NCBI GenBank assembly: GCA_043806835.1
Contig: JAZDGQ010000037.1
Span: 1-50,384 of the forward strand
Direction: 5' to 3'
Length of the DNA stretch: 50,384 nucleotides
Source: Pseudomonadota bacterium
GTDB taxonomy: Bacteria; Pseudomonadota; Alphaproteobacteria; Micavibrionales; UBA2020
The position numbers and the translations under genes are program-made. Every line of letters starts with the position of its first letter. Positions within the stretch are counted from its first letter, which is position 1. Below the pieces are notes generated by a model. It saw only the letters and a list, made by a program, of their open reading frames with translations. It had not been told where the DNA came from and did not search any database. Shown here in pieces: positions 1 to 50,384 of this stretch.

Positions 1-216
1 GGCCTGATCGAAGCAGGTCAGCCCCTCGGTCGGGTCGCTATGCTTGAGAATCTGCCGTTCATAAGCCTTGTCCCTGGTTCGCACGGCATCCGAATGGCGC
101 ATCTGGATATCCATGATCTGCTGGTTGCAGCCCGGCGCCAGCTGCGCCCGCGCCGCCGTGACCGGAAGGCCGAGAAGGAGGAAGACCAGCAGAGCGGGAA
201 AAAAGGCTCTTCTCAT
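1..216 (-). CDS. Secreted hypothetical protein, 3'-truncated by the window edge; paralogue of 227..1078
   Basis: Not in the ORF track. Manual translation: MRRAFFPALLVFLLLGLPVTAARAQLAPGCNQQIMDIQMRHSDAVRTRDKAYERQILKHSDPTEGLTCFDQA... It has a signal peptide (ARA|Q) and shares the GCN...D...Q(I/L)...D...CF(D/N)QA pattern with the upstream gene. The ATG lies 10 nt after that gene's stop. Confidence 0.8.
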   Translation of the reverse strand, partial: MRRAFFPALLVFLLLGLPVTAARAQLAPGCNQQIMDIQMRHSDAVRTRDKAYERQILKHSDPTEGLTCFDQA

Positions 217-226
217 TTTAAAATCC

Positions 227-1078
227 TCATGGACACGCAACGCCGAGATCCGCCAGCGCCAGAACGTCTGCGGAGGTCTTACAGACGGAGAAATCCGGAA
301 TGATCCAGGGCGCTATGCCCGGAGTCGGCAGGGCGGCGATGGCCAAGTTCAGGTCGGAAAAGACGTTCTGACCCGCCGAGGCATCCCAGCTGGACATGAA
401 ATCGTCTCCGACGACGAAGGGCGCCACGGGGACGGGATAAGCTCCCGCAACGCCATTCACCAGATCGTTGAAGGTGGCGAAGGGAGCGCCCGTTTCTATC
501 CCCTCCGTCCTGACCAGATCCCACAAATCCGCCATTCCCGTGCAATTGAAGGGAGGTGCAGGCATGGGGGTCTCGAGTATTGTTGCGTCAGTAGGGCCGG
601 CGACCGCATAATTGATCGTTCCGCTCTGGAACCCTATGGCATTGGCAAAGTTCCCGACCCAGGCGCCTCCGCAAGCCAGCTTCCTGTTCCCGTAGCAGTT
701 TCCGTTGCCCTTCCCGTTCGGACACACGAATCCGCATGCGTTCCCGTCCCCGTACCAGCTTTGAAGAGCCGGGGTGATAATGGGCGTCAGCTGAACGGTG
801 AAATCCCCGGAGAAAATACTGCCGCCCGTCTTGGCGGAGATGTTCGCCGCCTGGTTGAAACAGCTCATGGCAAGGACGCTGTCCGGCTGCGAGATCAGTT
901 GACTGATGACCGCGACGTCATAGGCCACCTGGGCTTGCGCCTTGGCTTTCATGGCCGTCATCACCAGAGGATTGCATCCTTCGACGACCTGCGCCTGGGC
1001 GCTGGAGAACGTGAGGCAACCCACAGATACAACCGATAAAAAAAGTTTTACGAAACTTCTGAATATGCGACGCACCAT
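227..1078 (-). CDS. Secreted Cys-containing hypothetical protein
   Basis: 283-aa ORF with signal peptide (AQA|Q), GCNP...PDSVLAMSCFNQAA motif and an internal Cys/Gly-rich loop. Confidence 0.8.
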   Translation of the reverse strand: MVRRIFRSFVKLFLSVVSVGCLTFSSAQAQVVEGCNPLVMTAMKAKAQAQVAYDVAVISQLISQPDSVLAMSCFNQAANISAKTGGSIFSGDFTVQLTPIITPALQSWYGDGNACGFVCPNGKGNGNCYGNRKLACGGAWVGNFANAIGFQSGTINYAVAGPTDATILETPMPAPPFNCTGMADLWDLVRTEGIETGAPFATFNDLVNGVAGAYPVPVAPFVVGDDFMSSWDASAGQNVFSDLNLAIAALPTPGIAPWIIPDFSVCKTSADVLALADLGVACP

Positions 1079-1197
1079 GATACAAACCCCGATCTGCCTT
1101 TGTCCTTACACTCTAGCGAAATTTGCTCCAAATGTCTTGTATATTTATCATGAGATCGCTTAAGTTTCTAATATCTGAAGAGGAATTATACCTTATT

Positions 1198-1764
1198 ATG
1201 CGAATTTCAGGAGGAATTTACCGGGGACGGACCCTTTCCTCCCCAAAAGGCGGGGATACACGTCCCACCAGCGACAGGGCGCGGGAGGCGATTTTCAACA
1301 TCCTTCGCCACGGCAACTGGCATCATGGCGTGCTGAAGGAAGCGACAGTGCTGGATGTCTTCGCCGGCACCGGCGCTATGGGAATCGAAGCTCTTTCGCA
1401 AGGAGCCCTGCACGCCGTCTTCATCGAACGGGATCATACGGCGGCGGCAGTCTGCCAGAGCAATATCGACGCGCTGGGGGAAACGGAGCGCGCCGCCGTT
1501 TTCAAGTTCGACGCAGCGGATCCCGTTCCCCGACCCCTCTATCTCGAGCAGCGCTCCCTGGTCTTTCTGGATCCGCCGTATGGCAAATACATGGGCGCTG
1601 AGACCCTGAAGGGGCTTGTGGACAAGGACTGGCTCAGGGAACAGGCCGTCTGCGTGCTGGAGATGTCGAAAAAAACCCCCGAGATCCTCCCCGCCGGGTT
1701 CACGGTCAAGGACGAGCGCACTTACGGCATCGCGAAGGTGCAGTTTTTGGTATGGGAGCCGTGA
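1198..1764 (+). CDS. rsmD: 16S rRNA (guanine966-N2)-methyltransferase
   Basis: MRISGG..RGR, TRPTSDRAREAIFN, LDVFAGTGAMGIEALS and FLDPPY motifs; start moved to the ATG at 1198. Confidence 0.95.
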   Translation: MRISGGIYRGRTLSSPKGGDTRPTSDRAREAIFNILRHGNWHHGVLKEATVLDVFAGTGAMGIEALSQGALHAVFIERDHTAAAVCQSNIDALGETERAAVFKFDAADPVPRPLYLEQRSLVFLDPPYGKYMGAETLKGLVDKDWLREQAVCVLEMSKKTPEILPAGFTVKDERTYGIAKVQFLVWEP

Positions 1765-1776
1765 TAAACTGAATCG

Positions 1777-2301
1777 TCAGTTGTTGAAAGCAGTCTGCCG
1801 CCGATACTTTCCGTCGGGAACCCAGAATTTCTTCGTATCCGGAATTTCCGAGAGGATTTTGTACACCTCATCATCGAAATTCTCAATGTGTACTTCCCCA
1901 AATACGATATTTTTCGCTTCAGGATATTTTTCTTTAAGAAGAAATGCGCTCAATTGTTCGGGAGCAAGAGAATATTTCTGGATTACATCGCCTTCAATTT
2001 TATACCTGATGACTTCTTTTTTATTGCTTTCTTTAATCATGAGGAAAGTATAGCTGCCCGCTTTCAGTGTTCTTGCAGTCATAGGGACATAACTCTTTTC
2101 TTTCTTCTCTCTCTCATCAAGGGTATCAATCTGATATGTGCCCCCTTTGTCAACTATGCCGTACCCTTCTTTGTCTTCGCCATTCCATTTTCCCAGGAGC
2201 GCCGGATCAATAATGCCCTTATCCCAGTAGGGTCCAAAATCTCCCACTGGTATGCAGGAAGAAAGAAACAGGGCAGTCAGACACAACAAGATTTTTTTCA
2301 T
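1777..2301 (-). CDS. AT-rich hypothetical lipoprotein
   Basis: MKKILLCLTALFLSSC lipobox; visibly lower GC than the flanks; 15 nt downstream of the MCE operon. Confidence 0.75.
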   Translation of the reverse strand: MKKILLCLTALFLSSCIPVGDFGPYWDKGIIDPALLGKWNGEDKEGYGIVDKGGTYQIDTLDEREKKEKSYVPMTARTLKAGSYTFLMIKESNKKEVIRYKIEGDVIQKYSLAPEQLSAFLLKEKYPEAKNIVFGEVHIENFDDEVYKILSEIPDTKKFWVPDGKYRRQTAFNN

Positions 2302-2316
2302 TTTAACCTCAATTTT

Positions 2317-2910
2317 TTATTTACCCACTCCGGCGACAAATTTCCGCTGAACCCTGCTGAAAGCAGCTCCGAAAGCGGCCTGTATCTCCGGCAGACTGTC
2401 GCCGGAGGCTTTCTCCTCGGCGCTGCCTTCAAAAGAAACAAGGGGCACCCTCTCCGGATGACTGAGAAGGCTGGCTATCATCCGTATTTTGACAACGGGA
2501 GCGGAGACTCCCTGCCCGTACCCGGCATGAAACGCCCGGATTTCCGTTTTCAGAATCCTGTTGCCGGAGATTCCCGTCCCATCCGTCGTCACGGTTTTGA
2601 ACACCCCCGATTTTTCCAGCGTTTTCGTCAGATTGTCCTGAACCAGCACCGGCAGAAACTCCGACCATCTGGCTCCCGCGTAGTAATCCCATCGCTTTCC
2701 GTCCCTGACCAGCGCGATCCGGTAGGTGTCCAGTTCCGGCGCCGCGACCGGCAGGGCGACAATCAGGCTGTCGGCGCCGGACAGATGCCGGGTGTCCTCG
2801 AGGGGCGCAAGAGCGAACATAAAAGCCCTGCCCGTATCCCTCGGCGCCAGCGTGCAGGCCGCTGTCAGACACGTCGTCAAAATTCCGCACAGGATGAGGC
2901 TTTTTCTCAT
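2317..2910 (-). CDS. ABC-transport auxiliary lipoprotein (PqiC-like)
   Basis: Lipobox LTAAC; LDTYRIAL..YYAGARW pattern; last conserved gene of the MCE operon. Confidence 0.85.
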   Translation of the reverse strand: MRKSLILCGILTTCLTAACTLAPRDTGRAFMFALAPLEDTRHLSGADSLIVALPVAAPELDTYRIALVRDGKRWDYYAGARWSEFLPVLVQDNLTKTLEKSGVFKTVTTDGTGISGNRILKTEIRAFHAGYGQGVSAPVVKIRMIASLLSHPERVPLVSFEGSAEEKASGDSLPEIQAAFGAAFSRVQRKFVAGVGK

Positions 2911-3581
2911 TTCGGCACCTGATAGCCTTTGTATTCCGTACCCCGGATGACGATGGACGGGTCTTCCCGGAGCGTGCGCGCCAGCATCCTGATCTCCCGG
3001 AACGCGCTGGTGGCTTCAGTCAGGGCGTCGTGCGCTTCCGGAAAGAGTCCCTGATAGGCGGCGATGTTCTTGTCGTTCAGCAGCTTCTGCACCTGCACCA
3101 CCACCTGTTCCAGCTTCCCCATCACCTCCGGCATGCTGGAGAGGGCGGACTGCAGGTCCGACTTCCGTGAACGGATTACGGGATACTTTTCGTCCTTCTT
3201 TCGGGACAGGAGAAAAGGGGCCTTGTCCATCCCTGTGTTTTCGAGCGTGAGATAGGTCGTGCCGGTGATGCCCTGAAAGGACACCGTCGCGACGGTGTCC
3301 TCGCGGATGGGGGACGTGTCGATAATGTCCGCCGTCACGAGAATGCGGTCGTTGCCTCTGGAGACAAACCGGATATCCTGCACAAAGCCCACCTCGATCC
3401 CCTTCAGCTTGACCGGCGCGCCCCGCGCCAGCCCGGCCACGGAGCTGTCGAAGTAGACCGCGTACCGCACCATGTTCTTGCTATCGCTCCCCGCGCCGAA
3501 CGCGACCAGGTAATAAATAAAAGCAGCCACGCCGGTCAGAAAAAACAGCCCCACCCTGAAATAGTATTTTTCCGTTTCCAT
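2907..3581 (-). CDS. mlaD: MCE/MlaD family periplasmic protein
   Basis: N-terminal TM helix; FDSSVAGLARGAPVKLKGIEVG and QGITG MCE motifs. Confidence 0.9.
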   Translation of the reverse strand: METEKYYFRVGLFFLTGVAAFIYYLVAFGAGSDSKNMVRYAVYFDSSVAGLARGAPVKLKGIEVGFVQDIRFVSRGNDRILVTADIIDTSPIREDTVATVSFQGITGTTYLTLENTGMDKAPFLLSRKKDEKYPVIRSRKSDLQSALSSMPEVMGKLEQVVVQVQKLLNDKNIAAYQGLFPEAHDALTEATSAFREIRMLARTLREDPSIVIRGTEYKGYQVPK

Positions 3582-3585
3582 GTCC

Positions 3586-4344
3586 TCATCTCCTTGTCAT
3601 GAATTGCGCGCGCGGGCCGTGAAAATATTCCTGAAGCCACGGATGCCTGTCTTTCAGATGATCCTCCAGCGACCCCGTCCTGATTTTCCTGTCGATCAGG
3701 ACGGCGAGCCGGTCACAGATGGAATAAAGGCTGTCCAGATCGTGCGTAATCATGAACACCGATATGCCGAGATGATCCACCAGATCGCGGATCAGCCGGT
3801 CGAACCCTTCGGCGGCGACGGAATCCAGCCCCGCCGTCGGCTCGTCCAGAAACAATATCCTCGGATCAAGCACAAGCGCCCGCGCCAGAGCCGCCCGCCG
3901 GATCATGCCGCCGGACAACTCCGACGGATACTTCGGCCCTGCCGTGACGGGGAGTCCCACCATCTCGACCCTCATCCGCGCCAGCGCGCGGATATCGGCT
4001 TCGGAAAGCGCCGTCTGCTCCCTGAGCTGAAAGGCGATGTTCTCTATCACCGTCAGGTTGGAGAACAGGGCGCCCTTCTGGAACAGCACACCCCAGAGCT
4101 TCTGCACCTTCAGGAATTCTTTCGGCGCAAGCGAGGTGATGTCCTGCCCCTCGATTCGGACGGTTCCGGAAACCGGCTTGTGCAGGCCGATGATCGTGCG
4201 CAGCAGCACCGATTTCCCAGTGCCGTTGCCGCCGACGATCCCGATGATCTCCTTCGGGAAAATATCGAAATCAAGGCCGTCGTGCAGGACATTGGCGCCG
4301 AATCTGTTGACGAGGTTCCTGACTTCAATGAGCGGCTCCATCAT
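3586..4344 (-). CDS. mlaF: ABC transporter ATP-binding protein (MlaF-like)
   Basis: Walker A GGNGTGKS, LFQKGALF, PSELSGGM, FLDEPTAGLD. Confidence 0.92.
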   Translation of the reverse strand: MMEPLIEVRNLVNRFGANVLHDGLDFDIFPKEIIGIVGGNGTGKSVLLRTIIGLHKPVSGTVRIEGQDITSLAPKEFLKVQKLWGVLFQKGALFSNLTVIENIAFQLREQTALSEADIRALARMRVEMVGLPVTAGPKYPSELSGGMIRRAALARALVLDPRILFLDEPTAGLDSVAAEGFDRLIRDLVDHLGISVFMITHDLDSLYSICDRLAVLIDRKIRTGSLEDHLKDRHPWLQEYFHGPRAQFMTRR

Positions 4345-5471
4345 ATCCCCAGCTTCGTGAAAATGATGGAGAAAACGGCGTCAGCCACGATCACCAGGAA
4401 AATCGACTGCACAACAGCCGTGATGGTCTTGCGTCCTACGTCCTCGGCGGAGCCTCTCGCCTGCAAGCCCTGCATGCAGCCGACGATGCCGATCAGCACC
4501 GCGAAAACCGGCGCCTTGCACAGGCCGACGTAAAACTGCTGCATGTCCGCAGCCTCCTGCATGCGGGAAAGGAACTGCATATGGGAATATCCCAGAAAGG
4601 AGGACGAAAAAACATACCCTCCCAGCAGCCCCATCATGTCCGCGAGAATCGTCAGCAGCGGCAGGGCGATCAGGATGGCGAGAACCCGCGGCAGCACCAG
4701 CACCTCGAAGGGGGACACGCCCATCGTCTGCAGGGCATCCACTTCCTCGTTCAGCTTCATGGTGCCAAGCTGGGCGGCGAAGGCGCTGCCGGATCTGCCG
4801 GCGAGCATGATGGCGGTTATCAGCACGCCCATCTCGCGCAGAATCGACAGCACCATCAGATCGATGGTATAGATCGTCGCGTCGAATTTCTGCAACTGGG
4901 AGGCTCCCTGATACCCGGTCACGAAAGCGATGGAGAACGCCATCAGGGCGATGATCGGGATTGCCTTGACGCCGACATCGTTGATGTGAAAGACGACATT
5001 GCGGAAACGCAGGTGCTTCGGATGGAAAATCCGGCTCGCCACGCTGGTCAGGAACTCGCCGAAAAAAACGATCCCCCGGACACAATCCCGCCGGACGCCG
5101 TCGATCTGCCGTCCGGCAGCTGTGAAAAACGCCCTGGCCGGCGGCGGGGGCGCGTACGGTTCCTCCTTCTCGTGCGGAAGGCCGGAGACCCTTTCAAGAA
5201 TGCGCCGGTGTCCTTCCCTGAAGCGGAGCATCCCGACGGAAAGTCCCTTCCCCCGCAAACGGATCATCAGGGAATCCAGATACCACGCCGCCGAGATGTC
5301 GAAGCTCTTCAGTTCCCCGCCGTCCAGCGTGACGTGTCCGGCATCCCCGAAAGAAAGCTTCTCCATTTCTTTCTTGATGCCGGGCAGGGCGAACACCGTC
5401 CAGTCCCCCTTCAGGGAAAGCGTGACGCCCCCCTGTTCCTCGTCCGTCCGGAGGGCGCACCAGAGCGTCAT
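4341..5471 (-). CDS. mlaE: MlaE family permease with N-terminal STAS domain
   Basis: REMGVLITAIMLAGRSGSAFAAQLGTMKLNEEVDAL; N-terminal STAS-like segment (FDISAAWYL). Confidence 0.92.
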   Translation of the reverse strand: MTLWCALRTDEEQGGVTLSLKGDWTVFALPGIKKEMEKLSFGDAGHVTLDGGELKSFDISAAWYLDSLMIRLRGKGLSVGMLRFREGHRRILERVSGLPHEKEEPYAPPPPARAFFTAAGRQIDGVRRDCVRGIVFFGEFLTSVASRIFHPKHLRFRNVVFHINDVGVKAIPIIALMAFSIAFVTGYQGASQLQKFDATIYTIDLMVLSILREMGVLITAIMLAGRSGSAFAAQLGTMKLNEEVDALQTMGVSPFEVLVLPRVLAILIALPLLTILADMMGLLGGYVFSSSFLGYSHMQFLSRMQEAADMQQFYVGLCKAPVFAVLIGIVGCMQGLQARGSAEDVGRKTITAVVQSIFLVIVADAVFSIIFTKLGI

Positions 5472-7003
5472 GATTCCATGCCCTTCAGATCGGGGGAAGA
5501 CAGGATCACCGCCTCAAGCCCCACCCGCTCCGCCAGACCCTTCAGGACATCCCGTATCGCGTCGGCGTTGAGCATCCCGGCCTTGTCGTTCAGCCTCAGG
5601 ACGAGATGTTCGGGGGTCGCTTCCAGTTCCGTGTGCCGCAGCAGCCCGAGCGCCCCGCCGGTCAGCAGATATCCCATGCGCTGCGCGAGGCCGGCGGTGA
5701 CCGCAAGATCGACGACCCTGTTGTCGAGGAACGCCTGCGCCGGCCTTGTCACCTCGTCGATCTCCTCCCCGCGGGAAATGCGGCGCAGGTATCCCTTGTA
5801 CCGCACATACTGCGACAGCGCCAGAAACGCGCGACCCGCATGGTCGATCCCGTAAAGGGGCATGACAAGGATGCGCCGGAAGGCGTGATCCGCCTGATAA
5901 TCCTCGTGCTCGAACCAGCCCGTGTCGCTGAGCAGACAGCTCGCCTCCAGCACCCTTGAGAATTCCGCGTTTTTACCGGCAAACAGAGGCTCCATCCATC
6001 CGGCCAGCGTCTTGAACGCCCTGATGTCGTCGAACCGGCTGATCTTGAGGGCTATTTTCGTGCAGCTGGCGAGCAGCGGATCCTGCGCCTGCGCGGCGGG
6101 TTTCAACTGGTCGTACACAAGCCCCTCGCGCAGACCGGTGCCGGAAAAAATAAGTTTTCGCGGACGGATTCTCTCGAAAAGAAGTTCCATCGTCAGCGCC
6201 GCGATGCCCATGTCCGTGATGCGCCTTTTTGACATTCCGGCGGCTTTCTCAAGAGAGTCGGGACTCTCCCGCGAAACAAGCCCGGCGAACTCCGCCGCCT
6301 TTTCACCATCCACCTGATAATGATCGAGAACCCGGATCGGATACTGCGTCATGTGCATGTGCGCCAGAGCCATGGAGCGCCATGCCCCGCCGATCGCGTA
6401 AAAATCGCGTCCGGCGCAGTCCTTCAGGAAATCGACGCCGTCCAGATGCTCCCCGATTATTTTCACCCGCGCCTCGCGGCTCGTTTCCGCCGACAGGCGG
6501 TGGGAGCCGACAGGCAGGCTCGCCTTGTGCCGCACCCTGTCTTTTTCGAGAGCAATCAGTTCCAGCGAGCCGCCGCCATAATCCCCGATCAGGCCGTCGC
6601 CCCCGAATCCGTTGGCAAGGACGCCCAGCGCCGACAGCCTCGCCTCCTCCTCCCCGTCGATCACGGAGATCGTCAGGCCGAATTCCTTCTGAACCGTATC
6701 GACGAAATTCCTGCCGTCCATGGCGTCCCGCACAGCCGCCGTCGCCACCGTCCGCACGTTCCCGATCCTCATCGCCTCCAGAAGCCCGGAAAACCGGCGG
6801 AGGATGTTCAGAGCCTTTTTCACGGAATCGGGATTCAGGCGCCCTGTCGTCGCCATATCCGCGCCGAGGTTGCAGATGGATCTCTCCCTGTGGATGATGG
6901 CGGGAGCGCGGTTGAACCCGTCATATACCACAAGGCGCACCGCGTTGGAGCCGATATCGATGATGGCGACATAGTTTCTGATGACTGAATGCCGATCGGA
7001 CAT
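5468..7003 (-). CDS. ppx: Exopolyphosphatase Ppx/GppA
   Basis: IIDIGSNAVRLVVY, ATAAVRDA, GEEEARLS, DYGGGSLE, GLREG; start placed at ATG 7003 to avoid overlapping sixA. Confidence 0.92.
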   Translation of the reverse strand: MSDRHSVIRNYVAIIDIGSNAVRLVVYDGFNRAPAIIHRERSICNLGADMATTGRLNPDSVKKALNILRRFSGLLEAMRIGNVRTVATAAVRDAMDGRNFVDTVQKEFGLTISVIDGEEEARLSALGVLANGFGGDGLIGDYGGGSLELIALEKDRVRHKASLPVGSHRLSAETSREARVKIIGEHLDGVDFLKDCAGRDFYAIGGAWRSMALAHMHMTQYPIRVLDHYQVDGEKAAEFAGLVSRESPDSLEKAAGMSKRRITDMGIAALTMELLFERIRPRKLIFSGTGLREGLVYDQLKPAAQAQDPLLASCTKIALKISRFDDIRAFKTLAGWMEPLFAGKNAEFSRVLEASCLLSDTGWFEHEDYQADHAFRRILVMPLYGIDHAGRAFLALSQYVRYKGYLRRISRGEEIDEVTRPAQAFLDNRVVDLAVTAGLAQRMGYLLTGGALGLLRHTELEATPEHLVLRLNDKAGMLNADAIRDVLKGLAERVGLEAVILSSPDLKGMES

Positions 7004-7058
7004 GACAACCCCGTTCGCTTCTTTTATAGTCCGGAAGGAACGCCAAGGCAATAAAGAC

Positions 7059-7565
7059 ATGAAAACGCTTTATTTATTACGACATGCGCATACGCTCCCC
7101 GCCGCGCCGCCGGGTCTGGACGATCACGAGCGGATGCTGTCGGCACGGGGCATGGAGGAGGCGCAGAAAACCGGAATGTTCATGCGGGAACGCGGCCTGT
7201 TCCCCGATCTCGTCCTGGTCTCGTCGGCCGTCCGCGCCACCCGGACGGCGCACCTGATCCTCGACACGCTTTTCCACGGAACCGGCGGCGGCGCTGCCTG
7301 CCGTTCCGAACGCGGCCTCTATCAGGTCTCCGCCCAAAAAATCCTCAATGAAATCCGGAAAACGGACGACTCAATCCGCCGACTGATGCTGGTCGGACAC
7401 AATCCGGGCGTCTCCGAGCTGGCCGCAACCCTTGACAAGACAGGGAACCCCCTGCGGTTTGAAAGCATCGCCCCCGGCACGCTGGCCGTCTTCAGGGCGG
7501 AGTGCGCGGAATGGAAAGACTTTCCGCCGGATTCCTCCGCATTGGAGATTTTTTTCGCGCCGTAG
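7059..7565 (+). CDS. sixA: Phosphohistidine phosphatase, SixA family
   Basis: MKTLYLLRHA, SSAVRA, LVGHNPG motifs. Confidence 0.9.
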   Translation: MKTLYLLRHAHTLPAAPPGLDDHERMLSARGMEEAQKTGMFMRERGLFPDLVLVSSAVRATRTAHLILDTLFHGTGGGAACRSERGLYQVSAQKILNEIRKTDDSIRRLMLVGHNPGVSELAATLDKTGNPLRFESIAPGTLAVFRAECAEWKDFPPDSSALEIFFAP

Positions 7566-8100
7566 GGCGCTTCATCGCGATGTCCCACATCTTTTGCGGA
7601 TCCGTGTGAAAAACGAGGTCACGGTCGAAGTCGATGACCTTCCATTTTTTACGGTGTATTTCACCGGAAAGCTGCCCACGCCCCCAGGAGGAGATGCCTT
7701 TGAAAACAATATGCTCGCCGGAAACGGCGGCGTCGGACGTCGCGAAAGCCTCTCCCTCCGTGTAGCCGACCTGCAAATCGGAGACCGGAACCGTACCCGG
7801 CGCCGAAATGCCGAAAGCATGCAATGTGTAATAAGTGTTCGTATTGACCGGCCCGCCGAAATTCCGGCCTTCGCTGTTTTGCGGCGGCCTGTTCAGCACG
7901 AAGCCGAGCGCACTGTATCCGTCATGCCGCAAAACCAGAACAACCGTCCGGTCAAACACGCCGTCCCGCAGTTTTTCCGTGGCGACCAGGATTTTATGAT
8001 GCGCCGCGCCGGGCTGCTTCAGGTGGTACGGGAACCAGAAGAACAGCCCCGCCAGCAGCAGCAAAAAAACGCCGTCCGCCTGCCTGCCTGAGAGCTTCAT
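7492..8100 (-). CDS. YqgE/AlgH family protein
   Basis: FDRTVVLVLRH..GFVLNRP, GGPV, WGRGQLSGEI..W motifs; the 3' end overlaps sixA. Confidence 0.8.
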   Translation of the reverse strand: MKLSGRQADGVFLLLLAGLFFWFPYHLKQPGAAHHKILVATEKLRDGVFDRTVVLVLRHDGYSALGFVLNRPPQNSEGRNFGGPVNTNTYYTLHAFGISAPGTVPVSDLQVGYTEGEAFATSDAAVSGEHIVFKGISSWGRGQLSGEIHRKKWKVIDFDRDLVFHTDPQKMWDIAMKRPTARKKSPMRRNPAESLSIPRTPP

Positions 8101-9041
8101 GAACCGGGCGCCTTTTCCGCAGGACCGCGCGTCCTGTAAAGGGAATACAGGATGCCGGTCGCCAGTATCCCCACGGTGACGCCCAGCGACACGGCGGGCG
8201 GGAATTTATCGAGATTCAGGAAATCGACGATGAAAATCTTGCTGCCGATAAAAATCAGCACGATGGACAGCGCGTATTTAAGATAGGCGAAACGGTGCAA
8301 CATCGCGTCCAGCGCTAAAAAAAGCGCCCGCAGCCCGAGAATGGCGAAGATGTTGCTGGTATAGACGATATAGGTGTCCGTCGTGAGCGCGAGAATGGCG
8401 GGCACGCTGTCGACGGCGAAGACGATGTCGACGAGGTTGACCACCACCAGCGCCAGCATCAGCGGCGTGAACCACAGCTTCCCCTTGATGAGGACGGCCA
8501 TTTTATGGCCGTGCAGCTGCTCCGTGACGCGGATATGTTTTTTGCAGAAATGCACCACCGGATTCTTCGAGATGTCCTTTTCCCCTTCCTTCGCGAACAG
8601 CATCTTGATGCCGGTGAAAACGAGGAAGACCGCAAAGATATACAAAACCCAGTGATATCTGGAGACCATCTCCGCGCCCAGGCCGATCATGACGCCGCGC
8701 AGGACGATAGCGCCCAGAATGCCCCAGAACAGAACGCGATGCTGATATTTGCGCGGAACGGAAAAATACGTGAGCACTAGGGAGATGACGAAAATATTGT
8801 CGAGCGAGAGTGTCTTTTCGACGATAAATCCGGTCCAGTACAGCTCGGCGCTGGATTTGTCCATCGCGTACCAGACCCATCCGCCGAAGGCCAGCCCTAT
8901 CAGGATATAGGCCGCGCTGTAAATCAGGCTTTCGCGGACGCCGATCTCGTGATCTTTTTTCTGGAATACGCCCAGATCGAGAATCATCAGGGTAGCGATC
9001 ACACCCGCGAAAACAGCCCACATCCACAGAGGCTTATCCAT
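8097..9041 (-). CDS. terC: TerC/Alx family metal homeostasis membrane protein
   Basis: EKTLSLDNIFV, QHRVLFWGILGA, DIVFAVDSVPAI, SNIFAILGLR. Confidence 0.92.
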   Translation of the reverse strand: MDKPLWMWAVFAGVIATLMILDLGVFQKKDHEIGVRESLIYSAAYILIGLAFGGWVWYAMDKSSAELYWTGFIVEKTLSLDNIFVISLVLTYFSVPRKYQHRVLFWGILGAIVLRGVMIGLGAEMVSRYHWVLYIFAVFLVFTGIKMLFAKEGEKDISKNPVVHFCKKHIRVTEQLHGHKMAVLIKGKLWFTPLMLALVVVNLVDIVFAVDSVPAILALTTDTYIVYTSNIFAILGLRALFLALDAMLHRFAYLKYALSIVLIFIGSKIFIVDFLNLDKFPPAVSLGVTVGILATGILYSLYRTRGPAEKAPGS

Positions 9042-9567
9042 TGAGTTTCAACATTATTAAAAATCCCTCTCCAAGATCTTTGAGCGCAGGCAAAAGAGTG
9101 TTTGACGACATGTAGAGAAACGACAGGATGCAAATGACCAGCCAGCAGGCCACCAGGGGGTTCACGCGGTTTTTTCCGGTCAGGCCGATGAAAAGAAAAG
9201 CGATAAAGGGGGCCAGCCCCGTCAGAAGAAAATATGTAAAGCCGCGTATGAAGATAACGGCCACCCGGTTCAGATCCGCGTCCCCGATCAGATTCGGGAT
9301 GCCCGGCCCCGCCAGCAAGATATCCAGTTTGTAGATTCCGGTTGGATGCCCCCCGAAAAGCGCGGGGCCGGAGCCGTCCGTCAAAAAGAGAGCCAACCCC
9401 ACCGCCACCGAAAAAGCGGCCACAACAGGCACCGTCTGGCTGGGGGTCTTCGTTTTGCTGTTCCTGAACAGCACATTCGCCTGGGAAGACTCTTTTATCT
9501 GCTTGGCAAGCGCGAGTTTATCGTGAGCGCCGACAAGCTTCGCCTCCTTTTTCCCCCGTCTGAACAT
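9034..9567 (-). CDS. Hypothetical membrane protein
   Basis: 177 aa with about three hydrophobic segments; overlaps the terC start by 8 nt. Confidence 0.7.
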   Translation of the reverse strand: MFRRGKKEAKLVGAHDKLALAKQIKESSQANVLFRNSKTKTPSQTVPVVAAFSVAVGLALFLTDGSGPALFGGHPTGIYKLDILLAGPGIPNLIGDADLNRVAVIFIRGFTYFLLTGLAPFIAFLFIGLTGKNRVNPLVACWLVICILSFLYMSSNTLLPALKDLGEGFLIMLKLNG

Positions 9568-9630
9568 AATCCGTCCCTTCCCGGTTTTTTACGAAGACCA
9601 GTCTAACCAAGCCGAAGAGAAAATGAAAGC

Positions 9631-10998
9631 TCAAGCTTTGACAATGTTGCTCCGGTCGGCGACGCCGGAAAGGACGTTCCGCGTATCGACGACCAGACGG
9701 GCGGAAGCGGCGAGCATGGCATAATCGATGCTGTCATGATGGGTGATAATCACCACCGCGTCCTGCGCCCTGACGAGATCCGGCATCAGCGCCGTCGACG
9801 TCATTCCCGCGAACGCCGCATGCTCCCGGGTGGGCGGGATGACATCGACGTAAGGATCATGGAAAATTACGGAAGCCTTGCGGCGCTTCAGCTGCTCCAT
9901 CACGGCGAAAGCGGGGCTTTCCCGGATATCGGCGATGTTTTTCTTGTACGCCATGCCGATGATGAGGATGCGCGCGCCGTTGAGCGACTTGGAAAACCGG
10001 TCGTCCAGAGCTTCGGACAGCTTGTTGACGACATAAGACGGCATGGCGACGTTGATTTCGCCGGCCAGCTCGATGAACCGCGTGGCGACGTTGAACTCGC
10101 GCGCCTTCCAGGTCAGGTAAAATGGGTCGATCGGGATGCAGTGCCCGCCGAGGCCGGGCCCCGGATAGAACGGCATGTAGCCGAACGGCTTCGTCTTGGC
10201 AGCCTCGATCACTTCCCAGATATCGATGCCCATCGCGTCGTAAATCACTTTCAGCTCGTTGACGAGAGCTATATTCACGGAACGAAAAATGTTTTCCGTC
10301 AGCTTCACCGCTTCCGCCGTTTCGGCGGAGGAGACCGCCACGGTTCTGGTCATGAACTGGTCGTACATTGTTCGGGCGAGCTTCAGCGCCTCCGGCCCGT
10401 CGCCGCCGACCACTTTCGGGATGATCGCGGTGTGATAGTCGGGATTGCCGGGATCCTCGCGTTCCGGCGAGAAGGCGAGGAAAAAATCCACGCCGGATTT
10501 CAGGCCGGTGGCCTCTTCGAGGATCGGGCGCACCACATCGCGCGTCGTTCCTGGATAAGAGGTCGATTCCAGAACGACCAACTGGCCGGGGCGGAGATGT
10601 GCGGCGACCGTTTTCGAGGTCTCGACGATATAGGTCATGTCCGGCTCGCGGTTCTTGTTGAGCGGCGTCGGCACGCACAGGATGATGGCATCCATCCCGG
10701 ACAGCAGATCGAACTGGCCGGTGGGCGTGAGCTTCCCGCCCTTCACGAAGGCGCTGATCTTGCCATTATGGATGTTGCCGAGATAGGACTCCCCGCGGGA
10801 AAGTTTTTCGATCTTCCCGGGATCGATATCGAAGCCGACGGTCTGAAACTCCTTGTCGCACATCGCGCAGACCAGCGGCAACCCCACATACCCGAGGCCG
10901 ATCACGCCGATCTTCGCCTTGCGGCTGACAAATCGGGCGCACAGCGCGTCCACGTCGACGGGAGCGGAGCGCGTAACTTTCAGTTTCTGGCCTGACAT
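9631..10998 (-). CDS. Nucleotide-sugar dehydrogenase (UDP-GlcNAc/ManNAc 6-dehydrogenase family)
   Basis: GLGYVGLP, CVPTP, ESTSYPG, SPEREDPG, GGHCIPIDP, DIRESP. Confidence 0.93.
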   Translation of the reverse strand: MSGQKLKVTRSAPVDVDALCARFVSRKAKIGVIGLGYVGLPLVCAMCDKEFQTVGFDIDPGKIEKLSRGESYLGNIHNGKISAFVKGGKLTPTGQFDLLSGMDAIILCVPTPLNKNREPDMTYIVETSKTVAAHLRPGQLVVLESTSYPGTTRDVVRPILEEATGLKSGVDFFLAFSPEREDPGNPDYHTAIIPKVVGGDGPEALKLARTMYDQFMTRTVAVSSAETAEAVKLTENIFRSVNIALVNELKVIYDAMGIDIWEVIEAAKTKPFGYMPFYPGPGLGGHCIPIDPFYLTWKAREFNVATRFIELAGEINVAMPSYVVNKLSEALDDRFSKSLNGARILIIGMAYKKNIADIRESPAFAVMEQLKRRKASVIFHDPYVDVIPPTREHAAFAGMTSTALMPDLVRAQDAVVIITHHDSIDYAMLAASARLVVDTRNVLSGVADRSNIVKA

Positions 10999-11495
10999 GA
11001 CGATTTTATCCCTTATCTTTTTGCAGAACAGCTATAGCACGCCCAAGGAAAACGGGCAAAGGAGATGACTCCTTTGCCCGTCCAACCTCTTCTTCCAATA
11101 GGGAAATCGGAAAGAAGAAATCTCTTCATGGCCTTTTCTGAAATAACCCTGCCGGCACGCCAAAAATTAAAAACACGCCCCCGGAACGGCCTTTGAAACA
11201 AGTGATCCAAGAATCAGCCAGCATCTGCAAATCGAAAGCATAGCTTAAGACCGCCCTCCTTTTTATCAAAGATGTTTTTGGGCGTCTTGCCGATGAAGCC
11301 CTGGATATTTTTCCATTGTTCACATTAAAAAACATAACATCAGGTATGATTAATTTTCATACATCATACGCACTCTGCAAGGCCTGTACTCCGCCATAGG
11401 TGGGCATTTATATGTATAAAACACACTGGAAAAAGCCCCGTTGTTTTCTTGGATTATGGGATCACAATGCAAATTGAGGTTGGCATGGGGTTGAG

Positions 11496-11718
11496 ATGAC
11501 GCAAAACAGGGGAAAAACGGGGTTACCGTCTGCGGGGACGCGTGGGTTTACCCTGGTTAAGGAACCACTGAACAAGTCTCAAAAAGCCTAAAACGTTCGC
11601 TGGAAACCCGCAGAAAACCTTGAGCCGAATAGACGAAACGGGACTTGTTCAGTGGTTCCTTAAGATAGCGCTTCGGGTCGACGACAGGCGCAACAACAAC
11701 CAGAAGAAAGGAATTTAA
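11496..11718 (+). pseudogene. Decayed duplicate of the downstream prepilin-type gene, interrupted by a MITE
   Basis: 11496-11558 translates MTQNRGKTGLPSAGTRGFTLV, colinear with MAHKEGKMGLPSVETRGFTLV of 11850..12641. After the element, a short frame IALRVDDRR... ends in TAA at 11716-11718. Confidence 0.75.
11561..11659. mobile_element. 99-bp non-autonomous IS5-family-like MITE
   Basis: Perfect 18-bp TIRs GGAACCACTGAACAAGTC (11561-11578) and GACTTGTTCAGTGGTTCC (11642-11659), flanked on both sides by TTAA (11557-11560, 11660-11663); no transposase. Confidence 0.85.
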
Positions 11719-11849
11719 TTTATGCAGGAAAAGTGGTAGCTTCCGACATGACGCTTCTGGCTGCATAGCCAGTGAAACTTAACCGGCGAGATTCTATCTT
11801 AACTCCGCCAGTTTCCTGTCCAGCTTAGGCAGGCCACCTCAGGGTTGTA

Positions 11850-12641
11850 ATGGCGCACAAAGAAGGAAAAATGGGGTTACCGTCTGTGGAGACACGCGGG
11901 TTTACCCTTGTTGAACTGGCTATCGTGCTCACGATCATAGGGATCCTGATTGGCGGTATCCTGAAAGGGCAACAGCTGCTGGAAAACGCAAGGGTTGTTG
12001 CAACCATGAAGCAGGTGCAGGGCATTCAGGCTGCAGAAATTATTTTCAGGGATACATATGGCCACTGGCCCGGGGACATGCCCACCGCCACTACGCGCCT
12101 TACAGGGTGCGCCGCGCCCCTGTGCTTCGACGGTGATAATGATGGAATCATCGGTCAGACGACCGGAATTCAGGACGGCTCAAACGAAGCCCTTGTGACA
12201 TCTCCGGAAGTGGAAACGCGCATGTTCTGGAAGCATCTTTCACTGGCAGGGCTGATAACGGGCGTTGACGGGGGAAGCGATCCCGCCGTTCCGAGGTGGG
12301 GGTCGACCCACCCCGTCGCCCCTATGGGGGGTGGTTTTTACGCTTCCTATCACAACGGCAGCATAGTCACCTCCCCCAATACCACCACCGCCGGAAATTA
12401 TATCGCCATCGAAGGGGTTCTCGACCCGGCGGTTTCAACCTATTTACCTGAAAAAACGGTCACATCCTCCGGCATCGCCCTCAGGATCGACGAGAAGATG
12501 GACGACGGTCACCCCAACACGGGAACCATCGTCGCTGAACATACGAACACGGGGTGCAAGGATGTTGACGGCCCCGCCCCCGGCGAATACACGACCCCGC
12601 CCGGCAAACATGCCTGCCTTTTTTATTTCTTCCTGCAATAG
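11850..12641 (+). CDS. Prepilin-type N-terminal cleavage/methylation domain protein
   Basis: RG|FTLVELAIVLTIIGILIGGIL class III signal; WPGD, GDNDG, FWKHL and IDEKMDDG motifs; C-terminal Cys pair. Confidence 0.9.
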   Translation: MAHKEGKMGLPSVETRGFTLVELAIVLTIIGILIGGILKGQQLLENARVVATMKQVQGIQAAEIIFRDTYGHWPGDMPTATTRLTGCAAPLCFDGDNDGIIGQTTGIQDGSNEALVTSPEVETRMFWKHLSLAGLITGVDGGSDPAVPRWGSTHPVAPMGGGFYASYHNGSIVTSPNTTTAGNYIAIEGVLDPAVSTYLPEKTVTSSGIALRIDEKMDDGHPNTGTIVAEHTNTGCKDVDGPAPGEYTTPPGKHACLFYFFLQ

Positions 12642-12712
12642 AGCGTGTCGTCAAACCTTGAAGCGCGGGGACGTTCGGAGATATACTGAACAAAGAACGG
12701 GGTGTCAATCTG

Positions 12713-13981
12713 GTGCGCGGAAGCCGCTTTCTCCTTTTATTTTTCATTTTACTGGCGACTTCCCCCGCTTATGCGGCGGATCAGGAGATGCTGCAGGTTG
12801 AGGGCATCCGCTACAGCGGGACGGGCGGGAAAAGCCGCATCGTGCTTGATCTCAACCGGAAAACGGATTTCAGGGCTTTCATGCTCGGCGACCCCTACCG
12901 TGTCGTGCTTGATCTCCCCAAGGCGAAATGGAAAACCTTCAAATCCCGGTTTATTTCGGACAGCATCGTTAAATCCTACCGCAGCGGGGAGCTGGACGGC
13001 GGGCTGACCCGCGTTATTTTCGACATAAGGAACCCGGCCGTCATCGAGAATATCTTCACGCTTGGCAAAGACGGCTTCAATAAGGACCGTCTGGTGATCG
13101 ATCTGGAACAGTCTTCCCTTCCTCTCTTTGACACCCGGAAAGGCCATGTTTTCGGCAACCGCCGTCTAAAGGGGGAGGGCGTCTCAGAAACGCTTCCCAA
13201 ATCGGAATACGGGGACGTTGAGAACGACATTGTCAAAGCATCCGTTCCGACGGTCACGCCCGCTCCCCTTCCCAGGCGGAAGCCGGAAAAATACACGATC
13301 GTCCTCGATCCGGGGCATGGCGGCGGAGACCCCGGCGCGGTCAGCCACGGCGTGAAGGAAAAGGCCATCACGCTGGCGGTGGCCATGGAACTGCGGCGCC
13401 AGCTTGAGGAAACGGGCAGCTACAGGGTCGTGCTGACGCGGGACGAGGACGTCTATGTCAGGCTCTATGAACGGGTGGATATTGCAAGGCGCATGAAAGG
13501 GGACCTGTTTATCTCCATTCACGCGGACAAGATCGACCGCGCGGGGGTGAAGGGGGTCTCCGTCTACACCCTGTCCGAAAAGGCGTCGGATGCGGAAACG
13601 GCAAGGCTGGCCGAAGATGAAAATAACTCAGGTTTCGTGGCGGGAGTCGATCTCGGTCAGGAAACCCAGGACGTGGCGGACATTCTCCTGGATCTGGCCA
13701 TGCGCGAAAAGACAAATGAATCAAATCTGTTCGCGCGGATGCTCACGCAGACGCTGGCGCGAAAAAATATCAAACTGTTGCCGAATTCACACAGATCCGC
13801 CGGATTCGCGGTTCTGAAGGCGCCGGACATTCCGTCGATACTGATCGAAACAGGGTTCATTTCCAATCCGAACGAGGCCAAATTGATGCGCTCGGCGCAG
13901 TTTCGACGAAAAATCGCAGACGCCATACTGGAGGGGATCAATGCTTATTTCCAAAAAATGCTGTCCCTTCAGAAGCCCTGA
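12713..13981 (+). CDS. amiC: N-acetylmuramoyl-L-alanine amidase (AMIN + Amidase_3)
   Basis: Signal peptide; DPYRVVLDL AMIN-like region; IVLDPGHGG, SIHAD, AGFAVLK, LIETGFISN. Confidence 0.92.
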   Translation: MRGSRFLLLFFILLATSPAYAADQEMLQVEGIRYSGTGGKSRIVLDLNRKTDFRAFMLGDPYRVVLDLPKAKWKTFKSRFISDSIVKSYRSGELDGGLTRVIFDIRNPAVIENIFTLGKDGFNKDRLVIDLEQSSLPLFDTRKGHVFGNRRLKGEGVSETLPKSEYGDVENDIVKASVPTVTPAPLPRRKPEKYTIVLDPGHGGGDPGAVSHGVKEKAITLAVAMELRRQLEETGSYRVVLTRDEDVYVRLYERVDIARRMKGDLFISIHADKIDRAGVKGVSVYTLSEKASDAETARLAEDENNSGFVAGVDLGQETQDVADILLDLAMREKTNESNLFARMLTQTLARKNIKLLPNSHRSAGFAVLKAPDIPSILIETGFISNPNEAKLMRSAQFRRKIADAILEGINAYFQKMLSLQKP

Positions 13982-14113
13982 ATACCCACAATTTTTCGAC
14001 GGGCTCATCTTTAGCCTATGGACTTGCGCGGGTTTCTGTAGTACATAAATCTAGTAGTTGCGTCGTACAATTGTCTCGTTTCAGGGACGTCTATCAGGAA
14101 GAGGATCATTACA

Positions 14114-14236
14114 ATGAAAAGTTTCACACTGGCGCTTTCCATGCTCGCAGCCCTGTCGCTTGCCGCATGCACAACCGGGAAACCGGTTGACTCCGCCAAA
14201 GCTGACACCACTTTCAGCAAGTCTTTGCACAAATAA
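14114..14236 (+). CDS. 40-aa lipoprotein with Lpp/OprI-like C-terminus
   Basis: Below the ORF-track cutoff. MKSFTLALSMLAALSLAAC TTGKPVDSAKADTTFSKSLHK*; lipobox LAAC; GAGGA Shine-Dalgarno 8 nt upstream; C-terminal Lys. Confidence 0.85.
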   Translation: MKSFTLALSMLAALSLAACTTGKPVDSAKADTTFSKSLHK

Positions 14237-14262
14237 TCTGAAGTCCGGAACCGGAAGAGGCC

Positions 14263-15405
14263 TTAGTTGTAGTTGAAGCCTCCCGGTTCCGGCTTTTTCT
14301 TTTCCGGTTCCGGCTTCCGGTCGATGATGACGGGGTAGCCGAGGCGCTCTTCGACGGCCTTCTCAACGATATCCCAGTCAATCCGCCCCTCGGGGATTCC
14401 GGCGGCGGCGATGATGGCTTTTTTGAGGGTGCCGCTCATGCCCTCGAGGGCATGAGATCCTCCGATTTCAATCTCGCCGCTCTGGGACCTTGACGGGTTG
14501 GCCTCCAGATAAACGTCATCGCCGACGCGCCCAACCAGGATCGGCTGATCGACCACGGTGACCTTGGTGCCGACAGGCACCTTGTTGAAAAGCTCGATGA
14601 TATCTTCCGGGTACATCCTCATGCAGCCGGAACTGACGCGGCGGCCAATGGCCCAGGGCTTGTTGGATCCGTGGATCAGGAAGGTCGGCCATCCCAGGTA
14701 GAGCGCGTGGGTGCCGAGGGGGTTGGAGGGGCCGGCCGGAACGGCAGCGGGAAGCCATGGTTTTTCCTCAAGCATCCGCTCGGTCGGGCGCCACACGGGG
14801 TCGGCGGTCTTGCGGATGACGGTCGTTTCCCCCGTCGGGGTCTGGAGCCCTTCACGCCCGATGCCGATGGGGAAGGTCACGGGGTCTTTTTCCGGGCCTT
14901 CAAAATAATACAGACGCATCTGCGCCAGGTTCACGACGATGCCTTCCTGCCGGGCGCGGGGCAGCAGCCTGAAGGAGGGAATGACAATCTGTTCGCCCGG
15001 CACTGGCGTCCAGGGATCGACTTTCGGATTCGCGGCGCGGATTTCAACGAACCCAAGCCTGAAATGGCGCGCCACGTCCAGCAGGGTGTCCTCTTCGCCG
15101 ACAGAATAGGTCTGCGGCTTTCCCAGAGCGATGCGGGCGCCAGGCGGGGATGAAGGCAGGGCGGCGGTTTCGCCCGCATCCGTTTCGGGAAGAGCCTTCT
15201 TTTCCGGAGCGTTGCCGTCCGCGACGGGGACGGGAGCGGGCGGTAAAGGGCGGGTTCGAGGAAGGACGATTTTTTCCGTCTTCGCCTCCATCTCCTTCTC
15301 CATCACCTGCGCCAGCGGAACAACGGAGGCAAAAGACACCGGGATGGAGACCGTCAGAAGGGCGGCAGCCAGAAGAGGGGGGACGGCGGGGTAAAGTCGG
15401 CGCAT
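14263..15405 (-). CDS. L,D-transpeptidase, ErfK/YbiS/YcfS type (LysM-like + YkuD)
   Basis: DTLLDVARHF..ANPKVDPW, IVVNLAQMRLYY, PIGIGR, GPSNPLG, IHGSN..IGRRVSSGCMRM; start placed at ATG 15405. Confidence 0.93.
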   Translation of the reverse strand: MRRLYPAVPPLLAAALLTVSIPVSFASVVPLAQVMEKEMEAKTEKIVLPRTRPLPPAPVPVADGNAPEKKALPETDAGETAALPSSPPGARIALGKPQTYSVGEEDTLLDVARHFRLGFVEIRAANPKVDPWTPVPGEQIVIPSFRLLPRARQEGIVVNLAQMRLYYFEGPEKDPVTFPIGIGREGLQTPTGETTVIRKTADPVWRPTERMLEEKPWLPAAVPAGPSNPLGTHALYLGWPTFLIHGSNKPWAIGRRVSSGCMRMYPEDIIELFNKVPVGTKVTVVDQPILVGRVGDDVYLEANPSRSQSGEIEIGGSHALEGMSGTLKKAIIAAAGIPEGRIDWDIVEKAVEERLGYPVIIDRKPEPEKKKPEPGGFNYN

Positions 15406-15476
15406 GAAGGTCTCTTTTTGTCTTTCGGTCGGCGGGGAATCTGCACGGAAACGGTTGGGGAAAAGGCTCAATAAAC

Positions 15477-15965
15477 CTATTCCTCCGCCTTATCCCCCTT
15501 TTCCTGCAGGTCGCCGCGTTTGTACCTGTCGATATCACGCTCCAGCATATTGAGTTCCTCGCAATCCATATGCCCGCAGGTCATGCGGATCACCTGCATC
15601 TGTTCGAGCGCCCGCGGCATGTCGCCTTTGTCCAGATACATCTCCGCGAGATAAGCGTTGGCGCCGAGATGCGCCGGATTGATCGTCAGGGCTTTTTTGA
15701 AATTTCTGGTGGCGTTGGCGGTTTCGCCGAGGCGGTAGTAGGCGTAGCCACGGTAAGTATAGGCATCCGCGTTGGCGGGATGGCGCGCCAGAACGTCGTT
15801 CGCTGTGTTCAGCGCCGCGCTGAACTGCCCTGCGGACAAAAGATATTCCGCCTTTGTAAGGCCGGAATCTTCCCGGAACGGGATATCCTTTTCCTCCGCG
15901 GCGGCGGACACATCCTGAAACATCAGGCTCAGGAAACAGAGCGCTAAAATAAGGATCTTCGTCAT
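15477..15965 (-). CDS. Secreted tetratricopeptide repeat protein
   Basis: Signal peptide; TPR motifs PANADAYTYRGYAYYRLG and PAHLGANAYLAEMY. Confidence 0.85.
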   Translation of the reverse strand: MTKILILALCFLSLMFQDVSAAAEEKDIPFREDSGLTKAEYLLSAGQFSAALNTANDVLARHPANADAYTYRGYAYYRLGETANATRNFKKALTINPAHLGANAYLAEMYLDKGDMPRALEQMQVIRMTCGHMDCEELNMLERDIDRYKRGDLQEKGDKAEE

Positions 15966-17323
15966 TCGATTGTCAGGATCAGGCAGTTGTCTTTCAATAT
16001 CCGGCAGACCTGCGTGGCGTCGTTGCGGGCAAGGCCGGACAGCCGTGCCCGGTAAACCATGCCGCGGCTGGTCATGAGCGGGGCAATGGACTCCATGCCG
16101 CTGTTTATGCCGCGCAGGCTCCTCTTGGCGGAACCCAGCGCCTTCATGCCGGCTTTATGGCTGGAAAAAGCGCCGACCTGAACGGCCCAGACGCCCTCTC
16201 CGGACGTTTCCTTCTGCTGATAGGCTCCCATGGAATCGATGTTGAGAGTGCGAGGCCGGAAAGCCGTTTCCATGCTTCCCTTTCCGTTATCGTCGCCGAT
16301 GTCCGTATCTCCCTGATCCATGACAAGACCCATGGCATCGAACTGGGGCGTCCGGGAACGTCCGGAGGCGTCCGCATCGGGGCTATCCGCTTCGGGAATG
16401 TCGGAAACGAAAGAGGGTCTGCGGCCAAGCAGGGGACTGTCCTTCCCTTCTCCGGAGAGGGAGGCCATGCGAATGTTGCCCGCGCCGGCAAATCCCCGGT
16501 CAAGCAGTTGCGTCATGGCGTTGTTACGGATTTCGGAGGTTCTGCCGCCGAAAACGACGCCGATCAGACGCGTGCCGTTACGAACGGCGGAGGAGGCAAG
16601 ATTATAGCCGGAGGCATAAACATAGCCGGTCTTGAGGCCGTCCATGCCCTGATAACTGCTCATCAGCTTATTGTGATTCCTGTAGATGCGGCCGTTATAG
16701 GTAAAAGAGTCCGTGCTGAAATAACGGTAATGCCGGGGGTAGTCATTAATCAGCGCCCGGGAAAGAATCGCCATGTCGTACGCGCTGCTCACCTGCGCCG
16801 GGTGAAAAAGGCCGGAAGCGTTGATGAAGCGGGTATTTTTCATGCCGAGTTGCCGCGCTTTCCTTGTCATCGCAAGGGCAAAGCCTTCCTCGGAGCCCTC
16901 GACAGCCTCCGCAAGCGCTACGGCGCAATCATTGGCGGATTTCGTGACGATGCCCAGAATCGCATCCTCGACGCGGAGGGTCTCTCCAGCCTCCAGACCC
17001 AGGGAGGAAGGCTCCTGCGCCGCCGCCCTCTTTGAAACGGAGAGGCGCCGGTTCTTGCTCAACCTTCCCCCTTCGATGGCCTCAAAAGTCAGGTAAAGCG
17101 TCATCATTTTGGTGAGGGAGGCTGGATACAGCCGTTTATCTGCATTCTTTCCGCTGAGCACGCGACCGGTCGAAGCGTCGATGACGATTTCGGCAAACCG
17201 GTCAGGCATCCGGCGGCTGGCGTTCTTTTTTCTATGGGCGGCCTCTGCGGAGCCTGCCCCCAGAGAGAGAATCAGAGCCGCAACCAGGAGAAAGACTGAA
17301 AACCGCTGCAGCTTCAAACGCAT
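15962..17323 (-). CDS. D-alanyl-D-alanine carboxypeptidase with C-terminal SPOR domain
   Basis: PASLTK (SxxK), SAND (SxN), KTG; WAVQVGAF and YRARL SPOR motifs. Confidence 0.92.
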   Translation of the reverse strand: MRLKLQRFSVFLLVAALILSLGAGSAEAAHRKKNASRRMPDRFAEIVIDASTGRVLSGKNADKRLYPASLTKMMTLYLTFEAIEGGRLSKNRRLSVSKRAAAQEPSSLGLEAGETLRVEDAILGIVTKSANDCAVALAEAVEGSEEGFALAMTRKARQLGMKNTRFINASGLFHPAQVSSAYDMAILSRALINDYPRHYRYFSTDSFTYNGRIYRNHNKLMSSYQGMDGLKTGYVYASGYNLASSAVRNGTRLIGVVFGGRTSEIRNNAMTQLLDRGFAGAGNIRMASLSGEGKDSPLLGRRPSFVSDIPEADSPDADASGRSRTPQFDAMGLVMDQGDTDIGDDNGKGSMETAFRPRTLNIDSMGAYQQKETSGEGVWAVQVGAFSSHKAGMKALGSAKRSLRGINSGMESIAPLMTSRGMVYRARLSGLARNDATQVCRILKDNCLILTIE

Positions 17324-17755
17324 CGCCCTTTCCCCGACTTCCTGGCACCCCAGCCAGCCCTCTACAAGTATGGTAGGCGTTCCCGCATTTTTTGTCCAGT
17401 CAGCTTTTCTAAAATTTGTCTAAAAAACATGGAGATACGAGGAATTTCCTGTAGCGTCTCCCGAACCGCTCTAACCACTGTTAACAAAAAAACAGTTGCC
17501 CTTCGAAAGAAGAGCGGCTCAACATCAACCCAATGGAGCCGGAATACCACCTTATTTTTTACGCCGCGTGTCCAAAATTATCTGACGACGCACACTCTAT
17601 TACTATCTTGGATTGCCAGACGCAACGCCTCTGTCCTGCGAACAAGGTCGATCCTGACATTCCGGAAACGCGCGACGTCTGATTCCAGTTTTTCGCGTAC
17701 AATCCGTCTTTATTTCCATCGATTCGATGCTATATTCCGGTTTGGAGGGCTTACC

Positions 17756-18322
17756 ATGAGTTGGACGGATGAGCGGATCGCTCTGTTAAAGAGGCTGTGG
17801 AAAGACGGCAAGAGCGCCGCCGAGATCGCCAAGACCCTTTCCAAAGGCGTGACGCGGAACGCCGTGATCGGCAAGGCGCACCGGATGGGGCTTTCAGGAC
17901 GACCCTCGCCGATAAAAAAACCTGCTTCGGTATCTGAAAAAAAATCCGCCAAGGCTCCCGAAAAAGAAATAAGGGAAATCAGGAAGCCTGTCGCGACCCC
18001 TGCGCCCTCTGTGGCTTCCGGCAAAGGGAGGCATGCCCCTCCTACCAGAGAGGAGGCGAAACCGGAAAAACTTGAAAAAGGAGATCTCCCGCCGGGCGGC
18101 GGCGTTGCGCTGATCGATCTGACCGAGCGCATGTGCAAGTGGCCCATCGGCGATCCGCGCGAGGATGATTTCACTTTCTGCGGACACGGCATCAGCGGCG
18201 GAACACCATACTGCCAGAGACATGCCGCGATGGCATACCAGTCCTCCGGACGGAGCCGCGCCCCGGCGGCGGAAGAAAAAGTGGTCGAGGAGAACGCCGA
18301 CGACGACGAGGTCGTTACCTGA
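17756..18322 (+). CDS. gcrA: GcrA cell-cycle regulator
   Basis: MSWTDERIALLKRLW..VTRNAVIGKAHRMGL; CKWPIGDP..FCG..YC..H; GGAGG SD before ATG 17756. Confidence 0.95.
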   Translation: MSWTDERIALLKRLWKDGKSAAEIAKTLSKGVTRNAVIGKAHRMGLSGRPSPIKKPASVSEKKSAKAPEKEIREIRKPVATPAPSVASGKGRHAPPTREEAKPEKLEKGDLPPGGGVALIDLTERMCKWPIGDPREDDFTFCGHGISGGTPYCQRHAAMAYQSSGRSRAPAAEEKVVEENADDDEVVT

Positions 18323-19040
18323 TCCCCTTTTTCCCGGAAAGAATTCGATTTGTTTCGGCCAGCGCCTCCGGGGTGCCGACGTGGTGCCACGCGCCGTCAT
18401 GCCGCAACCCGCGAAGTCTTCCGTTTCGTTCCGCCTTGTGGAACAGTTCCAGAAACGGGAACGTTCCATCCGGCGCATCAGCGAACAGGCGCTGGTGAAC
18501 GATGCGCGGCCCTGCGAAAATATAGTTGGGAGTCTTGGTATTGTCCTTCCCCTTGGCGAAAACAGGACGGTCGGATCCTTCCGCCAGATAATAATCTCCC
18601 CTGCCCGTGCCCGAAGGGTGCAGCAGCAGCAGCAAATCCATTTCAGAGGAATCCCACTTGTCGGCGAGCGCCGTCAGCGTCGGTTTTTTTCCGTCCGTCC
18701 AGACTACATCGGCATTGAGCACATAGAACGGCGCATCGCCGAAGAACCCGATCATTTTTTTGACGCCGCCGCCGGTGTCGAGCAGTTCGGTTTCGCTGGA
18801 AATGGTTATCTTCGGGGATTTTCGCGGGCGGAGATGTTCCTCGATCATGGAGGCGAGGTAAAAAGTGTTCACCACCGCTTCCCCGACGCCGGCTTCGGCC
18901 AGCGCGTCGAGCGCGCGGTCCAGCATCGTCTTTCCCCCGACCGTAAGCAGCGGCTTCGGGCAGTCGTTCGTAAGCGGACGCATGCGCTCGCCCAGACCTG
19001 CGGCCAGAACGAATGCTTTTTCGGGCGGTGATGTCGTCAT
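18315..19040 (-). CDS. murU: Nucleotidyltransferase (MurU-like)
   Basis: LAAGLGERMRPLT..PKPLL, LDTGGG, WHHVGTP; ATG 19040 overlaps the tsaE stop. Confidence 0.8.
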   Translation of the reverse strand: MTTSPPEKAFVLAAGLGERMRPLTNDCPKPLLTVGGKTMLDRALDALAEAGVGEAVVNTFYLASMIEEHLRPRKSPKITISSETELLDTGGGVKKMIGFFGDAPFYVLNADVVWTDGKKPTLTALADKWDSSEMDLLLLLHPSGTGRGDYYLAEGSDRPVFAKGKDNTKTPNYIFAGPRIVHQRLFADAPDGTFPFLELFHKAERNGRLRGLRHDGAWHHVGTPEALAETNRILSGKKGIR

Positions 19041-19504
19041 TTCATTTCCTTCAGCCGCGCACACCAGGTTCCGAAAGGGGTAAGCGCCACCTGACGTAAG
19101 TTTTCAGAATCGTTGACAAAATCAATCTTTATTTCCAGTCTGTCTTCCGGCAAAAGGCTTCCCAACCTGTCCGGCCATTCGACCAGTGAGACACCGGAGC
19201 GGAGCGCCTCGTCCCACCCTAATTCCAGAATATCCATCTCTTTTTCCTCCAGACGATAAAGATCGAAATGCCAGATGGACAGTCCGGGCAGGTCGTACAC
19301 CTGCACCAGCGTAAAGGTCGGGCTCGGCACCTCTCCGGCTGTAGGGGACAGCGTGTGGACAAGCGTCCGGGCAAAGGCCGTTTTCCCAGCACCGAGGCTT
19401 CCCGCAAGCGTCACCACGTCGCCCGTTTTCAGCAACGGTGCAAGACTCGCAGCCAGCGGCTTCAGCGCGTTTTCGGTATCAATAAGCAGTGTCCGGCACA
19501 TCAT
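19037..19504 (-). CDS. tsaE: tRNA threonylcarbamoyladenosine biosynthesis ATPase
   Basis: GSLGAGKT, VPSPTFTLVQ, HFDLYRL, VEWP. Confidence 0.95.
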   Translation of the reverse strand: MMCRTLLIDTENALKPLAASLAPLLKTGDVVTLAGSLGAGKTAFARTLVHTLSPTAGEVPSPTFTLVQVYDLPGLSIWHFDLYRLEEKEMDILELGWDEALRSGVSLVEWPDRLGSLLPEDRLEIKIDFVNDSENLRQVALTPFGTWCARLKEMK

Positions 19505-19550
19505 TTTCTGATAAGCTCTCCCATTGAAATCAAAGTTAACGGTTATTCTT

Positions 19551-20564
19551 ATGCCGGAAAAGAAGTATCTGACAGATGTGACGATTGTCGGAGCGGGGCC
19601 TGCGGGGCTGTTTGCGGCGTTCGAGTGCGGCACGCTCGGGATGAAATGCCATATCGTTGACAGTCTGGAGCATGTCGGCGGCCAGTGCGCCGCCCTGTAT
19701 CCGGAGAAGCCGATCTACGATATTCCGGGCCATCCCTCCATTACAGCGGGAGAGCTGATTGAAAGGCTGGAAAGGCAGGCACGCCCGTTCGCGCCCGTCT
19801 ACCATCTCAATCAGACGGTCGAAACGCTGAAACGTGGAGACGACGGCCTCTATGAAGCAGGGACATCGACAGGCGCCGTCATCAGATGCAGGGCAGTCAT
19901 CATCGCTGCGGGCGCGGGCGCTTTCGGCCCCAATCGCCCGCCTATCGACGATCTGGAATCTTATGAAGGGAAGTCCGTTTTCTACAGGGTCGGGCGCCGC
20001 GACGATTTCTCCGGAAAGACGCTGGTGATTGCGGGAGGCGGCGACAGCGCGGTGGACTGGGCGGTCTCCCTCGCTGAGGTTGCCCAAAAGATATATTTTG
20101 TGCATCGCCGCAATAAATTCCGCGCTTTACCAGAATCAGTTGAAAAATTGGAGGCTCTGGTCAAAACCGGAAAAATAGAAAAAGTGATCCCGTATCAGCT
20201 GCACGGGCTGACCGGCGGAAACGGCTTTTTAAAGACGGTGGAGCTGACCGATCCCAACGGCGGGAAAAAAACGGTCGAGGCCGACGTCCTGCTGCCGTTC
20301 TTCGGCCTTGCACCGCAATTGGGCGCGGTTGCCGGTTGGGGCATCCCTATCGACAATCACAGAATCCCCGTCGATCCCTCAACACAGCAAACCAGTCTGG
20401 CTGGCGTGTTCGCCATCGGGGACGTTGCTGCATACCCGCGTAAGTTGAAACTGATCCTTACCGGATTTTCAGAAGCCGCCATGGCCGCCCATGCCATTTA
20501 TCCACTTGTCTTTCCGGGAAAAGAGCTCCATTTTGTATATTCAACAACGAAAGGCGTCCCTTGA
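19551..20564 (+). CDS. Ferredoxin--NADP+ reductase (thioredoxin-reductase-like)
   Basis: GAGPAG, GGQCAALYPEKPIYDIPG, GGGDSAVDW, GDVAAYPRKLKLILTGF. Confidence 0.9.
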   Translation: MPEKKYLTDVTIVGAGPAGLFAAFECGTLGMKCHIVDSLEHVGGQCAALYPEKPIYDIPGHPSITAGELIERLERQARPFAPVYHLNQTVETLKRGDDGLYEAGTSTGAVIRCRAVIIAAGAGAFGPNRPPIDDLESYEGKSVFYRVGRRDDFSGKTLVIAGGGDSAVDWAVSLAEVAQKIYFVHRRNKFRALPESVEKLEALVKTGKIEKVIPYQLHGLTGGNGFLKTVELTDPNGGKKTVEADVLLPFFGLAPQLGAVAGWGIPIDNHRIPVDPSTQQTSLAGVFAIGDVAAYPRKLKLILTGFSEAAMAAHAIYPLVFPGKELHFVYSTTKGVP

Positions 20565-20565
20565 C

Positions 20566-21111
20566 ATGTTTATTCAGACGGAACAAACCCCCAATCCCTC
20601 CAGCCTCAAATTCCTGCCCGGCTGCGAGGTCATGAAGCGAGGCACGGCGGAATTCAAAAATACCGACGAGGCGGCGGCTTCGCCGCTTGCAGGGAGAATT
20701 TTCAGAATACATGGTGTTGCCGGAGTATTCCTGGGAGGGGATTTCATCACCGTCACGAAGACTGACGCCGCGCGGTGGGCGGCGCTTGAGCCCATGATCC
20801 TCGGCGCGATCATGGAATATTTCGCCACCGGGCAGGACGTCCTGCACGGCGGGGACGTTCCCGCCGCCTCCGGGGACGACGATGAAATCGTCCGGAAGAT
20901 CAAGGAACTTCTCGACGTCCGCATCCGTCCGGTCGTGGCGCAGGACGGCGGCGACATTGTCTTTGACTCGTTCAGGGACGGAGTCGTCTACCTGCATCTG
21001 CGCGGCGCCTGTGCCGGATGCCCCGGCGCCGCCGCCACGCTCAAGACGGGTGTCGAAAGCGTGCTTCGGCATTTCATCCCGGAAGTCAAGGAAGTCCGGG
21101 CGGTGAAATAA
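20566..21111 (+). CDS. NifU/Nfu family Fe-S cluster carrier
   Basis: MFIQTEQTPNP..LKFLPG; IRPVVAQDGGDI; GACAGC. Confidence 0.93.
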   Translation: MFIQTEQTPNPSSLKFLPGCEVMKRGTAEFKNTDEAAASPLAGRIFRIHGVAGVFLGGDFITVTKTDAARWAALEPMILGAIMEYFATGQDVLHGGDVPAASGDDDEIVRKIKELLDVRIRPVVAQDGGDIVFDSFRDGVVYLHLRGACAGCPGAAATLKTGVESVLRHFIPEVKEVRAVK

Positions 21112-21118
21112 CGCCTGC

Positions 21119-24094
21119 ATGGGTGAAACACCATTAAAATCCGCGCCAACCGTTTATAACATCGCGGCCGGACAATCCTTTGCCGACGCGCTGGCGCAGG
21201 GGATTCTGGAATCCGCCGTCGAAAATCCGCTGAAGCTCTCCGAATGCACGATTTTGCTGCCGAGCCGCCGCGCCTGCCGCACCTTGCGCGAAGCCTTCCT
21301 GCGCCTGTCGGGAGGCAAGGCCGTCCTGCTGCCCGCCCTGCGCCCCATCGGCGACGTGGATGCCGACGAAGTGGCTCTGTTTCTGGCGGGGGGGGACGAC
21401 ATCGCGGAAAGCATCGATATTCCGCCCGCCGTTTCCAGGCTGGAAAGGCAGTTGTTACTGGCGCAAACGATCCAAAAGGCCGAAAAGGAAATGTCCTTCG
21501 ATCAGGCGGCGGCTCTCGCGCTGGGACTCGGCCACTTTTTGGATGAAGTGCAGACGGAGCGCTTAGGGTTTGACGGCCTGGCCGGACTGGTTCCGGAGGA
21601 GTTTGCCGGGCACTGGCGGAAGACCATCGAATTCCTCAAAATCCTGACGGAACACTGGCCCGCCATCCTTGCAGAGAGGGGCGTTATAGACTTCGCGGAG
21701 CGGCGCAACCTTCTGCTGGAGGCGCAGGCGCGTGCGTGGAAAAAAAATCCGCCGCAGGGGCAGGTTGTCGCCGCCGGATCAACCGGCACCGTTCCGGCGG
21801 CTGCGGAATTGCTGTCCCTTGTCGCGAGACTGCCGCAGGGGATGCTGGTACTGCCGGGGCTGGACACAGGCATGGACGCGGAAAGCTGGGACGCTCTCAG
21901 CGGGGATCATCCGCAGTACAACATGAAAAAGCTGCTCCTGACGGTCGGCATAAAGCGCGGGGACGTGCAGGACTGGCCGTTGCGGAAAAAACCAGTTGTC
22001 AATTCTCACCGCGTGCGCCTGATGTCGGAAGCGATGCGTCCCGCCGATACCGCGGAAAAGTGGCGCAAGCTGAAGGCCGGCGCGCTGTCCGGCGAGGCTC
22101 TCGACGGATTCACGAGGATAGACTGCGATACGCCCTCGGCGGAAGCGGACGTGATCGCCCTCTCCATGCGGGAAACGCTGGAGACGCCCGGAAAGACATG
22201 CGCCCTGATTACGCCGGACCGCCGTCTGGCGCGGCGCGTCTCCTTAAGCCTCCGCCGCTGGGGGATCGCCGTCGACGACTCCGGCGGGCAGCCTCTGACG
22301 GAGCTTCCCGTGGGCGCATGGCTGATGCTGACGGCGGAAATGGCGGAGGAGGATCTCGCCCCGGTGACGCTGCTGTCCTTCCTGAAGCATCCTTTTCTGG
22401 CTGAAGACTTGCGCTGCGGCGTGTCCGCTCTGGACGAACTGGCGCTGCGCGGACCTCGCCCCTCCGGCGGCTTTCAGGGGCTGCGCGACGCGGCGGCGGC
22501 GGCGGACTGCAAGTCCCTGCCCGGCTGGCTCGATAAAATCGAGGCGAGGATGAAGGACTTCGTGCAGATGATGTCGTCGCCCGGGGAAAAACCGTTTCAT
22601 GAAATTCTGACGCGCCATATCCGCATGGCCGAGGATCTGGCGGCGGCGGCGGGCGTTCCCGGACCCGTGCGGCTCTGGCAGGGCGATGCCGGAGAAGCCG
22701 CCTCGGAATTTCTCGGCAATCTGCTCCGGTCTTCCCGCGACGTCCCTCCCCTGTCGCCGGAGCATTACATATCCCTTCTCGGCACGCTGCTGAAAACAGT
22801 GACGGTGCGCCCGAGCTTTGGCTCCCATCCGCGCCTGAGCATTCTGGGGCAGATCGAGGCGCGGCTCTACTGCGCCGACAGGGTGATTCTGGGAGGATTG
22901 AACGAAGGGACGTGGCCGGGTCTTCCGGCGCACGACCCGTGGATGTCGCGCCCGATGCGGAAACGGTTCGGCCTGCCGTCTCCGGAGAGGAGCATCGGCC
23001 TCGCCGCGCACGATTTCGCGCAGGCGGGAACGGCGGCAGAAGTGATCGTCACGCGGTCGAAAAAAACGGACGGCGCGCCGACCGTCCCGGCGCGGTGGCT
23101 GTTGCGTCTTGAGACCGTGCTGAAGGCGGCGGGGCTGGACTGGCCGGAAACGCAGGCGCAGAAATACCGCCAGTGGGCAAAGGACATGGACAGGCCGCCG
23201 GAGATCAGACCCGTTTCCCGTCCGTCGCCGACGCCTCCCGTCGAGGCGAGGCCGCGCAAGCTGTCGGTGACGAAAATCGAGAACTGGATGCGCGACCCGT
23301 ATCAGATTTACGCGAAATATGTGCTTGGACTTGATGCGCTTGATCCACTTGACGCCGATCCTGGCGGCGCCGAACGCGGCACGTTCATCCATGCGGCGCT
23401 GGAGAGATTTATCAAAGAGTTTCCTGATGATCTTCCCGACGATGCGGAGGCGCGGTTGCTGGCCTTCGGGCGGAACGCCCTGACGGAAATGCGGATACCG
23501 CAGGAAGTCGTGGCGTTCTGGTGGCCGAGGTTCGAGAAAATCGCCGGCCTTTTCATCCGGCAGGAACGCGACTGGCGGGAGAAAGCCAGCCCGTATCTGA
23601 CGGAAATCGATGGACGCTGGCATTTTGAGGCTCCCGGCGGGTCTTTCACCCTAACCGGAAAAGCCGACCGCATCGACAGGCTCCGCGACGGAAGCTATGC
23701 GATCATCGATTACAAATCCGGCGTCGCGCCCGAACCCCGCGAGGTGAAAGCCGGCCTCTCGCCGCAACTGCCTCTGGAGGCGGTTATTCTGGAGAAAGGC
23801 GGTTTCGAAAAAATCTCCGGAAAAGTTAGTGAACTGATCTACTGGAAAGTCACGGGCAGCGGGCAAAACCCCGTCGAGAAAAAATCCGCCGTGCCGAAAG
23901 ACGCCAGTGCAGACCAGATAATCGCGGACGCAGAGGCGGGGCTGAAGGCACTTGTGGCGCGGTTCGACGATGCGTCCACGCCCTACCTGAGCCGCCCCCG
24001 ACACGACGCGAAGCCGCGCTTTTCGGACTACGAGCATCTGGCGCGCACCAAAGAATGGAGCGTGGCGGGCGATGACGGGGAGGAAGCGGCATGA
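21119..24094 (+). CDS. addB: Double-strand break repair protein AddB
   Basis: LPSRRACR, AAGSTG, HPQY, LGQIEARL, RDPY, ADRID..IIDYK nuclease motifs. Confidence 0.95.
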   Translation: MGETPLKSAPTVYNIAAGQSFADALAQGILESAVENPLKLSECTILLPSRRACRTLREAFLRLSGGKAVLLPALRPIGDVDADEVALFLAGGDDIAESIDIPPAVSRLERQLLLAQTIQKAEKEMSFDQAAALALGLGHFLDEVQTERLGFDGLAGLVPEEFAGHWRKTIEFLKILTEHWPAILAERGVIDFAERRNLLLEAQARAWKKNPPQGQVVAAGSTGTVPAAAELLSLVARLPQGMLVLPGLDTGMDAESWDALSGDHPQYNMKKLLLTVGIKRGDVQDWPLRKKPVVNSHRVRLMSEAMRPADTAEKWRKLKAGALSGEALDGFTRIDCDTPSAEADVIALSMRETLETPGKTCALITPDRRLARRVSLSLRRWGIAVDDSGGQPLTELPVGAWLMLTAEMAEEDLAPVTLLSFLKHPFLAEDLRCGVSALDELALRGPRPSGGFQGLRDAAAAADCKSLPGWLDKIEARMKDFVQMMSSPGEKPFHEILTRHIRMAEDLAAAAGVPGPVRLWQGDAGEAASEFLGNLLRSSRDVPPLSPEHYISLLGTLLKTVTVRPSFGSHPRLSILGQIEARLYCADRVILGGLNEGTWPGLPAHDPWMSRPMRKRFGLPSPERSIGLAAHDFAQAGTAAEVIVTRSKKTDGAPTVPARWLLRLETVLKAAGLDWPETQAQKYRQWAKDMDRPPEIRPVSRPSPTPPVEARPRKLSVTKIENWMRDPYQIYAKYVLGLDALDPLDADPGGAERGTFIHAALERFIKEFPDDLPDDAEARLLAFGRNALTEMRIPQEVVAFWWPRFEKIAGLFIRQERDWREKASPYLTEIDGRWHFEAPGGSFTLTGKADRIDRLRDGSYAIIDYKSGVAPEPREVKAGLSPQLPLEAVILEKGGFEKISGKVSELIYWKVTGSGQNPVEKKSAVPKDASADQIIADAEAGLKALVARFDDASTPYLSRPRHDAKPRFSDYEHLARTKEWSVAGDDGEEAA

Positions 24095-27000
24095 CAGATC
24101 CTGCCTTGAAAAAACCGCAGGGAGAGGAACACCCGAGCCTTCGGCAGTCGCAAGCGTCCGATCCGATGCGGAGCGTCTGGGTGGAAGCGTCCGCAGGCAC
24201 CGGAAAGACGAAAGTCCTGATCGACCGCGTGCTGCGCCTGATGCTGCCGCGCCCCTCTCTGCCCCGAGAAAGCGCGACGCCGCCGGGAAAAATCCTGTGC
24301 CTGACTTTCACAAAAACGGCCGCCGCAGAAATGTCGAACCGGATTTACGAACGCCTCGGCGGCTGGTCGGTCAAAAGCGACGCGGAGCTTCACAAGGAAT
24401 TGCAGGAGCTGGTCGGAGAACCCCCCTCGCCGGAGATGCAGGAGGAGGCGCGGCGGCTGTTCGCGCGCGTTCTGGACGCGCCGGGCGGCCTGAAAATCAT
24501 GACCATCCACTCGTTCTGCCAGTCGGTGCTGAAACGGTTTCCGGTCGAGGCCGGATTGCCGCCGCATTTCGAGCTGATGGACGAGCAGAGCGCCGTCGAA
24601 TACCTGACGCTGTGCCTGCATAACATCATCAGGGAAGCGCGGGAGAATCCCGGCTCGGTTCTGGCGCAGTCGTTCAATCAGCTCGCGCTGCATCTCGACT
24701 CCGCGGCCATGTCGGAGCTGATGCGGCAGATCATGTCCAGCCGCAGCCTGCTCGCCGGGATCCTGAAAGAGCACGGCGACGCGGAAGCCTTGGCCGGGAA
24801 AACAATTCAGGCGGCGTACCGGCATCTCGGACTCGATGAAAAGACGACGGAGCAGGATATCCTGTCGCGGGCGGGGAGGCTCGCAGATACGGAGGAAGCG
24901 GAGCTTAAAAAAGTTCTGGACGCGCTGCTGAAAGGAGGAAAAAAAGATACGGACAAAGCCTTCTTTATTCAGCCGTGGCTGGAGCAGAAGCAACGACGAG
25001 GGGAACTGCTGCCGTCTTACCGTCATGCCTTCTTCACGAAGGAAGGCGAAATCCTGAAAACGCTCGCCACCAAGGCGTCGGTTGAGGCTTACCCCGATAT
25101 CGTCTCCGTGATGCAGAAAGAGGCCGAACGTCTGGACGCGCTGCAACAGGAATTGCGTTCCGTGCGTCTGGCGGAGCTCAATGCCGCCCTGCTGACGGTC
25201 GCCGCCGCGATGGTCGGGCATTACGCGCGGCACAAGAGATACCGCAACAAACTCGATTTCGACGATCTGATTATCAAGACCTGCGATCTGCTCTCGGAAG
25301 AGGATATGGCGCCGTGGGTGCTGTTCAAGCTGGACGAGGGGATCGACCACATCCTGGTGGACGAGGCGCAGGACACCAGCCGCAACCAGTGGCGGGTGGT
25401 GGAATCCCTTTGCGGGGAGTTCTTCGCGGGGCGCGGCTCGCGGGAAGACACTCAGAGGACGCTGTTCGTGGTGGGCGACGAAAAGCAGTCCATCTTCAGC
25501 TTTCAGGGAGCCGACCCCCGCGAGTTCGCGCGGATGCGGGGATTTTTCGGGGGGAAGGCGGGCGGCATTCAGTCCGGCTGGGAGATTTTCCTGGAATATT
25601 CCTTCCGCTCGACGCGCGCTGTTCTGGAGGCGGTCGATGCCGTTTTCAGCCGGGAGACGACGAGAAAAGGCGTCGTTTCCGGACAGGATCGCGGCGTGAA
25701 GCACCTGCCTTTCCGCGCCGGGCACGCGGGGATTGTGGAACTGTGGCCTCTCATTCAGACTGCCGTGAAGGAAAAACCCGCGCCGTGGCTCCTTCCGACG
25801 GAAATCGACGAGGGCGACGATGCGGCCGCCCGCCTCGCGCATAAAATCGCCGCGACGATCAAGGGCTGGATCGGCGGAAAAGAAATGCTCGCCTCCAGAG
25901 GCCGCCCTATCCGCGCCGGGGACGTGCTGATTCTGGTGCAGTCGCGGGGAGCCTTCGTGGATCTTCTGCTCCGCGCCCTGAAGGGCGCCGGGGTGCAGGT
26001 GGCGGGAGTGGACCGCATGACGCTGACCGAGGAGATCGTCGTGATGGATCTGCTGGCTCTGGCGCAGTTCGCGCTGCTGCCGGAGGACGATCTGACTCTG
26101 GCCAGCCTGCTGAAGTCGCCGATGGTCGGGATGACGGAGGAAGACCTTTATCTCCTGTGCCATGAACGCAAAGGCGCGCTCTGGCCGTCCGTGCGGCGGA
26201 ATAAGCCGGAACTGGCGGCGTGGCTGCAAACCCGGATCGGGAAGGCCGGGCGCGTCACGCCTTACGAGTTTTTCGCGGAGGCGCTCAACACGCCCTGCTT
26301 CGCGGATAAAGTCAGCGGACGCCGCGCTCTGTACGGACGGCTCGGCTTCGATATTCAGGACGCTCTGGATGAATTCCTGAACAGTTGTTTACAGTACGAG
26401 CAAAGCCATACCCCGTCGCTGCAGAAATTCATCGGCTGGTTCTTGCGCGGAGAGGCGCAGATCAAGCGCGAGCAGGCGCAGGACGGCGCGGACATGGTGC
26501 GGATCATGACGGTGCACGGCGCCAAGGGGTTGCAGTCGCCGATTGTGTTCCTGCCGGACACCGTCAAGAAACTTCACGATCACAACAAGGGGCGCGCGCA
26601 CCTTCTCTGGCCGGAGAACGAGGCGGGCGTGCCGCTGTGGTCGCCGCGTCAGGAATTTTCGGCTCCGGTTTACGCCGAAAGGCAAAGTCAGGCGCTGGAG
26701 CGTCAGGAGGAGGAATACCGGCGCCTTCTATACGTCGCCCTCACCCGCGCCGAGGACAGGCTGTACATCTGCGGGTATCACGGCGTCCGGAGTCCGAAAC
26801 CGGATTGCTGGTACAGCCTCGTCGCGGAGGCTTTTCCATCCCCTGCCGCAGAGGAAGAGGGGGATATCCGCCGTCTGGAGCATCCGCAGGAAACCGCGCC
26901 CGAAAAAGAAAAGAATCTCAGGGAAAAAAGCGCCGCCGCCCGCGCCCCGTTGCCGGAGTGGGCTTTCCGGGAGCCTTCGATTGAGCCTTCTCCGCCCAAG

Positions 27001-27582
27001 CCTCTCGCGCCGTCCAGACCGGATGATCTTGAACCGGCGATGAAAGGGCCTCTGGCGGAAGACGAAGGCCGGAAATTCAGCCGGGGCGTCATCGTGCATC
27101 AAATCCTTGAACTCCTGCCGCAGTTGCCGGAGGATAGGCGGGAGAAAGCGCTGATGCAGTATCTGGCGCGCCCGCACCTGCATCTGCCGCCGGAACAGCA
27201 GAAATTTTTCGCGGCAGAGATTCTTGCGGTGCTTCGGCATCCTGAATTCGCCGCCATTTTCGGGGCAGGGTCGCGCGCCGAGGTTCCGGTGACGGGGCTC
27301 ACGGAAAGTGCTCGGCGAATCGCGCCGCAAATTCTCTCCGGCCAGATAGACCGGATTCTGGTGACGGACAAGGAAGTGCTCATCATCGATTACAAGACCA
27401 ACCGCCCGCCGCCCGCCAGTGCCCGGGACGTGCCCGTTATCTACCTGAAACAAATGGCGGCCTATCGCTCCGTTATTTGTAATATTTATCCGGAACACAG
27501 GATCAATTGCGCCCTGCTGTGGACGGATGGACCCGTTCTGATGCCCCTTTCGGATAATCTTCTTGATCCGCACGCACCGTAG
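24091..27582 (+). CDS. addA: Double-strand break repair helicase AddA
   Basis: ASAGTGKT, VDEAQDT, GDEKQSIF, MTVHGAKG, LYVALTRA, IDR..IIDYKT. Confidence 0.96.
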   Translation: MTDPALKKPQGEEHPSLRQSQASDPMRSVWVEASAGTGKTKVLIDRVLRLMLPRPSLPRESATPPGKILCLTFTKTAAAEMSNRIYERLGGWSVKSDAELHKELQELVGEPPSPEMQEEARRLFARVLDAPGGLKIMTIHSFCQSVLKRFPVEAGLPPHFELMDEQSAVEYLTLCLHNIIREARENPGSVLAQSFNQLALHLDSAAMSELMRQIMSSRSLLAGILKEHGDAEALAGKTIQAAYRHLGLDEKTTEQDILSRAGRLADTEEAELKKVLDALLKGGKKDTDKAFFIQPWLEQKQRRGELLPSYRHAFFTKEGEILKTLATKASVEAYPDIVSVMQKEAERLDALQQELRSVRLAELNAALLTVAAAMVGHYARHKRYRNKLDFDDLIIKTCDLLSEEDMAPWVLFKLDEGIDHILVDEAQDTSRNQWRVVESLCGEFFAGRGSREDTQRTLFVVGDEKQSIFSFQGADPREFARMRGFFGGKAGGIQSGWEIFLEYSFRSTRAVLEAVDAVFSRETTRKGVVSGQDRGVKHLPFRAGHAGIVELWPLIQTAVKEKPAPWLLPTEIDEGDDAAARLAHKIAATIKGWIGGKEMLASRGRPIRAGDVLILVQSRGAFVDLLLRALKGAGVQVAGVDRMTLTEEIVVMDLLALAQFALLPEDDLTLASLLKSPMVGMTEEDLYLLCHERKGALWPSVRRNKPELAAWLQTRIGKAGRVTPYEFFAEALNTPCFADKVSGRRALYGRLGFDIQDALDEFLNSCLQYEQSHTPSLQKFIGWFLRGEAQIKREQAQDGADMVRIMTVHGAKGLQSPIVFLPDTVKKLHDHNKGRAHLLWPENEAGVPLWSPRQEFSAPVYAERQSQALERQEEEYRRLLYVALTRAEDRLYICGYHGVRSPKPDCWYSLVAEAFPSPAAEEEGDIRRLEHPQETAPEKEKNLREKSAAARAPLPEWAFREPSIEPSPPKPLAPSRPDDLEPAMKGPLAEDEGRKFSRGVIVHQILELLPQLPEDRREKALMQYLARPHLHLPPEQQKFFAAEILAVLRHPEFAAIFGAGSRAEVPVTGLTESARRIAPQILSGQIDRILVTDKEVLIIDYKTNRPPPASARDVPVIYLKQMAAYRSVICNIYPEHRINCALLWTDGPVLMPLSDNLLDPHAP

Positions 27583-27624
27583 TTATAAACTGTCTTTTCA
27601 ATAACTTTAGCAGGGAGAACGCAA

Positions 27625-27945
27625 ATGGGCGCTCAACATGTCACGGATGCCGATTTCGAGGCCGAAGTCCTGAAGGCCGTTGGCCCCGTGCTGGTGGATT
27701 TCTGGGCGGAGTGGTGCGGCCCCTGCCGTTCCCTCACCCCCAGCATCGACGCGCTGGCCGCCGAGAAAAGCGGACAGATCAAGGTGGTCAAGGTGAACGT
27801 CGACGAAAGCCCCAACGCGCCGGGCAAATACGGCGTGCGCTCCATTCCGTCGCTGTATATTTTCAGGGACGGAAAAGTGGTGGCGCAGAACGCCGGCGCG
27901 CTGTCGAAATCCGAACTCTTCAAATGGGCGGAAGGCGTGATCTGA
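27625..27945 (+). CDS. trxA: Thioredoxin
   Basis: VDFWAEWCGPC; canonical addB-addA-trxA order. Confidence 0.96.
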   Translation: MGAQHVTDADFEAEVLKAVGPVLVDFWAEWCGPCRSLTPSIDALAAEKSGQIKVVKVNVDESPNAPGKYGVRSIPSLYIFRDGKVVAQNAGALSKSELFKWAEGVI

Positions 27946-27968
27946 CCTTCCCCGCCGCCCGGCATCCC

Positions 27969-30266
27969 CTATTCACAAGAGCAGGTCGGATAGTTGTTGA
28001 ACTTTGAGCCCGGAGCATAACCCCAGCAGGAGGCTGTGGCGTATTGGGAAGGACATCCGGAACCTATCAGCGAACCCGCGCCCTGGGAGCTTGAAAGAAC
28101 CGGGGTTGACTGCGCCTTCCATGTGAACGTAACGGGCGAACAGGTCGTCGGAGGATCCGGGAAGTCCACCCACGCGCTCCATCCGGTGCCGCAGGTGTAC
28201 GTCCTTTTCTGCACCTTGTTGCCGGCAAAACCGGCGCCACAGCTTACCGTCCGCATTTCCGCCGGCAATCCCGTGCAGACGCACGTATTTACGACATCAG
28301 CCCAGGCGGACCATGTCGAGGGGCAGGTGAACGTGCGGCTCTGCGTCCATATCCCCGTGTAAGCCGTGGGGCAACTCAGGTTTTGCGTCTGCGTGAGCGC
28401 GTTGCAGACGCAGGTATCGCTGATGACATACCAGGCCCCCCATGAACCGCTTGTCGGGGTGCCGCACGTCCAGTCACGCTGCAGCATCTTGCCGCCAGTC
28501 CATGACGCGGAGCAGGTTCCGGCTGTCGTCTGCGATATTGGCGTGCAGACGCAGGCGGAAATATCGGTCGTGGTGTTCGACGCATAAGGCAAACATGTGG
28601 TGACGGTGTGCACGGTAGCGTTTCCCGTCCACCCGCCGGCGAGAACCGAGGTGCAGAGAGGATAAGTGGTGGTATCGGCTGCGGTGCAGGAGCAGACCCC
28701 GGTGGCGCTGAACAACGACCATGCCCCGGCGTTGCATTTGTAGGTCGCGACGCGGGAATCCCCGGCCGTCACGGATTGCGTCTGCCCCTGGACGCCCGCC
28801 GCCAGCATCCGGTCATTCGCAGTGCAGACCGTCACCGTCCTGGCCGGGCAGGGCACGGGGACGACGCAGTTCAGCGAGCCGGTGGCCGTACTAACTCCGG
28901 TCAGCAGCGCGCCCGGAGGGCACCTGAATTCGGGAACAGTCGTGCAGATAACCTGGCCGTTGGCGATCCCCGACACATATTCGCCTGCGGGGCATTTCAT
29001 TTCCGCCTTGTCGCCGGTGATTTTGTCCGTCGGGAAACAGGAAGTTCCCGCCTTGTCGCAAAGCTCTGTCACCAGCAGGCTGTCACGGCCCCGGATGTCC
29101 CCCGCGACCTCGACGGTTTGCGTCTGTATTGCCGCGCCGACTCCGACCGTGCCGCCACCCGGGCTTCCCGCATTGACGAGATCACGGATATTGGAACTGT
29201 CGGTGGCAACCCTCCAGAGAGGCGTATCGACGGCCGTATAATACTCCACGTTGTCGTCGAAATGCGCGGCTCCGCTGACGGAGGCCTTCGCCGCCGCCCT
29301 GTAGACGGCGCTGGCGGCGGAAGTATTGCAGTTTTCAGTGTCGAGATTCCCCGCAGGGCAGGGTACCCCCATCTTGCCCTGCCGTGTAGTGGCGCCCTGC
29401 TTGTCCGGGCCGTGGCTGACCATCACGAAGTGGGCGGATCCCGCCGGCTCGACCAAAGTATTGCCGTTGCCGTCCACGACGGCTACCCCGCCGGAATTCT
29501 TGTCGTAAGTCCCTGACACGGCCAGGGGCTCAGTCACCGCATAATCGATCTTCATGCCATAGCCGTCCTCCGAAAATTCTTCCGGCAGGTTCAGCGTACG
29601 GAAGGGAACGGTTCCCCGCCGGACGCGCGGCGCCGTGCCGGCAAAAGCGGGAACGCTGACCTCTGCAAAAATGCCCAGGAATCCCGAGTGTATTTGATAG
29701 AATCTCATTTCGCCAACATCACAGAGATCATGATCATGACTAAGCGGACACGTCGCCTCGAACTCGTCTCCGGAGTTTGGGCATTTCATGGAAGGGTCGT
29801 TTGTGTATATAAAACCAAGATATTCTGCATAATTGCAGGGGGCTGCCCCGCACAACCATGAATCGAGAAGCATTTCAGGGTGATCCGACGCCATCTGCGG
29901 CCCGGGTCCGAGGACTTCCATGGCAGGCGTCGCGCCCAGAAGCCGCGCGCCGGTCTCGATGCAGATGCCATTGGCGCAGGTGCCGGCGGCCTGGGAAACG
30001 TCCGCGCAGTCCCCCTCCATTCCGTAGTCCGGGCTGTTTCTGTCCAGATCTGCGCGCGCCGGGCAGGGATACCTGCCCTGCTGTATCAGGAAGTTCCCGA
30101 CAGCCCGCGTCACCAGCCCTGTATTGCTGACGGTCGTATCCGTCGTCGTTTTCCTGATGTAAACGTTATATCCTGCCAGAAAGGACGATATCAGGACGCC
30201 CGCGACAAGAGTGACGATGGCCAATTCGATCAGGGAATGCCCCGTCTCGGAATTTCTTTTTTTCAT
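27969..30266 (-). CDS. Large prepilin-type adhesin-like protein (765 aa) with C-terminal Cys/Trp repeats
   Basis: Start reset to MKKRNSETG|HSLIELAIVTLVAGVLI with GGAG SD; shares the YPCPA, VPFRTL, DGYG..YAV, SHG and FDD scaffold with the two upstream genes. Confidence 0.85.
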   Translation of the reverse strand: MKKRNSETGHSLIELAIVTLVAGVLISSFLAGYNVYIRKTTTDTTVSNTGLVTRAVGNFLIQQGRYPCPARADLDRNSPDYGMEGDCADVSQAAGTCANGICIETGARLLGATPAMEVLGPGPQMASDHPEMLLDSWLCGAAPCNYAEYLGFIYTNDPSMKCPNSGDEFEATCPLSHDHDLCDVGEMRFYQIHSGFLGIFAEVSVPAFAGTAPRVRRGTVPFRTLNLPEEFSEDGYGMKIDYAVTEPLAVSGTYDKNSGGVAVVDGNGNTLVEPAGSAHFVMVSHGPDKQGATTRQGKMGVPCPAGNLDTENCNTSAASAVYRAAAKASVSGAAHFDDNVEYYTAVDTPLWRVATDSSNIRDLVNAGSPGGGTVGVGAAIQTQTVEVAGDIRGRDSLLVTELCDKAGTSCFPTDKITGDKAEMKCPAGEYVSGIANGQVICTTVPEFRCPPGALLTGVSTATGSLNCVVPVPCPARTVTVCTANDRMLAAGVQGQTQSVTAGDSRVATYKCNAGAWSLFSATGVCSCTAADTTTYPLCTSVLAGGWTGNATVHTVTTCLPYASNTTTDISACVCTPISQTTAGTCSASWTGGKMLQRDWTCGTPTSGSWGAWYVISDTCVCNALTQTQNLSCPTAYTGIWTQSRTFTCPSTWSAWADVVNTCVCTGLPAEMRTVSCGAGFAGNKVQKRTYTCGTGWSAWVDFPDPPTTCSPVTFTWKAQSTPVLSSSQGAGSLIGSGCPSQYATASCWGYAPGSKFNNYPTCSCE

Positions 30267-30292
30267 GACACAGTCTCCATGCTGTTTTATTT

Positions 30293-31456
30293 TCAGGGCG
30301 TCCCGCATATTATGCTCCCCGCCGCGTTGAATCCTTTTACATACTGCCCAGACGGACACGTCCCTGACGCCAGGCCGGTGGGATTGACCTTCGGCACGCA
30401 AACCACCTCCGCCTCCTTGATCCCGTTGACGGCCCCGTTGGCGCCGCAGGTGACCCCGGCTCCGCCGATCATCTTCGCCGGGAAGCAATTGTCTCCGTCC
30501 CCATCGCAATACTGATCCCCGAGCGTCCGCTGCGCGCGCAGACTGCCATTGACGTCAAGCATCATATCGGGCTGATCCGTGCCGATGCCCACGCTGCTGT
30601 TCGCCGTGTTATAAATGCTTTTCGACACGACGTTGGAATACCCCCATCGGTCTATCCGCATGTTGTTGCTCGTGACCAGAATCTTGTCATCGAAATAATC
30701 CGGCCCGGGGCGGAGGCTTCTGTGCTGGCTGTAATCGTAAAAAACGCCCGTGTTGCCGCAATTGAACAGATCGAGCCCGGCATCCGTGCCTGAGCAGAGT
30801 CTCCTTTTTCCAGAAAGGTTATACGCTCCGACGCCATTTTCCCCGTGGGACAGGACGACGAACGGCGTGGCATAAACAGTGGCCACACCGTCCACATAAG
30901 TCGTCTTGGGGGTCGGAACCCAGGCCGCCGCCGCATTCGGAACCTCTATGTCGATAACCCCGTAAGGGTCCTGATCCGGAGGGGAATAAGTGGCGGGATC
31001 CGTCAGGTACTTCGAGACGGCATAAAGAAATTTGTTCCCCCAGCCATCCATGCTGACCTCGATCGGAAGATTGAGGGTTACATAGGGAATCGAACCGATG
31101 TAAACCTCATCGACGTCCGCGTCAACGTCCGCAGAGGTGTCGCGCCCTCCGTCCACGAGGCATCTCCCGTCCGCCACGCATCCCGATACCGTCAGGCATA
31201 TCTCTTTTCCGGAGTCTGCCTCGCTTGGTCCCAGAGTCGGCTTCGCGGGACAGGGCAGGCGGCCGTTTTCGGTCAGAAACTTGTCGAGGGCGGTCTGGAT
31301 GGCCTCGCCGCGGTAGCCTGTGTCCGAAACGTACCTCTGCCTGTGGGACTCCTTGTACAGCTGAAGGGTCGTCCCCCCGACAATCCCGGCAAACACAAGA
31401 AGGATCGACAACTCGACCAAAGAGAAGCCTCTATTCGCTTTTTTCCCGGCACCCAT
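30293..31456 (-). CDS. Prepilin-type N-terminal domain protein (minor pilin/adhesin-like)
   Basis: RG|FSLVELSILLVFAG; LPCPA, IPYVTL, DGWGNKFLYAVS, SHGENG, YFDD, VGIGTDQP..LDVNG. Confidence 0.88.
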   Translation of the reverse strand: MGAGKKANRGFSLVELSILLVFAGIVGGTTLQLYKESHRQRYVSDTGYRGEAIQTALDKFLTENGRLPCPAKPTLGPSEADSGKEICLTVSGCVADGRCLVDGGRDTSADVDADVDEVYIGSIPYVTLNLPIEVSMDGWGNKFLYAVSKYLTDPATYSPPDQDPYGVIDIEVPNAAAAWVPTPKTTYVDGVATVYATPFVVLSHGENGVGAYNLSGKRRLCSGTDAGLDLFNCGNTGVFYDYSQHRSLRPGPDYFDDKILVTSNNMRIDRWGYSNVVSKSIYNTANSSVGIGTDQPDMMLDVNGSLRAQRTLGDQYCDGDGDNCFPAKMIGGAGVTCGANGAVNGIKEAEVVCVPKVNPTGLASGTCPSGQYVKGFNAAGSIICGTP

Positions 31457-31592
31457 GATTAACCCCTGGAATCCCTTTCACCCCTGATTCTACAGGAGTT
31501 GTTTCAACGAAATATTAACAAAACGCTACAAAACGGAAAAATTTTAATAAAACAAGAGCTTATTGCAGCCTCTTCGAAAGGCCGCAGGCAGA

Positions 31593-32957
31593 CTACGGAG
31601 TTTCGCAAATGATCGTTCCGAGCAGGGTCACCCCGACTATGAATTGTCCGGCCGGACAGGTTTGCCCGCCGGGCGTGAGCACCGGCAATGGAATATCCCC
31701 GGAGCACAGAACGTACCCCGGATTGGCGCCGTTCTGTCCCGCAATCCCCGTCACAAGCTTGATGTTGTTGGCTGTCGCCGTCGTACAGCCGATCCCCGTG
31801 ACGCCGCCAAGGATGTCCGGATCAAAACAGTAGGCGTTACCCGAGTCATGCGTGTAATCGCACAGGAGAGGCGTGTTGACGTCATCTCCCCTGACAGGAC
31901 CGATGACGTCCATTTTATACGCAGGATTGTCTGTTCCGACTCCGACATTTCCTTTATTGAGGTTGTAAAGGGTGTTTTCAAACCCGAACGCCTTTGAATA
32001 ATCCCAGAGCCTGGAAATGACATACGCCTCATACGTCACCAGATCGTCGAAATACCCCACGCCGGACACTATGGATCTCAGGCCGTCTATAAAAACAGAC
32101 CCCCCGTTGCAATTGTTTCCTTCGAGCGCAGGGGATGCCGGACAGGGAAACGTGATGCTGCCGTTTACGTTATGGGCTCCGAAGCCGTTATCTCCGTGAG
32201 AAACGAGCGCATAATGCGCCCCATCTGTGGGTTGAACCAGCGTCCTTCCGAATTCATTCCGGACGGCGACGGCTCCATGCGAAGTATCGAAAGTGGCCGT
32301 CTGCGCCATGTATCCGCTGACAGCGTAGGTGAATTGATGCCCCCAGGCATCCCGCACGAGCTCCATATGCATGGTGTTCGCCCTCTTGTCCCCCTCGAGG
32401 GGGCCCCACATTCCTGCGCCGAGATCCGTCGCGAAAGCTGCCGCGGAGACATGGTCAGACATGCACTTGTACGGAATACTGCTCTCCCAGACAATATCAC
32501 CCGCCACATACCCGTGGGAAGTCACCCAGTCCGCCGCCGATGCGGTGGCGGAAGCCCATCTCAGGGTTCTGAAGGGGACTCCCCCGGTCAGAACGGGATC
32601 CGTGTCCGTATCGCCGTCAGCTGCCGTATCGCGCGCTCCGGCCACCTTGCACACGCCCCCGACACATGTCCCTATGGGCACCGCGAAGGACATCAGGGCA
32701 CAATTCTCGATTCCGGCGCCAGGATCCGTCATATCCAGAGAAGGGTCCGCCGGACAGGGGTACCTATTGCTGGCGTTCGTGAAATCTGAAAACGACGCCT
32801 TGATCGCATTCATTCGTTCATATGTTTCCGTAAAGCGCTGACGCTTGACATAGCCGTCATACGACTGCATACCCGCCACCAGCAGCAGACCGGAAATCAC
32901 CAGCACCGCCGAAAGTTCGAGAAGCGTAAAACCTCCTGAATAACGGGAATATCTCAT
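31593..32957 (-). CDS. Prepilin-type N-terminal domain protein with inserted carbohydrate-binding-like module
   Basis: GG|FTLLELSAVLVISG; same scaffold plus a W-x4-Y-x2-GD-x-V..YKC..H..W insert. Confidence 0.88.
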   Translation of the reverse strand: MRYSRYSGGFTLLELSAVLVISGLLLVAGMQSYDGYVKRQRFTETYERMNAIKASFSDFTNASNRYPCPADPSLDMTDPGAGIENCALMSFAVPIGTCVGGVCKVAGARDTAADGDTDTDPVLTGGVPFRTLRWASATASAADWVTSHGYVAGDIVWESSIPYKCMSDHVSAAAFATDLGAGMWGPLEGDKRANTMHMELVRDAWGHQFTYAVSGYMAQTATFDTSHGAVAVRNEFGRTLVQPTDGAHYALVSHGDNGFGAHNVNGSITFPCPASPALEGNNCNGGSVFIDGLRSIVSGVGYFDDLVTYEAYVISRLWDYSKAFGFENTLYNLNKGNVGVGTDNPAYKMDVIGPVRGDDVNTPLLCDYTHDSGNAYCFDPDILGGVTGIGCTTATANNIKLVTGIAGQNGANPGYVLCSGDIPLPVLTPGGQTCPAGQFIVGVTLLGTIICETP

Positions 32958-33021
32958 TGTGCCGGATCCCCCAAATACACCGTCCCATCATACATTTTAA
33001 GTCCAAAAGTCTGAAAAATCG

Positions 33022-33037
33022 GTTAATAATGGATTAA
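33022..33037 (-). promoter_or_regulatory. CtrA binding site
   Basis: The minus strand reads TTAA-TCCATTA-TTAAC, matching TTAA-N7-TTAAC; about 65 bp upstream of the pilin cluster start. Confidence 0.7.
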
Positions 33038-33073
33038 GAAATGTTAAAAAGATAACCAAATTGAGGATTTATC

Positions 33074-34846
33074 ATGCCCTGTCTCAGAAAGACGCGCCAT
33101 AAAAAGATAACAGGGCTTTTCCTGTGCAGCCTTGTTGCCTTCTTTTTCTCCTTCCCCGTTTTTGCGCAGATTCTTCCGACTGCCTCCCCTGCCGCGCCGC
33201 CGGCGACAGGTTCCCTGCCACAGCAGCCCGGAGACGCTTTGGGAAGAGGAACTCCCAAGGGTATGATTCAGAAATTTCTGGACACGGTGGGGGGCGAAAA
33301 TTATGAGAAGGCGGCTCAGTATCTCGACCTCAGCAAGCACTCCAAGGCCTGGCAGAAAAGACAGGGTCCCGAGCTCGCCAGGGGTCTTCAGACCCTGCTG
33401 GATCAGTGGGGCTGGGTTGCGGACAATTCGAATTTGAGCGACAGTCCCGAGGGAAATCGGGATGACGGACTTCCGCCCGGAATCGATCTCGTCGGCACGA
33501 TCCGGGACAAGGCGGCGGGGGAATCGTTCGATCTGCTTGTGGAGAGAGCGGACGATCCCGCGAACGGCCCTATCTGGCGGTTTTCCAGGGAAACGGTGAG
33601 CAACATCCCGGATCTGCTCTCGACGATGCCCGTCGGCCCCCTGGACCGCATGCTGCCCAGGATCCTCATCGAGAACAAGTGGTCGGGCGTTCCGGTGGGC
33701 CACTGGGCGGCGCTCATCGTCCTTGCGGGGATATCCCTGATTGTGTCGTGGCTGCTGACGCTGGGCGTCATAGTCCTGATCCGGCTCGCCGGGGAGCAGA
33801 CCCATCCCGGACACACGAAACACGTGCTCGATATTTTCGTGCTGCCCGTCAGGGTTTACATCGCCGTGGGATTTTTCGCGATTCTGACTCGTGTGGCCGG
33901 CGTTTCGATCGTCGCGCGCCAGGATCTCGGCCTGATCGCCGAAATCATCACCTGGCTGGCGCTCGCATGGCTGCTGTGGCGCGTCATCGATGTTATCGCG
34001 GTATCGACCCAGGAGCGCATGAGCCACAAAAAAAAGCGCGGCAGCCTGTCCGCCATCGCGTTCTTCCGCCGGAGCATTAAATTCTTTCTTGCGGCGGTGG
34101 CCGTTTCCGTCGTGATGGACAGAATGGGCATAAATGTGACCACAGGGGTCGCGGCTCTCGGCATCGGGGGGCTGGTTCTGGCCTTCGGCGCGCAGAAGAC
34201 CATCGAGAATTTCGTGAACAGCCTCACGCTTATCATCGAGCAGCCGGTGCGCCTCGGCGATTTCTGCAAGGTCGGAGACATCCTGGGGACGGTCGATGAT
34301 ATCGGGATGCGCTCGACCCGTCTGAAAACGCTGGATCAGACAATCGTCACCATCCCGAACGGGCTGTTCGCGTCGCAAATGATCGAGAACTTCACCCTGC
34401 GCGACAGCTTCTGGTTCCATCCAATCCTCGGTCTGCGGTACGAGACGACGCCGGAGCAGATTCGCTATCTCCTCGTCAGGGTGCGGGAAATGTTGTATTC
34501 CCACCCCCGCGTCGATCCCGATCCCGCCCGCGTCCGCTTCATCAGGTTCGGCGCAAGCTCACTGGATATAGAGGTTTTCGCCTATATCCGCGCGGAGGAT
34601 TACAACGAATTCCTCGAGGTTCAGGAGGACCTGATGCTGCACATCATGGATATCGTCAGCGAGAGCGGCAGCGGTTTCGCCTTCCCGTCGCAGACGCTTT
34701 ATATGGCCAGGGATACCGGCATCTCGGAAGAGAAAAAGCGCAATGCCGAGGCGTGCGTACGAAAATGGAGGGAGAAAGGGGATTTGCCTCTGCCGATCTT
34801 CGATTCGGAACGCCCAGACCAGCCCGGGAACGCTCTCAAAGGCTAG
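33074..34846 (+). CDS. mscS: Mechanosensitive ion channel, MscS family, with periplasmic N-terminal domain
   Basis: LGIGGLVLAFGAQKTIEN, GTVDDIGMRSTR, IPNG, FAFPSQT. Confidence 0.92.
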   Translation: MPCLRKTRHKKITGLFLCSLVAFFFSFPVFAQILPTASPAAPPATGSLPQQPGDALGRGTPKGMIQKFLDTVGGENYEKAAQYLDLSKHSKAWQKRQGPELARGLQTLLDQWGWVADNSNLSDSPEGNRDDGLPPGIDLVGTIRDKAAGESFDLLVERADDPANGPIWRFSRETVSNIPDLLSTMPVGPLDRMLPRILIENKWSGVPVGHWAALIVLAGISLIVSWLLTLGVIVLIRLAGEQTHPGHTKHVLDIFVLPVRVYIAVGFFAILTRVAGVSIVARQDLGLIAEIITWLALAWLLWRVIDVIAVSTQERMSHKKKRGSLSAIAFFRRSIKFFLAAVAVSVVMDRMGINVTTGVAALGIGGLVLAFGAQKTIENFVNSLTLIIEQPVRLGDFCKVGDILGTVDDIGMRSTRLKTLDQTIVTIPNGLFASQMIENFTLRDSFWFHPILGLRYETTPEQIRYLLVRVREMLYSHPRVDPDPARVRFIRFGASSLDIEVFAYIRAEDYNEFLEVQEDLMLHIMDIVSESGSGFAFPSQTLYMARDTGISEEKKRNAEACVRKWREKGDLPLPIFDSERPDQPGNALKG

Positions 34847-34855
34847 TTTCCCGAA

Positions 34856-35443
34856 TCATCGAGGCCGAAAGACTAAAACTTTCCGCCGCCAAAGCAGCAT
34901 CAGGATCAGCAGGCCGTCCAGCGAAACACTGACGAAGGGATAAAGGGCTGTGGCGAGCGTTGTCCGTTCCAGCGCGAGAATGGAGAGGATGAATTGCACC
35001 ATGCCGATGAAATAGGCCATCGCGCATTCCTCCCACGGTTTCATCCATGATTTCCTGAAGGTGGGATAAAAAGCCGCCACGTCGATCATCGCGGCGATCA
35101 CGACCGCCCACAGAGGGTTGCCCGTCATCTTCCAGAGGGGGATCGCCAGCAGGGCAGTGATGAACGCCACCCAGTCGCTTCGGGTAATATGCTTTTCGCC
35201 GCAGAAAAAGCTCGCGCCCGCAATACAGAAGATAATCAGGGCGGATACGCCGAGGTTCCATGCGCCGGGGCCGGCTTTTTCAACGACCTGCACGGCGAAG
35301 GCGATGGATTGCAGTATTCCCCAGATGAGCCAGGTGAACAGGTGAGGTTTGGTTGTGCCCCGGTAAATCCCCCATATGTAGACGGCGTAGCAGACTATCC
35401 CCACCGCAACGGACAGCCCACCGAGGATTTCTTTTTCAGTCAT
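34856..35443 (-). CDS. Multi-pass membrane protein (PQ-loop/SWEET-like fold possible)
   Basis: About seven hydrophobic segments; TKPHLFTWLIW and YPTFRKSW..P.EE half-repeat motifs. Confidence 0.75.
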   Translation of the reverse strand: MTEKEILGGLSVAVGIVCYAVYIWGIYRGTTKPHLFTWLIWGILQSIAFAVQVVEKAGPGAWNLGVSALIIFCIAGASFFCGEKHITRSDWVAFITALLAIPLWKMTGNPLWAVVIAAMIDVAAFYPTFRKSWMKPWEECAMAYFIGMVQFILSILALERTTLATALYPFVSVSLDGLLILMLLWRRKVLVFRPR

Positions 35444-35549
35444 GTTCCTTAAGTGTTGAAATCGAGGGGGATTTTAGCGCGCAGGGCGTCCTTTTTTTGA
35501 TTTTTTGGGGGCATTGAGGAGGCTCCTTCATTTTTGGCTCGTTCCGACG

Positions 35550-35578
35550 AAGGTATGAGATTCTGTGAAACATGTCAA
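35550..35578 (-). promoter_or_regulatory. Sigma70-type promoter for 34856..35443
   Basis: Minus strand TTGACA-17 nt-TACCTT. Confidence 0.55.
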
Positions 35579-35775
35579 ATCGAAACCCATTGCTGTGATC
35601 CCTCCGCTTTTGCGGGGACCCGAAGGGCAAGGCACGAATAATTTTAGAAACGGCTGTTATATATCGTTGTTAATTTTCAGATTACAGAAATTTTACTTTG
35701 CAAAACAACCTTTTCATGCTACAAACACAAGGTAATAAATAATTGAGTTATGGAACTTCGAAAGAGGTGATTAAG

Positions 35776-35982
35776 ATAGTACAGGTCGTTGTACGCGATA
35801 ACAACATTGATCAGGCACTGCGCGCGTTGAAGAAAAAGATGCAGCGCGAGGGGCTTTTCCGTGAGATGAAGATCCGTCGGCATTACGAGAAGCCGTCGGT
35901 CAAAAAGGCACGCGAGAGATCAGAAGCCGTCAGGCGTTATCGCAAGCTGGAGCGCAAACGCAAGGAACGCGACGGCGAGTAG
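35776..35982 (+). CDS. rpsU: 30S ribosomal protein S21
   Basis: [35 protein letters not shown]. Start uncertain (ATA 35776, GTG 35767 or TTG 35743). Confidence 0.95.
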
Positions 35983-36006
35983 TCATTCTTCACCGATGAC
36001 TGATAA

Positions 36007-36043
36007 AAGAAAAACCCCCGCGCGACAGCCGGGGGTTTTTCTT
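36007..36043. terminator. Bidirectional rho-independent terminator between rpsU and sppA
   Basis: AAGAAAAACCCCCG-9 nt loop-CGGGGGTTTTTCTT. Confidence 0.88.
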
Positions 36044-36059
36044 GTGCAATGCCCGGAAA

Positions 36060-37925
36060 TCAGTGCAGTAAAAACCTCGGCGCTTTCAGGGACTGCGCCT
36101 CCGGACTTATCTCCGCCCTCAATCCCCGCAAAATGTCTCCTGCTGTGATGGAAATGTCGGGCACGACGGAAACGCCCTCGGTGGCGAGATCAATGAACAT
36201 CTCCAATGTCGATTTCGCCGCAGGGAACACCTCGACGAGAACGTCCTGATCCGGTTTCAGATTGGCCTCCACCCTGGCGAATATGATGGCCTTGTCAAGG
36301 CCGCCCAGTTCATCCACCAGCCCGTTTTCCTTCGCCTGCTTTCCCGTCCAGATGCGTCCCTCCGCAACGGAAATCACTTGCTCCCGCGTCATTTTACGGC
36401 CTTCCATCACCCTGACGACGAAAGCTTCGTAGAGACCGTTCAGCATGCCCCCGATGCGCTCTTTTTCCTTGTTGGAGAAAGAGACGTTGGAAGACCACAT
36501 CCTCGCATTGTCGCCGAACTGAACCCCTTCCCAGTTGACGCCGAGCTTCTTCCACATCTGCGCCAGAACGAACTTGCCCCCGAACACGCCGATGGAGCCG
36601 GTGATGGTCGCCGGTTCCGCAACGATGACCTTTGCCGGCGTGGCGACCCAGTACCCGCCGGATGCGGCATAACCGCCCATCGAGACGATCACCGGTTTGC
36701 CTCTCTGCTGCGTCTCGATGATGGCGCGGCGAATGGACTCCGCCGCTTCCGGCGCGCCTCCCGGGCTGTCGATGCGGAAAACGACCGCAGCGACGTCTTT
36801 ATCGTTCTGCGCCTCCTCGAAGGCTGCCACGACATTGTCGGCGGCCATCCCGAATCCGCTCAATCCGGCGCGGGCCTGGCTGCTGTAGGAAACAATATCG
36901 CCGACGCCGAAAATCAGGGCGATCTTGACTTTGTCCTCATGCGCGCCGGAGGAAGCCGGCTTGCGAAAAGATTTTCCTATGAAGCCCTGCATCTTTCCGC
37001 TCTGACCGAACGTGTCCGACCAGTAGGAATACCCGGACAGATCGACCGTCCTGACGTCGCTGCTGCCTGCCGTGAGTTTGGCTTCATCCACCATCTGGTT
37101 GTAGTAGCCGATCTTGTCGACCAGGTTCAGCTTGGTCGCCTCGATGTCGCCGTAAGGGGCGTCGTCGATGATCCGACGCACCGTGTCCGCCGGTATCTTG
37201 CGGTTTTCGGCAATGCCGTACACCATCTGCATGGCGAGGTCATTGACAAGGCCGGTCATCATTTCGCGGTGAGAGGCGCTCATGCCCTCTTCCGTCAGGC
37301 TTTCCGCGGCGGATTTGTAGAGCCCCTTGCGGGCGAATTGCGCCTCCACGCCGACTTTATCCATGATCTCCCTTAAAAAAGGGACTTCCGCCGCCACGCC
37401 GTTCATGGAAACGCTGCCCACCGGCTGCAGCCATATCTGGTCGAAAGCCGCCGCCAGATAATAGCTTCCCATGCCGGAGGAAAAACCGCCGTACTCCTCG
37501 GAGAACACATAGGCGAATTTTCCCGTGGTGCGGAATCTGGTGATCGTATCGCGCAGCTCCTGGATTTGCGCCGGAGACATGTCGATGTCCTGAATCCGGG
37601 CGACGAACCCCTTCACGCGGGAGTCTTTGGCGGCCTGCGTCAGGGCATCCGTCACTTCGTGGAAAGTGGTCGCGGGACGCAGCAGCGGCTGCGTGAGGGA
37701 AGGCATCGTCACCTTCTCCATCAGTCCTGACTTGAACGTATAGGACAAAATGATTCTGTCCGGCATAGCCGCAGGAACGTACGGGGCGACTTTGTAAGAA
37801 GCCATGGAAAGAAGGACGATGACGGCGGTCGCCGCCATGCCCATTACAATGAAGAACCTTCTGAAAAAACGCACCACGCGTCTGAAAAGGGAGTCTTTTT
37901 TTTGCGGCTGCTGAATATGCACCAT
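36060..37925 (-). CDS. sppA: Signal peptide peptidase SppA (67K type)
   Basis: YKSAAE, RIDSPGG, SMGGYAASGGYW, TITGSIGV, GRIWTG, GLVDELGG; start placed at ATG 37925. Confidence 0.93.
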   Translation of the reverse strand: MVHIQQPQKKDSLFRRVVRFFRRFFIVMGMAATAVIVLLSMASYKVAPYVPAAMPDRIILSYTFKSGLMEKVTMPSLTQPLLRPATTFHEVTDALTQAAKDSRVKGFVARIQDIDMSPAQIQELRDTITRFRTTGKFAYVFSEEYGGFSSGMGSYYLAAAFDQIWLQPVGSVSMNGVAAEVPFLREIMDKVGVEAQFARKGLYKSAAESLTEEGMSASHREMMTGLVNDLAMQMVYGIAENRKIPADTVRRIIDDAPYGDIEATKLNLVDKIGYYNQMVDEAKLTAGSSDVRTVDLSGYSYWSDTFGQSGKMQGFIGKSFRKPASSGAHEDKVKIALIFGVGDIVSYSSQARAGLSGFGMAADNVVAAFEEAQNDKDVAAVVFRIDSPGGAPEAAESIRRAIIETQQRGKPVIVSMGGYAASGGYWVATPAKVIVAEPATITGSIGVFGGKFVLAQMWKKLGVNWEGVQFGDNARMWSSNVSFSNKEKERIGGMLNGLYEAFVVRVMEGRKMTREQVISVAEGRIWTGKQAKENGLVDELGGLDKAIIFARVEANLKPDQDVLVEVFPAAKSTLEMFIDLATEGVSVVPDISITAGDILRGLRAEISPEAQSLKAPRFLLH

Positions 37926-38122
37926 TCCGATATCCACTTTTTTAAAATCTCTGTCTTTCACTGCAGGCCACCGACTGAACCGCTGCAAAGCGGCCTCCGA
38001 TCTTACACCAGAGTCATGATCCGGAAATCCGGACATGCTTCCCGGAAAAGTCTAACAGAGCCTTACAGGGATTGAAAGATATGTTTCCGGTTGCATCCCG
38101 GGCCGGGATTCCGCGCCGCTGA

Positions 38123-38611
38123 TTATTTTTCAGCCCCGCAGGCAAGCTTGAGATAGAAAATGGACAATGCGGCGAGGACGGCGCCGCCGCCTTTGTCAAG
38201 ACGGCTCTTGTCGGCGCGTTCGAGAGCCTGCGCCTCGTTTCCAACGGTCAGGATTCCGTTTCCGACGGCGAGACCGAGCCTGAGGGCGACATCCATCAGA
38301 CCCCGCGCGCTTTCGTTGCAGACGATGTCGTAGTGGTAGGTTTCGCCGCGAATGATGCAGCCAAGCACCACGAAAGCGTCAAAAGGCTTTCCCGTCTTTC
38401 TCTGCGCCGCGAACTGCAGGGCTGAGGGGATTTCCAGAGCGCCCGGAACAGCCATGAGTTCATGCGTGGCGTTGAATTTTTCCAGAGTGCTTCTCGCGCC
38501 GTCCACGAGAAGATCATTGACGCGGGTGTAAAAACGCGCCTCCAGAAGCAGGACATGCGGCGGCTTTTGAAAGTGGAGAGCGGGTGTTTCGTCTTCGCGG
38601 TGAATTTGCAT
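38123..38611 (-). CDS. ribH: 6,7-dimethyl-8-ribityllumazine synthase
   Basis: VPGALEIP, LGCIIRGETYHYD, GNGILT, DKGG. Confidence 0.95.
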   Translation of the reverse strand: MQIHREDETPALHFQKPPHVLLLEARFYTRVNDLLVDGARSTLEKFNATHELMAVPGALEIPSALQFAAQRKTGKPFDAFVVLGCIIRGETYHYDIVCNESARGLMDVALRLGLAVGNGILTVGNEAQALERADKSRLDKGGGAVLAALSIFYLKLACGAEK

Positions 38612-38624
38612 CGTTATGACTCCC

Positions 38625-39269
38625 TTATTTTCCGGTGTTGCGGCGGTATGCGATCAGGTCGGCGATCGTTCCGATTTTCATGCCGTGACGGAGGGCGAAC
38701 GGGAGAAGATCCGGCAGACGCGCCATCGTGCCGTCGTCCTTCATTATTTCACAGATAACCCCCGCAGGACGCAATCCCGCGAGCCTTGCTATGTCCACGG
38801 CGGCCTCCGTATGGCCTGCCCTGACCAGCACGCCGCCGTCGCGGGCGCGCAGCGGGAAAACATGGCCGGGAACAACGATGTCCTCCGGTGTCGCGCCGTC
38901 CGCGCTTGCAACCTGCATGGTGCGCGCTCTGTCCGCCGCGGAAATGCCGGTCGTAACCCCGTCTCTGGCTTCGATGGAAACCGTGAAGGCCGTTCTCCCG
39001 TGAGCGCGGGCGCCGCCCATCAGCGGCAGGTCGAGCCTGTCGATCAGGGAAGCTTCCATGGCAAGGCAGATCAGGCCGCGCCCTTCTTTCGCCATAAGAT
39101 TGACGGCATCCGGCGTGATGAAGGCGGCGGGAAGGATCAGGTCGCCCTCGTTCTCCCTGTCTTCGTCATCGACCAGGATGAACATGTGCCCCTCCCGCGC
39201 TTCCGCGATGATGTCTTCCGTGGACGCGAGGCCGTTCTGCGGGGCATGGAAAGTCGCCGGACGGGTCAC
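38625..39269 (-). CDS. ribB: 3,4-dihydroxy-2-butanone-4-phosphate synthase (stand-alone)
   Basis: DDEDRENEGD, GVTTGISAADR, PGHVFPL, RAGHTEA. Confidence 0.95.
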   Translation of the reverse strand: MTRPATFHAPQNGLASTEDIIAEAREGHMFILVDDEDRENEGDLILPAAFITPDAVNLMAKEGRGLICLAMEASLIDRLDLPLMGGARAHGRTAFTVSIEARDGVTTGISAADRARTMQVASADGATPEDIVVPGHVFPLRARDGGVLVRAGHTEAAVDIARLAGLRPAGVICEIMKDDGTMARLPDLLPFALRHGMKIGTIADLIAYRRNTGK

Positions 39270-39853
39270 TTGCCTAAAATCCTTGCGACGTAACGCGCCA
39301 GAAGGTCGATCTCCATGTTCATGGAGTCGCCCACCCGCGCCTGTCCGAAGGTCGTCACCTCCCAGGTGTGGGGGATGATATTGATTCCGAACATGTTCCC
39401 CTCGACTTCGTTGACCGTCAGGGACACGCCGTCGAGGGCGACGGAGCCTTTCGGCGCGATGAACTTCTGAAAATCGGGAGGCACGCGCAGTTTGATGCGA
39501 TGCGACCCGCCTTCGGGAACGATGCTTTCGATGACAGCCAGTCCGTCGATATGGCCGGAAACAATGTGGCCGCCCAGTTCATCGCCCATCTTCAGGGATT
39601 GCTCCAGATTGACGCGCGCTCCGACGTCCCATGTCCCGAGGTTCGTTTTCGAGAGGGTCTCGCGGGAGGCATCGATGGAAAAACTGCCACCCTTTTTTTC
39701 GACGACCGTCAGGCAGCAGCCCGAGCAGGCGATGGACGCCCCCGTCGAAAATGCGGACATGTCCCACGGCGTGGAAATCGAATAGCGCACGTCCGGCCTG
39801 CCGACATCCACCGTTTCGATTCTGCCTATAGCCGTGATGATTCCCGTGAACAT
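39266..39853 (-). CDS. ribE: Riboflavin synthase alpha chain
   Basis: MFTGI, GCCLTV, GGHIVSGHID, DGVSLTVN. Confidence 0.95.
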   Translation of the reverse strand: MFTGIITAIGRIETVDVGRPDVRYSISTPWDMSAFSTGASIACSGCCLTVVEKKGGSFSIDASRETLSKTNLGTWDVGARVNLEQSLKMGDELGGHIVSGHIDGLAVIESIVPEGGSHRIKLRVPPDFQKFIAPKGSVALDGVSLTVNEVEGNMFGINIIPHTWEVTTFGQARVGDSMNMEIDLLARYVARILGK

Positions 39854-39913
39854 GCTGGCTCCGTTAACTGCGGGGAGTATATATTAACAATGGCGGATTT
39901 CAACACTTAGGTA

Positions 39914-40858
39914 TCAGGATACGGAAAAACCTCCCGGAGGCAGTTTTGCCCGCAGTTCCCTTCCGGCGTGTGTGCCGAGCTGACGGGCTTCCTGCAGGGT
40001 CGATACCTGCGTCAGGTAAGAGGCTTTTTTGACGTCGCTGCCGTCCGGGCGCGCCGCCAGAACGTCAAACCGCGTGCGGTTCTGCGAATCGGGCACGCCC
40101 ATCAAAGCCGCAAGCGGCGTCTTGCAGGAGCCGTCCATCACGTCGAGGAAGGCCCGTTCCGCCGTCACGCGGTTTTCTGTCTCCGGGCAATGCACCGCTG
40201 ACAATAGCATCCTGACGCGCCCGTCGTCCGTCCGCACCTCGATGCCGACCGCCCCCTGCGCCACAGCCGGCAGCATGACCTCCGGCTCCAGAATTGTTTT
40301 GACCAGATGCCCAAGCCCCAGCCTGTTCAGCCCCGCCACCGCGAGGAGCGTCGCATCCGCAACGCCGTCTTCCAGTTTTTTCAGCCGCGTACCGATATTG
40401 CCGCGAAAAACGACCATTTTTAAATCAGGCCGCCGAGCCAGAAGGATCGCCCGGCGGCGCAGGCTGGACGTCCCCACGACCGCGCCCGGCGGCAGATCGT
40501 CCGGCGTCACGGCCTTCGGCGAAAAAAACGCGTCGCGCGGGTCTTCCCGTGGCAAAAGACAGGGAATGACCAGCCCTTCCGGCAGCTGCGTCGGCATATC
40601 CTTCATCGAATGAACGGCGCAATCAATCGTTCCCGCCAGCAGTGCCTCCTCGATTTCCTTGGTAAACAGTCCCTTGCCGCCCGCCTCCGACAGCGCGCGA
40701 TCCTGAATTTTATCGCCTGTCGTGACGATCTTCACGATCTCTATCGCGCCGTCCTCCTGCAAGCCCGGATGCTTCCCGCGCAAAAACGCGACCAGAAGCT
40801 CCGTCTGCGCCAACGCCAAAGGACTTCCGCGCGTGCCGATTCTAAGAACTGCTTTCAT
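39914..40858 (-). CDS. hemC: Hydroxymethylbilane synthase
   Basis: IGTRGSPLAL, GKGLFTKE, HSMKD, GTSSLRR, RGN..TRL. Confidence 0.96.
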   Translation of the reverse strand: MKAVLRIGTRGSPLALAQTELLVAFLRGKHPGLQEDGAIEIVKIVTTGDKIQDRALSEAGGKGLFTKEIEEALLAGTIDCAVHSMKDMPTQLPEGLVIPCLLPREDPRDAFFSPKAVTPDDLPPGAVVGTSSLRRRAILLARRPDLKMVVFRGNIGTRLKKLEDGVADATLLAVAGLNRLGLGHLVKTILEPEVMLPAVAQGAVGIEVRTDDGRVRMLLSAVHCPETENRVTAERAFLDVMDGSCKTPLAALMGVPDSQNRTRFDVLAARPDGSDVKKASYLTQVSTLQEARQLGTHAGRELRAKLPPGGFSVS

Positions 40859-40953
40859 AGGATAAAGTTGTATCTTTTTTTACTAAGGAATGCAAAAGCG
40901 CACCAAGGATGGAGCCATAATGTCATAGAGCTGTCCTCCGGCAAATTGCAGAA

Positions 40954-41874
40954 TCAAAGACCCAGACACCCCGTAAAACCGTCTGCAAGACCGCGCATCA
41001 GCGCGAAGTACAGATTCTGGTCTTCCGGAATGCCGGAGCCCTGTTCGTCCAGAACGCCTGTTTTCGTGTGCGTCCCCTCGACGACGGTACGCACAAGGCG
41101 GGCGTCGAATTGCGGCTCGCCGAAAACGCAACGGACATCCAGTATTCTGATTTTTTCGCGGATATTCCCGATCTGTCTTGCGCTTGGTTCCTGCTCCGGC
41201 TCCAGCGTGACAGATCCCACGGCGGTCAGGCCGTAGGCCATCCCGAAGTACTGGAAAGCGTCGTGGAATACGATATAAGGCTTGTTTCTGACAGGGATTA
41301 ACTGCGTTCGCAGATCTTCGTCCAGCGCGGACAGTTTGCCGATAAGAGCGAAGGCATTTTTCTCGTAAACGTACTTGTGATCGGGATAAACTTTTCCCAG
41401 TTCCGCCGCGATTTCCCTGACCATGGCTTGAGCGTTCGCGATATCCAGCCATATATGCGGGTCTTGTCCTTCTTCATGACTTTCATGACCCTCCCATACC
41501 CCTCCGGCACGAGACTTGAGAGTGACGACCCCCTTTGCTTCGATCAGCGCGACCTTCCGCACATCGTCCGGCAAGGTTTTCAAAGGACGTTCCAGAAACG
41601 TCTCAAAGCCGGGGCTTATATAAAAGACGATGCGGGCGTGCTGGAGGGTTCCCATCTGGGAAGGCTTGAGCTGATATCCGTGCGGAGATTGCATCCCCCC
41701 CACCAGAAGAACAGGCGTGCCCGTATCCCCCATGACCGCCGCCACCAGCGAATGCAGCGGCTTGATGGATGCGACGACAAGGCTTTCTGCCGCCAAGGCA
41801 GGCGCGGAGAGAAGGGCAAAAGCCAAGCATAGAAACGAAACAATATAGTTGCTCCTGAGCTTGTTGAGAGACAC
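40954..41874 (-). CDS. znuA: Zinc ABC transporter substrate-binding protein
   Basis: VVASIKPLHSLV, SPHGYQLKPS, DPHIWLD, VFHDAFQYF, CVFGEPQF; signal peptide ALA|AES. Start uncertain; GTG 41874 chosen. Confidence 0.9.
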   Translation of the reverse strand: MSLNKLRSNYIVSFLCLAFALLSAPALAAESLVVASIKPLHSLVAAVMGDTGTPVLLVGGMQSPHGYQLKPSQMGTLQHARIVFYISPGFETFLERPLKTLPDDVRKVALIEAKGVVTLKSRAGGVWEGHESHEEGQDPHIWLDIANAQAMVREIAAELGKVYPDHKYVYEKNAFALIGKLSALDEDLRTQLIPVRNKPYIVFHDAFQYFGMAYGLTAVGSVTLEPEQEPSARQIGNIREKIRILDVRCVFGEPQFDARLVRTVVEGTHTKTGVLDEQGSGIPEDQNLYFALMRGLADGFTGCLGL

Positions 41875-41940
41875 CCTCACCCTCCCGCTTCGCGGGTACC
41901 TCCCTCTCCCGCAGTGCGGGAGAGGGTTGGGGTAAGGGTG
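41872..41940. repeat. REP-like palindromic element
   Basis: Outer imperfect IR CACCCTCACCCT / GGGGTAAGGGTG enclosing the hairpins CCCGC-TTC-GCGGG and CCCTCTCCCGCA-G-TGCGGGAGAGGG; resembles widespread proteobacterial palindromic repeats. Confidence 0.75.
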
Positions 41941-42004
41941 CTCTTCCCGCCAAAACCTGTCGGTATTTTTTGGAATAACTCCATATTTCACGGTTGAAAA
42001 TATC

Positions 42005-42021
42005 ATGCTATATTGTAGCAT
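42005..42021. promoter_or_regulatory. Zur-box-like palindrome
   Basis: ATGCTATA-T-TGTAGCAT resembles the proteobacterial Zur consensus ATGTTATA-N-TATAACAT; lies upstream of znuA. Confidence 0.65.
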
Positions 42022-42174
42022 CCGCAGTTCGAGAATGTAATCCTGTGGATAGATTTTTGAGGAGCTGGTCAATCCTTGTATCATAAGGCCTTAAAAAGCC
42101 TATTTTTTGGTAACATTTTTTACTGACTGTGTATATTATTAACTTATGTTCTTATCTTTGTTCTAGAGGGAATA

Positions 42175-42960
42175 ATGGCTCAAAGTTCAACAATCGAATG
42201 GACGAATGCAACGTGGAATCCTGTCACGGGATGCACAAAGATAAGTGCCGGGTGTGATTTCTGCTATGCAGAACGCTTTTCCGAACGCTTTAGAGGAGTA
42301 AAAGGGCATCCCTTTGATAAGGGATTTGACCTCAGCTTAAGACCGGAGCGTCTTGAGCAACCGCTATCGTGGAAAAAACCGAAAATGATTTTTGTTAATT
42401 CCATGAGTGACCTTTTTCACAAGGATGTTCCCAAAGAATATATTGAACGTGTTTTTGAGACGATGGAAAAGGCTGATTGGCATATATTTCAGGTTCTCAC
42501 AAAACGCAGTTCCTTAATGAAAAAGTTTGTTAATCAGAGATACAAAGATAAAAAAGTTCCAGAGCATATTTGGCTAGGTGTTTCCATCGAGGATGGGACA
42601 AAGCTGTCTCGAGTAAAACATCTTCAGGAGATCAATGCTAGCGTCCGCTTTCTCTCAGTAGAGCCTTTGATAGGCGCTCCCGAAAAGTTGAATTTGGAAA
42701 AAATTAAATGGGTAATTGTTGGCGGGGAAAGCGGGCCTTTTGCACGTCCGATGCAGCTTGAATGGGCGCGTTCTGTCAGAGACCAATGTATAAATCAGAA
42801 AGTGCCTTTTTTCTTTAAGCAATGGGGTGGTTTTAGACCGAAAGCCGGTGGACGCTCTTTAGACAGCAAAGAGTGGAGTCAGTTTCCAAAGCTTTCAAAA
42901 AAACTTTCTGACCCCAATGATTTATTTCAGAATGCCGCAAAGCGGGTCGGTGGCAGATAA
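42175..42960 (+). CDS. DUF5131 / phage Gp37-Gp68 family radical-SAM-like protein
   Basis: IEWTNATWNPVTGCTKISAGCDFCYA (Cx6Cx2C), FVNSMSDLFH, QVLTKR, FLSVEPL, WVIVGGESG, FFFKQWG; AT-rich. Confidence 0.92.
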   Translation: MAQSSTIEWTNATWNPVTGCTKISAGCDFCYAERFSERFRGVKGHPFDKGFDLSLRPERLEQPLSWKKPKMIFVNSMSDLFHKDVPKEYIERVFETMEKADWHIFQVLTKRSSLMKKFVNQRYKDKKVPEHIWLGVSIEDGTKLSRVKHLQEINASVRFLSVEPLIGAPEKLNLEKIKWVIVGGESGPFARPMQLEWARSVRDQCINQKVPFFFKQWGGFRPKAGGRSLDSKEWSQFPKLSKKLSDPNDLFQNAAKRVGGR

Positions 42961-44079
42961 ATGGTTAAAAAAGAAACTTTGTGGCCATGTAAGCCACGCA
43001 CCAAATCAAAATTAAAAATTGTTTCAAATTATTTAGGGGCTTGGTTTGGCATCCTTGCCAAAAATGGCTTTAAACATGTTATTTACATAGATGGGTTTTG
43101 TGGTCCCGGTGAATATACAACTCGTGAAGAGGGGTCTCCAGTAATAGCCGCAAGAATTGCAAATAGTACAGCTCAGAAATCTCCGGGATTCAAAGCCACT
43201 TTATTTTTTGTTGATAAAAACTCAAAGGTTCTCCAGCATTTAAAGTCTACAAATGCAATAAAGAACCTACATCCAAACGTAGATGTTCAGATCAAAGAAG
43301 GCGTTTTTGCACAGGAAATTGACAGCATTTTACTTTATCTTAAGAAAAATCCCAAAAGCCCAACCTTCAGCTTTATCGATCCACGTGGTTTTGGTCAAAG
43401 CCCTTTCGAAAAACTAAAGCCATTAATGCACAATGAAAGCAGTGAATTGTTCATTAATTTCATGTGCGGATTTATGAACCGTTTTAAAGAGCATAAAGAC
43501 GAAAAGGTAATTCAAAAAATTAAAGAAATGGTCGGCTCTGATGATCTAACGGCAATTATAAATGCTAACGATCCTATAGATAAACTTTGCGAAGTCTATG
43601 AAACCAAACTAAAGAGCTTGGGCGAATATACCTTTAAGGTTAGCATGCGCGATGAGGGAAACGTTAGAGATAATACCTTTTTCTTTTGTGGTCGACAATT
43701 ACTAGGTTTTCAGAAAATTAAAGAGGCCATGTGGAAGATTGACCCGGAGCATGGAAACTCATTTTCTGCACATGGTGAATTGAAAAAATCTGCCCCTCAA
43801 AAAGACTTTTTTGATGAACCAGAACCACAAACGTCAAAATTATCTTCTCTCCTTATCCAACACTATGCTGGAGAGAAAGACGTACCGATAGAAGACATCT
43901 TTCGCTGGGTTACAGAAGAGACAGCTTTTTTGCCAACACACGCCAGAATGGAATTGGAGAATTTGTGCGAAAGAGGCCAGATTACTTACAGGGATCCAAG
44001 TAATATCGGGCGTAAGCGTCGCAGGAATACCTGGGCAGATGGATGGCTTATAAGTTTTAAAGAACGCCCACCTCCGTGA
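42961..44079 (+). CDS. tcmP: Three-Cys-motif partner protein (TcmP-like, methyltransferase fold)
   Basis: T.SKL.IV..YL.AW..IL, YIDGFCGPGEY, FIDPRG, ELFINFM, KEAMW; directly follows DUF5131, its known partner. Confidence 0.85.
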   Translation: MVKKETLWPCKPRTKSKLKIVSNYLGAWFGILAKNGFKHVIYIDGFCGPGEYTTREEGSPVIAARIANSTAQKSPGFKATLFFVDKNSKVLQHLKSTNAIKNLHPNVDVQIKEGVFAQEIDSILLYLKKNPKSPTFSFIDPRGFGQSPFEKLKPLMHNESSELFINFMCGFMNRFKEHKDEKVIQKIKEMVGSDDLTAIINANDPIDKLCEVYETKLKSLGEYTFKVSMRDEGNVRDNTFFFCGRQLLGFQKIKEAMWKIDPEHGNSFSAHGELKKSAPQKDFFDEPEPQTSKLSSLLIQHYAGEKDVPIEDIFRWVTEETAFLPTHARMELENLCERGQITYRDPSNIGRKRRRNTWADGWLISFKERPPP

Positions 44080-44807
44080 CCGCCCCCCTTATCAGCGCCG
44101 ACAAACTGAGCATCGTCCGCAAGGGGAAGCGGATTCTTGAGGACATCTCTCTTACGATAAAAACAGGGGAATTCGTCACGGTTATCGGCCCGAACGGCGC
44201 GGGTAAAACAGTCCTTCTCCACGCGCTGATGGGACTGATGAAACCGGACGAAGGCTCCGTCACGCGCAGGCCCGGCCTGAAAATCGGCTACATGCCGCAA
44301 CGCTTCGCCCCGGAAACGACGATGCCCATCACGGTCGCCCGGTTTCTCGCTCTGGTGCGGGGGGCGAACAAGGAAGCCATTGACGGTGCTCTGGAGCTTG
44401 TCCATGCAACGGAGATCGCGCACCGCCCGATGTCCGTCCTGTCGGGGGGGGAGTTGCAGCGCGTGATGCTGGCGCGCGCGATGCTTCATAAGCCGGATAT
44501 CCTGATCCTCGACGAACCGGCGCAGGGTCTCGACATCGGCGGGCAGATGTCGTTCCACAAGCTGCTGGAGGACATCTACCGCGCGCGCGGCTGCGCCGTC
44601 CTCATGGTGTCGCACGACCTGCACATGGTTCTGGCCTCCACCGGAAAAGTCGTCTGCCTGTTTCATCACGTCTGCTGCTCGGGAGAGCCGAGCGCCGTCG
44701 CAAAAGACCCGCAGTTCACCTCCCTGTTCGGAGAGGACATGGCGCGGATGATGGCCGTTTACCAGCACAGCCACGCGCATGAGCACGAGCACGAACATGA
44801 ACATTGA
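44076..44807 (+). CDS. znuC: Zinc ABC transporter ATP-binding protein
   Basis: GPNGAGKT, LSGGELQR, LDEPAQG, HHVCCSG and His-rich tail. Confidence 0.93.
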   Translation: MTAPLISADKLSIVRKGKRILEDISLTIKTGEFVTVIGPNGAGKTVLLHALMGLMKPDEGSVTRRPGLKIGYMPQRFAPETTMPITVARFLALVRGANKEAIDGALELVHATEIAHRPMSVLSGGELQRVMLARAMLHKPDILILDEPAQGLDIGGQMSFHKLLEDIYRARGCAVLMVSHDLHMVLASTGKVVCLFHHVCCSGEPSAVAKDPQFTSLFGEDMARMMAVYQHSHAHEHEHEHEH

Positions 44808-45600
44808 ACCCTGGCTTTTGCGCGCCCTCGCGGGGGGCATCGGCATCGCCCTCGTCGTGGGACCGCTCGGCTGCTTCGTGGTCTGGCGGCGCATGGCCTA
44901 CTTCGGGGATTCACTGGCGCACAGCGCCCTGCTCGGCGTGACGCTGGGGCTGCTGACCGGGTTCGGCATCGATCCTGCCACCATCGTCGTCTGCGGGCTG
45001 TTCGCCGTCCTGCTGGTCTGGCTGCAAAGCCTTCGCATCCTCGCTGCCGACACGCTGCTCGGCATCCTCGCGCATGCCTCGCTCTCCATCGGACTGATCG
45101 CCGCCAGTCTGCTGAAAACCGTGCGCCTGAATGTCACCGATTACCTGTTCGGGAACGTGCTTTCCGTGACGAACACCGACCTGCTGTGGATTTACGGCGG
45201 CGGCACGCTGGCTCTTTTCCTGATGGTTTTTTTATGGCGGTCGCTCATCCTGACCACGCTTCACGAGGATCTGGCGCGGGCGGAGGGAGTCAACGCCTTC
45301 GCGGTCAATCTCTGCTTCATGGCGCTGATGACCCTCGTGATCGCCGTGTCGTCCCGCATCATCGGCATCCTGCTCATCACATCGCTACTCGTCATCCCGG
45401 CGGCGACGGCCCGCCCCTTCGCCCGCTCGCCGGAAGGCATGGCCGTCCTTGCAGGAGGGCTCGGCGTTCTGTCCGTATGCGGCGGGCTGTACGGCTCCCT
45501 GCGCTTTGATTTTCCCCCCGGCCCTTCCATCATCGTGACGGCGACGACCCTCTTCGCCCTGCTGCTGCCGGGAATGCTTTTGGTGCGCGGAAGAAAGTAA
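44797..45600 (+). CDS. znuB: Zinc ABC transporter permease
   Basis: GPLGCFVVWRRMAYFGDSLAH, YLFG, LLVIPAATAR. Confidence 0.93.
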   Translation: MNIEPWLLRALAGGIGIALVVGPLGCFVVWRRMAYFGDSLAHSALLGVTLGLLTGFGIDPATIVVCGLFAVLLVWLQSLRILAADTLLGILAHASLSIGLIAASLLKTVRLNVTDYLFGNVLSVTNTDLLWIYGGGTLALFLMVFLWRSLILTTLHEDLARAEGVNAFAVNLCFMALMTLVIAVSSRIIGILLITSLLVIPAATARPFARSPEGMAVLAGGLGVLSVCGGLYGSLRFDFPPGPSIIVTATTLFALLLPGMLLVRGRK

Positions 45601-45618
45601 AACCAGGATGCCTCCAGG

Positions 45619-47247
45619 TCAGTCCTTGTCGGGCGCGTGCGCCAAGGCGAGGAATCCGTCCGCATCCTTGCCTGTGTCGCGGGTATTGATGCTCACCAGC
45701 CACAGGGTCAGGAAGGCTGCCGCGACGCCGTAAATGCCGGGACCCCCGCTGGTCGGCAGGCCGAGGAAGGACTTGACGCCGGACAGCAGCAGGATGATGA
45801 ACACCATCGCGATGCTGAGGCCGACCCAGACGCTGGCGATGACGCCCTGCCGCGTCGCGCGACGCCACCACAGCGTGCCGAGCATGGCCGGGAAGATGGC
45901 GCTGGCGGCGATCCCGAACCCGAGGGTCACCAGCCAGGCGACGTTCTCGTCGCGCAGAACCGCCGCCAGAGCCACGGCGATCACCGACATGACAACCGTG
46001 GTGACACGGGCGATCAGGATGCCCTGCTTGTCGGTCGCGTTCTGGTTGATATACACCTTATAGACGTCATTGCTGAAGGCCGAGGCGACGGTAATCATCA
46101 GACCGGCGGCCGTCGACAGAACCGCCGCCACCGCGCCGGCGGCGGCTATCGCGACCAGCCACCTGCCGCCGACGAGATTGCTGATCTCCAGCACGGCCAT
46201 GTTCTTGGCCAGGCCGACACCGGTCGGCCCCTGCGAAATCCAGCTCACCAGCTTGGGATAGATGGCCGGGAACAGCATGAAGCCGAGAATGATGGCGGCC
46301 AGATAGAAGACGGCGAGAGCGGAGATGCAGAGCGCCACGCTCTTCTTGGCGGCGCGCGCGCTCGGCACCGTGAAGAACATGACCAGGATGTGCGGCAGGC
46401 CGGCGGTGCCGAAAATCAGCGCCACGACCATGCTTATCATGGCCAGAGAGCCGCCGGTCTTGACGCCGACGGTCATGGCGCTGGGCGCATCCGGCATCAA
46501 CTGGCGCGCGGTTTCTATCGCCCGCATCGAATCCGCGTTGGTCATGCCTCTGAGGGCGTCGACGACGGCGGGGTTTTTGCCCGCGAGCAGCGGCGGCACC
46601 GCCTTGGCGGCGGCGTTCAGCGCATCCAGAAAGCCGTCACCGACCGTGAAATAGGCGAGCACGACCAGGAGCACCATGGTTATCCATAGGAACAGAGCCT
46701 GAAGCACCTGATTGTAGAGCGTGCTCTTCATGCCGCCGAAGACGACGTAAATGCTGATGAGCGCGCCGATGCCGGTCGTCACCCAGAGGAAATCCCAGTT
46801 CAGCAGCATGACGAACAAGGCTCCGGCGCCGATCATCTGCGGAACCAGATAGAAGGTCGAGACGACGATCGTGCAGACGGTGATGGCGAGCTTGACCTTC
46901 TCATCCGGGTAACGGCGGTGCAGCGCGCCGGCAACCGTAAAGGTTCCGACGTTACGCAACGGCCCGGCGATCAGGAACAGCAGGGACATGTAGCCGCCGA
47001 AGAAGCCGACGGATATCCAGATGGAGTCGATGCCGAAAACCCCGATGTCGCCAGCGCAGCCCAGGAAGCTGGCGGCCGACAGATAGCTGCCGACCATGGC
47101 GATGCCGACCTGAACCCAGGGCACGCCCTTGCCGGCGACGTAGAAATCGGAGGCCGAGGAGGTGCTGCGGCTGGTCCACCAGGTGATGACGATGCTGGCG
47201 ATCACGAAGAACAGGATGAAGCCGATGATGAGGAAATTGTCTTCCAT
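45619..47247 (-). CDS. actP: Cation/acetate symporter (ActP-like, SSS family)
   Basis: DFYVAG, YLSAASFLG, YLVPQMIGAG, GTAGLPHIL. Confidence 0.85.
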   Translation of the reverse strand: MEDNFLIIGFILFFVIASIVITWWTSRSTSSASDFYVAGKGVPWVQVGIAMVGSYLSAASFLGCAGDIGVFGIDSIWISVGFFGGYMSLLFLIAGPLRNVGTFTVAGALHRRYPDEKVKLAITVCTIVVSTFYLVPQMIGAGALFVMLLNWDFLWVTTGIGALISIYVVFGGMKSTLYNQVLQALFLWITMVLLVVLAYFTVGDGFLDALNAAAKAVPPLLAGKNPAVVDALRGMTNADSMRAIETARQLMPDAPSAMTVGVKTGGSLAMISMVVALIFGTAGLPHILVMFFTVPSARAAKKSVALCISALAVFYLAAIILGFMLFPAIYPKLVSWISQGPTGVGLAKNMAVLEISNLVGGRWLVAIAAAGAVAAVLSTAAGLMITVASAFSNDVYKVYINQNATDKQGILIARVTTVVMSVIAVALAAVLRDENVAWLVTLGFGIAASAIFPAMLGTLWWRRATRQGVIASVWVGLSIAMVFIILLLSGVKSFLGLPTSGGPGIYGVAAAFLTLWLVSINTRDTGKDADGFLALAHAPDKD

Positions 47248-47250
47248 GGA

Positions 47251-47502
47251 TCAGCCCCCCTTCCTGAACCAGATGACGATCAGAACCCACGACAGAGGGA
47301 AAACCAGCAGCGAACTCAGCAGGCAGAGCGGCATTCCGAAGACCGGGATCATGCCGTAATCGCGAAGCACCGGCGTGCTCAGAGTGGCACTGAAGATGTA
47401 AAAGGCGAAAAAGATGAAAAACAGGCCGAAATTGACAATCGCTTTCTTTCGCAGATTGGAGGCCGGCGGCGATGCGGCGTTTCCGGGGGCGGGTTCGGTC
47501 AT
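47251..47502 (-). CDS. Small membrane protein (DUF485-like partner of ActP)
   Basis: 83 aa, two TM segments, directly upstream of actP. Confidence 0.75.
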   Translation of the reverse strand: MTEPAPGNAASPPASNLRKKAIVNFGLFFIFFAFYIFSATLSTPVLRDYGMIPVFGMPLCLLSSLLVFPLSWVLIVIWFRKGG

Positions 47503-47565
47503 TTCAACTCCTAAAGCGGCTAAAAAACCGACAGACGTCGACTATCGGCACAGACCGCCCTTGAA

Positions 47566-47594
47566 AAAGTACCGAAGGGAAGACGCGAAGTCAA
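47566..47594 (-). promoter_or_regulatory. Sigma70-type promoter for the actP operon
   Basis: Minus strand TTGACT-17 nt-TACTTT. Confidence 0.55.
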
Positions 47595-47618
47595 GCGGCG
47601 GACGCGCGGAAATCGGAT

Positions 47619-49013
47619 TTAATGAACATTGTTGAGAAGGATGTGCGCCCAGATGCCGGCGGCGTAGCCGAGCGCCACGGCCCAGCTCCATTTCAGGTGG
47701 CTGAAGAACGTGTAAACGCCCCGCGCCTGCCCCATCAGCGCGACGCCGGCGGCGGAGCCGATGGACAGGATCGACCCGCCGATGCCGACGGTCAGCGTCA
47801 CAAGCAGCCACTGGCCGTGGCTTATGTCGGGTGCCATGCGGAGAACGGCGAACATGACGGGGATATTGTCGATGACGGCGGAGACGAGGCCGATCAGGAT
47901 GCCGGCGGTCGTCGCTCCCATGTCCTGATAGAGAAAACGGGAAAGCCCCGTGAGATATCCGATCGTTCCAAGCCCCCCGATGCACAGGATGATGCCGTAA
48001 AAGAAAAGCAGCGTATCCCATTCCACCCGCCTGATGCTGGTAAAGATGTCAAACGGCTTTTCCACTTTCCTGTCCGTCTCGTATTTCCTGATGAAATGGC
48101 CGTAGAGCATCAGCAGCCCCAGCCCCGTCATCATCCCGAGGAAAGGAGGCAGGGACAGCGTATGATACAGCACCACCGTCAACGCCACCGTCAGCATGAA
48201 AAGGGCGATGACGACATATCCGCCCCGCTTGACGACGGCGCTGTCGCCCGACACTTTCGGGGAAGTCTCGTTGCTGATGGCGAAGGACATCAGGACGGCC
48301 GGCACCAGCCAGCTCACCAGGGACGGGATGAACAGGGCAAAAAATTCAAAAAACGTGACAATCCCTTTTTGCCAGACCATCAGGGTCGTGATGTCCCCGA
48401 AGGGGCAGAACGCGCCGCCCGCGTTCGCCGCGACGACGATGCTGATGAAGGAAACCGATACGAAAACGGGGTTTCCGGCGCCGACGGCCAGCACGACCGC
48501 GCCGAAGACAAGCGCCGTCGTCAGGTTGTCCGCCACCGGCGACATGAAAAAAGCCATCAGCCCCGTGATCCAGTAAATCGTTTTGAAGGACAGCCCCATG
48601 GAGACCATTTTCACGCGCAATGCCTGAAATACGTTCCGTTCCTCCAGAGTGTTGATGTAGGTCATGGCCGACAGCAGAAAGAAGGCCACTTCCGCGTATT
48701 CCAGAAAATTCTGGCGCAGAAGCTCGGAGACTTCCCCGCCCCTTCCGTTCTGATGATAGATGTACGCCACCAGAACCCAGACGATCCCCGCCGCGACGAT
48801 CACGGGCTTGGATTTGCGGATATGGATGACTTCCTCGGAAACCACCAGAAGATAGGCGAGGACAACCAGCGCCAGGCAGACATAGCCCGCCCAGTGGCCG
48901 GTGTAATCCGGCGCGGCCCCTTCCGCCGCGTAGGCCGGACGGGACAGGAGGAACATCAGGGACGCGAAGATTATTCCCTGCAGTCTGCTTCTAAAAGCGC
49001 CGATTTTTGTCAT
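47619..49013 (-). CDS. nhaD: Na+/H+ antiporter NhaD
   Basis: RKSKP, ADNLTT, AANAGGA..PFGDITT, EWDTLLFFYG, DNIPV, SIGSAAGV. Confidence 0.92.
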   Translation of the reverse strand: MTKIGAFRSRLQGIIFASLMFLLSRPAYAAEGAAPDYTGHWAGYVCLALVVLAYLLVVSEEVIHIRKSKPVIVAAGIVWVLVAYIYHQNGRGGEVSELLRQNFLEYAEVAFFLLSAMTYINTLEERNVFQALRVKMVSMGLSFKTIYWITGLMAFFMSPVADNLTTALVFGAVVLAVGAGNPVFVSVSFISIVVAANAGGAFCPFGDITTLMVWQKGIVTFFEFFALFIPSLVSWLVPAVLMSFAISNETSPKVSGDSAVVKRGGYVVIALFMLTVALTVVLYHTLSLPPFLGMMTGLGLLMLYGHFIRKYETDRKVEKPFDIFTSIRRVEWDTLLFFYGIILCIGGLGTIGYLTGLSRFLYQDMGATTAGILIGLVSAVIDNIPVMFAVLRMAPDISHGQWLLVTLTVGIGGSILSIGSAAGVALMGQARGVYTFFSHLKWSWAVALGYAAGIWAHILLNNVH

Positions 49014-50284
49014 GCCGCCTTCTCCTTCAGTTGTTCCAGCTTCGCCCCGACGGAGGAAAGCTTGCCGACGATGTTCTCGTAGCCGCGCTCCAGATGATAG
49101 ATGCGGTGGACGACGGTCTCCCCTTCGGCGATCAGCCCCGCCAGGACGAGGGAGACGGACGCCCGCAGATCCGACGCCATGACCTCCGCGCCCTTCAGCC
49201 TGTCCACGCCGCGCACAAGGGCGGAAGCACCGTGGACGGTGATGTCGGCTCCCATGCGCGCCAGCTCGGGAACGTGCATGAAGCGGTTTTCGAAAATCGT
49301 TTCCGTGACCATGCCCGCGCCCTCGGCAATCGCCAGCATCGACATCATCTGCGCCTGAAGGTCGGTCGGGAATCCGGGATAGGGCTCCGTCATGACGTCC
49401 ACGCCGCGCAGACGCCCGTTGACCCTCTTCACGGTGATGCTGTCGCTGCCCCCCGTGATCTCGACGCCCGACCTGTGCAGCGGGTCGAGGAGATAGTCAA
49501 GGTGGTGGATATTGCCGTTCTTCAGCGTCAGTTTTCCCCCGGCCATGGCTCCCGCGATGGCGAACGTCCCGGCCTCGATCCGGTCGGCGATGACGGTATG
49601 CTCCGTCCCGCGCAGGAAGGTCTTTCCGTGAATGATGATCTTGTCCGTACCCAGACCTTCGATCTCCGCGCCCATCTTGTTCAGGCATTCGCCGAGGTCG
49701 ATGATCTCCGGCTCGCGGGCGGCATTGACGAGCGTGGTGACTCCTCTGGCCAGCGTCGCCGCCATCATGACGTTCTCGGTCGCGCCCACGGAGACTTTCG
49801 GGAAGTGGATATGCGCGCCCCTCAGTCCCTGCGGCGCTTTCGCCTCGATATAGCCATCGACAAGCCCGATGTCCGCGCCAAGCTGCCGCAACCCCTCAAT
49901 ATGCAGATCGACGGGGCGGGTGCCAATGGCGCAGCCTCCGGGCAGGGACACTTTCGCTTCGCCGTGCCGCGCCACCAGGGACCCCAGCACAAGGACGCTC
50001 GCCCGCATTTTACGCACCAGATCGTAGGGCGCAACGCATCCGGTGATTGCAGGGACGTGCAGACGAAGGGTTTTGCTTCCGGCATCATAGGAGGACACGG
50101 CGCCCAGCAGCGCCAGTACCTCGCCGAGGGAGGCGACGTCCCGGAGATTCGGAACCCTGTGCAGAATGAGCGGCTGATCGGTCAGAAGCGCCGCCGCCAT
50201 CAGCGGAAGCACTGCGTTCTTGGCGCCGCTGATTTCAATCTCACCATTAAGCGGCGCACCGCCATAAATCCTGATCCTGTCCAT
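49010..50284 (-). CDS. murA: UDP-N-acetylglucosamine 1-carboxyvinyltransferase
   Basis: GAKNA, LPGGCAIGTRP, AAREPE, DRIEAGT, PGFPTD, DLRA. Confidence 0.97.
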   Translation of the reverse strand: MDRIRIYGGAPLNGEIEISGAKNAVLPLMAAALLTDQPLILHRVPNLRDVASLGEVLALLGAVSSYDAGSKTLRLHVPAITGCVAPYDLVRKMRASVLVLGSLVARHGEAKVSLPGGCAIGTRPVDLHIEGLRQLGADIGLVDGYIEAKAPQGLRGAHIHFPKVSVGATENVMMAATLARGVTTLVNAAREPEIIDLGECLNKMGAEIEGLGTDKIIIHGKTFLRGTEHTVIADRIEAGTFAIAGAMAGGKLTLKNGNIHHLDYLLDPLHRSGVEITGGSDSITVKRVNGRLRGVDVMTEPYPGFPTDLQAQMMSMLAIAEGAGMVTETIFENRFMHVPELARMGADITVHGASALVRGVDRLKGAEVMASDLRASVSLVLAGLIAEGETVVHRIYHLERGYENIVGKLSSVGAKLEQLKEKAA

Positions 50285-50384
50285 TAATGCCCGTCTTTAG
50301 ATGTTTTCGTGGAAGTCATGAGTTGTTGTCTCATACAAGGGCGCGGATGGGAAGAGGGATAAAAAATAATTACATAATTATAAA

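Follow-up and report, generated by a model that had tools for sequence, protein, structure and literature searches.

A gene of 40 codons in the 50,384-nucleotide stretch of DNA analysed here (the window) encodes a small lipoprotein that, to judge from its sequence, probably forms a very short wall-to-membrane tether. The reading that we hold to be reasonably likely is that of a Braun/OprI-type tether without the coiled coil, which would be cross-linked to peptidoglycan by its C-terminal Lys. Tethering of the Braun/OprI type is itself already known; what is new is the coil-less short form, which extends across an alphaproteobacterial order of Micavibrio-like bacteria and has hitherto been annotated as hypothetical. 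The features of the locus are collected in Table 1.

Table 1. Features of the small lipoprotein gene and its surroundings in the window.
Feature	Position	Strand	Evidence or remark
N-acetylmuramoyl-L-alanine amidase (AMIN + Amidase_3)	12713..13981	+	Pfam Amidase_3 4.2e-50, AMIN 5.9e-13
Shine-Dalgarno-like AGGAAGAGGA	14096..14105	+	GAGGA-to-ATG gap 8 nt; read from sequence
Small lipoprotein gene, 40 codons + TAA	14114..14236	+	ORF reading, family profile
Signal peptide, residues 1-18	14114..14167	+	lipobox L-A-A-C = residues 16-19
Cys19 codon	14168-14170	+	start of the mature peptide, predicted to be lipidated
12-residue tail KADTTFSKSLHK, putative peptidoglycan-anchoring box	14198..14233	+	Lys40 codon 14231-14233
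Terminator-like hairpin	14240..14303	+	core arms 14245-14254 / 14283-14292, then T-rich run 14294-14303
L,D-transpeptidase (LDT): LysM-like + YkuD + C-terminal region	14263..15405	-	Pfam YkuD 2.3e-23
LDT catalytic Cys283 (402-residue ORF numbering)	14623-14625	-	
LDT catalytic His267 (402-residue ORF numbering)	14671-14673	-	
TPR protein with signal peptide, upstream of the LDT gene	15477..15965	-	Pfam TPR_16 6.5e-11
D-alanyl-D-alanine carboxypeptidase (Peptidase_S11)	15962..17323	-	Pfam 1.6e-64; C-terminal SPOR-like 0.065, below cut-off

The open reading frame encodes exactly the 40 residues that the earlier note had given, with the good Shine-Dalgarno site, the LAAC lipobox and the mature sequence quoted there, and its 22-residue mature peptide ends in His-Lys. 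The supposition that the gene is too small for typical gene callers was mistaken, as the identical 40-residue product is already recorded as a gene call in a public protein collection; longer relatives bear the annotation hypothetical protein. The terminator-like hairpin, which overlaps the 3' end of the LDT frame on the opposite strand, has a predicted RNA folding energy of -32.2 kcal/mol (z = -5.3; 0 of 200 shuffles as stable). A simple promoter and terminator scan of positions 13850-14450 listed nothing, neither a sigma-70-like promoter nor the folded hairpin. Were the frame a chance opening in the amidase-LDT spacer that yields no protein, its mere 40 codons and the lack of a sigma-70-like promoter in that scan would fit, whereas the order-wide pattern at the protein level (a signal peptide, a Cys that never varies, length changes that keep the frame, and a tail under constraint) and the presence of the Shine-Dalgarno site and the hairpin would not, so that the probability of this explanation is practically negligible. 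Because relatives have, at the same place, homologous frames that share its signal peptide, lipobox and tail, the window frame is, on this comparison, a real gene, far beyond chance. AlphaFold2 predicts a helix over residues 3-20 of the window protein and, in the mature peptide, only a 13-residue tail helix; in a 64-residue relative the predicted middle is irregular and the tail helix covers 11 residues, and no long helix appears in any member modelled. With a helical tail, as in the model, the mature peptide of the window would span an estimated 5 nm only.

The small gene lies in a peptidoglycan cluster formed by the amidase, the LDT, the TPR protein and the DD-carboxypeptidase, all of which are as previously described and have Pfam matches. 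The LDT gene converges on it, the two stop codons being 26 nt apart; its longest frame (14263..15471, minus strand) has 402 residues, with a probable ATG start at 15405. The earlier note had described this enzyme as a convergent LDT of LysM-like plus YkuD architecture: the convergence and the YkuD domain (PF03734, 83.8 bits) stand, and the LysM match stays below threshold (16.2 against a cut-off of 20.9 bits). The active-site sequence HGSNKPWAIGRRVSSGCMR contains Cys283 and conforms to the YkuD motif His ... (S/T)xGC(h)(R/N), and 30 orthologues show no variation in the corresponding HG...SSGC.R motif. No NCBIfam equivalog cut-off is reached, the best model being LdtE with 187 bits, far under its cut-off of 480; among solved structures, the chains 9tyw_A (2.5e-60) and 4lzh_A (1.1e-46) come closest. 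The N-terminus has a hydrophobic, signal-like segment, which predicts export, and the enzyme is the sole YkuD ORF with a signal peptide in the genome.

Across three sets of loci, the small gene adjoins the LDT gene in 14/16, 27/30 and 6/14 cases, respectively. A search anchored on orthologous LDT genes, which had been suggested as a check, placed the small gene beside the LDT in 35 of 40 LDT-anchored loci of the order. Loci in which the LDT is not adjacent number 3/30 in f1, the family of the window, and 8/14 in f6 and f8 together. An LDT orthologue is present in 294 of the 301 genomes of the order, with or without a detected lipoprotein, and co-occurrence of the two across the order is therefore uninformative, since the LDT is nearly universal. 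A complex prediction for an orthologous LDT (residues 75-378) with its own 45-residue mature lipoprotein scored 0.00 against a mark of 0.32 and is neutral on binding.

Conservation of the frame, on which the proposal had been staked, is extensive: a family profile made from a 42-row alignment matches in 269 of the 301 genomes of the order (E<=1e-5), including 41/41 genomes of f1, 210/218 of f6 and 7/9 of f8, and gives no full-length match in the 398 genomes sampled from the rest of the class. The same profile finds 162 proteins in a collection of 5.8 billion and 49 representatives in one of 1.84 billion, and the terminal K is present in 119/120 and 42/42 of the proteins retrieved. The lipobox Cys is invariant in both a 16-row and the 42-row alignment. 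K is the last residue in each of the 211 distinct mature peptides, a count made among members detected with a profile that itself includes the tail; the tail consensus is KADKTFSKSLRK, and the residue before the terminal K is R in 137 and H in 46 peptides, hence basic in 183/211. The tail is constrained while the middle varies in length, the mature peptides ranging from 20 to 62 residues with a median of 41, and a Gly/Pro/Thr-rich WTP..GRTAG middle, predicted to be irregular by AlphaFold2, is present in 190 of the 211 members and absent from 11 short forms. Thus, the "ultra-short tether" of the earlier note holds for the 22 residues of the window and not for the order at large: the window's form is, as the alignment indicates, a derived short variant of a peptide that usually has about 41 residues and a non-helical WTP..GRTAG middle. 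In a tree of the LDT, made for counting independent shortenings of the lipoprotein, G002 is the sister of the window (100/100), and support is only weak (83/79) for the pairing of G004, the third short form, with a long form.

Variation of the terminal Lys among homologues had been named as an outcome that would count against the proposal. While all profile-detected members keep it, ten genomes without a profile match were examined, and their positional homologue ends in K in four, ends in Q in three, all of one genus (g11), and was not found in three. The Q-ended homologues indicate that the protein can persist without Lys. Searches of Pfam and NCBIfam with the small protein gave only sub-threshold matches of the signal-peptide type, the family having no entry in either, and nothing beyond generic clusters of small lipoproteins came from the ESM Atlas. 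An entericidin-like or SlyB-like identity was considered and rejected: the name SlyB occurs in one JGI entry, but it is backed by no family match. No publication on the family turned up in the literature search, nor any on the pairing of alanine-zipper lipoproteins with LDTs in Alphaproteobacteria; supplementary material that may bear on both comprises the phylograms and the tables of LDTs in PMC10434034 as well as the sheet on Lpp distribution that accompanies a bioRxiv survey (10.1101/2021.05.31.446380).

The tail is the part that connects the family with alanine-zipper (OprI-type) lipoproteins, as the earlier note had proposed. Because a whole-length hhalign run of the family against these lipoproteins aligned only the signal peptides, the comparison was made with the mature parts only, whose last 15 columns align end to end (Prob 84%, E 7.5e-6). 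A matrix derived from ten alanine-zipper tails gives the window tail 18.5 bits; as background, 5456 ORFs of the window genome score 3.9 at most, a value exceeded by 159 of 161 family members. The window protein carries the C-terminal box ..(K/R)x(D/N)xxFxx(S/A)(L/M)xK of PF11839, the Pfam family of P. aeruginosa OprI; none of the 42 members passes the PF11839 cut-off of 23.1 bits, the only match (1/42) having an E-value of 0.0016, and the window genome has no PF11839 protein over it. The alanine-rich heptad coil is absent, both from the sequences and from the AlphaFold2 models. A 67-residue protein at the same position in a genome of the same order is intermediate, combining a half-length alanine coil with a tail of the same type (PF11839, 17.7 bits), and the family profile matches an alanine-zipper protein of Nitrosomonas with E 1.2e-7.

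Genomic position adds to this likeness. In gamma- and betaproteobacteria, coiled lipoproteins adjoin homologous LDT genes in 12 of 39 loci, 10 of the 11 scanned being PF11839 over cut-off; in Alphaproteobacteria, PF11839 proteins over cut-off occur in 24 of 401 sampled genomes, scattered and with Arg-Lys tails, and 15 of 20 such loci lie beside an LDT gene. Location beside an LDT of the ErfK/YbiS/YcfS/YnhG lineage is here a recurrent association and not a formal PF11839 criterion. The suggestion that the gene keeps the anchoring motif and has lost the coiled coil fits the tail likeness, the PF11839 lipoproteins beside homologous LDTs and the lack of a long helix in the AlphaFold2 models. It is decidedly unlikely that the tether reading is right and the ancestry wrong, i.e., that the tail converged on LDT recognition in a family unrelated to alanine-zipper lipoproteins. 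Such convergence would agree with a likeness limited to 12-15 residues, with the single sub-threshold PF11839 match, with the whole-length alignment of signal peptides only and with the ease with which such boxes may arise, given that the Dickeya "Lpp box" is described as tolerating many substitutions (PMC12274547); it leaves unexplained a position beside homologous LDT genes that is common to several classes, the half-length alanine coil with the same tail at the same place, and the Nitrosomonas match.

Shared ancestry with alanine-zipper lipoproteins is the reading kept here, and the known systems can be set against the family. Like OprI, the family consists of small, N-terminally lipidated proteins with a C-terminal box (..D..F..S/A.L/M.R/H/Y-K) ending in Lys, and in many Proteobacteria the genes of both types lie beside an LDT of the ErfK/YbiS/YcfS/YnhG lineage. 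In P. aeruginosa, oprI is PA2853, and PA2854 is called a putative L,D-transpeptidase; OprI is proven to be joined to peptidoglycan via its Arg-Lys end by LdtPae2 (PA14_27180), a member of the same lineage (PMC10434034). The family differs in lacking the alanine-rich coiled coil and in having, where present, the irregular middle described above, its mature peptides having 22 residues in the window and 20-62 overall, against about 60-90 in the coiled forms examined.

The Lpp of E. coli (PF04728), which is served by LdtA/B/C, offers a parallel in its lipobox and its end of basic residue plus Lys, both found in the window protein (LAAC, His-Lys), and by analogy in the proposed mDAP-Lys link. The lpp-ldtE pair of E. 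coli has an identical convergent layout, with 63 nt between the genes in MG1655 versus 26 nt in the window. The difference lies between lipid anchor and tail, where the long coiled coil of Lpp is missing from the 22-residue mature peptide with its 13-residue tail helix; a helical trimer is not expected. Neither the window protein nor any of the 42 members matches PF04728 (cut-off 29.1 bits), the best score in the genome being 17.7 bits at another place; of the two profile comparisons that the earlier note had suggested, the one with alanine-zipper lipoproteins thus yields aligned tails with the PF11839 cut-off unreached, and the one with Lpp no match. Lpp as defined by PF04728 is described in the bioRxiv survey as occurring in four gammaproteobacterial orders only. 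LdtE, although encoded beside lpp in E. coli, is described in PMC12729407 as a cross-linker and not as an Lpp-anchoring enzyme, and PMC10434034 reports that the activities of anchoring and of 3-3 cross-linking do not fall into separate lineages, so LDT function cannot be read from phylogeny.

More distant parallels are the N-terminally tethered beta-barrel proteins of Brucella and Agrobacterium and LimB of Coxiella, as summarised in PMC12729407 and PMC12274547, in which an LDT makes a covalent link between outer membrane and peptidoglycan without Lpp. These use N-terminal Ala/Gly amines in the barrels, or an internal Lys, whereas the family would use the C-terminal Lys of a minimal lipopeptide.

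A loose pattern of the tail matches only 2 of 19,753 ORFs, namely the window ORF and a second, unrelated 171-residue lipoprotein of the window genome. This arrangement resembles the Lpp box of Dickeya dadantii OutB, likewise a short, Lys-ended C-terminal box acting as a portable anchoring tag, and PMC12274547 describes such a box as sufficient for attachment of a reporter to peptidoglycan in Dickeya. The OutB box differs in sequence and sits on an inner-membrane scaffold of type II secretion, and the portability of the present tail would follow from its occurrence on two lipoproteins. A bolder reading, tentative and nearly evenly balanced, would make the 12-residue Lys-ended tail a self-sufficient, portable tag that is read by the single periplasmic LDT, with unstructured tethers of 20-62 residues (22 here) replacing a rigid coiled-coil ruler in Micavibrio-like bacteria and at least one further lipoprotein bearing the tag as well. 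Exported proteins of the window genome also show a recurrent C-terminal aromatic-Asn motif. That the Lys-ended tail signals something else, such as a C-terminal processing protease, envelope sorting or quality control, is highly improbable: no known protease signal of such a form was found, and cross-linking by LDTs is the one role of this type of tail that experiments have established, even if the 1-5 extra residues after Arg-Lys in some alphaproteobacterial alanine-zipper proteins (L169, L177 and L180) could imply trimming and the aromatic-Asn ends suggest that C-terminal signals may be used in the lineage.

In the tether mechanism proposed, the signal peptide would be cleaved at the lipobox and Cys19 lipidated, and the 22-residue mature peptide would enter the inner leaflet of the outer membrane, its presumed location. 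The conserved tail would offer its C-terminal Lys to the periplasmic product of the convergent gene, the LysM-like/YkuD LDT, whose Cys283 would form an acyl-enzyme with a tetrapeptide stem of peptidoglycan; the epsilon-amine of the Lys would then resolve this intermediate into an mDAP-Lys amide, stapling the outer membrane to the wall. In origin, the family may be an order-specific derivative of the gene pair of alanine-zipper (OprI-type) lipoprotein and LDT, in which most members would have a short unstructured segment in place of the coiled coil and the window lineage would have lost this segment almost entirely. We infer expression, sorting to the outer membrane, the covalent link and the identity of the linking enzyme.

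A different function is conceivable, in which the lipoprotein acts non-covalently as a small outer-membrane regulator or as a docking peptide for the amidase, the LDT or peptidoglycan, with the tail as a binding epitope. The gene follows the amidase gene directly and on the same strand in 16/16, 30/30 and 10/14 loci of the three sets, the Gln-ended homologue is kept in 3/3 genomes of its genus, and the WTP..GRTAG middle is conserved in most members while having no part in the tether model, all of which agrees with such a role. Against it, the middle is dispensable in the short forms, the profile-detected members invariably keep the terminal Lys, the tail is common to OprI-type proteins, whose Arg-Lys end is a proven cross-link site, and it recurs on the unrelated lipoprotein of the window genome; a non-covalent role is thus considered unlikely.

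Covalent tethering, the preferred reading, would bear on a familiar division. Tethering by lipoproteins with a C-terminal Lys is usually presented as a gammaproteobacterial trait, Alphaproteobacteria being described as using beta-barrel proteins. What is seen is that a whole order has swapped the coiled coil for a short, flexible peptide with the tail kept, and that pairs of OprI-type lipoprotein and LDT occur in scattered Alphaproteobacteria. If the link is real, the tether lengths in the order, from 20 to 62 residues, would form a natural series in which to test how length and stiffness set periplasmic geometry, and the 12-residue tail would be a candidate tag by which proteins could be attached to peptidoglycan. 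If the tail is indeed a portable tag, the window protein would be the smallest natural Braun-type tether, the length series would show that coil and trimerisation are dispensable for covalent tethering, and Lpp-type tethering by a C-terminal Lys would be present in Alphaproteobacteria.

The gene described in the earlier note, with the 40 residues quoted there, is present in the window, and both its good Shine-Dalgarno sequence and its lipobox (L-A-A-C) can be read directly; a typical signal peptide occupies residues 1-18, and the mature peptide runs from Cys19 to Lys40, 22 residues in all. The hairpin right behind the stop codon folds at -32.2 kcal/mol (z = -5.3, equalled by 0 of 200 shuffles), and a simple terminator scan did not pick it up. 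Its small size does not hide the gene from gene callers, contrary to what had been suggested: a public collection of proteins already lists the exact product, taken from an NCBI-sourced contig.

Features of the window and of related contigs and loci
Feature	Location	Strand	Remark
Shine-Dalgarno-like AGGAAGAGGA	14096-14105	+	8 nt ahead of ATG
Small lipoprotein ORF	14114..14236	+	40 residues encoded
Terminator-like RNA hairpin	core arms 14245-14254 and 14283-14292		T-rich run next
LDT	14263..15471, probable start 15405	-	YkuD 2.3e-23; convergent with small gene
LDT C-terminus	14263-14280	-	..GGFNYN
Exported protein or lipoprotein	1777-2301	-	C-terminal end: see text
263-residue protein	11850-12641	+	just upstream of amidase
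Exported protein or lipoprotein, own genome	C47:42450-43673		C-terminal end: see text
Exported protein or lipoprotein, own genome	C33:29651-30505		C-terminal end: see text
Second YkuD ORF, own contig C34	L023:1432-1959	+	176 residues
171-residue lipoprotein, own genome	C102:1495-2010	+	ends ..ATEESFRKSMQK
67-residue lipoprotein, genome G050 (family f5)	L222:1026-1226	-	downstream of amidase
LDT orthologue, genome G010	C119:2233-3318 (L013)		in-frame TAG

The pair formed by the small gene and the convergent L,D-transpeptidase (LDT) is flanked by an amidase, a TPR protein and a DD-carboxypeptidase, the peptidoglycan cluster that had been described. The 263-residue protein encoded before the amidase carries an N-terminal prepilin-type methylation motif (Pfam N_methyl 1.2e-5). 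As for the LysM-like plus YkuD architecture claimed for the LDT, the YkuD domain is clear and the catalytic motif HGSNKPWAIGRRVSSGCMR is intact, but the LysM match stays below the Pfam threshold; LdtE is the best NCBIfam model, yet its score lies far under the cut-off. Since the only other YkuD ORF of the genome shows neither a signal peptide nor an NCBIfam match, and may encode a cytoplasmic enzyme, the window's LDT is the sole evident periplasmic one. LDT orthologues of the order mostly end in aromatic-Asn (..YN, ..YNN, ..FNYN), and the three further proteins of the table that are exported or lipidated have the ends ..AFNN, ..GYNQ and ..AFN.

Small ORFs at the corresponding place were sought in 41 related genomes, and the loci were then read. 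As in the window, small lipoprotein ORFs lie between an amidase on the same strand and a convergent LDT (amidase in 16/16 and LDT in 14/16 of the aligned loci), and the lipobox and terminal Lys expected beside orthologous LDT genes are there, the lipobox Cys and the last Lys being invariant among the 16 aligned relatives. Run against a collection of 5.8 billion, the profile built from these matched 162 proteins (E<=0.01); among the matches listed, 119 of 120 end in Lys, the exception being a 98-residue entry that reads on beyond ..HK. They are named ‘hypothetical protein’ and contain no Pfam domain, and the MAGs they come from bear the labels Alphaproteobacteria, Micavibrio sp. or Bdellovibrionales. 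Among 1.84 billion representatives, searched exhaustively, 49 matched at E<=0.001, and all 42 small proteins fetched from these, none among the earlier retrievals, also end in Lys. With the 42-row profile (E<=1e-5), 269 of 301 genomes of the order were matched (by family, f1, the window's own, 41/41; f6 210/218; f8 7/9; f5 5/15; f3 3/10; f4 1/3; f7 1/3; f2 0/1). In a class-wide sample of 401 genomes, full-length matches occurred solely in the three from this order, three others being signal peptides only, within longer ORFs.

When all fetched proteins are pooled, 211 distinct mature sequences of up to 62 residues result, every one ending in Lys, a count that leans on a profile itself including the tail. 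The penultimate residue is Arg in 137 and His in 46, and the tail consensus is K-A-D-K-T-F-S-K-S-L-R-K. Mature length ranges from 20 to 62 residues (median 41), a GRTAG-like core is found in 190, and just 11, the window's included, are short forms (<=30 residues). The ultra-short form that had been described is not the family norm: the window's 22-residue peptide is a derived variant within a family that spans the order and in which mature peptides usually have about 41 residues. The LDT tree is compatible with either one origin of the short forms or several. Two versions of the conserved middle occur in the long forms: WTPMS.GRTAG.GT, which has no Cys, and ..P.C.GRTAGKC, whose two Cys could form a disulphide loop. 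The window's short form lacks this segment.

The likeness to the ends of OprI/alanine-zipper lipoproteins, pointed out in the earlier note, is borne out. With the window's LDT as query, 80 loci were fetched from named genomes. Forty of them belong to the order (LDT identity 51% or more), and in 35 of these a member of the small family directly follows the LDT in convergent orientation (33 by hmmsearch, two by pattern); none was detected in L081, L115, L116 and L114, the last of which is truncated. At distant loci (LDT 38-48% identical), 12 of 39 carry an alanine-rich lipoprotein of 79-108 residues at the same convergent position, with tails such as ..KIDRMFKKSMYK and ..KVDRAFKKAMAK; these belong to Spongiibacteraceae, Granulosicoccaceae, Nitrosomonas, Competibacteraceae, Nevskiales, Methylomonas, Magnetococcales and others. 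Among 11 coiled lipoproteins scanned (ten from distant loci plus one from Geminicoccaceae), ten exceed the cut-off of PF11839 (Alanine_zipper), the Geminicoccaceae one barely (23.6 versus 23.1 bits), and the Magnetococcales one falls below. When the 42-row family alignment was compared with the alanine-zipper one by hhalign over the whole length, signal peptides alone aligned, whereas after their removal the last 15 columns matched over their full length (Prob 84%, E 7.5e-6). In a log-odds matrix made from 10 distinct alanine-zipper tails of 12 residues, the window's tail scores 18.5 bits, against a maximum of 3.9 (mean -20.9, sd 6.1) for 5456 own-genome ORFs of at least 100 residues, just 5.4% of which end in Lys; 159 of 161 family members score above that maximum.

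PF11839 itself passes its cut-off in 24 of the 401 class genomes, none from the window's order. Among 20 such alphaproteobacterial loci read, 15 encode a coiled lipoprotein with a Lys end (tails such as ..EKADRMFQRSLRK), and in 15 a homologue of the LDT is encoded no more than 1.5 kb away (10 convergent, 5 tandem). Three continue for 1-5 residues beyond R-K (..RKTAPPQ, ..RKGVGS and ..RKN in L169, L177 and L180), and would be either trimmed or unanchored through that Lys. Similarly, lpp and ldtE of E. coli MG1655 are convergent neighbours with 63 nt between them. Within the window's order, the G050 lipoprotein has a short alanine-rich coil and a Lys-ended tail (..EKNKRMFDASQRK) and matches the C-terminal half of PF11839 with a sub-threshold 17.7 bits, possibly representing an intermediate between coiled and coil-less forms. 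OprI/alanine-zipper proteins and the small family share the same tail and the same gene pairing with an LDT.

In the window's genome, which is 97% complete, no LPP or Alanine_zipper gene passes the cut-offs, and seven genes encode OmpA domains. Of 19,753 ORFs with 30 or more residues, only two matched a loose tail pattern: the window's gene and a 171-residue lipoprotein of no known Pfam family on contig C102, with a Pro/Ala-rich linker before its tail. Because relatives of the latter in the genus and family (L194-L200) keep Lys-ended tails such as ..EKAISKSLRK, ..ADKSLDKSLRK and ..ADKAFSRTSRK, the tail is suggested to be a modular tag, and this lipoprotein may be a second LDT substrate.

Such a tail has precedents. 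OprI is the sole source of the Lys-Arg-bearing tripeptide stem of P. aeruginosa PA14, and deletion of ldtPae2 removes it; LdtPae2, which also anchors Lpp when produced in E. coli, is of the ErfK/YbiS/YcfS/YnhG lineage, and the authors emphasise that anchoring and cross-linking LDTs are not split into distinct lineages (PMC10434034). PA2853 is oprI (PMC4694138), and PA2854 is annotated as a putative L,D-transpeptidase (bioRxiv 10.64898/2026.04.14.718437). A Lys-ended ‘Lpp box’ of six residues, which permits substitutions, was necessary and sufficient in Dickeya to place OutB or a beta-lactamase reporter on peptidoglycan (PMC12274547). A survey based on Pfam LPP confined Lpp to four gammaproteobacterial orders (bioRxiv 10.1101/2021.05.31.446380), and the passages of a 2025 LDT review that list known tethered proteins name neither an alphaproteobacterial C-terminal-Lys lipoprotein nor OprI; there, E. 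coli LdtE, encoded beside lpp, is described as a cross-linking enzyme (PMC12729407).

Constancy of the terminal Lys holds throughout the profile-detected set but breaks in one genus, g11. An independent look downstream of the amidase in 10 genomes lacking a profile match gave a Lys end in four (G050, G030, G033, G025), a Gln end in three, all of g11, and no small lipoprotein there in G063, G032 and G038. The g11 lipoproteins (L010 in G028, L221 in G071, L224 in G045) have 62 residues, end in ..KSGRTFE(G/A)Q or ..KSGRTFKAQ, and are about three residues shorter in the tail; no LDT lies within their flanks. The LDT is likewise absent from the flank at 3 of 30 f1 loci and 8 of 14 f6 and f8 loci. 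LDT orthologues occur in 294 of 301 genomes of the order, and co-occurrence of LDT and lipoprotein therefore carries no signal. In G010, the small lipoprotein gene is intact, and the in-frame TAG in the adjoining LDT orthologue reflects either a disrupted gene or a fault in the assembly.

Finally, AlphaFold2 predicts helices at residues 3-20 and 27-39 for the window's protein (mean pLDDT 71.4). In a 64-residue relative modelled with 36 aligned sequences (mean pLDDT 66.6), the predicted signal helix is followed by an irregular segment of low confidence (residues 20-52) and then by a helix spanning 53-63. Neither model has a long coil. By our own estimate, the 22-residue mature peptide would span about 5 nm with a helical tail and about 8 nm at most when fully extended; the Lpp rod measures about 8 nm. 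The proposal that the anchoring tail was kept and the coil lost fits all the comparative evidence. The small lipoprotein is fairly probably a peptidoglycan tether, and would represent a tether of the Braun/OprI type without the coil, from a family that has no database model.

Follow-up and report, generated by a model that had tools for sequence, protein, structure and literature searches.

The question raised by this locus is whether three adjacent prepilin-like genes, located in a stretch of 50,384 nucleotides (the window, that is, the whole stretch of DNA analyzed), encode a repertoire of alternative adhesins, as had been proposed in the first-pass annotation, or the parts of a single structure. 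The explanation favored here, to which a probability of roughly 0.55 is assigned, is that a retractile type IV pilus ends in a lectin-decorated heterotrimer of proteins A, B and C, whose C-terminal modules are wound together. The genes concerned are as follows:

31593..32957, minus strand: gene A, a modular prepilin of 454 aa, lineage A (ORF and translation)
30293..31456, minus strand: gene B, a prepilin of 387 aa, lineage B, the shortest form of the scaffold (ORF)
27969..30266, minus strand: gene C, a prepilin of 765 aa, lineage C, with the start ATG encoding MKKRN

The start codon of gene C at 30266 is preceded by GGAGA at a distance of 8 nt; position 30509 was not taken as the start because the longest ORF, which reaches this position, overlaps gene B. 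A, B and C are paralogous, with identities to A of 37% and 32% and pairwise E-values between 4e-20 and 9e-9 in a six-frame search, in which the trio members were also the only copies detected in the 2.1-Mb genome. The earlier description of tandem paralogous prepilins on a common ordered scaffold was confirmed, since all of the listed motifs were found in all three proteins and in the same order: the leader G↓(F/H)-(S/T)-L-x-E, (Y/L)PCPA, G.(V/I)P(F/Y).TL, D(G/A)(W/Y)G followed by YAV, SHG, NC, FDD, W and, in the C-terminal part, VG(V/I)G ... (D/E)V.G, CD...CF, and CP.G....G....G...C. A spacer of three residues had been given between D(G/A)(W/Y)G and YAV; the motif is present, but the spacer actually comprises four residues. 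The paralogues differ by discrete inserts, as had been noted, amounting to 52 aa in A, short loops in B, and 85 aa plus C-terminal repeats in C.

The N-terminal regions place the trio among the type IV pilins. The leaders read MRYSRYSGG↓FTLLE (A), MGAGKKANRG↓FSLVE (B), and MKKRNSETG↓HSLIE (C), and Glu at position +5, a feature of type IV pilin leaders, is kept in all three, which speaks against a tip-most position in so far as the tip-most subunits of the GspK type are without Glu5. In gene C, the presumed cleavage Gly is followed by His, and in most C orthologues by Tyr. The profile TIGR02532 was passed by A only among the trio (20.5 bits, cut-off 16.3), and N_methyl was matched at E≤0.1 by 46 of 52 orthologues (17/18 for A, 13/16 for B, and 16/18 for C). 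According to AF2 models, the N-terminal parts adopt a type IV pilin fold, a long N-terminal helix on an antiparallel sheet: residues 9-260 of B are confidently modelled, with a helix at 13-64 plus a sheet, and C features a helix at 12-63 plus a sheet. Structure searches with VIA-align returned exclusively pilins and pseudopilins on ranks 1-14 for B (CofA 9iuf with Z 6.2, rmsd 3.8, and 153 aligned residues; EpsG, Z 5.3), Streptococcus sanguinis PilB 7b7p also being listed (Z 3.6), and the list for C was likewise headed by pilins (CofA, Z 5.6; EpsG, Z 5.3). These structural matches are middling (Z 5-6), and Foldseek searches of the models gave no match at E≤1e-3. Leader, motifs, and pilin-fold models thus agree with the earlier assignment to modular prepilin-type proteins.

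The regions that follow the pilin domain carry the argument for a trimeric tip:

31596..32051, minus strand: C-terminal module of A, residues 303-454 (FDD ... VGVG ... CD..CF ... CP.G..C), chain 1 of the modelled heterotrimer and part of alignment A8
30296..30694, minus strand: C-terminal module of B, residues 255-387, a chain of the trimer model
28857..29261, minus strand: trimer module of C, residues 336-470, a scored partner chain in the model and part of alignment A8

A profile of this module (alignment A8, 51 rows) matched five distinct fibre sequences of Bdellovibrio mosaic adhesive trimers (MATs) in the PDB (8ond with E 7.2e-10, 8oml 1.5e-5, 8ol4 1.1e-4, 8ojn 1.1e-3, and 8on4 0.015), and MyRF weakly (E 0.13). 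Every match passes through G.VGIGT..P...L.V.G, described as the capping-loop motif of trimeric beta-helices (Caulton 2024, PMC10769870), the trio version being one residue longer between VG and P than the published MAT consensus. The segment VGIGT..P..LDV.G had been said to recall phage tail-fibre repeats, and it is through this segment that the C-terminal modules, as judged by profile comparison, are related to the MAT fibres. When the modules of A (303-454), B (255-387), and C (336-470) were modelled together, the complex obtained a score of 0.84 (runs 0.84, 0.74, and 0.84), the best of three controls reaching 0.15. At least 88% of the contacts agreed between runs, and partner pLDDT was at least 82. 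For comparison, 116 of 157 solved complexes attain the mark of 0.84, as do 2 of 215 mismatched pairs; these counts are rough, since the alignments were self-made and the submission comprised three chains. An A+B+C heterotrimer is thus predicted by the complex score, which, the chains being paralogous, does not separate hetero- from homotrimers, and the network may have drawn on solved MAT homotrimers that it had memorised. A further point against the heterotrimer is that lineage-specific conserved residues were almost absent from the module, occurring in two columns.

Variable regions are attached to this common scaffold:

32394..32549, minus strand: insert of A, residues 137-188, 52 aa, a CBM5/12-like module in a variable loop (weak match)
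29640..29894, minus strand: insert of C, residues 125-209, 85 aa, AT-rich, with 5 Cys and no recognised fold
27972..28856, minus strand: distal extension of C, residues 471-765, 295 aa, with about five Cys-rich beta repeats of roughly 47 aa each

The insert of A had been called carbohydrate-binding-like. This holds in so far as it weakly matches Pfam CBM_5_12 (E 0.035, under the cut-off) and the chitin-binding domain of ChiA1 (1ed7, E 0.52); lectins above the cut-off were found only in relatives, namely SUEL_Lectin in 3 of 16 B orthologues (E 1.3e-12 to 1.1e-9) and in 1 of 18 C orthologues (L047, E 3.1e-11), in the latter at the same site as the C insert of the window. Gene B itself carries only short loops. 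The C insert features a GC content of 0.49, compared to 0.61-0.65 in its flanks and 0.626 in the rest of the gene, and a pLDDT under 40; its sole homologue is the insert of a relative from the same genus (L036; 34% identity, E 3e-16). The insert sites of A and C differ, the former lying just after the strand GGVPFRTL and the latter just before RGTVPFRTL; the three-sequence alignment is misleading at this point. In the distal extension of C (pLDDT 65-87), repeats of the pattern C.C ... (Y/F)TG ... C ... W(S/G)xW ... C.C contain 24 Cys and are reflected at the DNA level by a direct repeat with 141-nt spacing; among 16 of the 18 C orthologues (alignment A7), 24 of the 28 invariant columns are Cys. 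Neither the insert nor the repeats of C gave a sequence match in Pfam or the PDB.

Whether the insert sites are hypervariable had been proposed as a check in the first-pass annotation, and they do vary among relatives: at the A site, insert length ranges from 0 to 74 aa across 18 orthologues, and the identical inserts that would have spoken against the proposal were not found. The variation lies between genera and comes about by inserts. Modular pilins in the sense of Raynaud et al. (2021) combine a pilin module with one or more modules whose use is not restricted to pili, a description that fits the four orthologues with SUEL_Lectin above the Pfam cut-off and that, for the window trio, rests on the MAT-type module, the weak CBM5/12 match, and the unrecognised modules. 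The trio proteins are plausible pilus-tip adhesins.

The proposed repertoire, analogous to PilV-type adhesins and with paralogy as the source of diversity, was not supported. In the shufflon of IncI plasmid thin pili, variable C-terminal parts of the prepilin PilV determine what the pilus binds. A PilV-type shufflon was rejected for the trio, no recombinase being found among the 40 window ORFs and no shufflon-like inverted repeats, the search yielding only two weak pairs (21 and 18 nt). One clear member each of the lineages A, B, and C was identified in 15 of 20 related loci, in 14 of these 15 in the order A-B-C; exceptions to the gene order are L047 (C-A-B) and two loci of another family (X-C-A), and lineage A was the best hit in 18 loci. 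A quick maximum-likelihood tree (52 rows) united the B rows in one clade (SH-aLRT 99) and 17 of 18 C rows in another (95); the 16 A rows belonging to the same family also grouped together, though with weak support (84). Sub-groupings were much the same within each lineage. By locus content and tree, A, B, and C are three old, co-inherited gene lineages. Because the lineages are kept once per locus and one A+B+C trimer is predicted, the proteins would represent three parts of one tip and not alternatives.

A candidate for the filament subunit is encoded 16 kb from the trio within the window:

11850..12641, plus strand: PIL263, a prepilin of 263 aa, likely the major pilin of the same pilus (TIGR02532, 24.7 bits)

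PIL263, which was also aligned with its homologues (alignment A3), is one of five prepilins of this class found in the genome, namely the trio and two pilins of ~265 aa. A ~265-aa pilin homologue lies beside the trio in 11 of 20 related loci within the stretches examined. In a second, overlapping set of 79 loci, found via the pilin in named records, the whole trio was located beside the pilin in seven, two of them labelled Micavibrio sp. The host is probably a Micavibrio-like epibiotic predator, a lifestyle that had been considered as a possibility earlier.

As noted before, no assembly ATPase, secretin, or recombinase adjoins the trio (none among the 40 window ORFs; Pfam, E≤1e-5). The search for type IV pilus or type II secretion machinery elsewhere in the genome, which had been recommended, was successful: profile searches located it on other contigs and detected A24_N_bact and Peptidase_A24, T2SSF, T2SSE (seven matches above the cut-off), and secretins. 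Contig C33 carries PilC, a PilD-type peptidase (A24_N_bact + A24), two PilT-like ATPases, both in one cluster with the peptidase and a secretin, and an AraC regulator, and contig C15 encodes a 593-aa PilB-like ATPase. Upstream of the trio in the three related loci checked for this (L041, L042, and L047), an AraC gene and two genes of no known function were found, in L041 also a secretin, and the same genes are present on C33 of this genome. A point against the tip reading is that the window trio is not adjacent to any pilus gene.

The mechanism that we infer would begin with a PilD-type peptidase cutting each prepilin after the leader Gly, upon which each protein would enter the top of a filament built of the ~265-aa pilin via its N-terminal helix and pilin domain. 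The three C-terminal modules would entwine as a single short trimeric stalk, similar in type to tail fibres and MATs, and thereby yield one heterotrimeric tip. Since the genome search revealed no further minor pilins, the same tip probably serves to prime pilus assembly as well. The tip would display exchangeable modules, that is, the CBM5/12-like loop of A, the Cys-rich module of C, and the SUEL lectins of relatives, and would also carry the long disulfide-rich repeat arm of C. Glycans or other structures on cell surfaces, most likely those of prey, may be the ligands of these displayed parts, and PilT/PilU retraction would then draw the cells together. If true, the trio would likely represent a prey-grabbing pilus tip in a probably predatory Micavibrio-like bacterium.

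An alternative that comes close to the earlier idea of a repertoire, and which we regard as rather unlikely, assumes three alternative homotrimeric tips, each paralogue self-trimerising as CofB does and capping its own pili. CofB is indeed described as a homotrimeric initiator at the pilus tip (PMC6048534), and MAT fibres are described as homotrimers (PMC12428579). Furthermore, the same scaffold occurs in all three C-terminal modules, the complex test also passes close cousins of the true partner, and two arrays exist in some relatives, e.g., G001 (L036 and L037). Self-trimerising tips are at odds with the single member per lineage in 15 of 20 loci and with the like tree sub-groupings across lineages, and also with the restriction of the long distal arm to C, which also differs in the residue that follows the cleavage site. 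The asymmetry of the trio is the same as in the heterotrimers KilL/M/N and PilA/B/C (PMC12075869).

Ordinary minor pilins, either assembly-priming or monomeric in the shaft, would require that the C-terminal modules are adhesin domains folded in cis and that the trimer model is an artefact, which is considered improbable. Modular pilins with a single grafted domain are indeed common, numbering over 1,200 proteins across 264 architectures (PMC8179133), each trio chain bears a single copy of the fibre motif, and the conserved Cys pairs might serve to form intrachain loops. However, the module is unfolded in the monomer models (pLDDT <50), in contrast to a pLDDT of 82-86 with 560-570 contacts in the trimer, and in solved structures the motif belongs to inter-chain trimeric beta-helices. 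Even less probable, and in our estimate a marginal alternative, is membership in a type II secretion-like pseudopilus, or release from the cell, instead of a function as pilus-borne adhesins. In favor of such an assignment, the weak NCBIfam matches of the trio are GspG (19.9 and 15.2 bits) and GspH (17.7 and 11.9 bits), shorter pilin-domain homologues in other Proteobacteria match GspG weakly (E 1e-9 to 1e-4), and Micavibrio has been reported to be without annotated GspCGHK, for which pilus proteins might substitute (Wang 2011, PMC3189940). These scores are far below the equivalog cut-offs of 88.85 (GspG) and 80 (GspH), ranging from 12 to 38 bits for the trio and the shorter homologues together, and gene C had no GspG or GspH match in NCBIfam; standard pseudopilins, the outcome that would have spoken against the first-pass proposal, were therefore not found. 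Moreover, the trio proteins exceed pseudopilins in size by a factor of 3-5, the genes for secretin and PilD peptidase share a cluster with two PilT-like retraction ATPases, and the lectin modules of orthologues argue for outward display.

In our best reading, the heterotrimeric tip would be a new variant of the known trimeric pilus tips, for which CofB, S. sanguinis PilABC, and the Myxococcus Kil Tips provide the precedent. CofB and TcpB (type IVb; ETEC CFA/III and V. cholerae TCP) resemble the trio in that beta-rich C-terminal domains follow a pilin domain at the N-terminus, and CofA, the partner major pilin of CofB, was the top structural match of the trio pilin domains. The CofB trimer occupies the tip, where it primes assembly, and it features a fold of the lectin type (PMC6048534). 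It is encoded by one gene in a type IVb operon and uses a beta-repeat and an H-type lectin as its trimer element, whereas three paralogous genes, a modelled heterotrimer, and the tail-fibre/MAT motif are found here, along with PilT-like ATPases and a PilD with N-terminal domain in the cluster. Kinship at the sequence level was rejected, as neither CofB nor TcpB was among the PDB sequence matches.

With the Kil Tips of the Myxococcus xanthus Tad pilus, the trio shares three adjacent minor pilin genes and a predicted interwoven heterotrimer, which is a resemblance in design only. The largest Kil subunit bears a distal variable domain, many disulfides are predicted, and a role in prey recognition was proposed; according to the main text of that source, in which 'Micavibrio' does not appear, Kil tip genes were found only in Myxococcota (PMC12075869). 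Unlike these Tad/Flp pili, the pilus considered here is probably of a non-Tad kind, judging from the G↓F-x-L-x-E leader and its PilD-type peptidase, and the trio chains are mutually paralogous with a common tail-fibre motif. The S. sanguinis tip complex consists of three minor pilins including a lectin (PMC8179133, PMC12075869, PMC9934059). PilB (vWA), PilC (lectin), and PilA likewise comprise a pilin module with grafted adhesive modules, but they are mutually unrelated proteins of a monoderm pilus with modules placed end-on, whereas most modules of the trio reside in pilin-domain loops.

The MAT fibres of Bdellovibrio bacteriovorus and S74-type tail fibres have G.VGIGT..P...L.V.G and variable adhesive modules in common with the trio. 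MATs are described as Sec-exported homotrimers of ~1000 aa with a conserved, beta-rich N-terminal domain of ~130 aa and several motif copies, 13 of 21 ending in an S74 chaperone and one binding prey glycans (PMC10769870). In comparison, the trio features a pilin anchor and one motif per chain. Membership in the MAT family proper was rejected: the capping loop is present, but the N-terminus is that of a pilin in place of the Sec-exported ~130-aa domain, and Peptidase_S74 had no match in the window proteins or the 52 orthologues at E≤0.1.

Regarding expression, one candidate signal was located:

32987..33015, minus strand: promoter-like site upstream of gene A (consensus scan only, 9 of 12 matches)

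The scan yielded five sites in the region versus 2.5 expected. RNA libraries can contain DNA, and the three contigs of one metatranscriptome run that match B and C with 99-100% identity are a weak hint that these genes are transcribed.

The three paralogous prepilin genes A, B and C (referred to together as the trio) are arranged head to tail, with intergenic gaps of 136 nt and 26 nt, and a fourth prepilin gene was identified elsewhere in the window:

31593-32957, minus strand, gene A, ORF of 454 aa
30293-31456, minus strand, gene B, ORF of 387 aa
27969-30266, minus strand, gene C, ORF of 765 aa from the ATG giving MKKRN
11850-12641, plus strand, gene for a 263-aa prepilin, the likely major pilin

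The other two proteins were found to share 37% and 32% identity with A, and in a six-frame search A, B and C recovered one another at E values between 4e-20 and 9e-9; no additional copy of the trio was detected by this search in the 2.1-Mb, 97%-complete genome. Every motif listed for these proteins in the first-pass annotation was recognized in all three of them and in identical order, and only the spacing between DGWG and YAV, given there as three residues, had to be corrected to four. The inserts of A and C are located on opposite sides of the conserved G.VPFRTL strand and thus occupy two different sites. The 85-aa insert of C is AT-rich, featuring a GC content of 0.49 vs. 0.626 in the remainder of the gene. 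The longest ORF of C begins with a TTG at 30509, overlapping B, and a further start candidate, the ATG at 30308, is likewise accompanied by a Shine-Dalgarno-like sequence; the mature protein is identical from either start. Its first residue, directly after the cleavage Gly (window 30240-30242), is His, and the same position is occupied by Tyr in 15 of the other 17 C orthologues, by Phe in two from another family, and by Phe in A and B. The 263-aa pilin gene is preceded by an 850-nt gap of lower GC content (window 10999-11849; GC 0.47 in the bin 11001-12000), which may serve as an extended regulatory or promoter region of a strongly expressed pilin.

Scanning of 40 window ORFs with Pfam revealed housekeeping genes, among them the gene for the alphaproteobacterial regulator GcrA. 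AddB, AddA and thioredoxin are encoded to one side of the trio, SppA and an MscS-type channel to the other. No assembly ATPase (T2SSE family), secretin or recombinase was encoded by any of these 40 ORFs, as had been claimed previously for the immediate vicinity. Since thioredoxin, AddA, MscS, SppA and orf195 had no matches in 20 related loci, the position of the trio in this genome is not conserved.

Homologues of B were detected in 30 out of the 41 genomes searched (the window's own included), namely in all 24 genomes of the same family and in 2/3, 2/2, 1/2, 0/1, 0/3, 0/3 and 0/2 genomes of other families of the order. ORFs of the 20 fetched loci were assigned by best match to A, B, C or the 263-aa pilin, a score of at least 130 bits defining a clear member of a lineage. 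One clear member of each lineage was present in 15 of the 20 loci, in the order A-B-C in 14 of them and C-A-B in locus L047. The order X-C-A was observed in two loci of another family, and the three less clear loci comprised two with three shorter paralogues and one with a single protein of 1109 aa. A homologue of the 263-aa pilin also occurred in 11 of the 20 loci. In a quick maximum-likelihood tree of 52 proteins, B formed a single clade (SH-aLRT 99), 17 of the 18 C proteins were placed in one clade (SH-aLRT 95), and the 16 same-family A rows formed one clade with weak support (84); sub-groupings were much alike across the three lineages. From these groupings, the triplication appears to be older than the family, with each genome keeping one of each. 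The same-genus genome G001 carries a second A-B-C array (locus L037), in which the B protein has a C-terminal extension without Pfam match.

Differences in length within each lineage are concentrated at a few sites, as listed below.

Insertion sites in the lineages A, B and C
A, after residue 136: inserts of 0-74 aa (at most 2 aa in 9 of 18; 52 aa in the window)
A, after residue 324: insert of 51 aa (L043)
B, after residues 153 and 157: inserts of 76-77 aa and 34 aa (three loci of one genus)
B, tail: 313 aa (L037)
C, after residue 124: inserts of 0-85 aa (85 in the window, 81 in L036, 79 in L044, 78 in L047)

The sugar-binding domain SUEL_Lectin was detected above the Pfam cut-off in 3 of 16 B orthologues (E 1.3e-12, 1.7e-10 and 1.1e-9) and in one of 18 C orthologues (L047, residues 163-235, E 3.1e-11), in the latter case at the very site of the window's C insert; the insert of L044 at this site is SUEL-like by eye only. 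Weak matches to CBM_5_12, another sugar-binding domain, were obtained for 2 of 18 A orthologues, namely the window's own (E 0.035) and that of L043 (E 0.0067), at a different site. For the C insert of the window, the only homologue is the insert of a relative from the same genus (34% identity, E 3e-16). The insertion sites, suspected from the first-pass annotation of being variable among homologues, do vary, and the modules they accommodate are unrelated and in several cases sugar-binding. In the available part of their paper, Wang et al. refer to older studies in which carbohydrate receptors were implicated in the contact between Micavibrio and its prey, and state that this needs re-examination (PMC3189940).

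The AF2 model of B was confident for residues 9-260, which form a long helix and a sheet, and poor for 263-387 (pLDDT under 50). For C, the pilin part was modelled as in B, the insert (112-209) was left unmodelled, residues 347-399 were poor, and the repeat arm (470-765) was fairly confident and beta-rich. Foldseek returned nothing from the PDB at E<=1e-3 for either model; its best rows for C, beta-propeller lectins (E 1.3e-3), were not trusted at TM values of 0.05-0.09. By VIA-align, which is independent of Foldseek, ranks 1-14 for B were pilins or pseudopilins (CofA with Z 6.2, rmsd 3.8 and 153 aligned residues; EpsG with Z 5.3), and the list for C was also headed by such proteins. These Z values are middling and were taken only as agreement of the predicted structures with a pilin fold.

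A profile of 51 C-terminal modules (A8) was prepared, one A row being dropped because of masked letters (L036:7449-8678, the A orthologue of the same-genus genome, part of which reads X owing to a stretch of N). Every match of this profile in the PDB runs through the motif G.VGIGT..P...L.V.G.

PDB matches of the A8 profile
8ond, Bdellovibrio Bd2133, E 7.2e-10, three stretches
8oml, Bdellovibrio mosaic adhesive trimer (MAT) fibre, E 1.5e-5
8ol4, Bdellovibrio MAT fibre, E 1.1e-4
8ojn, Bdellovibrio MAT fibre, E 1.1e-3
8on4, Bdellovibrio MAT fibre, E 0.015
7dc3, MyRF, E 0.13

As far as the accessible text of Caulton et al. goes, this motif is described as the 'capping loop' of intertwined trimeric beta-helices, with the consensus V-G-G/N-pi-X-X-P-X-X-X-L, and is likewise linked to MyRF (PMC10769870). 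The trio motif has one residue more before the Pro than the published consensus. Among 1.84 billion representatives, the profile matched 103,812 proteins at E<=1e-3, the best of which were giants of 1,800-7,900 aa with 15-58 matched stretches apiece, indicating a very common fibre repeat that is present in the trio in a single copy per chain.

The modules A 303-454, B 255-387 and C 336-470, each with its own orthologue alignment, were modelled as a complex, which achieved a score of 0.84 (runs 0.84, 0.74 and 0.84) vs. 0.15 for the best of three controls. Of 157 solved complexes, 116 attain the mark of 0.84, as do 2 of the 215 mismatched pairs; these counts are rough for a model with custom alignments and three chains. 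Contact agreement between runs was at least 88%, and partner pLDDT was at least 82. The model supports binding but does not demonstrate it. Furthermore, because the chains are paralogous and homotrimers of MAT fibres have been solved, it indicates that the modules can be modelled as such a trimer, not that they form a mixed one. The argument for mixing is based on the conservation of one member of each lineage together with the asymmetry of C; lineage-specific conserved residues were limited to two columns of the trimer module and speak neither for nor against a heterotrimer.

This asymmetry includes the arm of C (residues 471-765), consisting of about five units of roughly 47 aa, each of which contains paired Cys as well as a W(S/G)xW motif. 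In the 16 of 18 C orthologues in which the arm could be aligned, 28 columns are invariant, 24 of them Cys, and two loci feature two extra units. Sequence searches with the arm yielded no match in the PDB at E<=10, none in Pfam at E<=1 for any of 16 members, and only sub-threshold rows in the Atlas. The W(S/G)xW motif might suggest a thrombospondin-type repeat, an assignment that found no support in any search result. VIA-align of residues 470-528 listed HormR (2x57, Z 5.2), Gpr126 (6v55, Z 5.1) and FnI (1tpn, Z 4.3) with about 50 aligned residues, and this resemblance of the first unit to small disulfide-rich finger modules is regarded as a lead only. Placed distal to the trimer module, the arm would be the outermost part of the tip.

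Upstream of the pilin and the trio, the loci L041, L042 and L047 encode an AraC-family regulator and two proteins of unknown family, and L041 additionally a secretin; these genes are grouped on contig C33 of the window's genome. Before them, C33 encodes PilC (T2SSF), a TPR protein, a PilD-type peptidase (A24_N_bact and Peptidase_A24), two PilT-like ATPases and the secretin, and a PilB-like ATPase of 593 aa is encoded on contig C15; type IV pilus or type II secretion machinery, proposed in the first-pass annotation as something to look for elsewhere in the genome, is thus present. Within this cluster (C33 14187-28234, locus L135), an ABC-type ATPase and a TPR protein lie between pilC and pilD, several genes (539, 218, 272 and about 261 aa) have no Pfam match, and the secretin shows a weak Secretin_N_2 match below the Pfam cut-off. 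Clear PilM/N/O/P were not seen in the cluster, and PilM_2 matches in the genome were weak. A second pilin of about 270 aa is located on contig C106 next to dapE and dapD, which in relatives come after the trio; an ancestral cluster seems to have been split in this genome, with the trio now situated between trx and mscS. The genome yielded no more than five prepilins of this class, namely the trio and two pilins of about 265 aa; if this count is complete, the trio members are the sole candidates for minor pilins, which prime assembly in other systems.

A promoter-like site was recognized upstream of A. One groundwater metatranscriptome run, holding 8% of the sampled words, contained three short contigs at 99-100% identity (28185-28360, 29552-29711 and 31283-31480), the last of which covers the start of B and 24 nt upstream. 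Since DNA can occur in RNA libraries, these contigs give only a weak hint of transcription, and the lack of cover over the rest of the trio is uninformative. Pieces mapping on thioredoxin were short conserved fragments from other organisms.

A scan of species genomes with B alone as query found no relative; with the 263-aa pilin alignment (A3), 422 stretches encoding relatives were confirmed. Many of the 80 stretches kept belong to MAGs labelled Micavibrio sp., Micavibrio aeruginosavorus or Alphaproteobacteria, and from these labels the host is probably a Micavibrio-like bacterium. In three loci labelled M. aeruginosavorus (L065, L086 and L116), the pilin only was present within the locus. Two further named MAG records (L059 and L132) have six and seven ORFs matching the pilin in single loci without the trio alongside, which would be a pilin repertoire of another kind.

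The best reading of these results, to which we assign a probability of roughly 0.55, is that the trio forms a heterotrimeric, lectin-decorated pilus tip. The observation made in the first-pass annotation holds. The earlier idea of an adhesin repertoire is supported in outline as regards the adhesin, but not as regards a repertoire, the lineages A, B and C being kept as one of each. More tentatively, and with the odds somewhat against it, Micavibrio-type epibiotic predators may bear, mounted directly on a retractile type IV pilus, a grappling tip that resembles a phage tail fibre. The C-terminal MAT/S74-type modules of the three paralogous pilins would intertwine into one heterotrimeric stalk, and exchangeable lectin and Cys-rich modules, in pilin loops and on the long arm of C, would determine which prey surfaces are grabbed. 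If true, such a device, with fibre and pilus combined, would be the counterpart in Alphaproteobacteria of the MAT fibres of Bdellovibrio and the Kil Tips of Myxococcus.

The design is common with several known systems, as far as the available portions of the respective reports describe them: CofB/TcpB, with a pilin domain and trimerising beta domains at the type IVb tip (PMC6048534), the modular pilins of S. sanguinis (PMC8179133), and the 'Tips' KilL/M/N of the Myxococcus Tad pilus, which are heterotrimeric, interwoven, disulfide-rich and tied to prey range (PMC12075869; reviewed in PMC12428579). The trio belongs to none of these, and it shares a sequence motif with the MAT fibres without being a member. 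Compared with these four, the trio is distinguished by the mutual paralogy of its three members, by the fusion of pilins to a trimer element of tail-fibre type, by the insertion of modules into pilin loops, and by a PilT-equipped machine of non-Tad type in a predator lineage of the Alphaproteobacteria. The trio also joins three recent lines of research, namely trimeric type IVb tip pilins, heterotrimeric Tad 'Tips' and tail-fibre-like MAT adhesins, in all of which predators or pathogens decorate filament tips with swappable binding modules. No description of such a trio, nor of Micavibrio pilins with a MAT-type motif, was found in the literature searched; the available part of the 2011 Micavibrio genome paper lists prepilin operons only and reports some pilus genes as highly expressed (PMC3189940). 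The trio, a conserved, putative three-gene tip with lectin modules differing by genus, represents a concrete, testable candidate for prey recognition and holding by epibiotic predators such as Micavibrio.

Elsewhere in the window, two genes at 42175-44079, located between a ZnuA-like gene and genes for an ABC ATPase and permease, have a GC content of 0.38-0.41 vs. about 0.6 around them. One encodes a DUF5131 protein (E 3.8e-95), the product of the other is 372 aa long and has no Pfam match, and the region looks like an inserted cassette.
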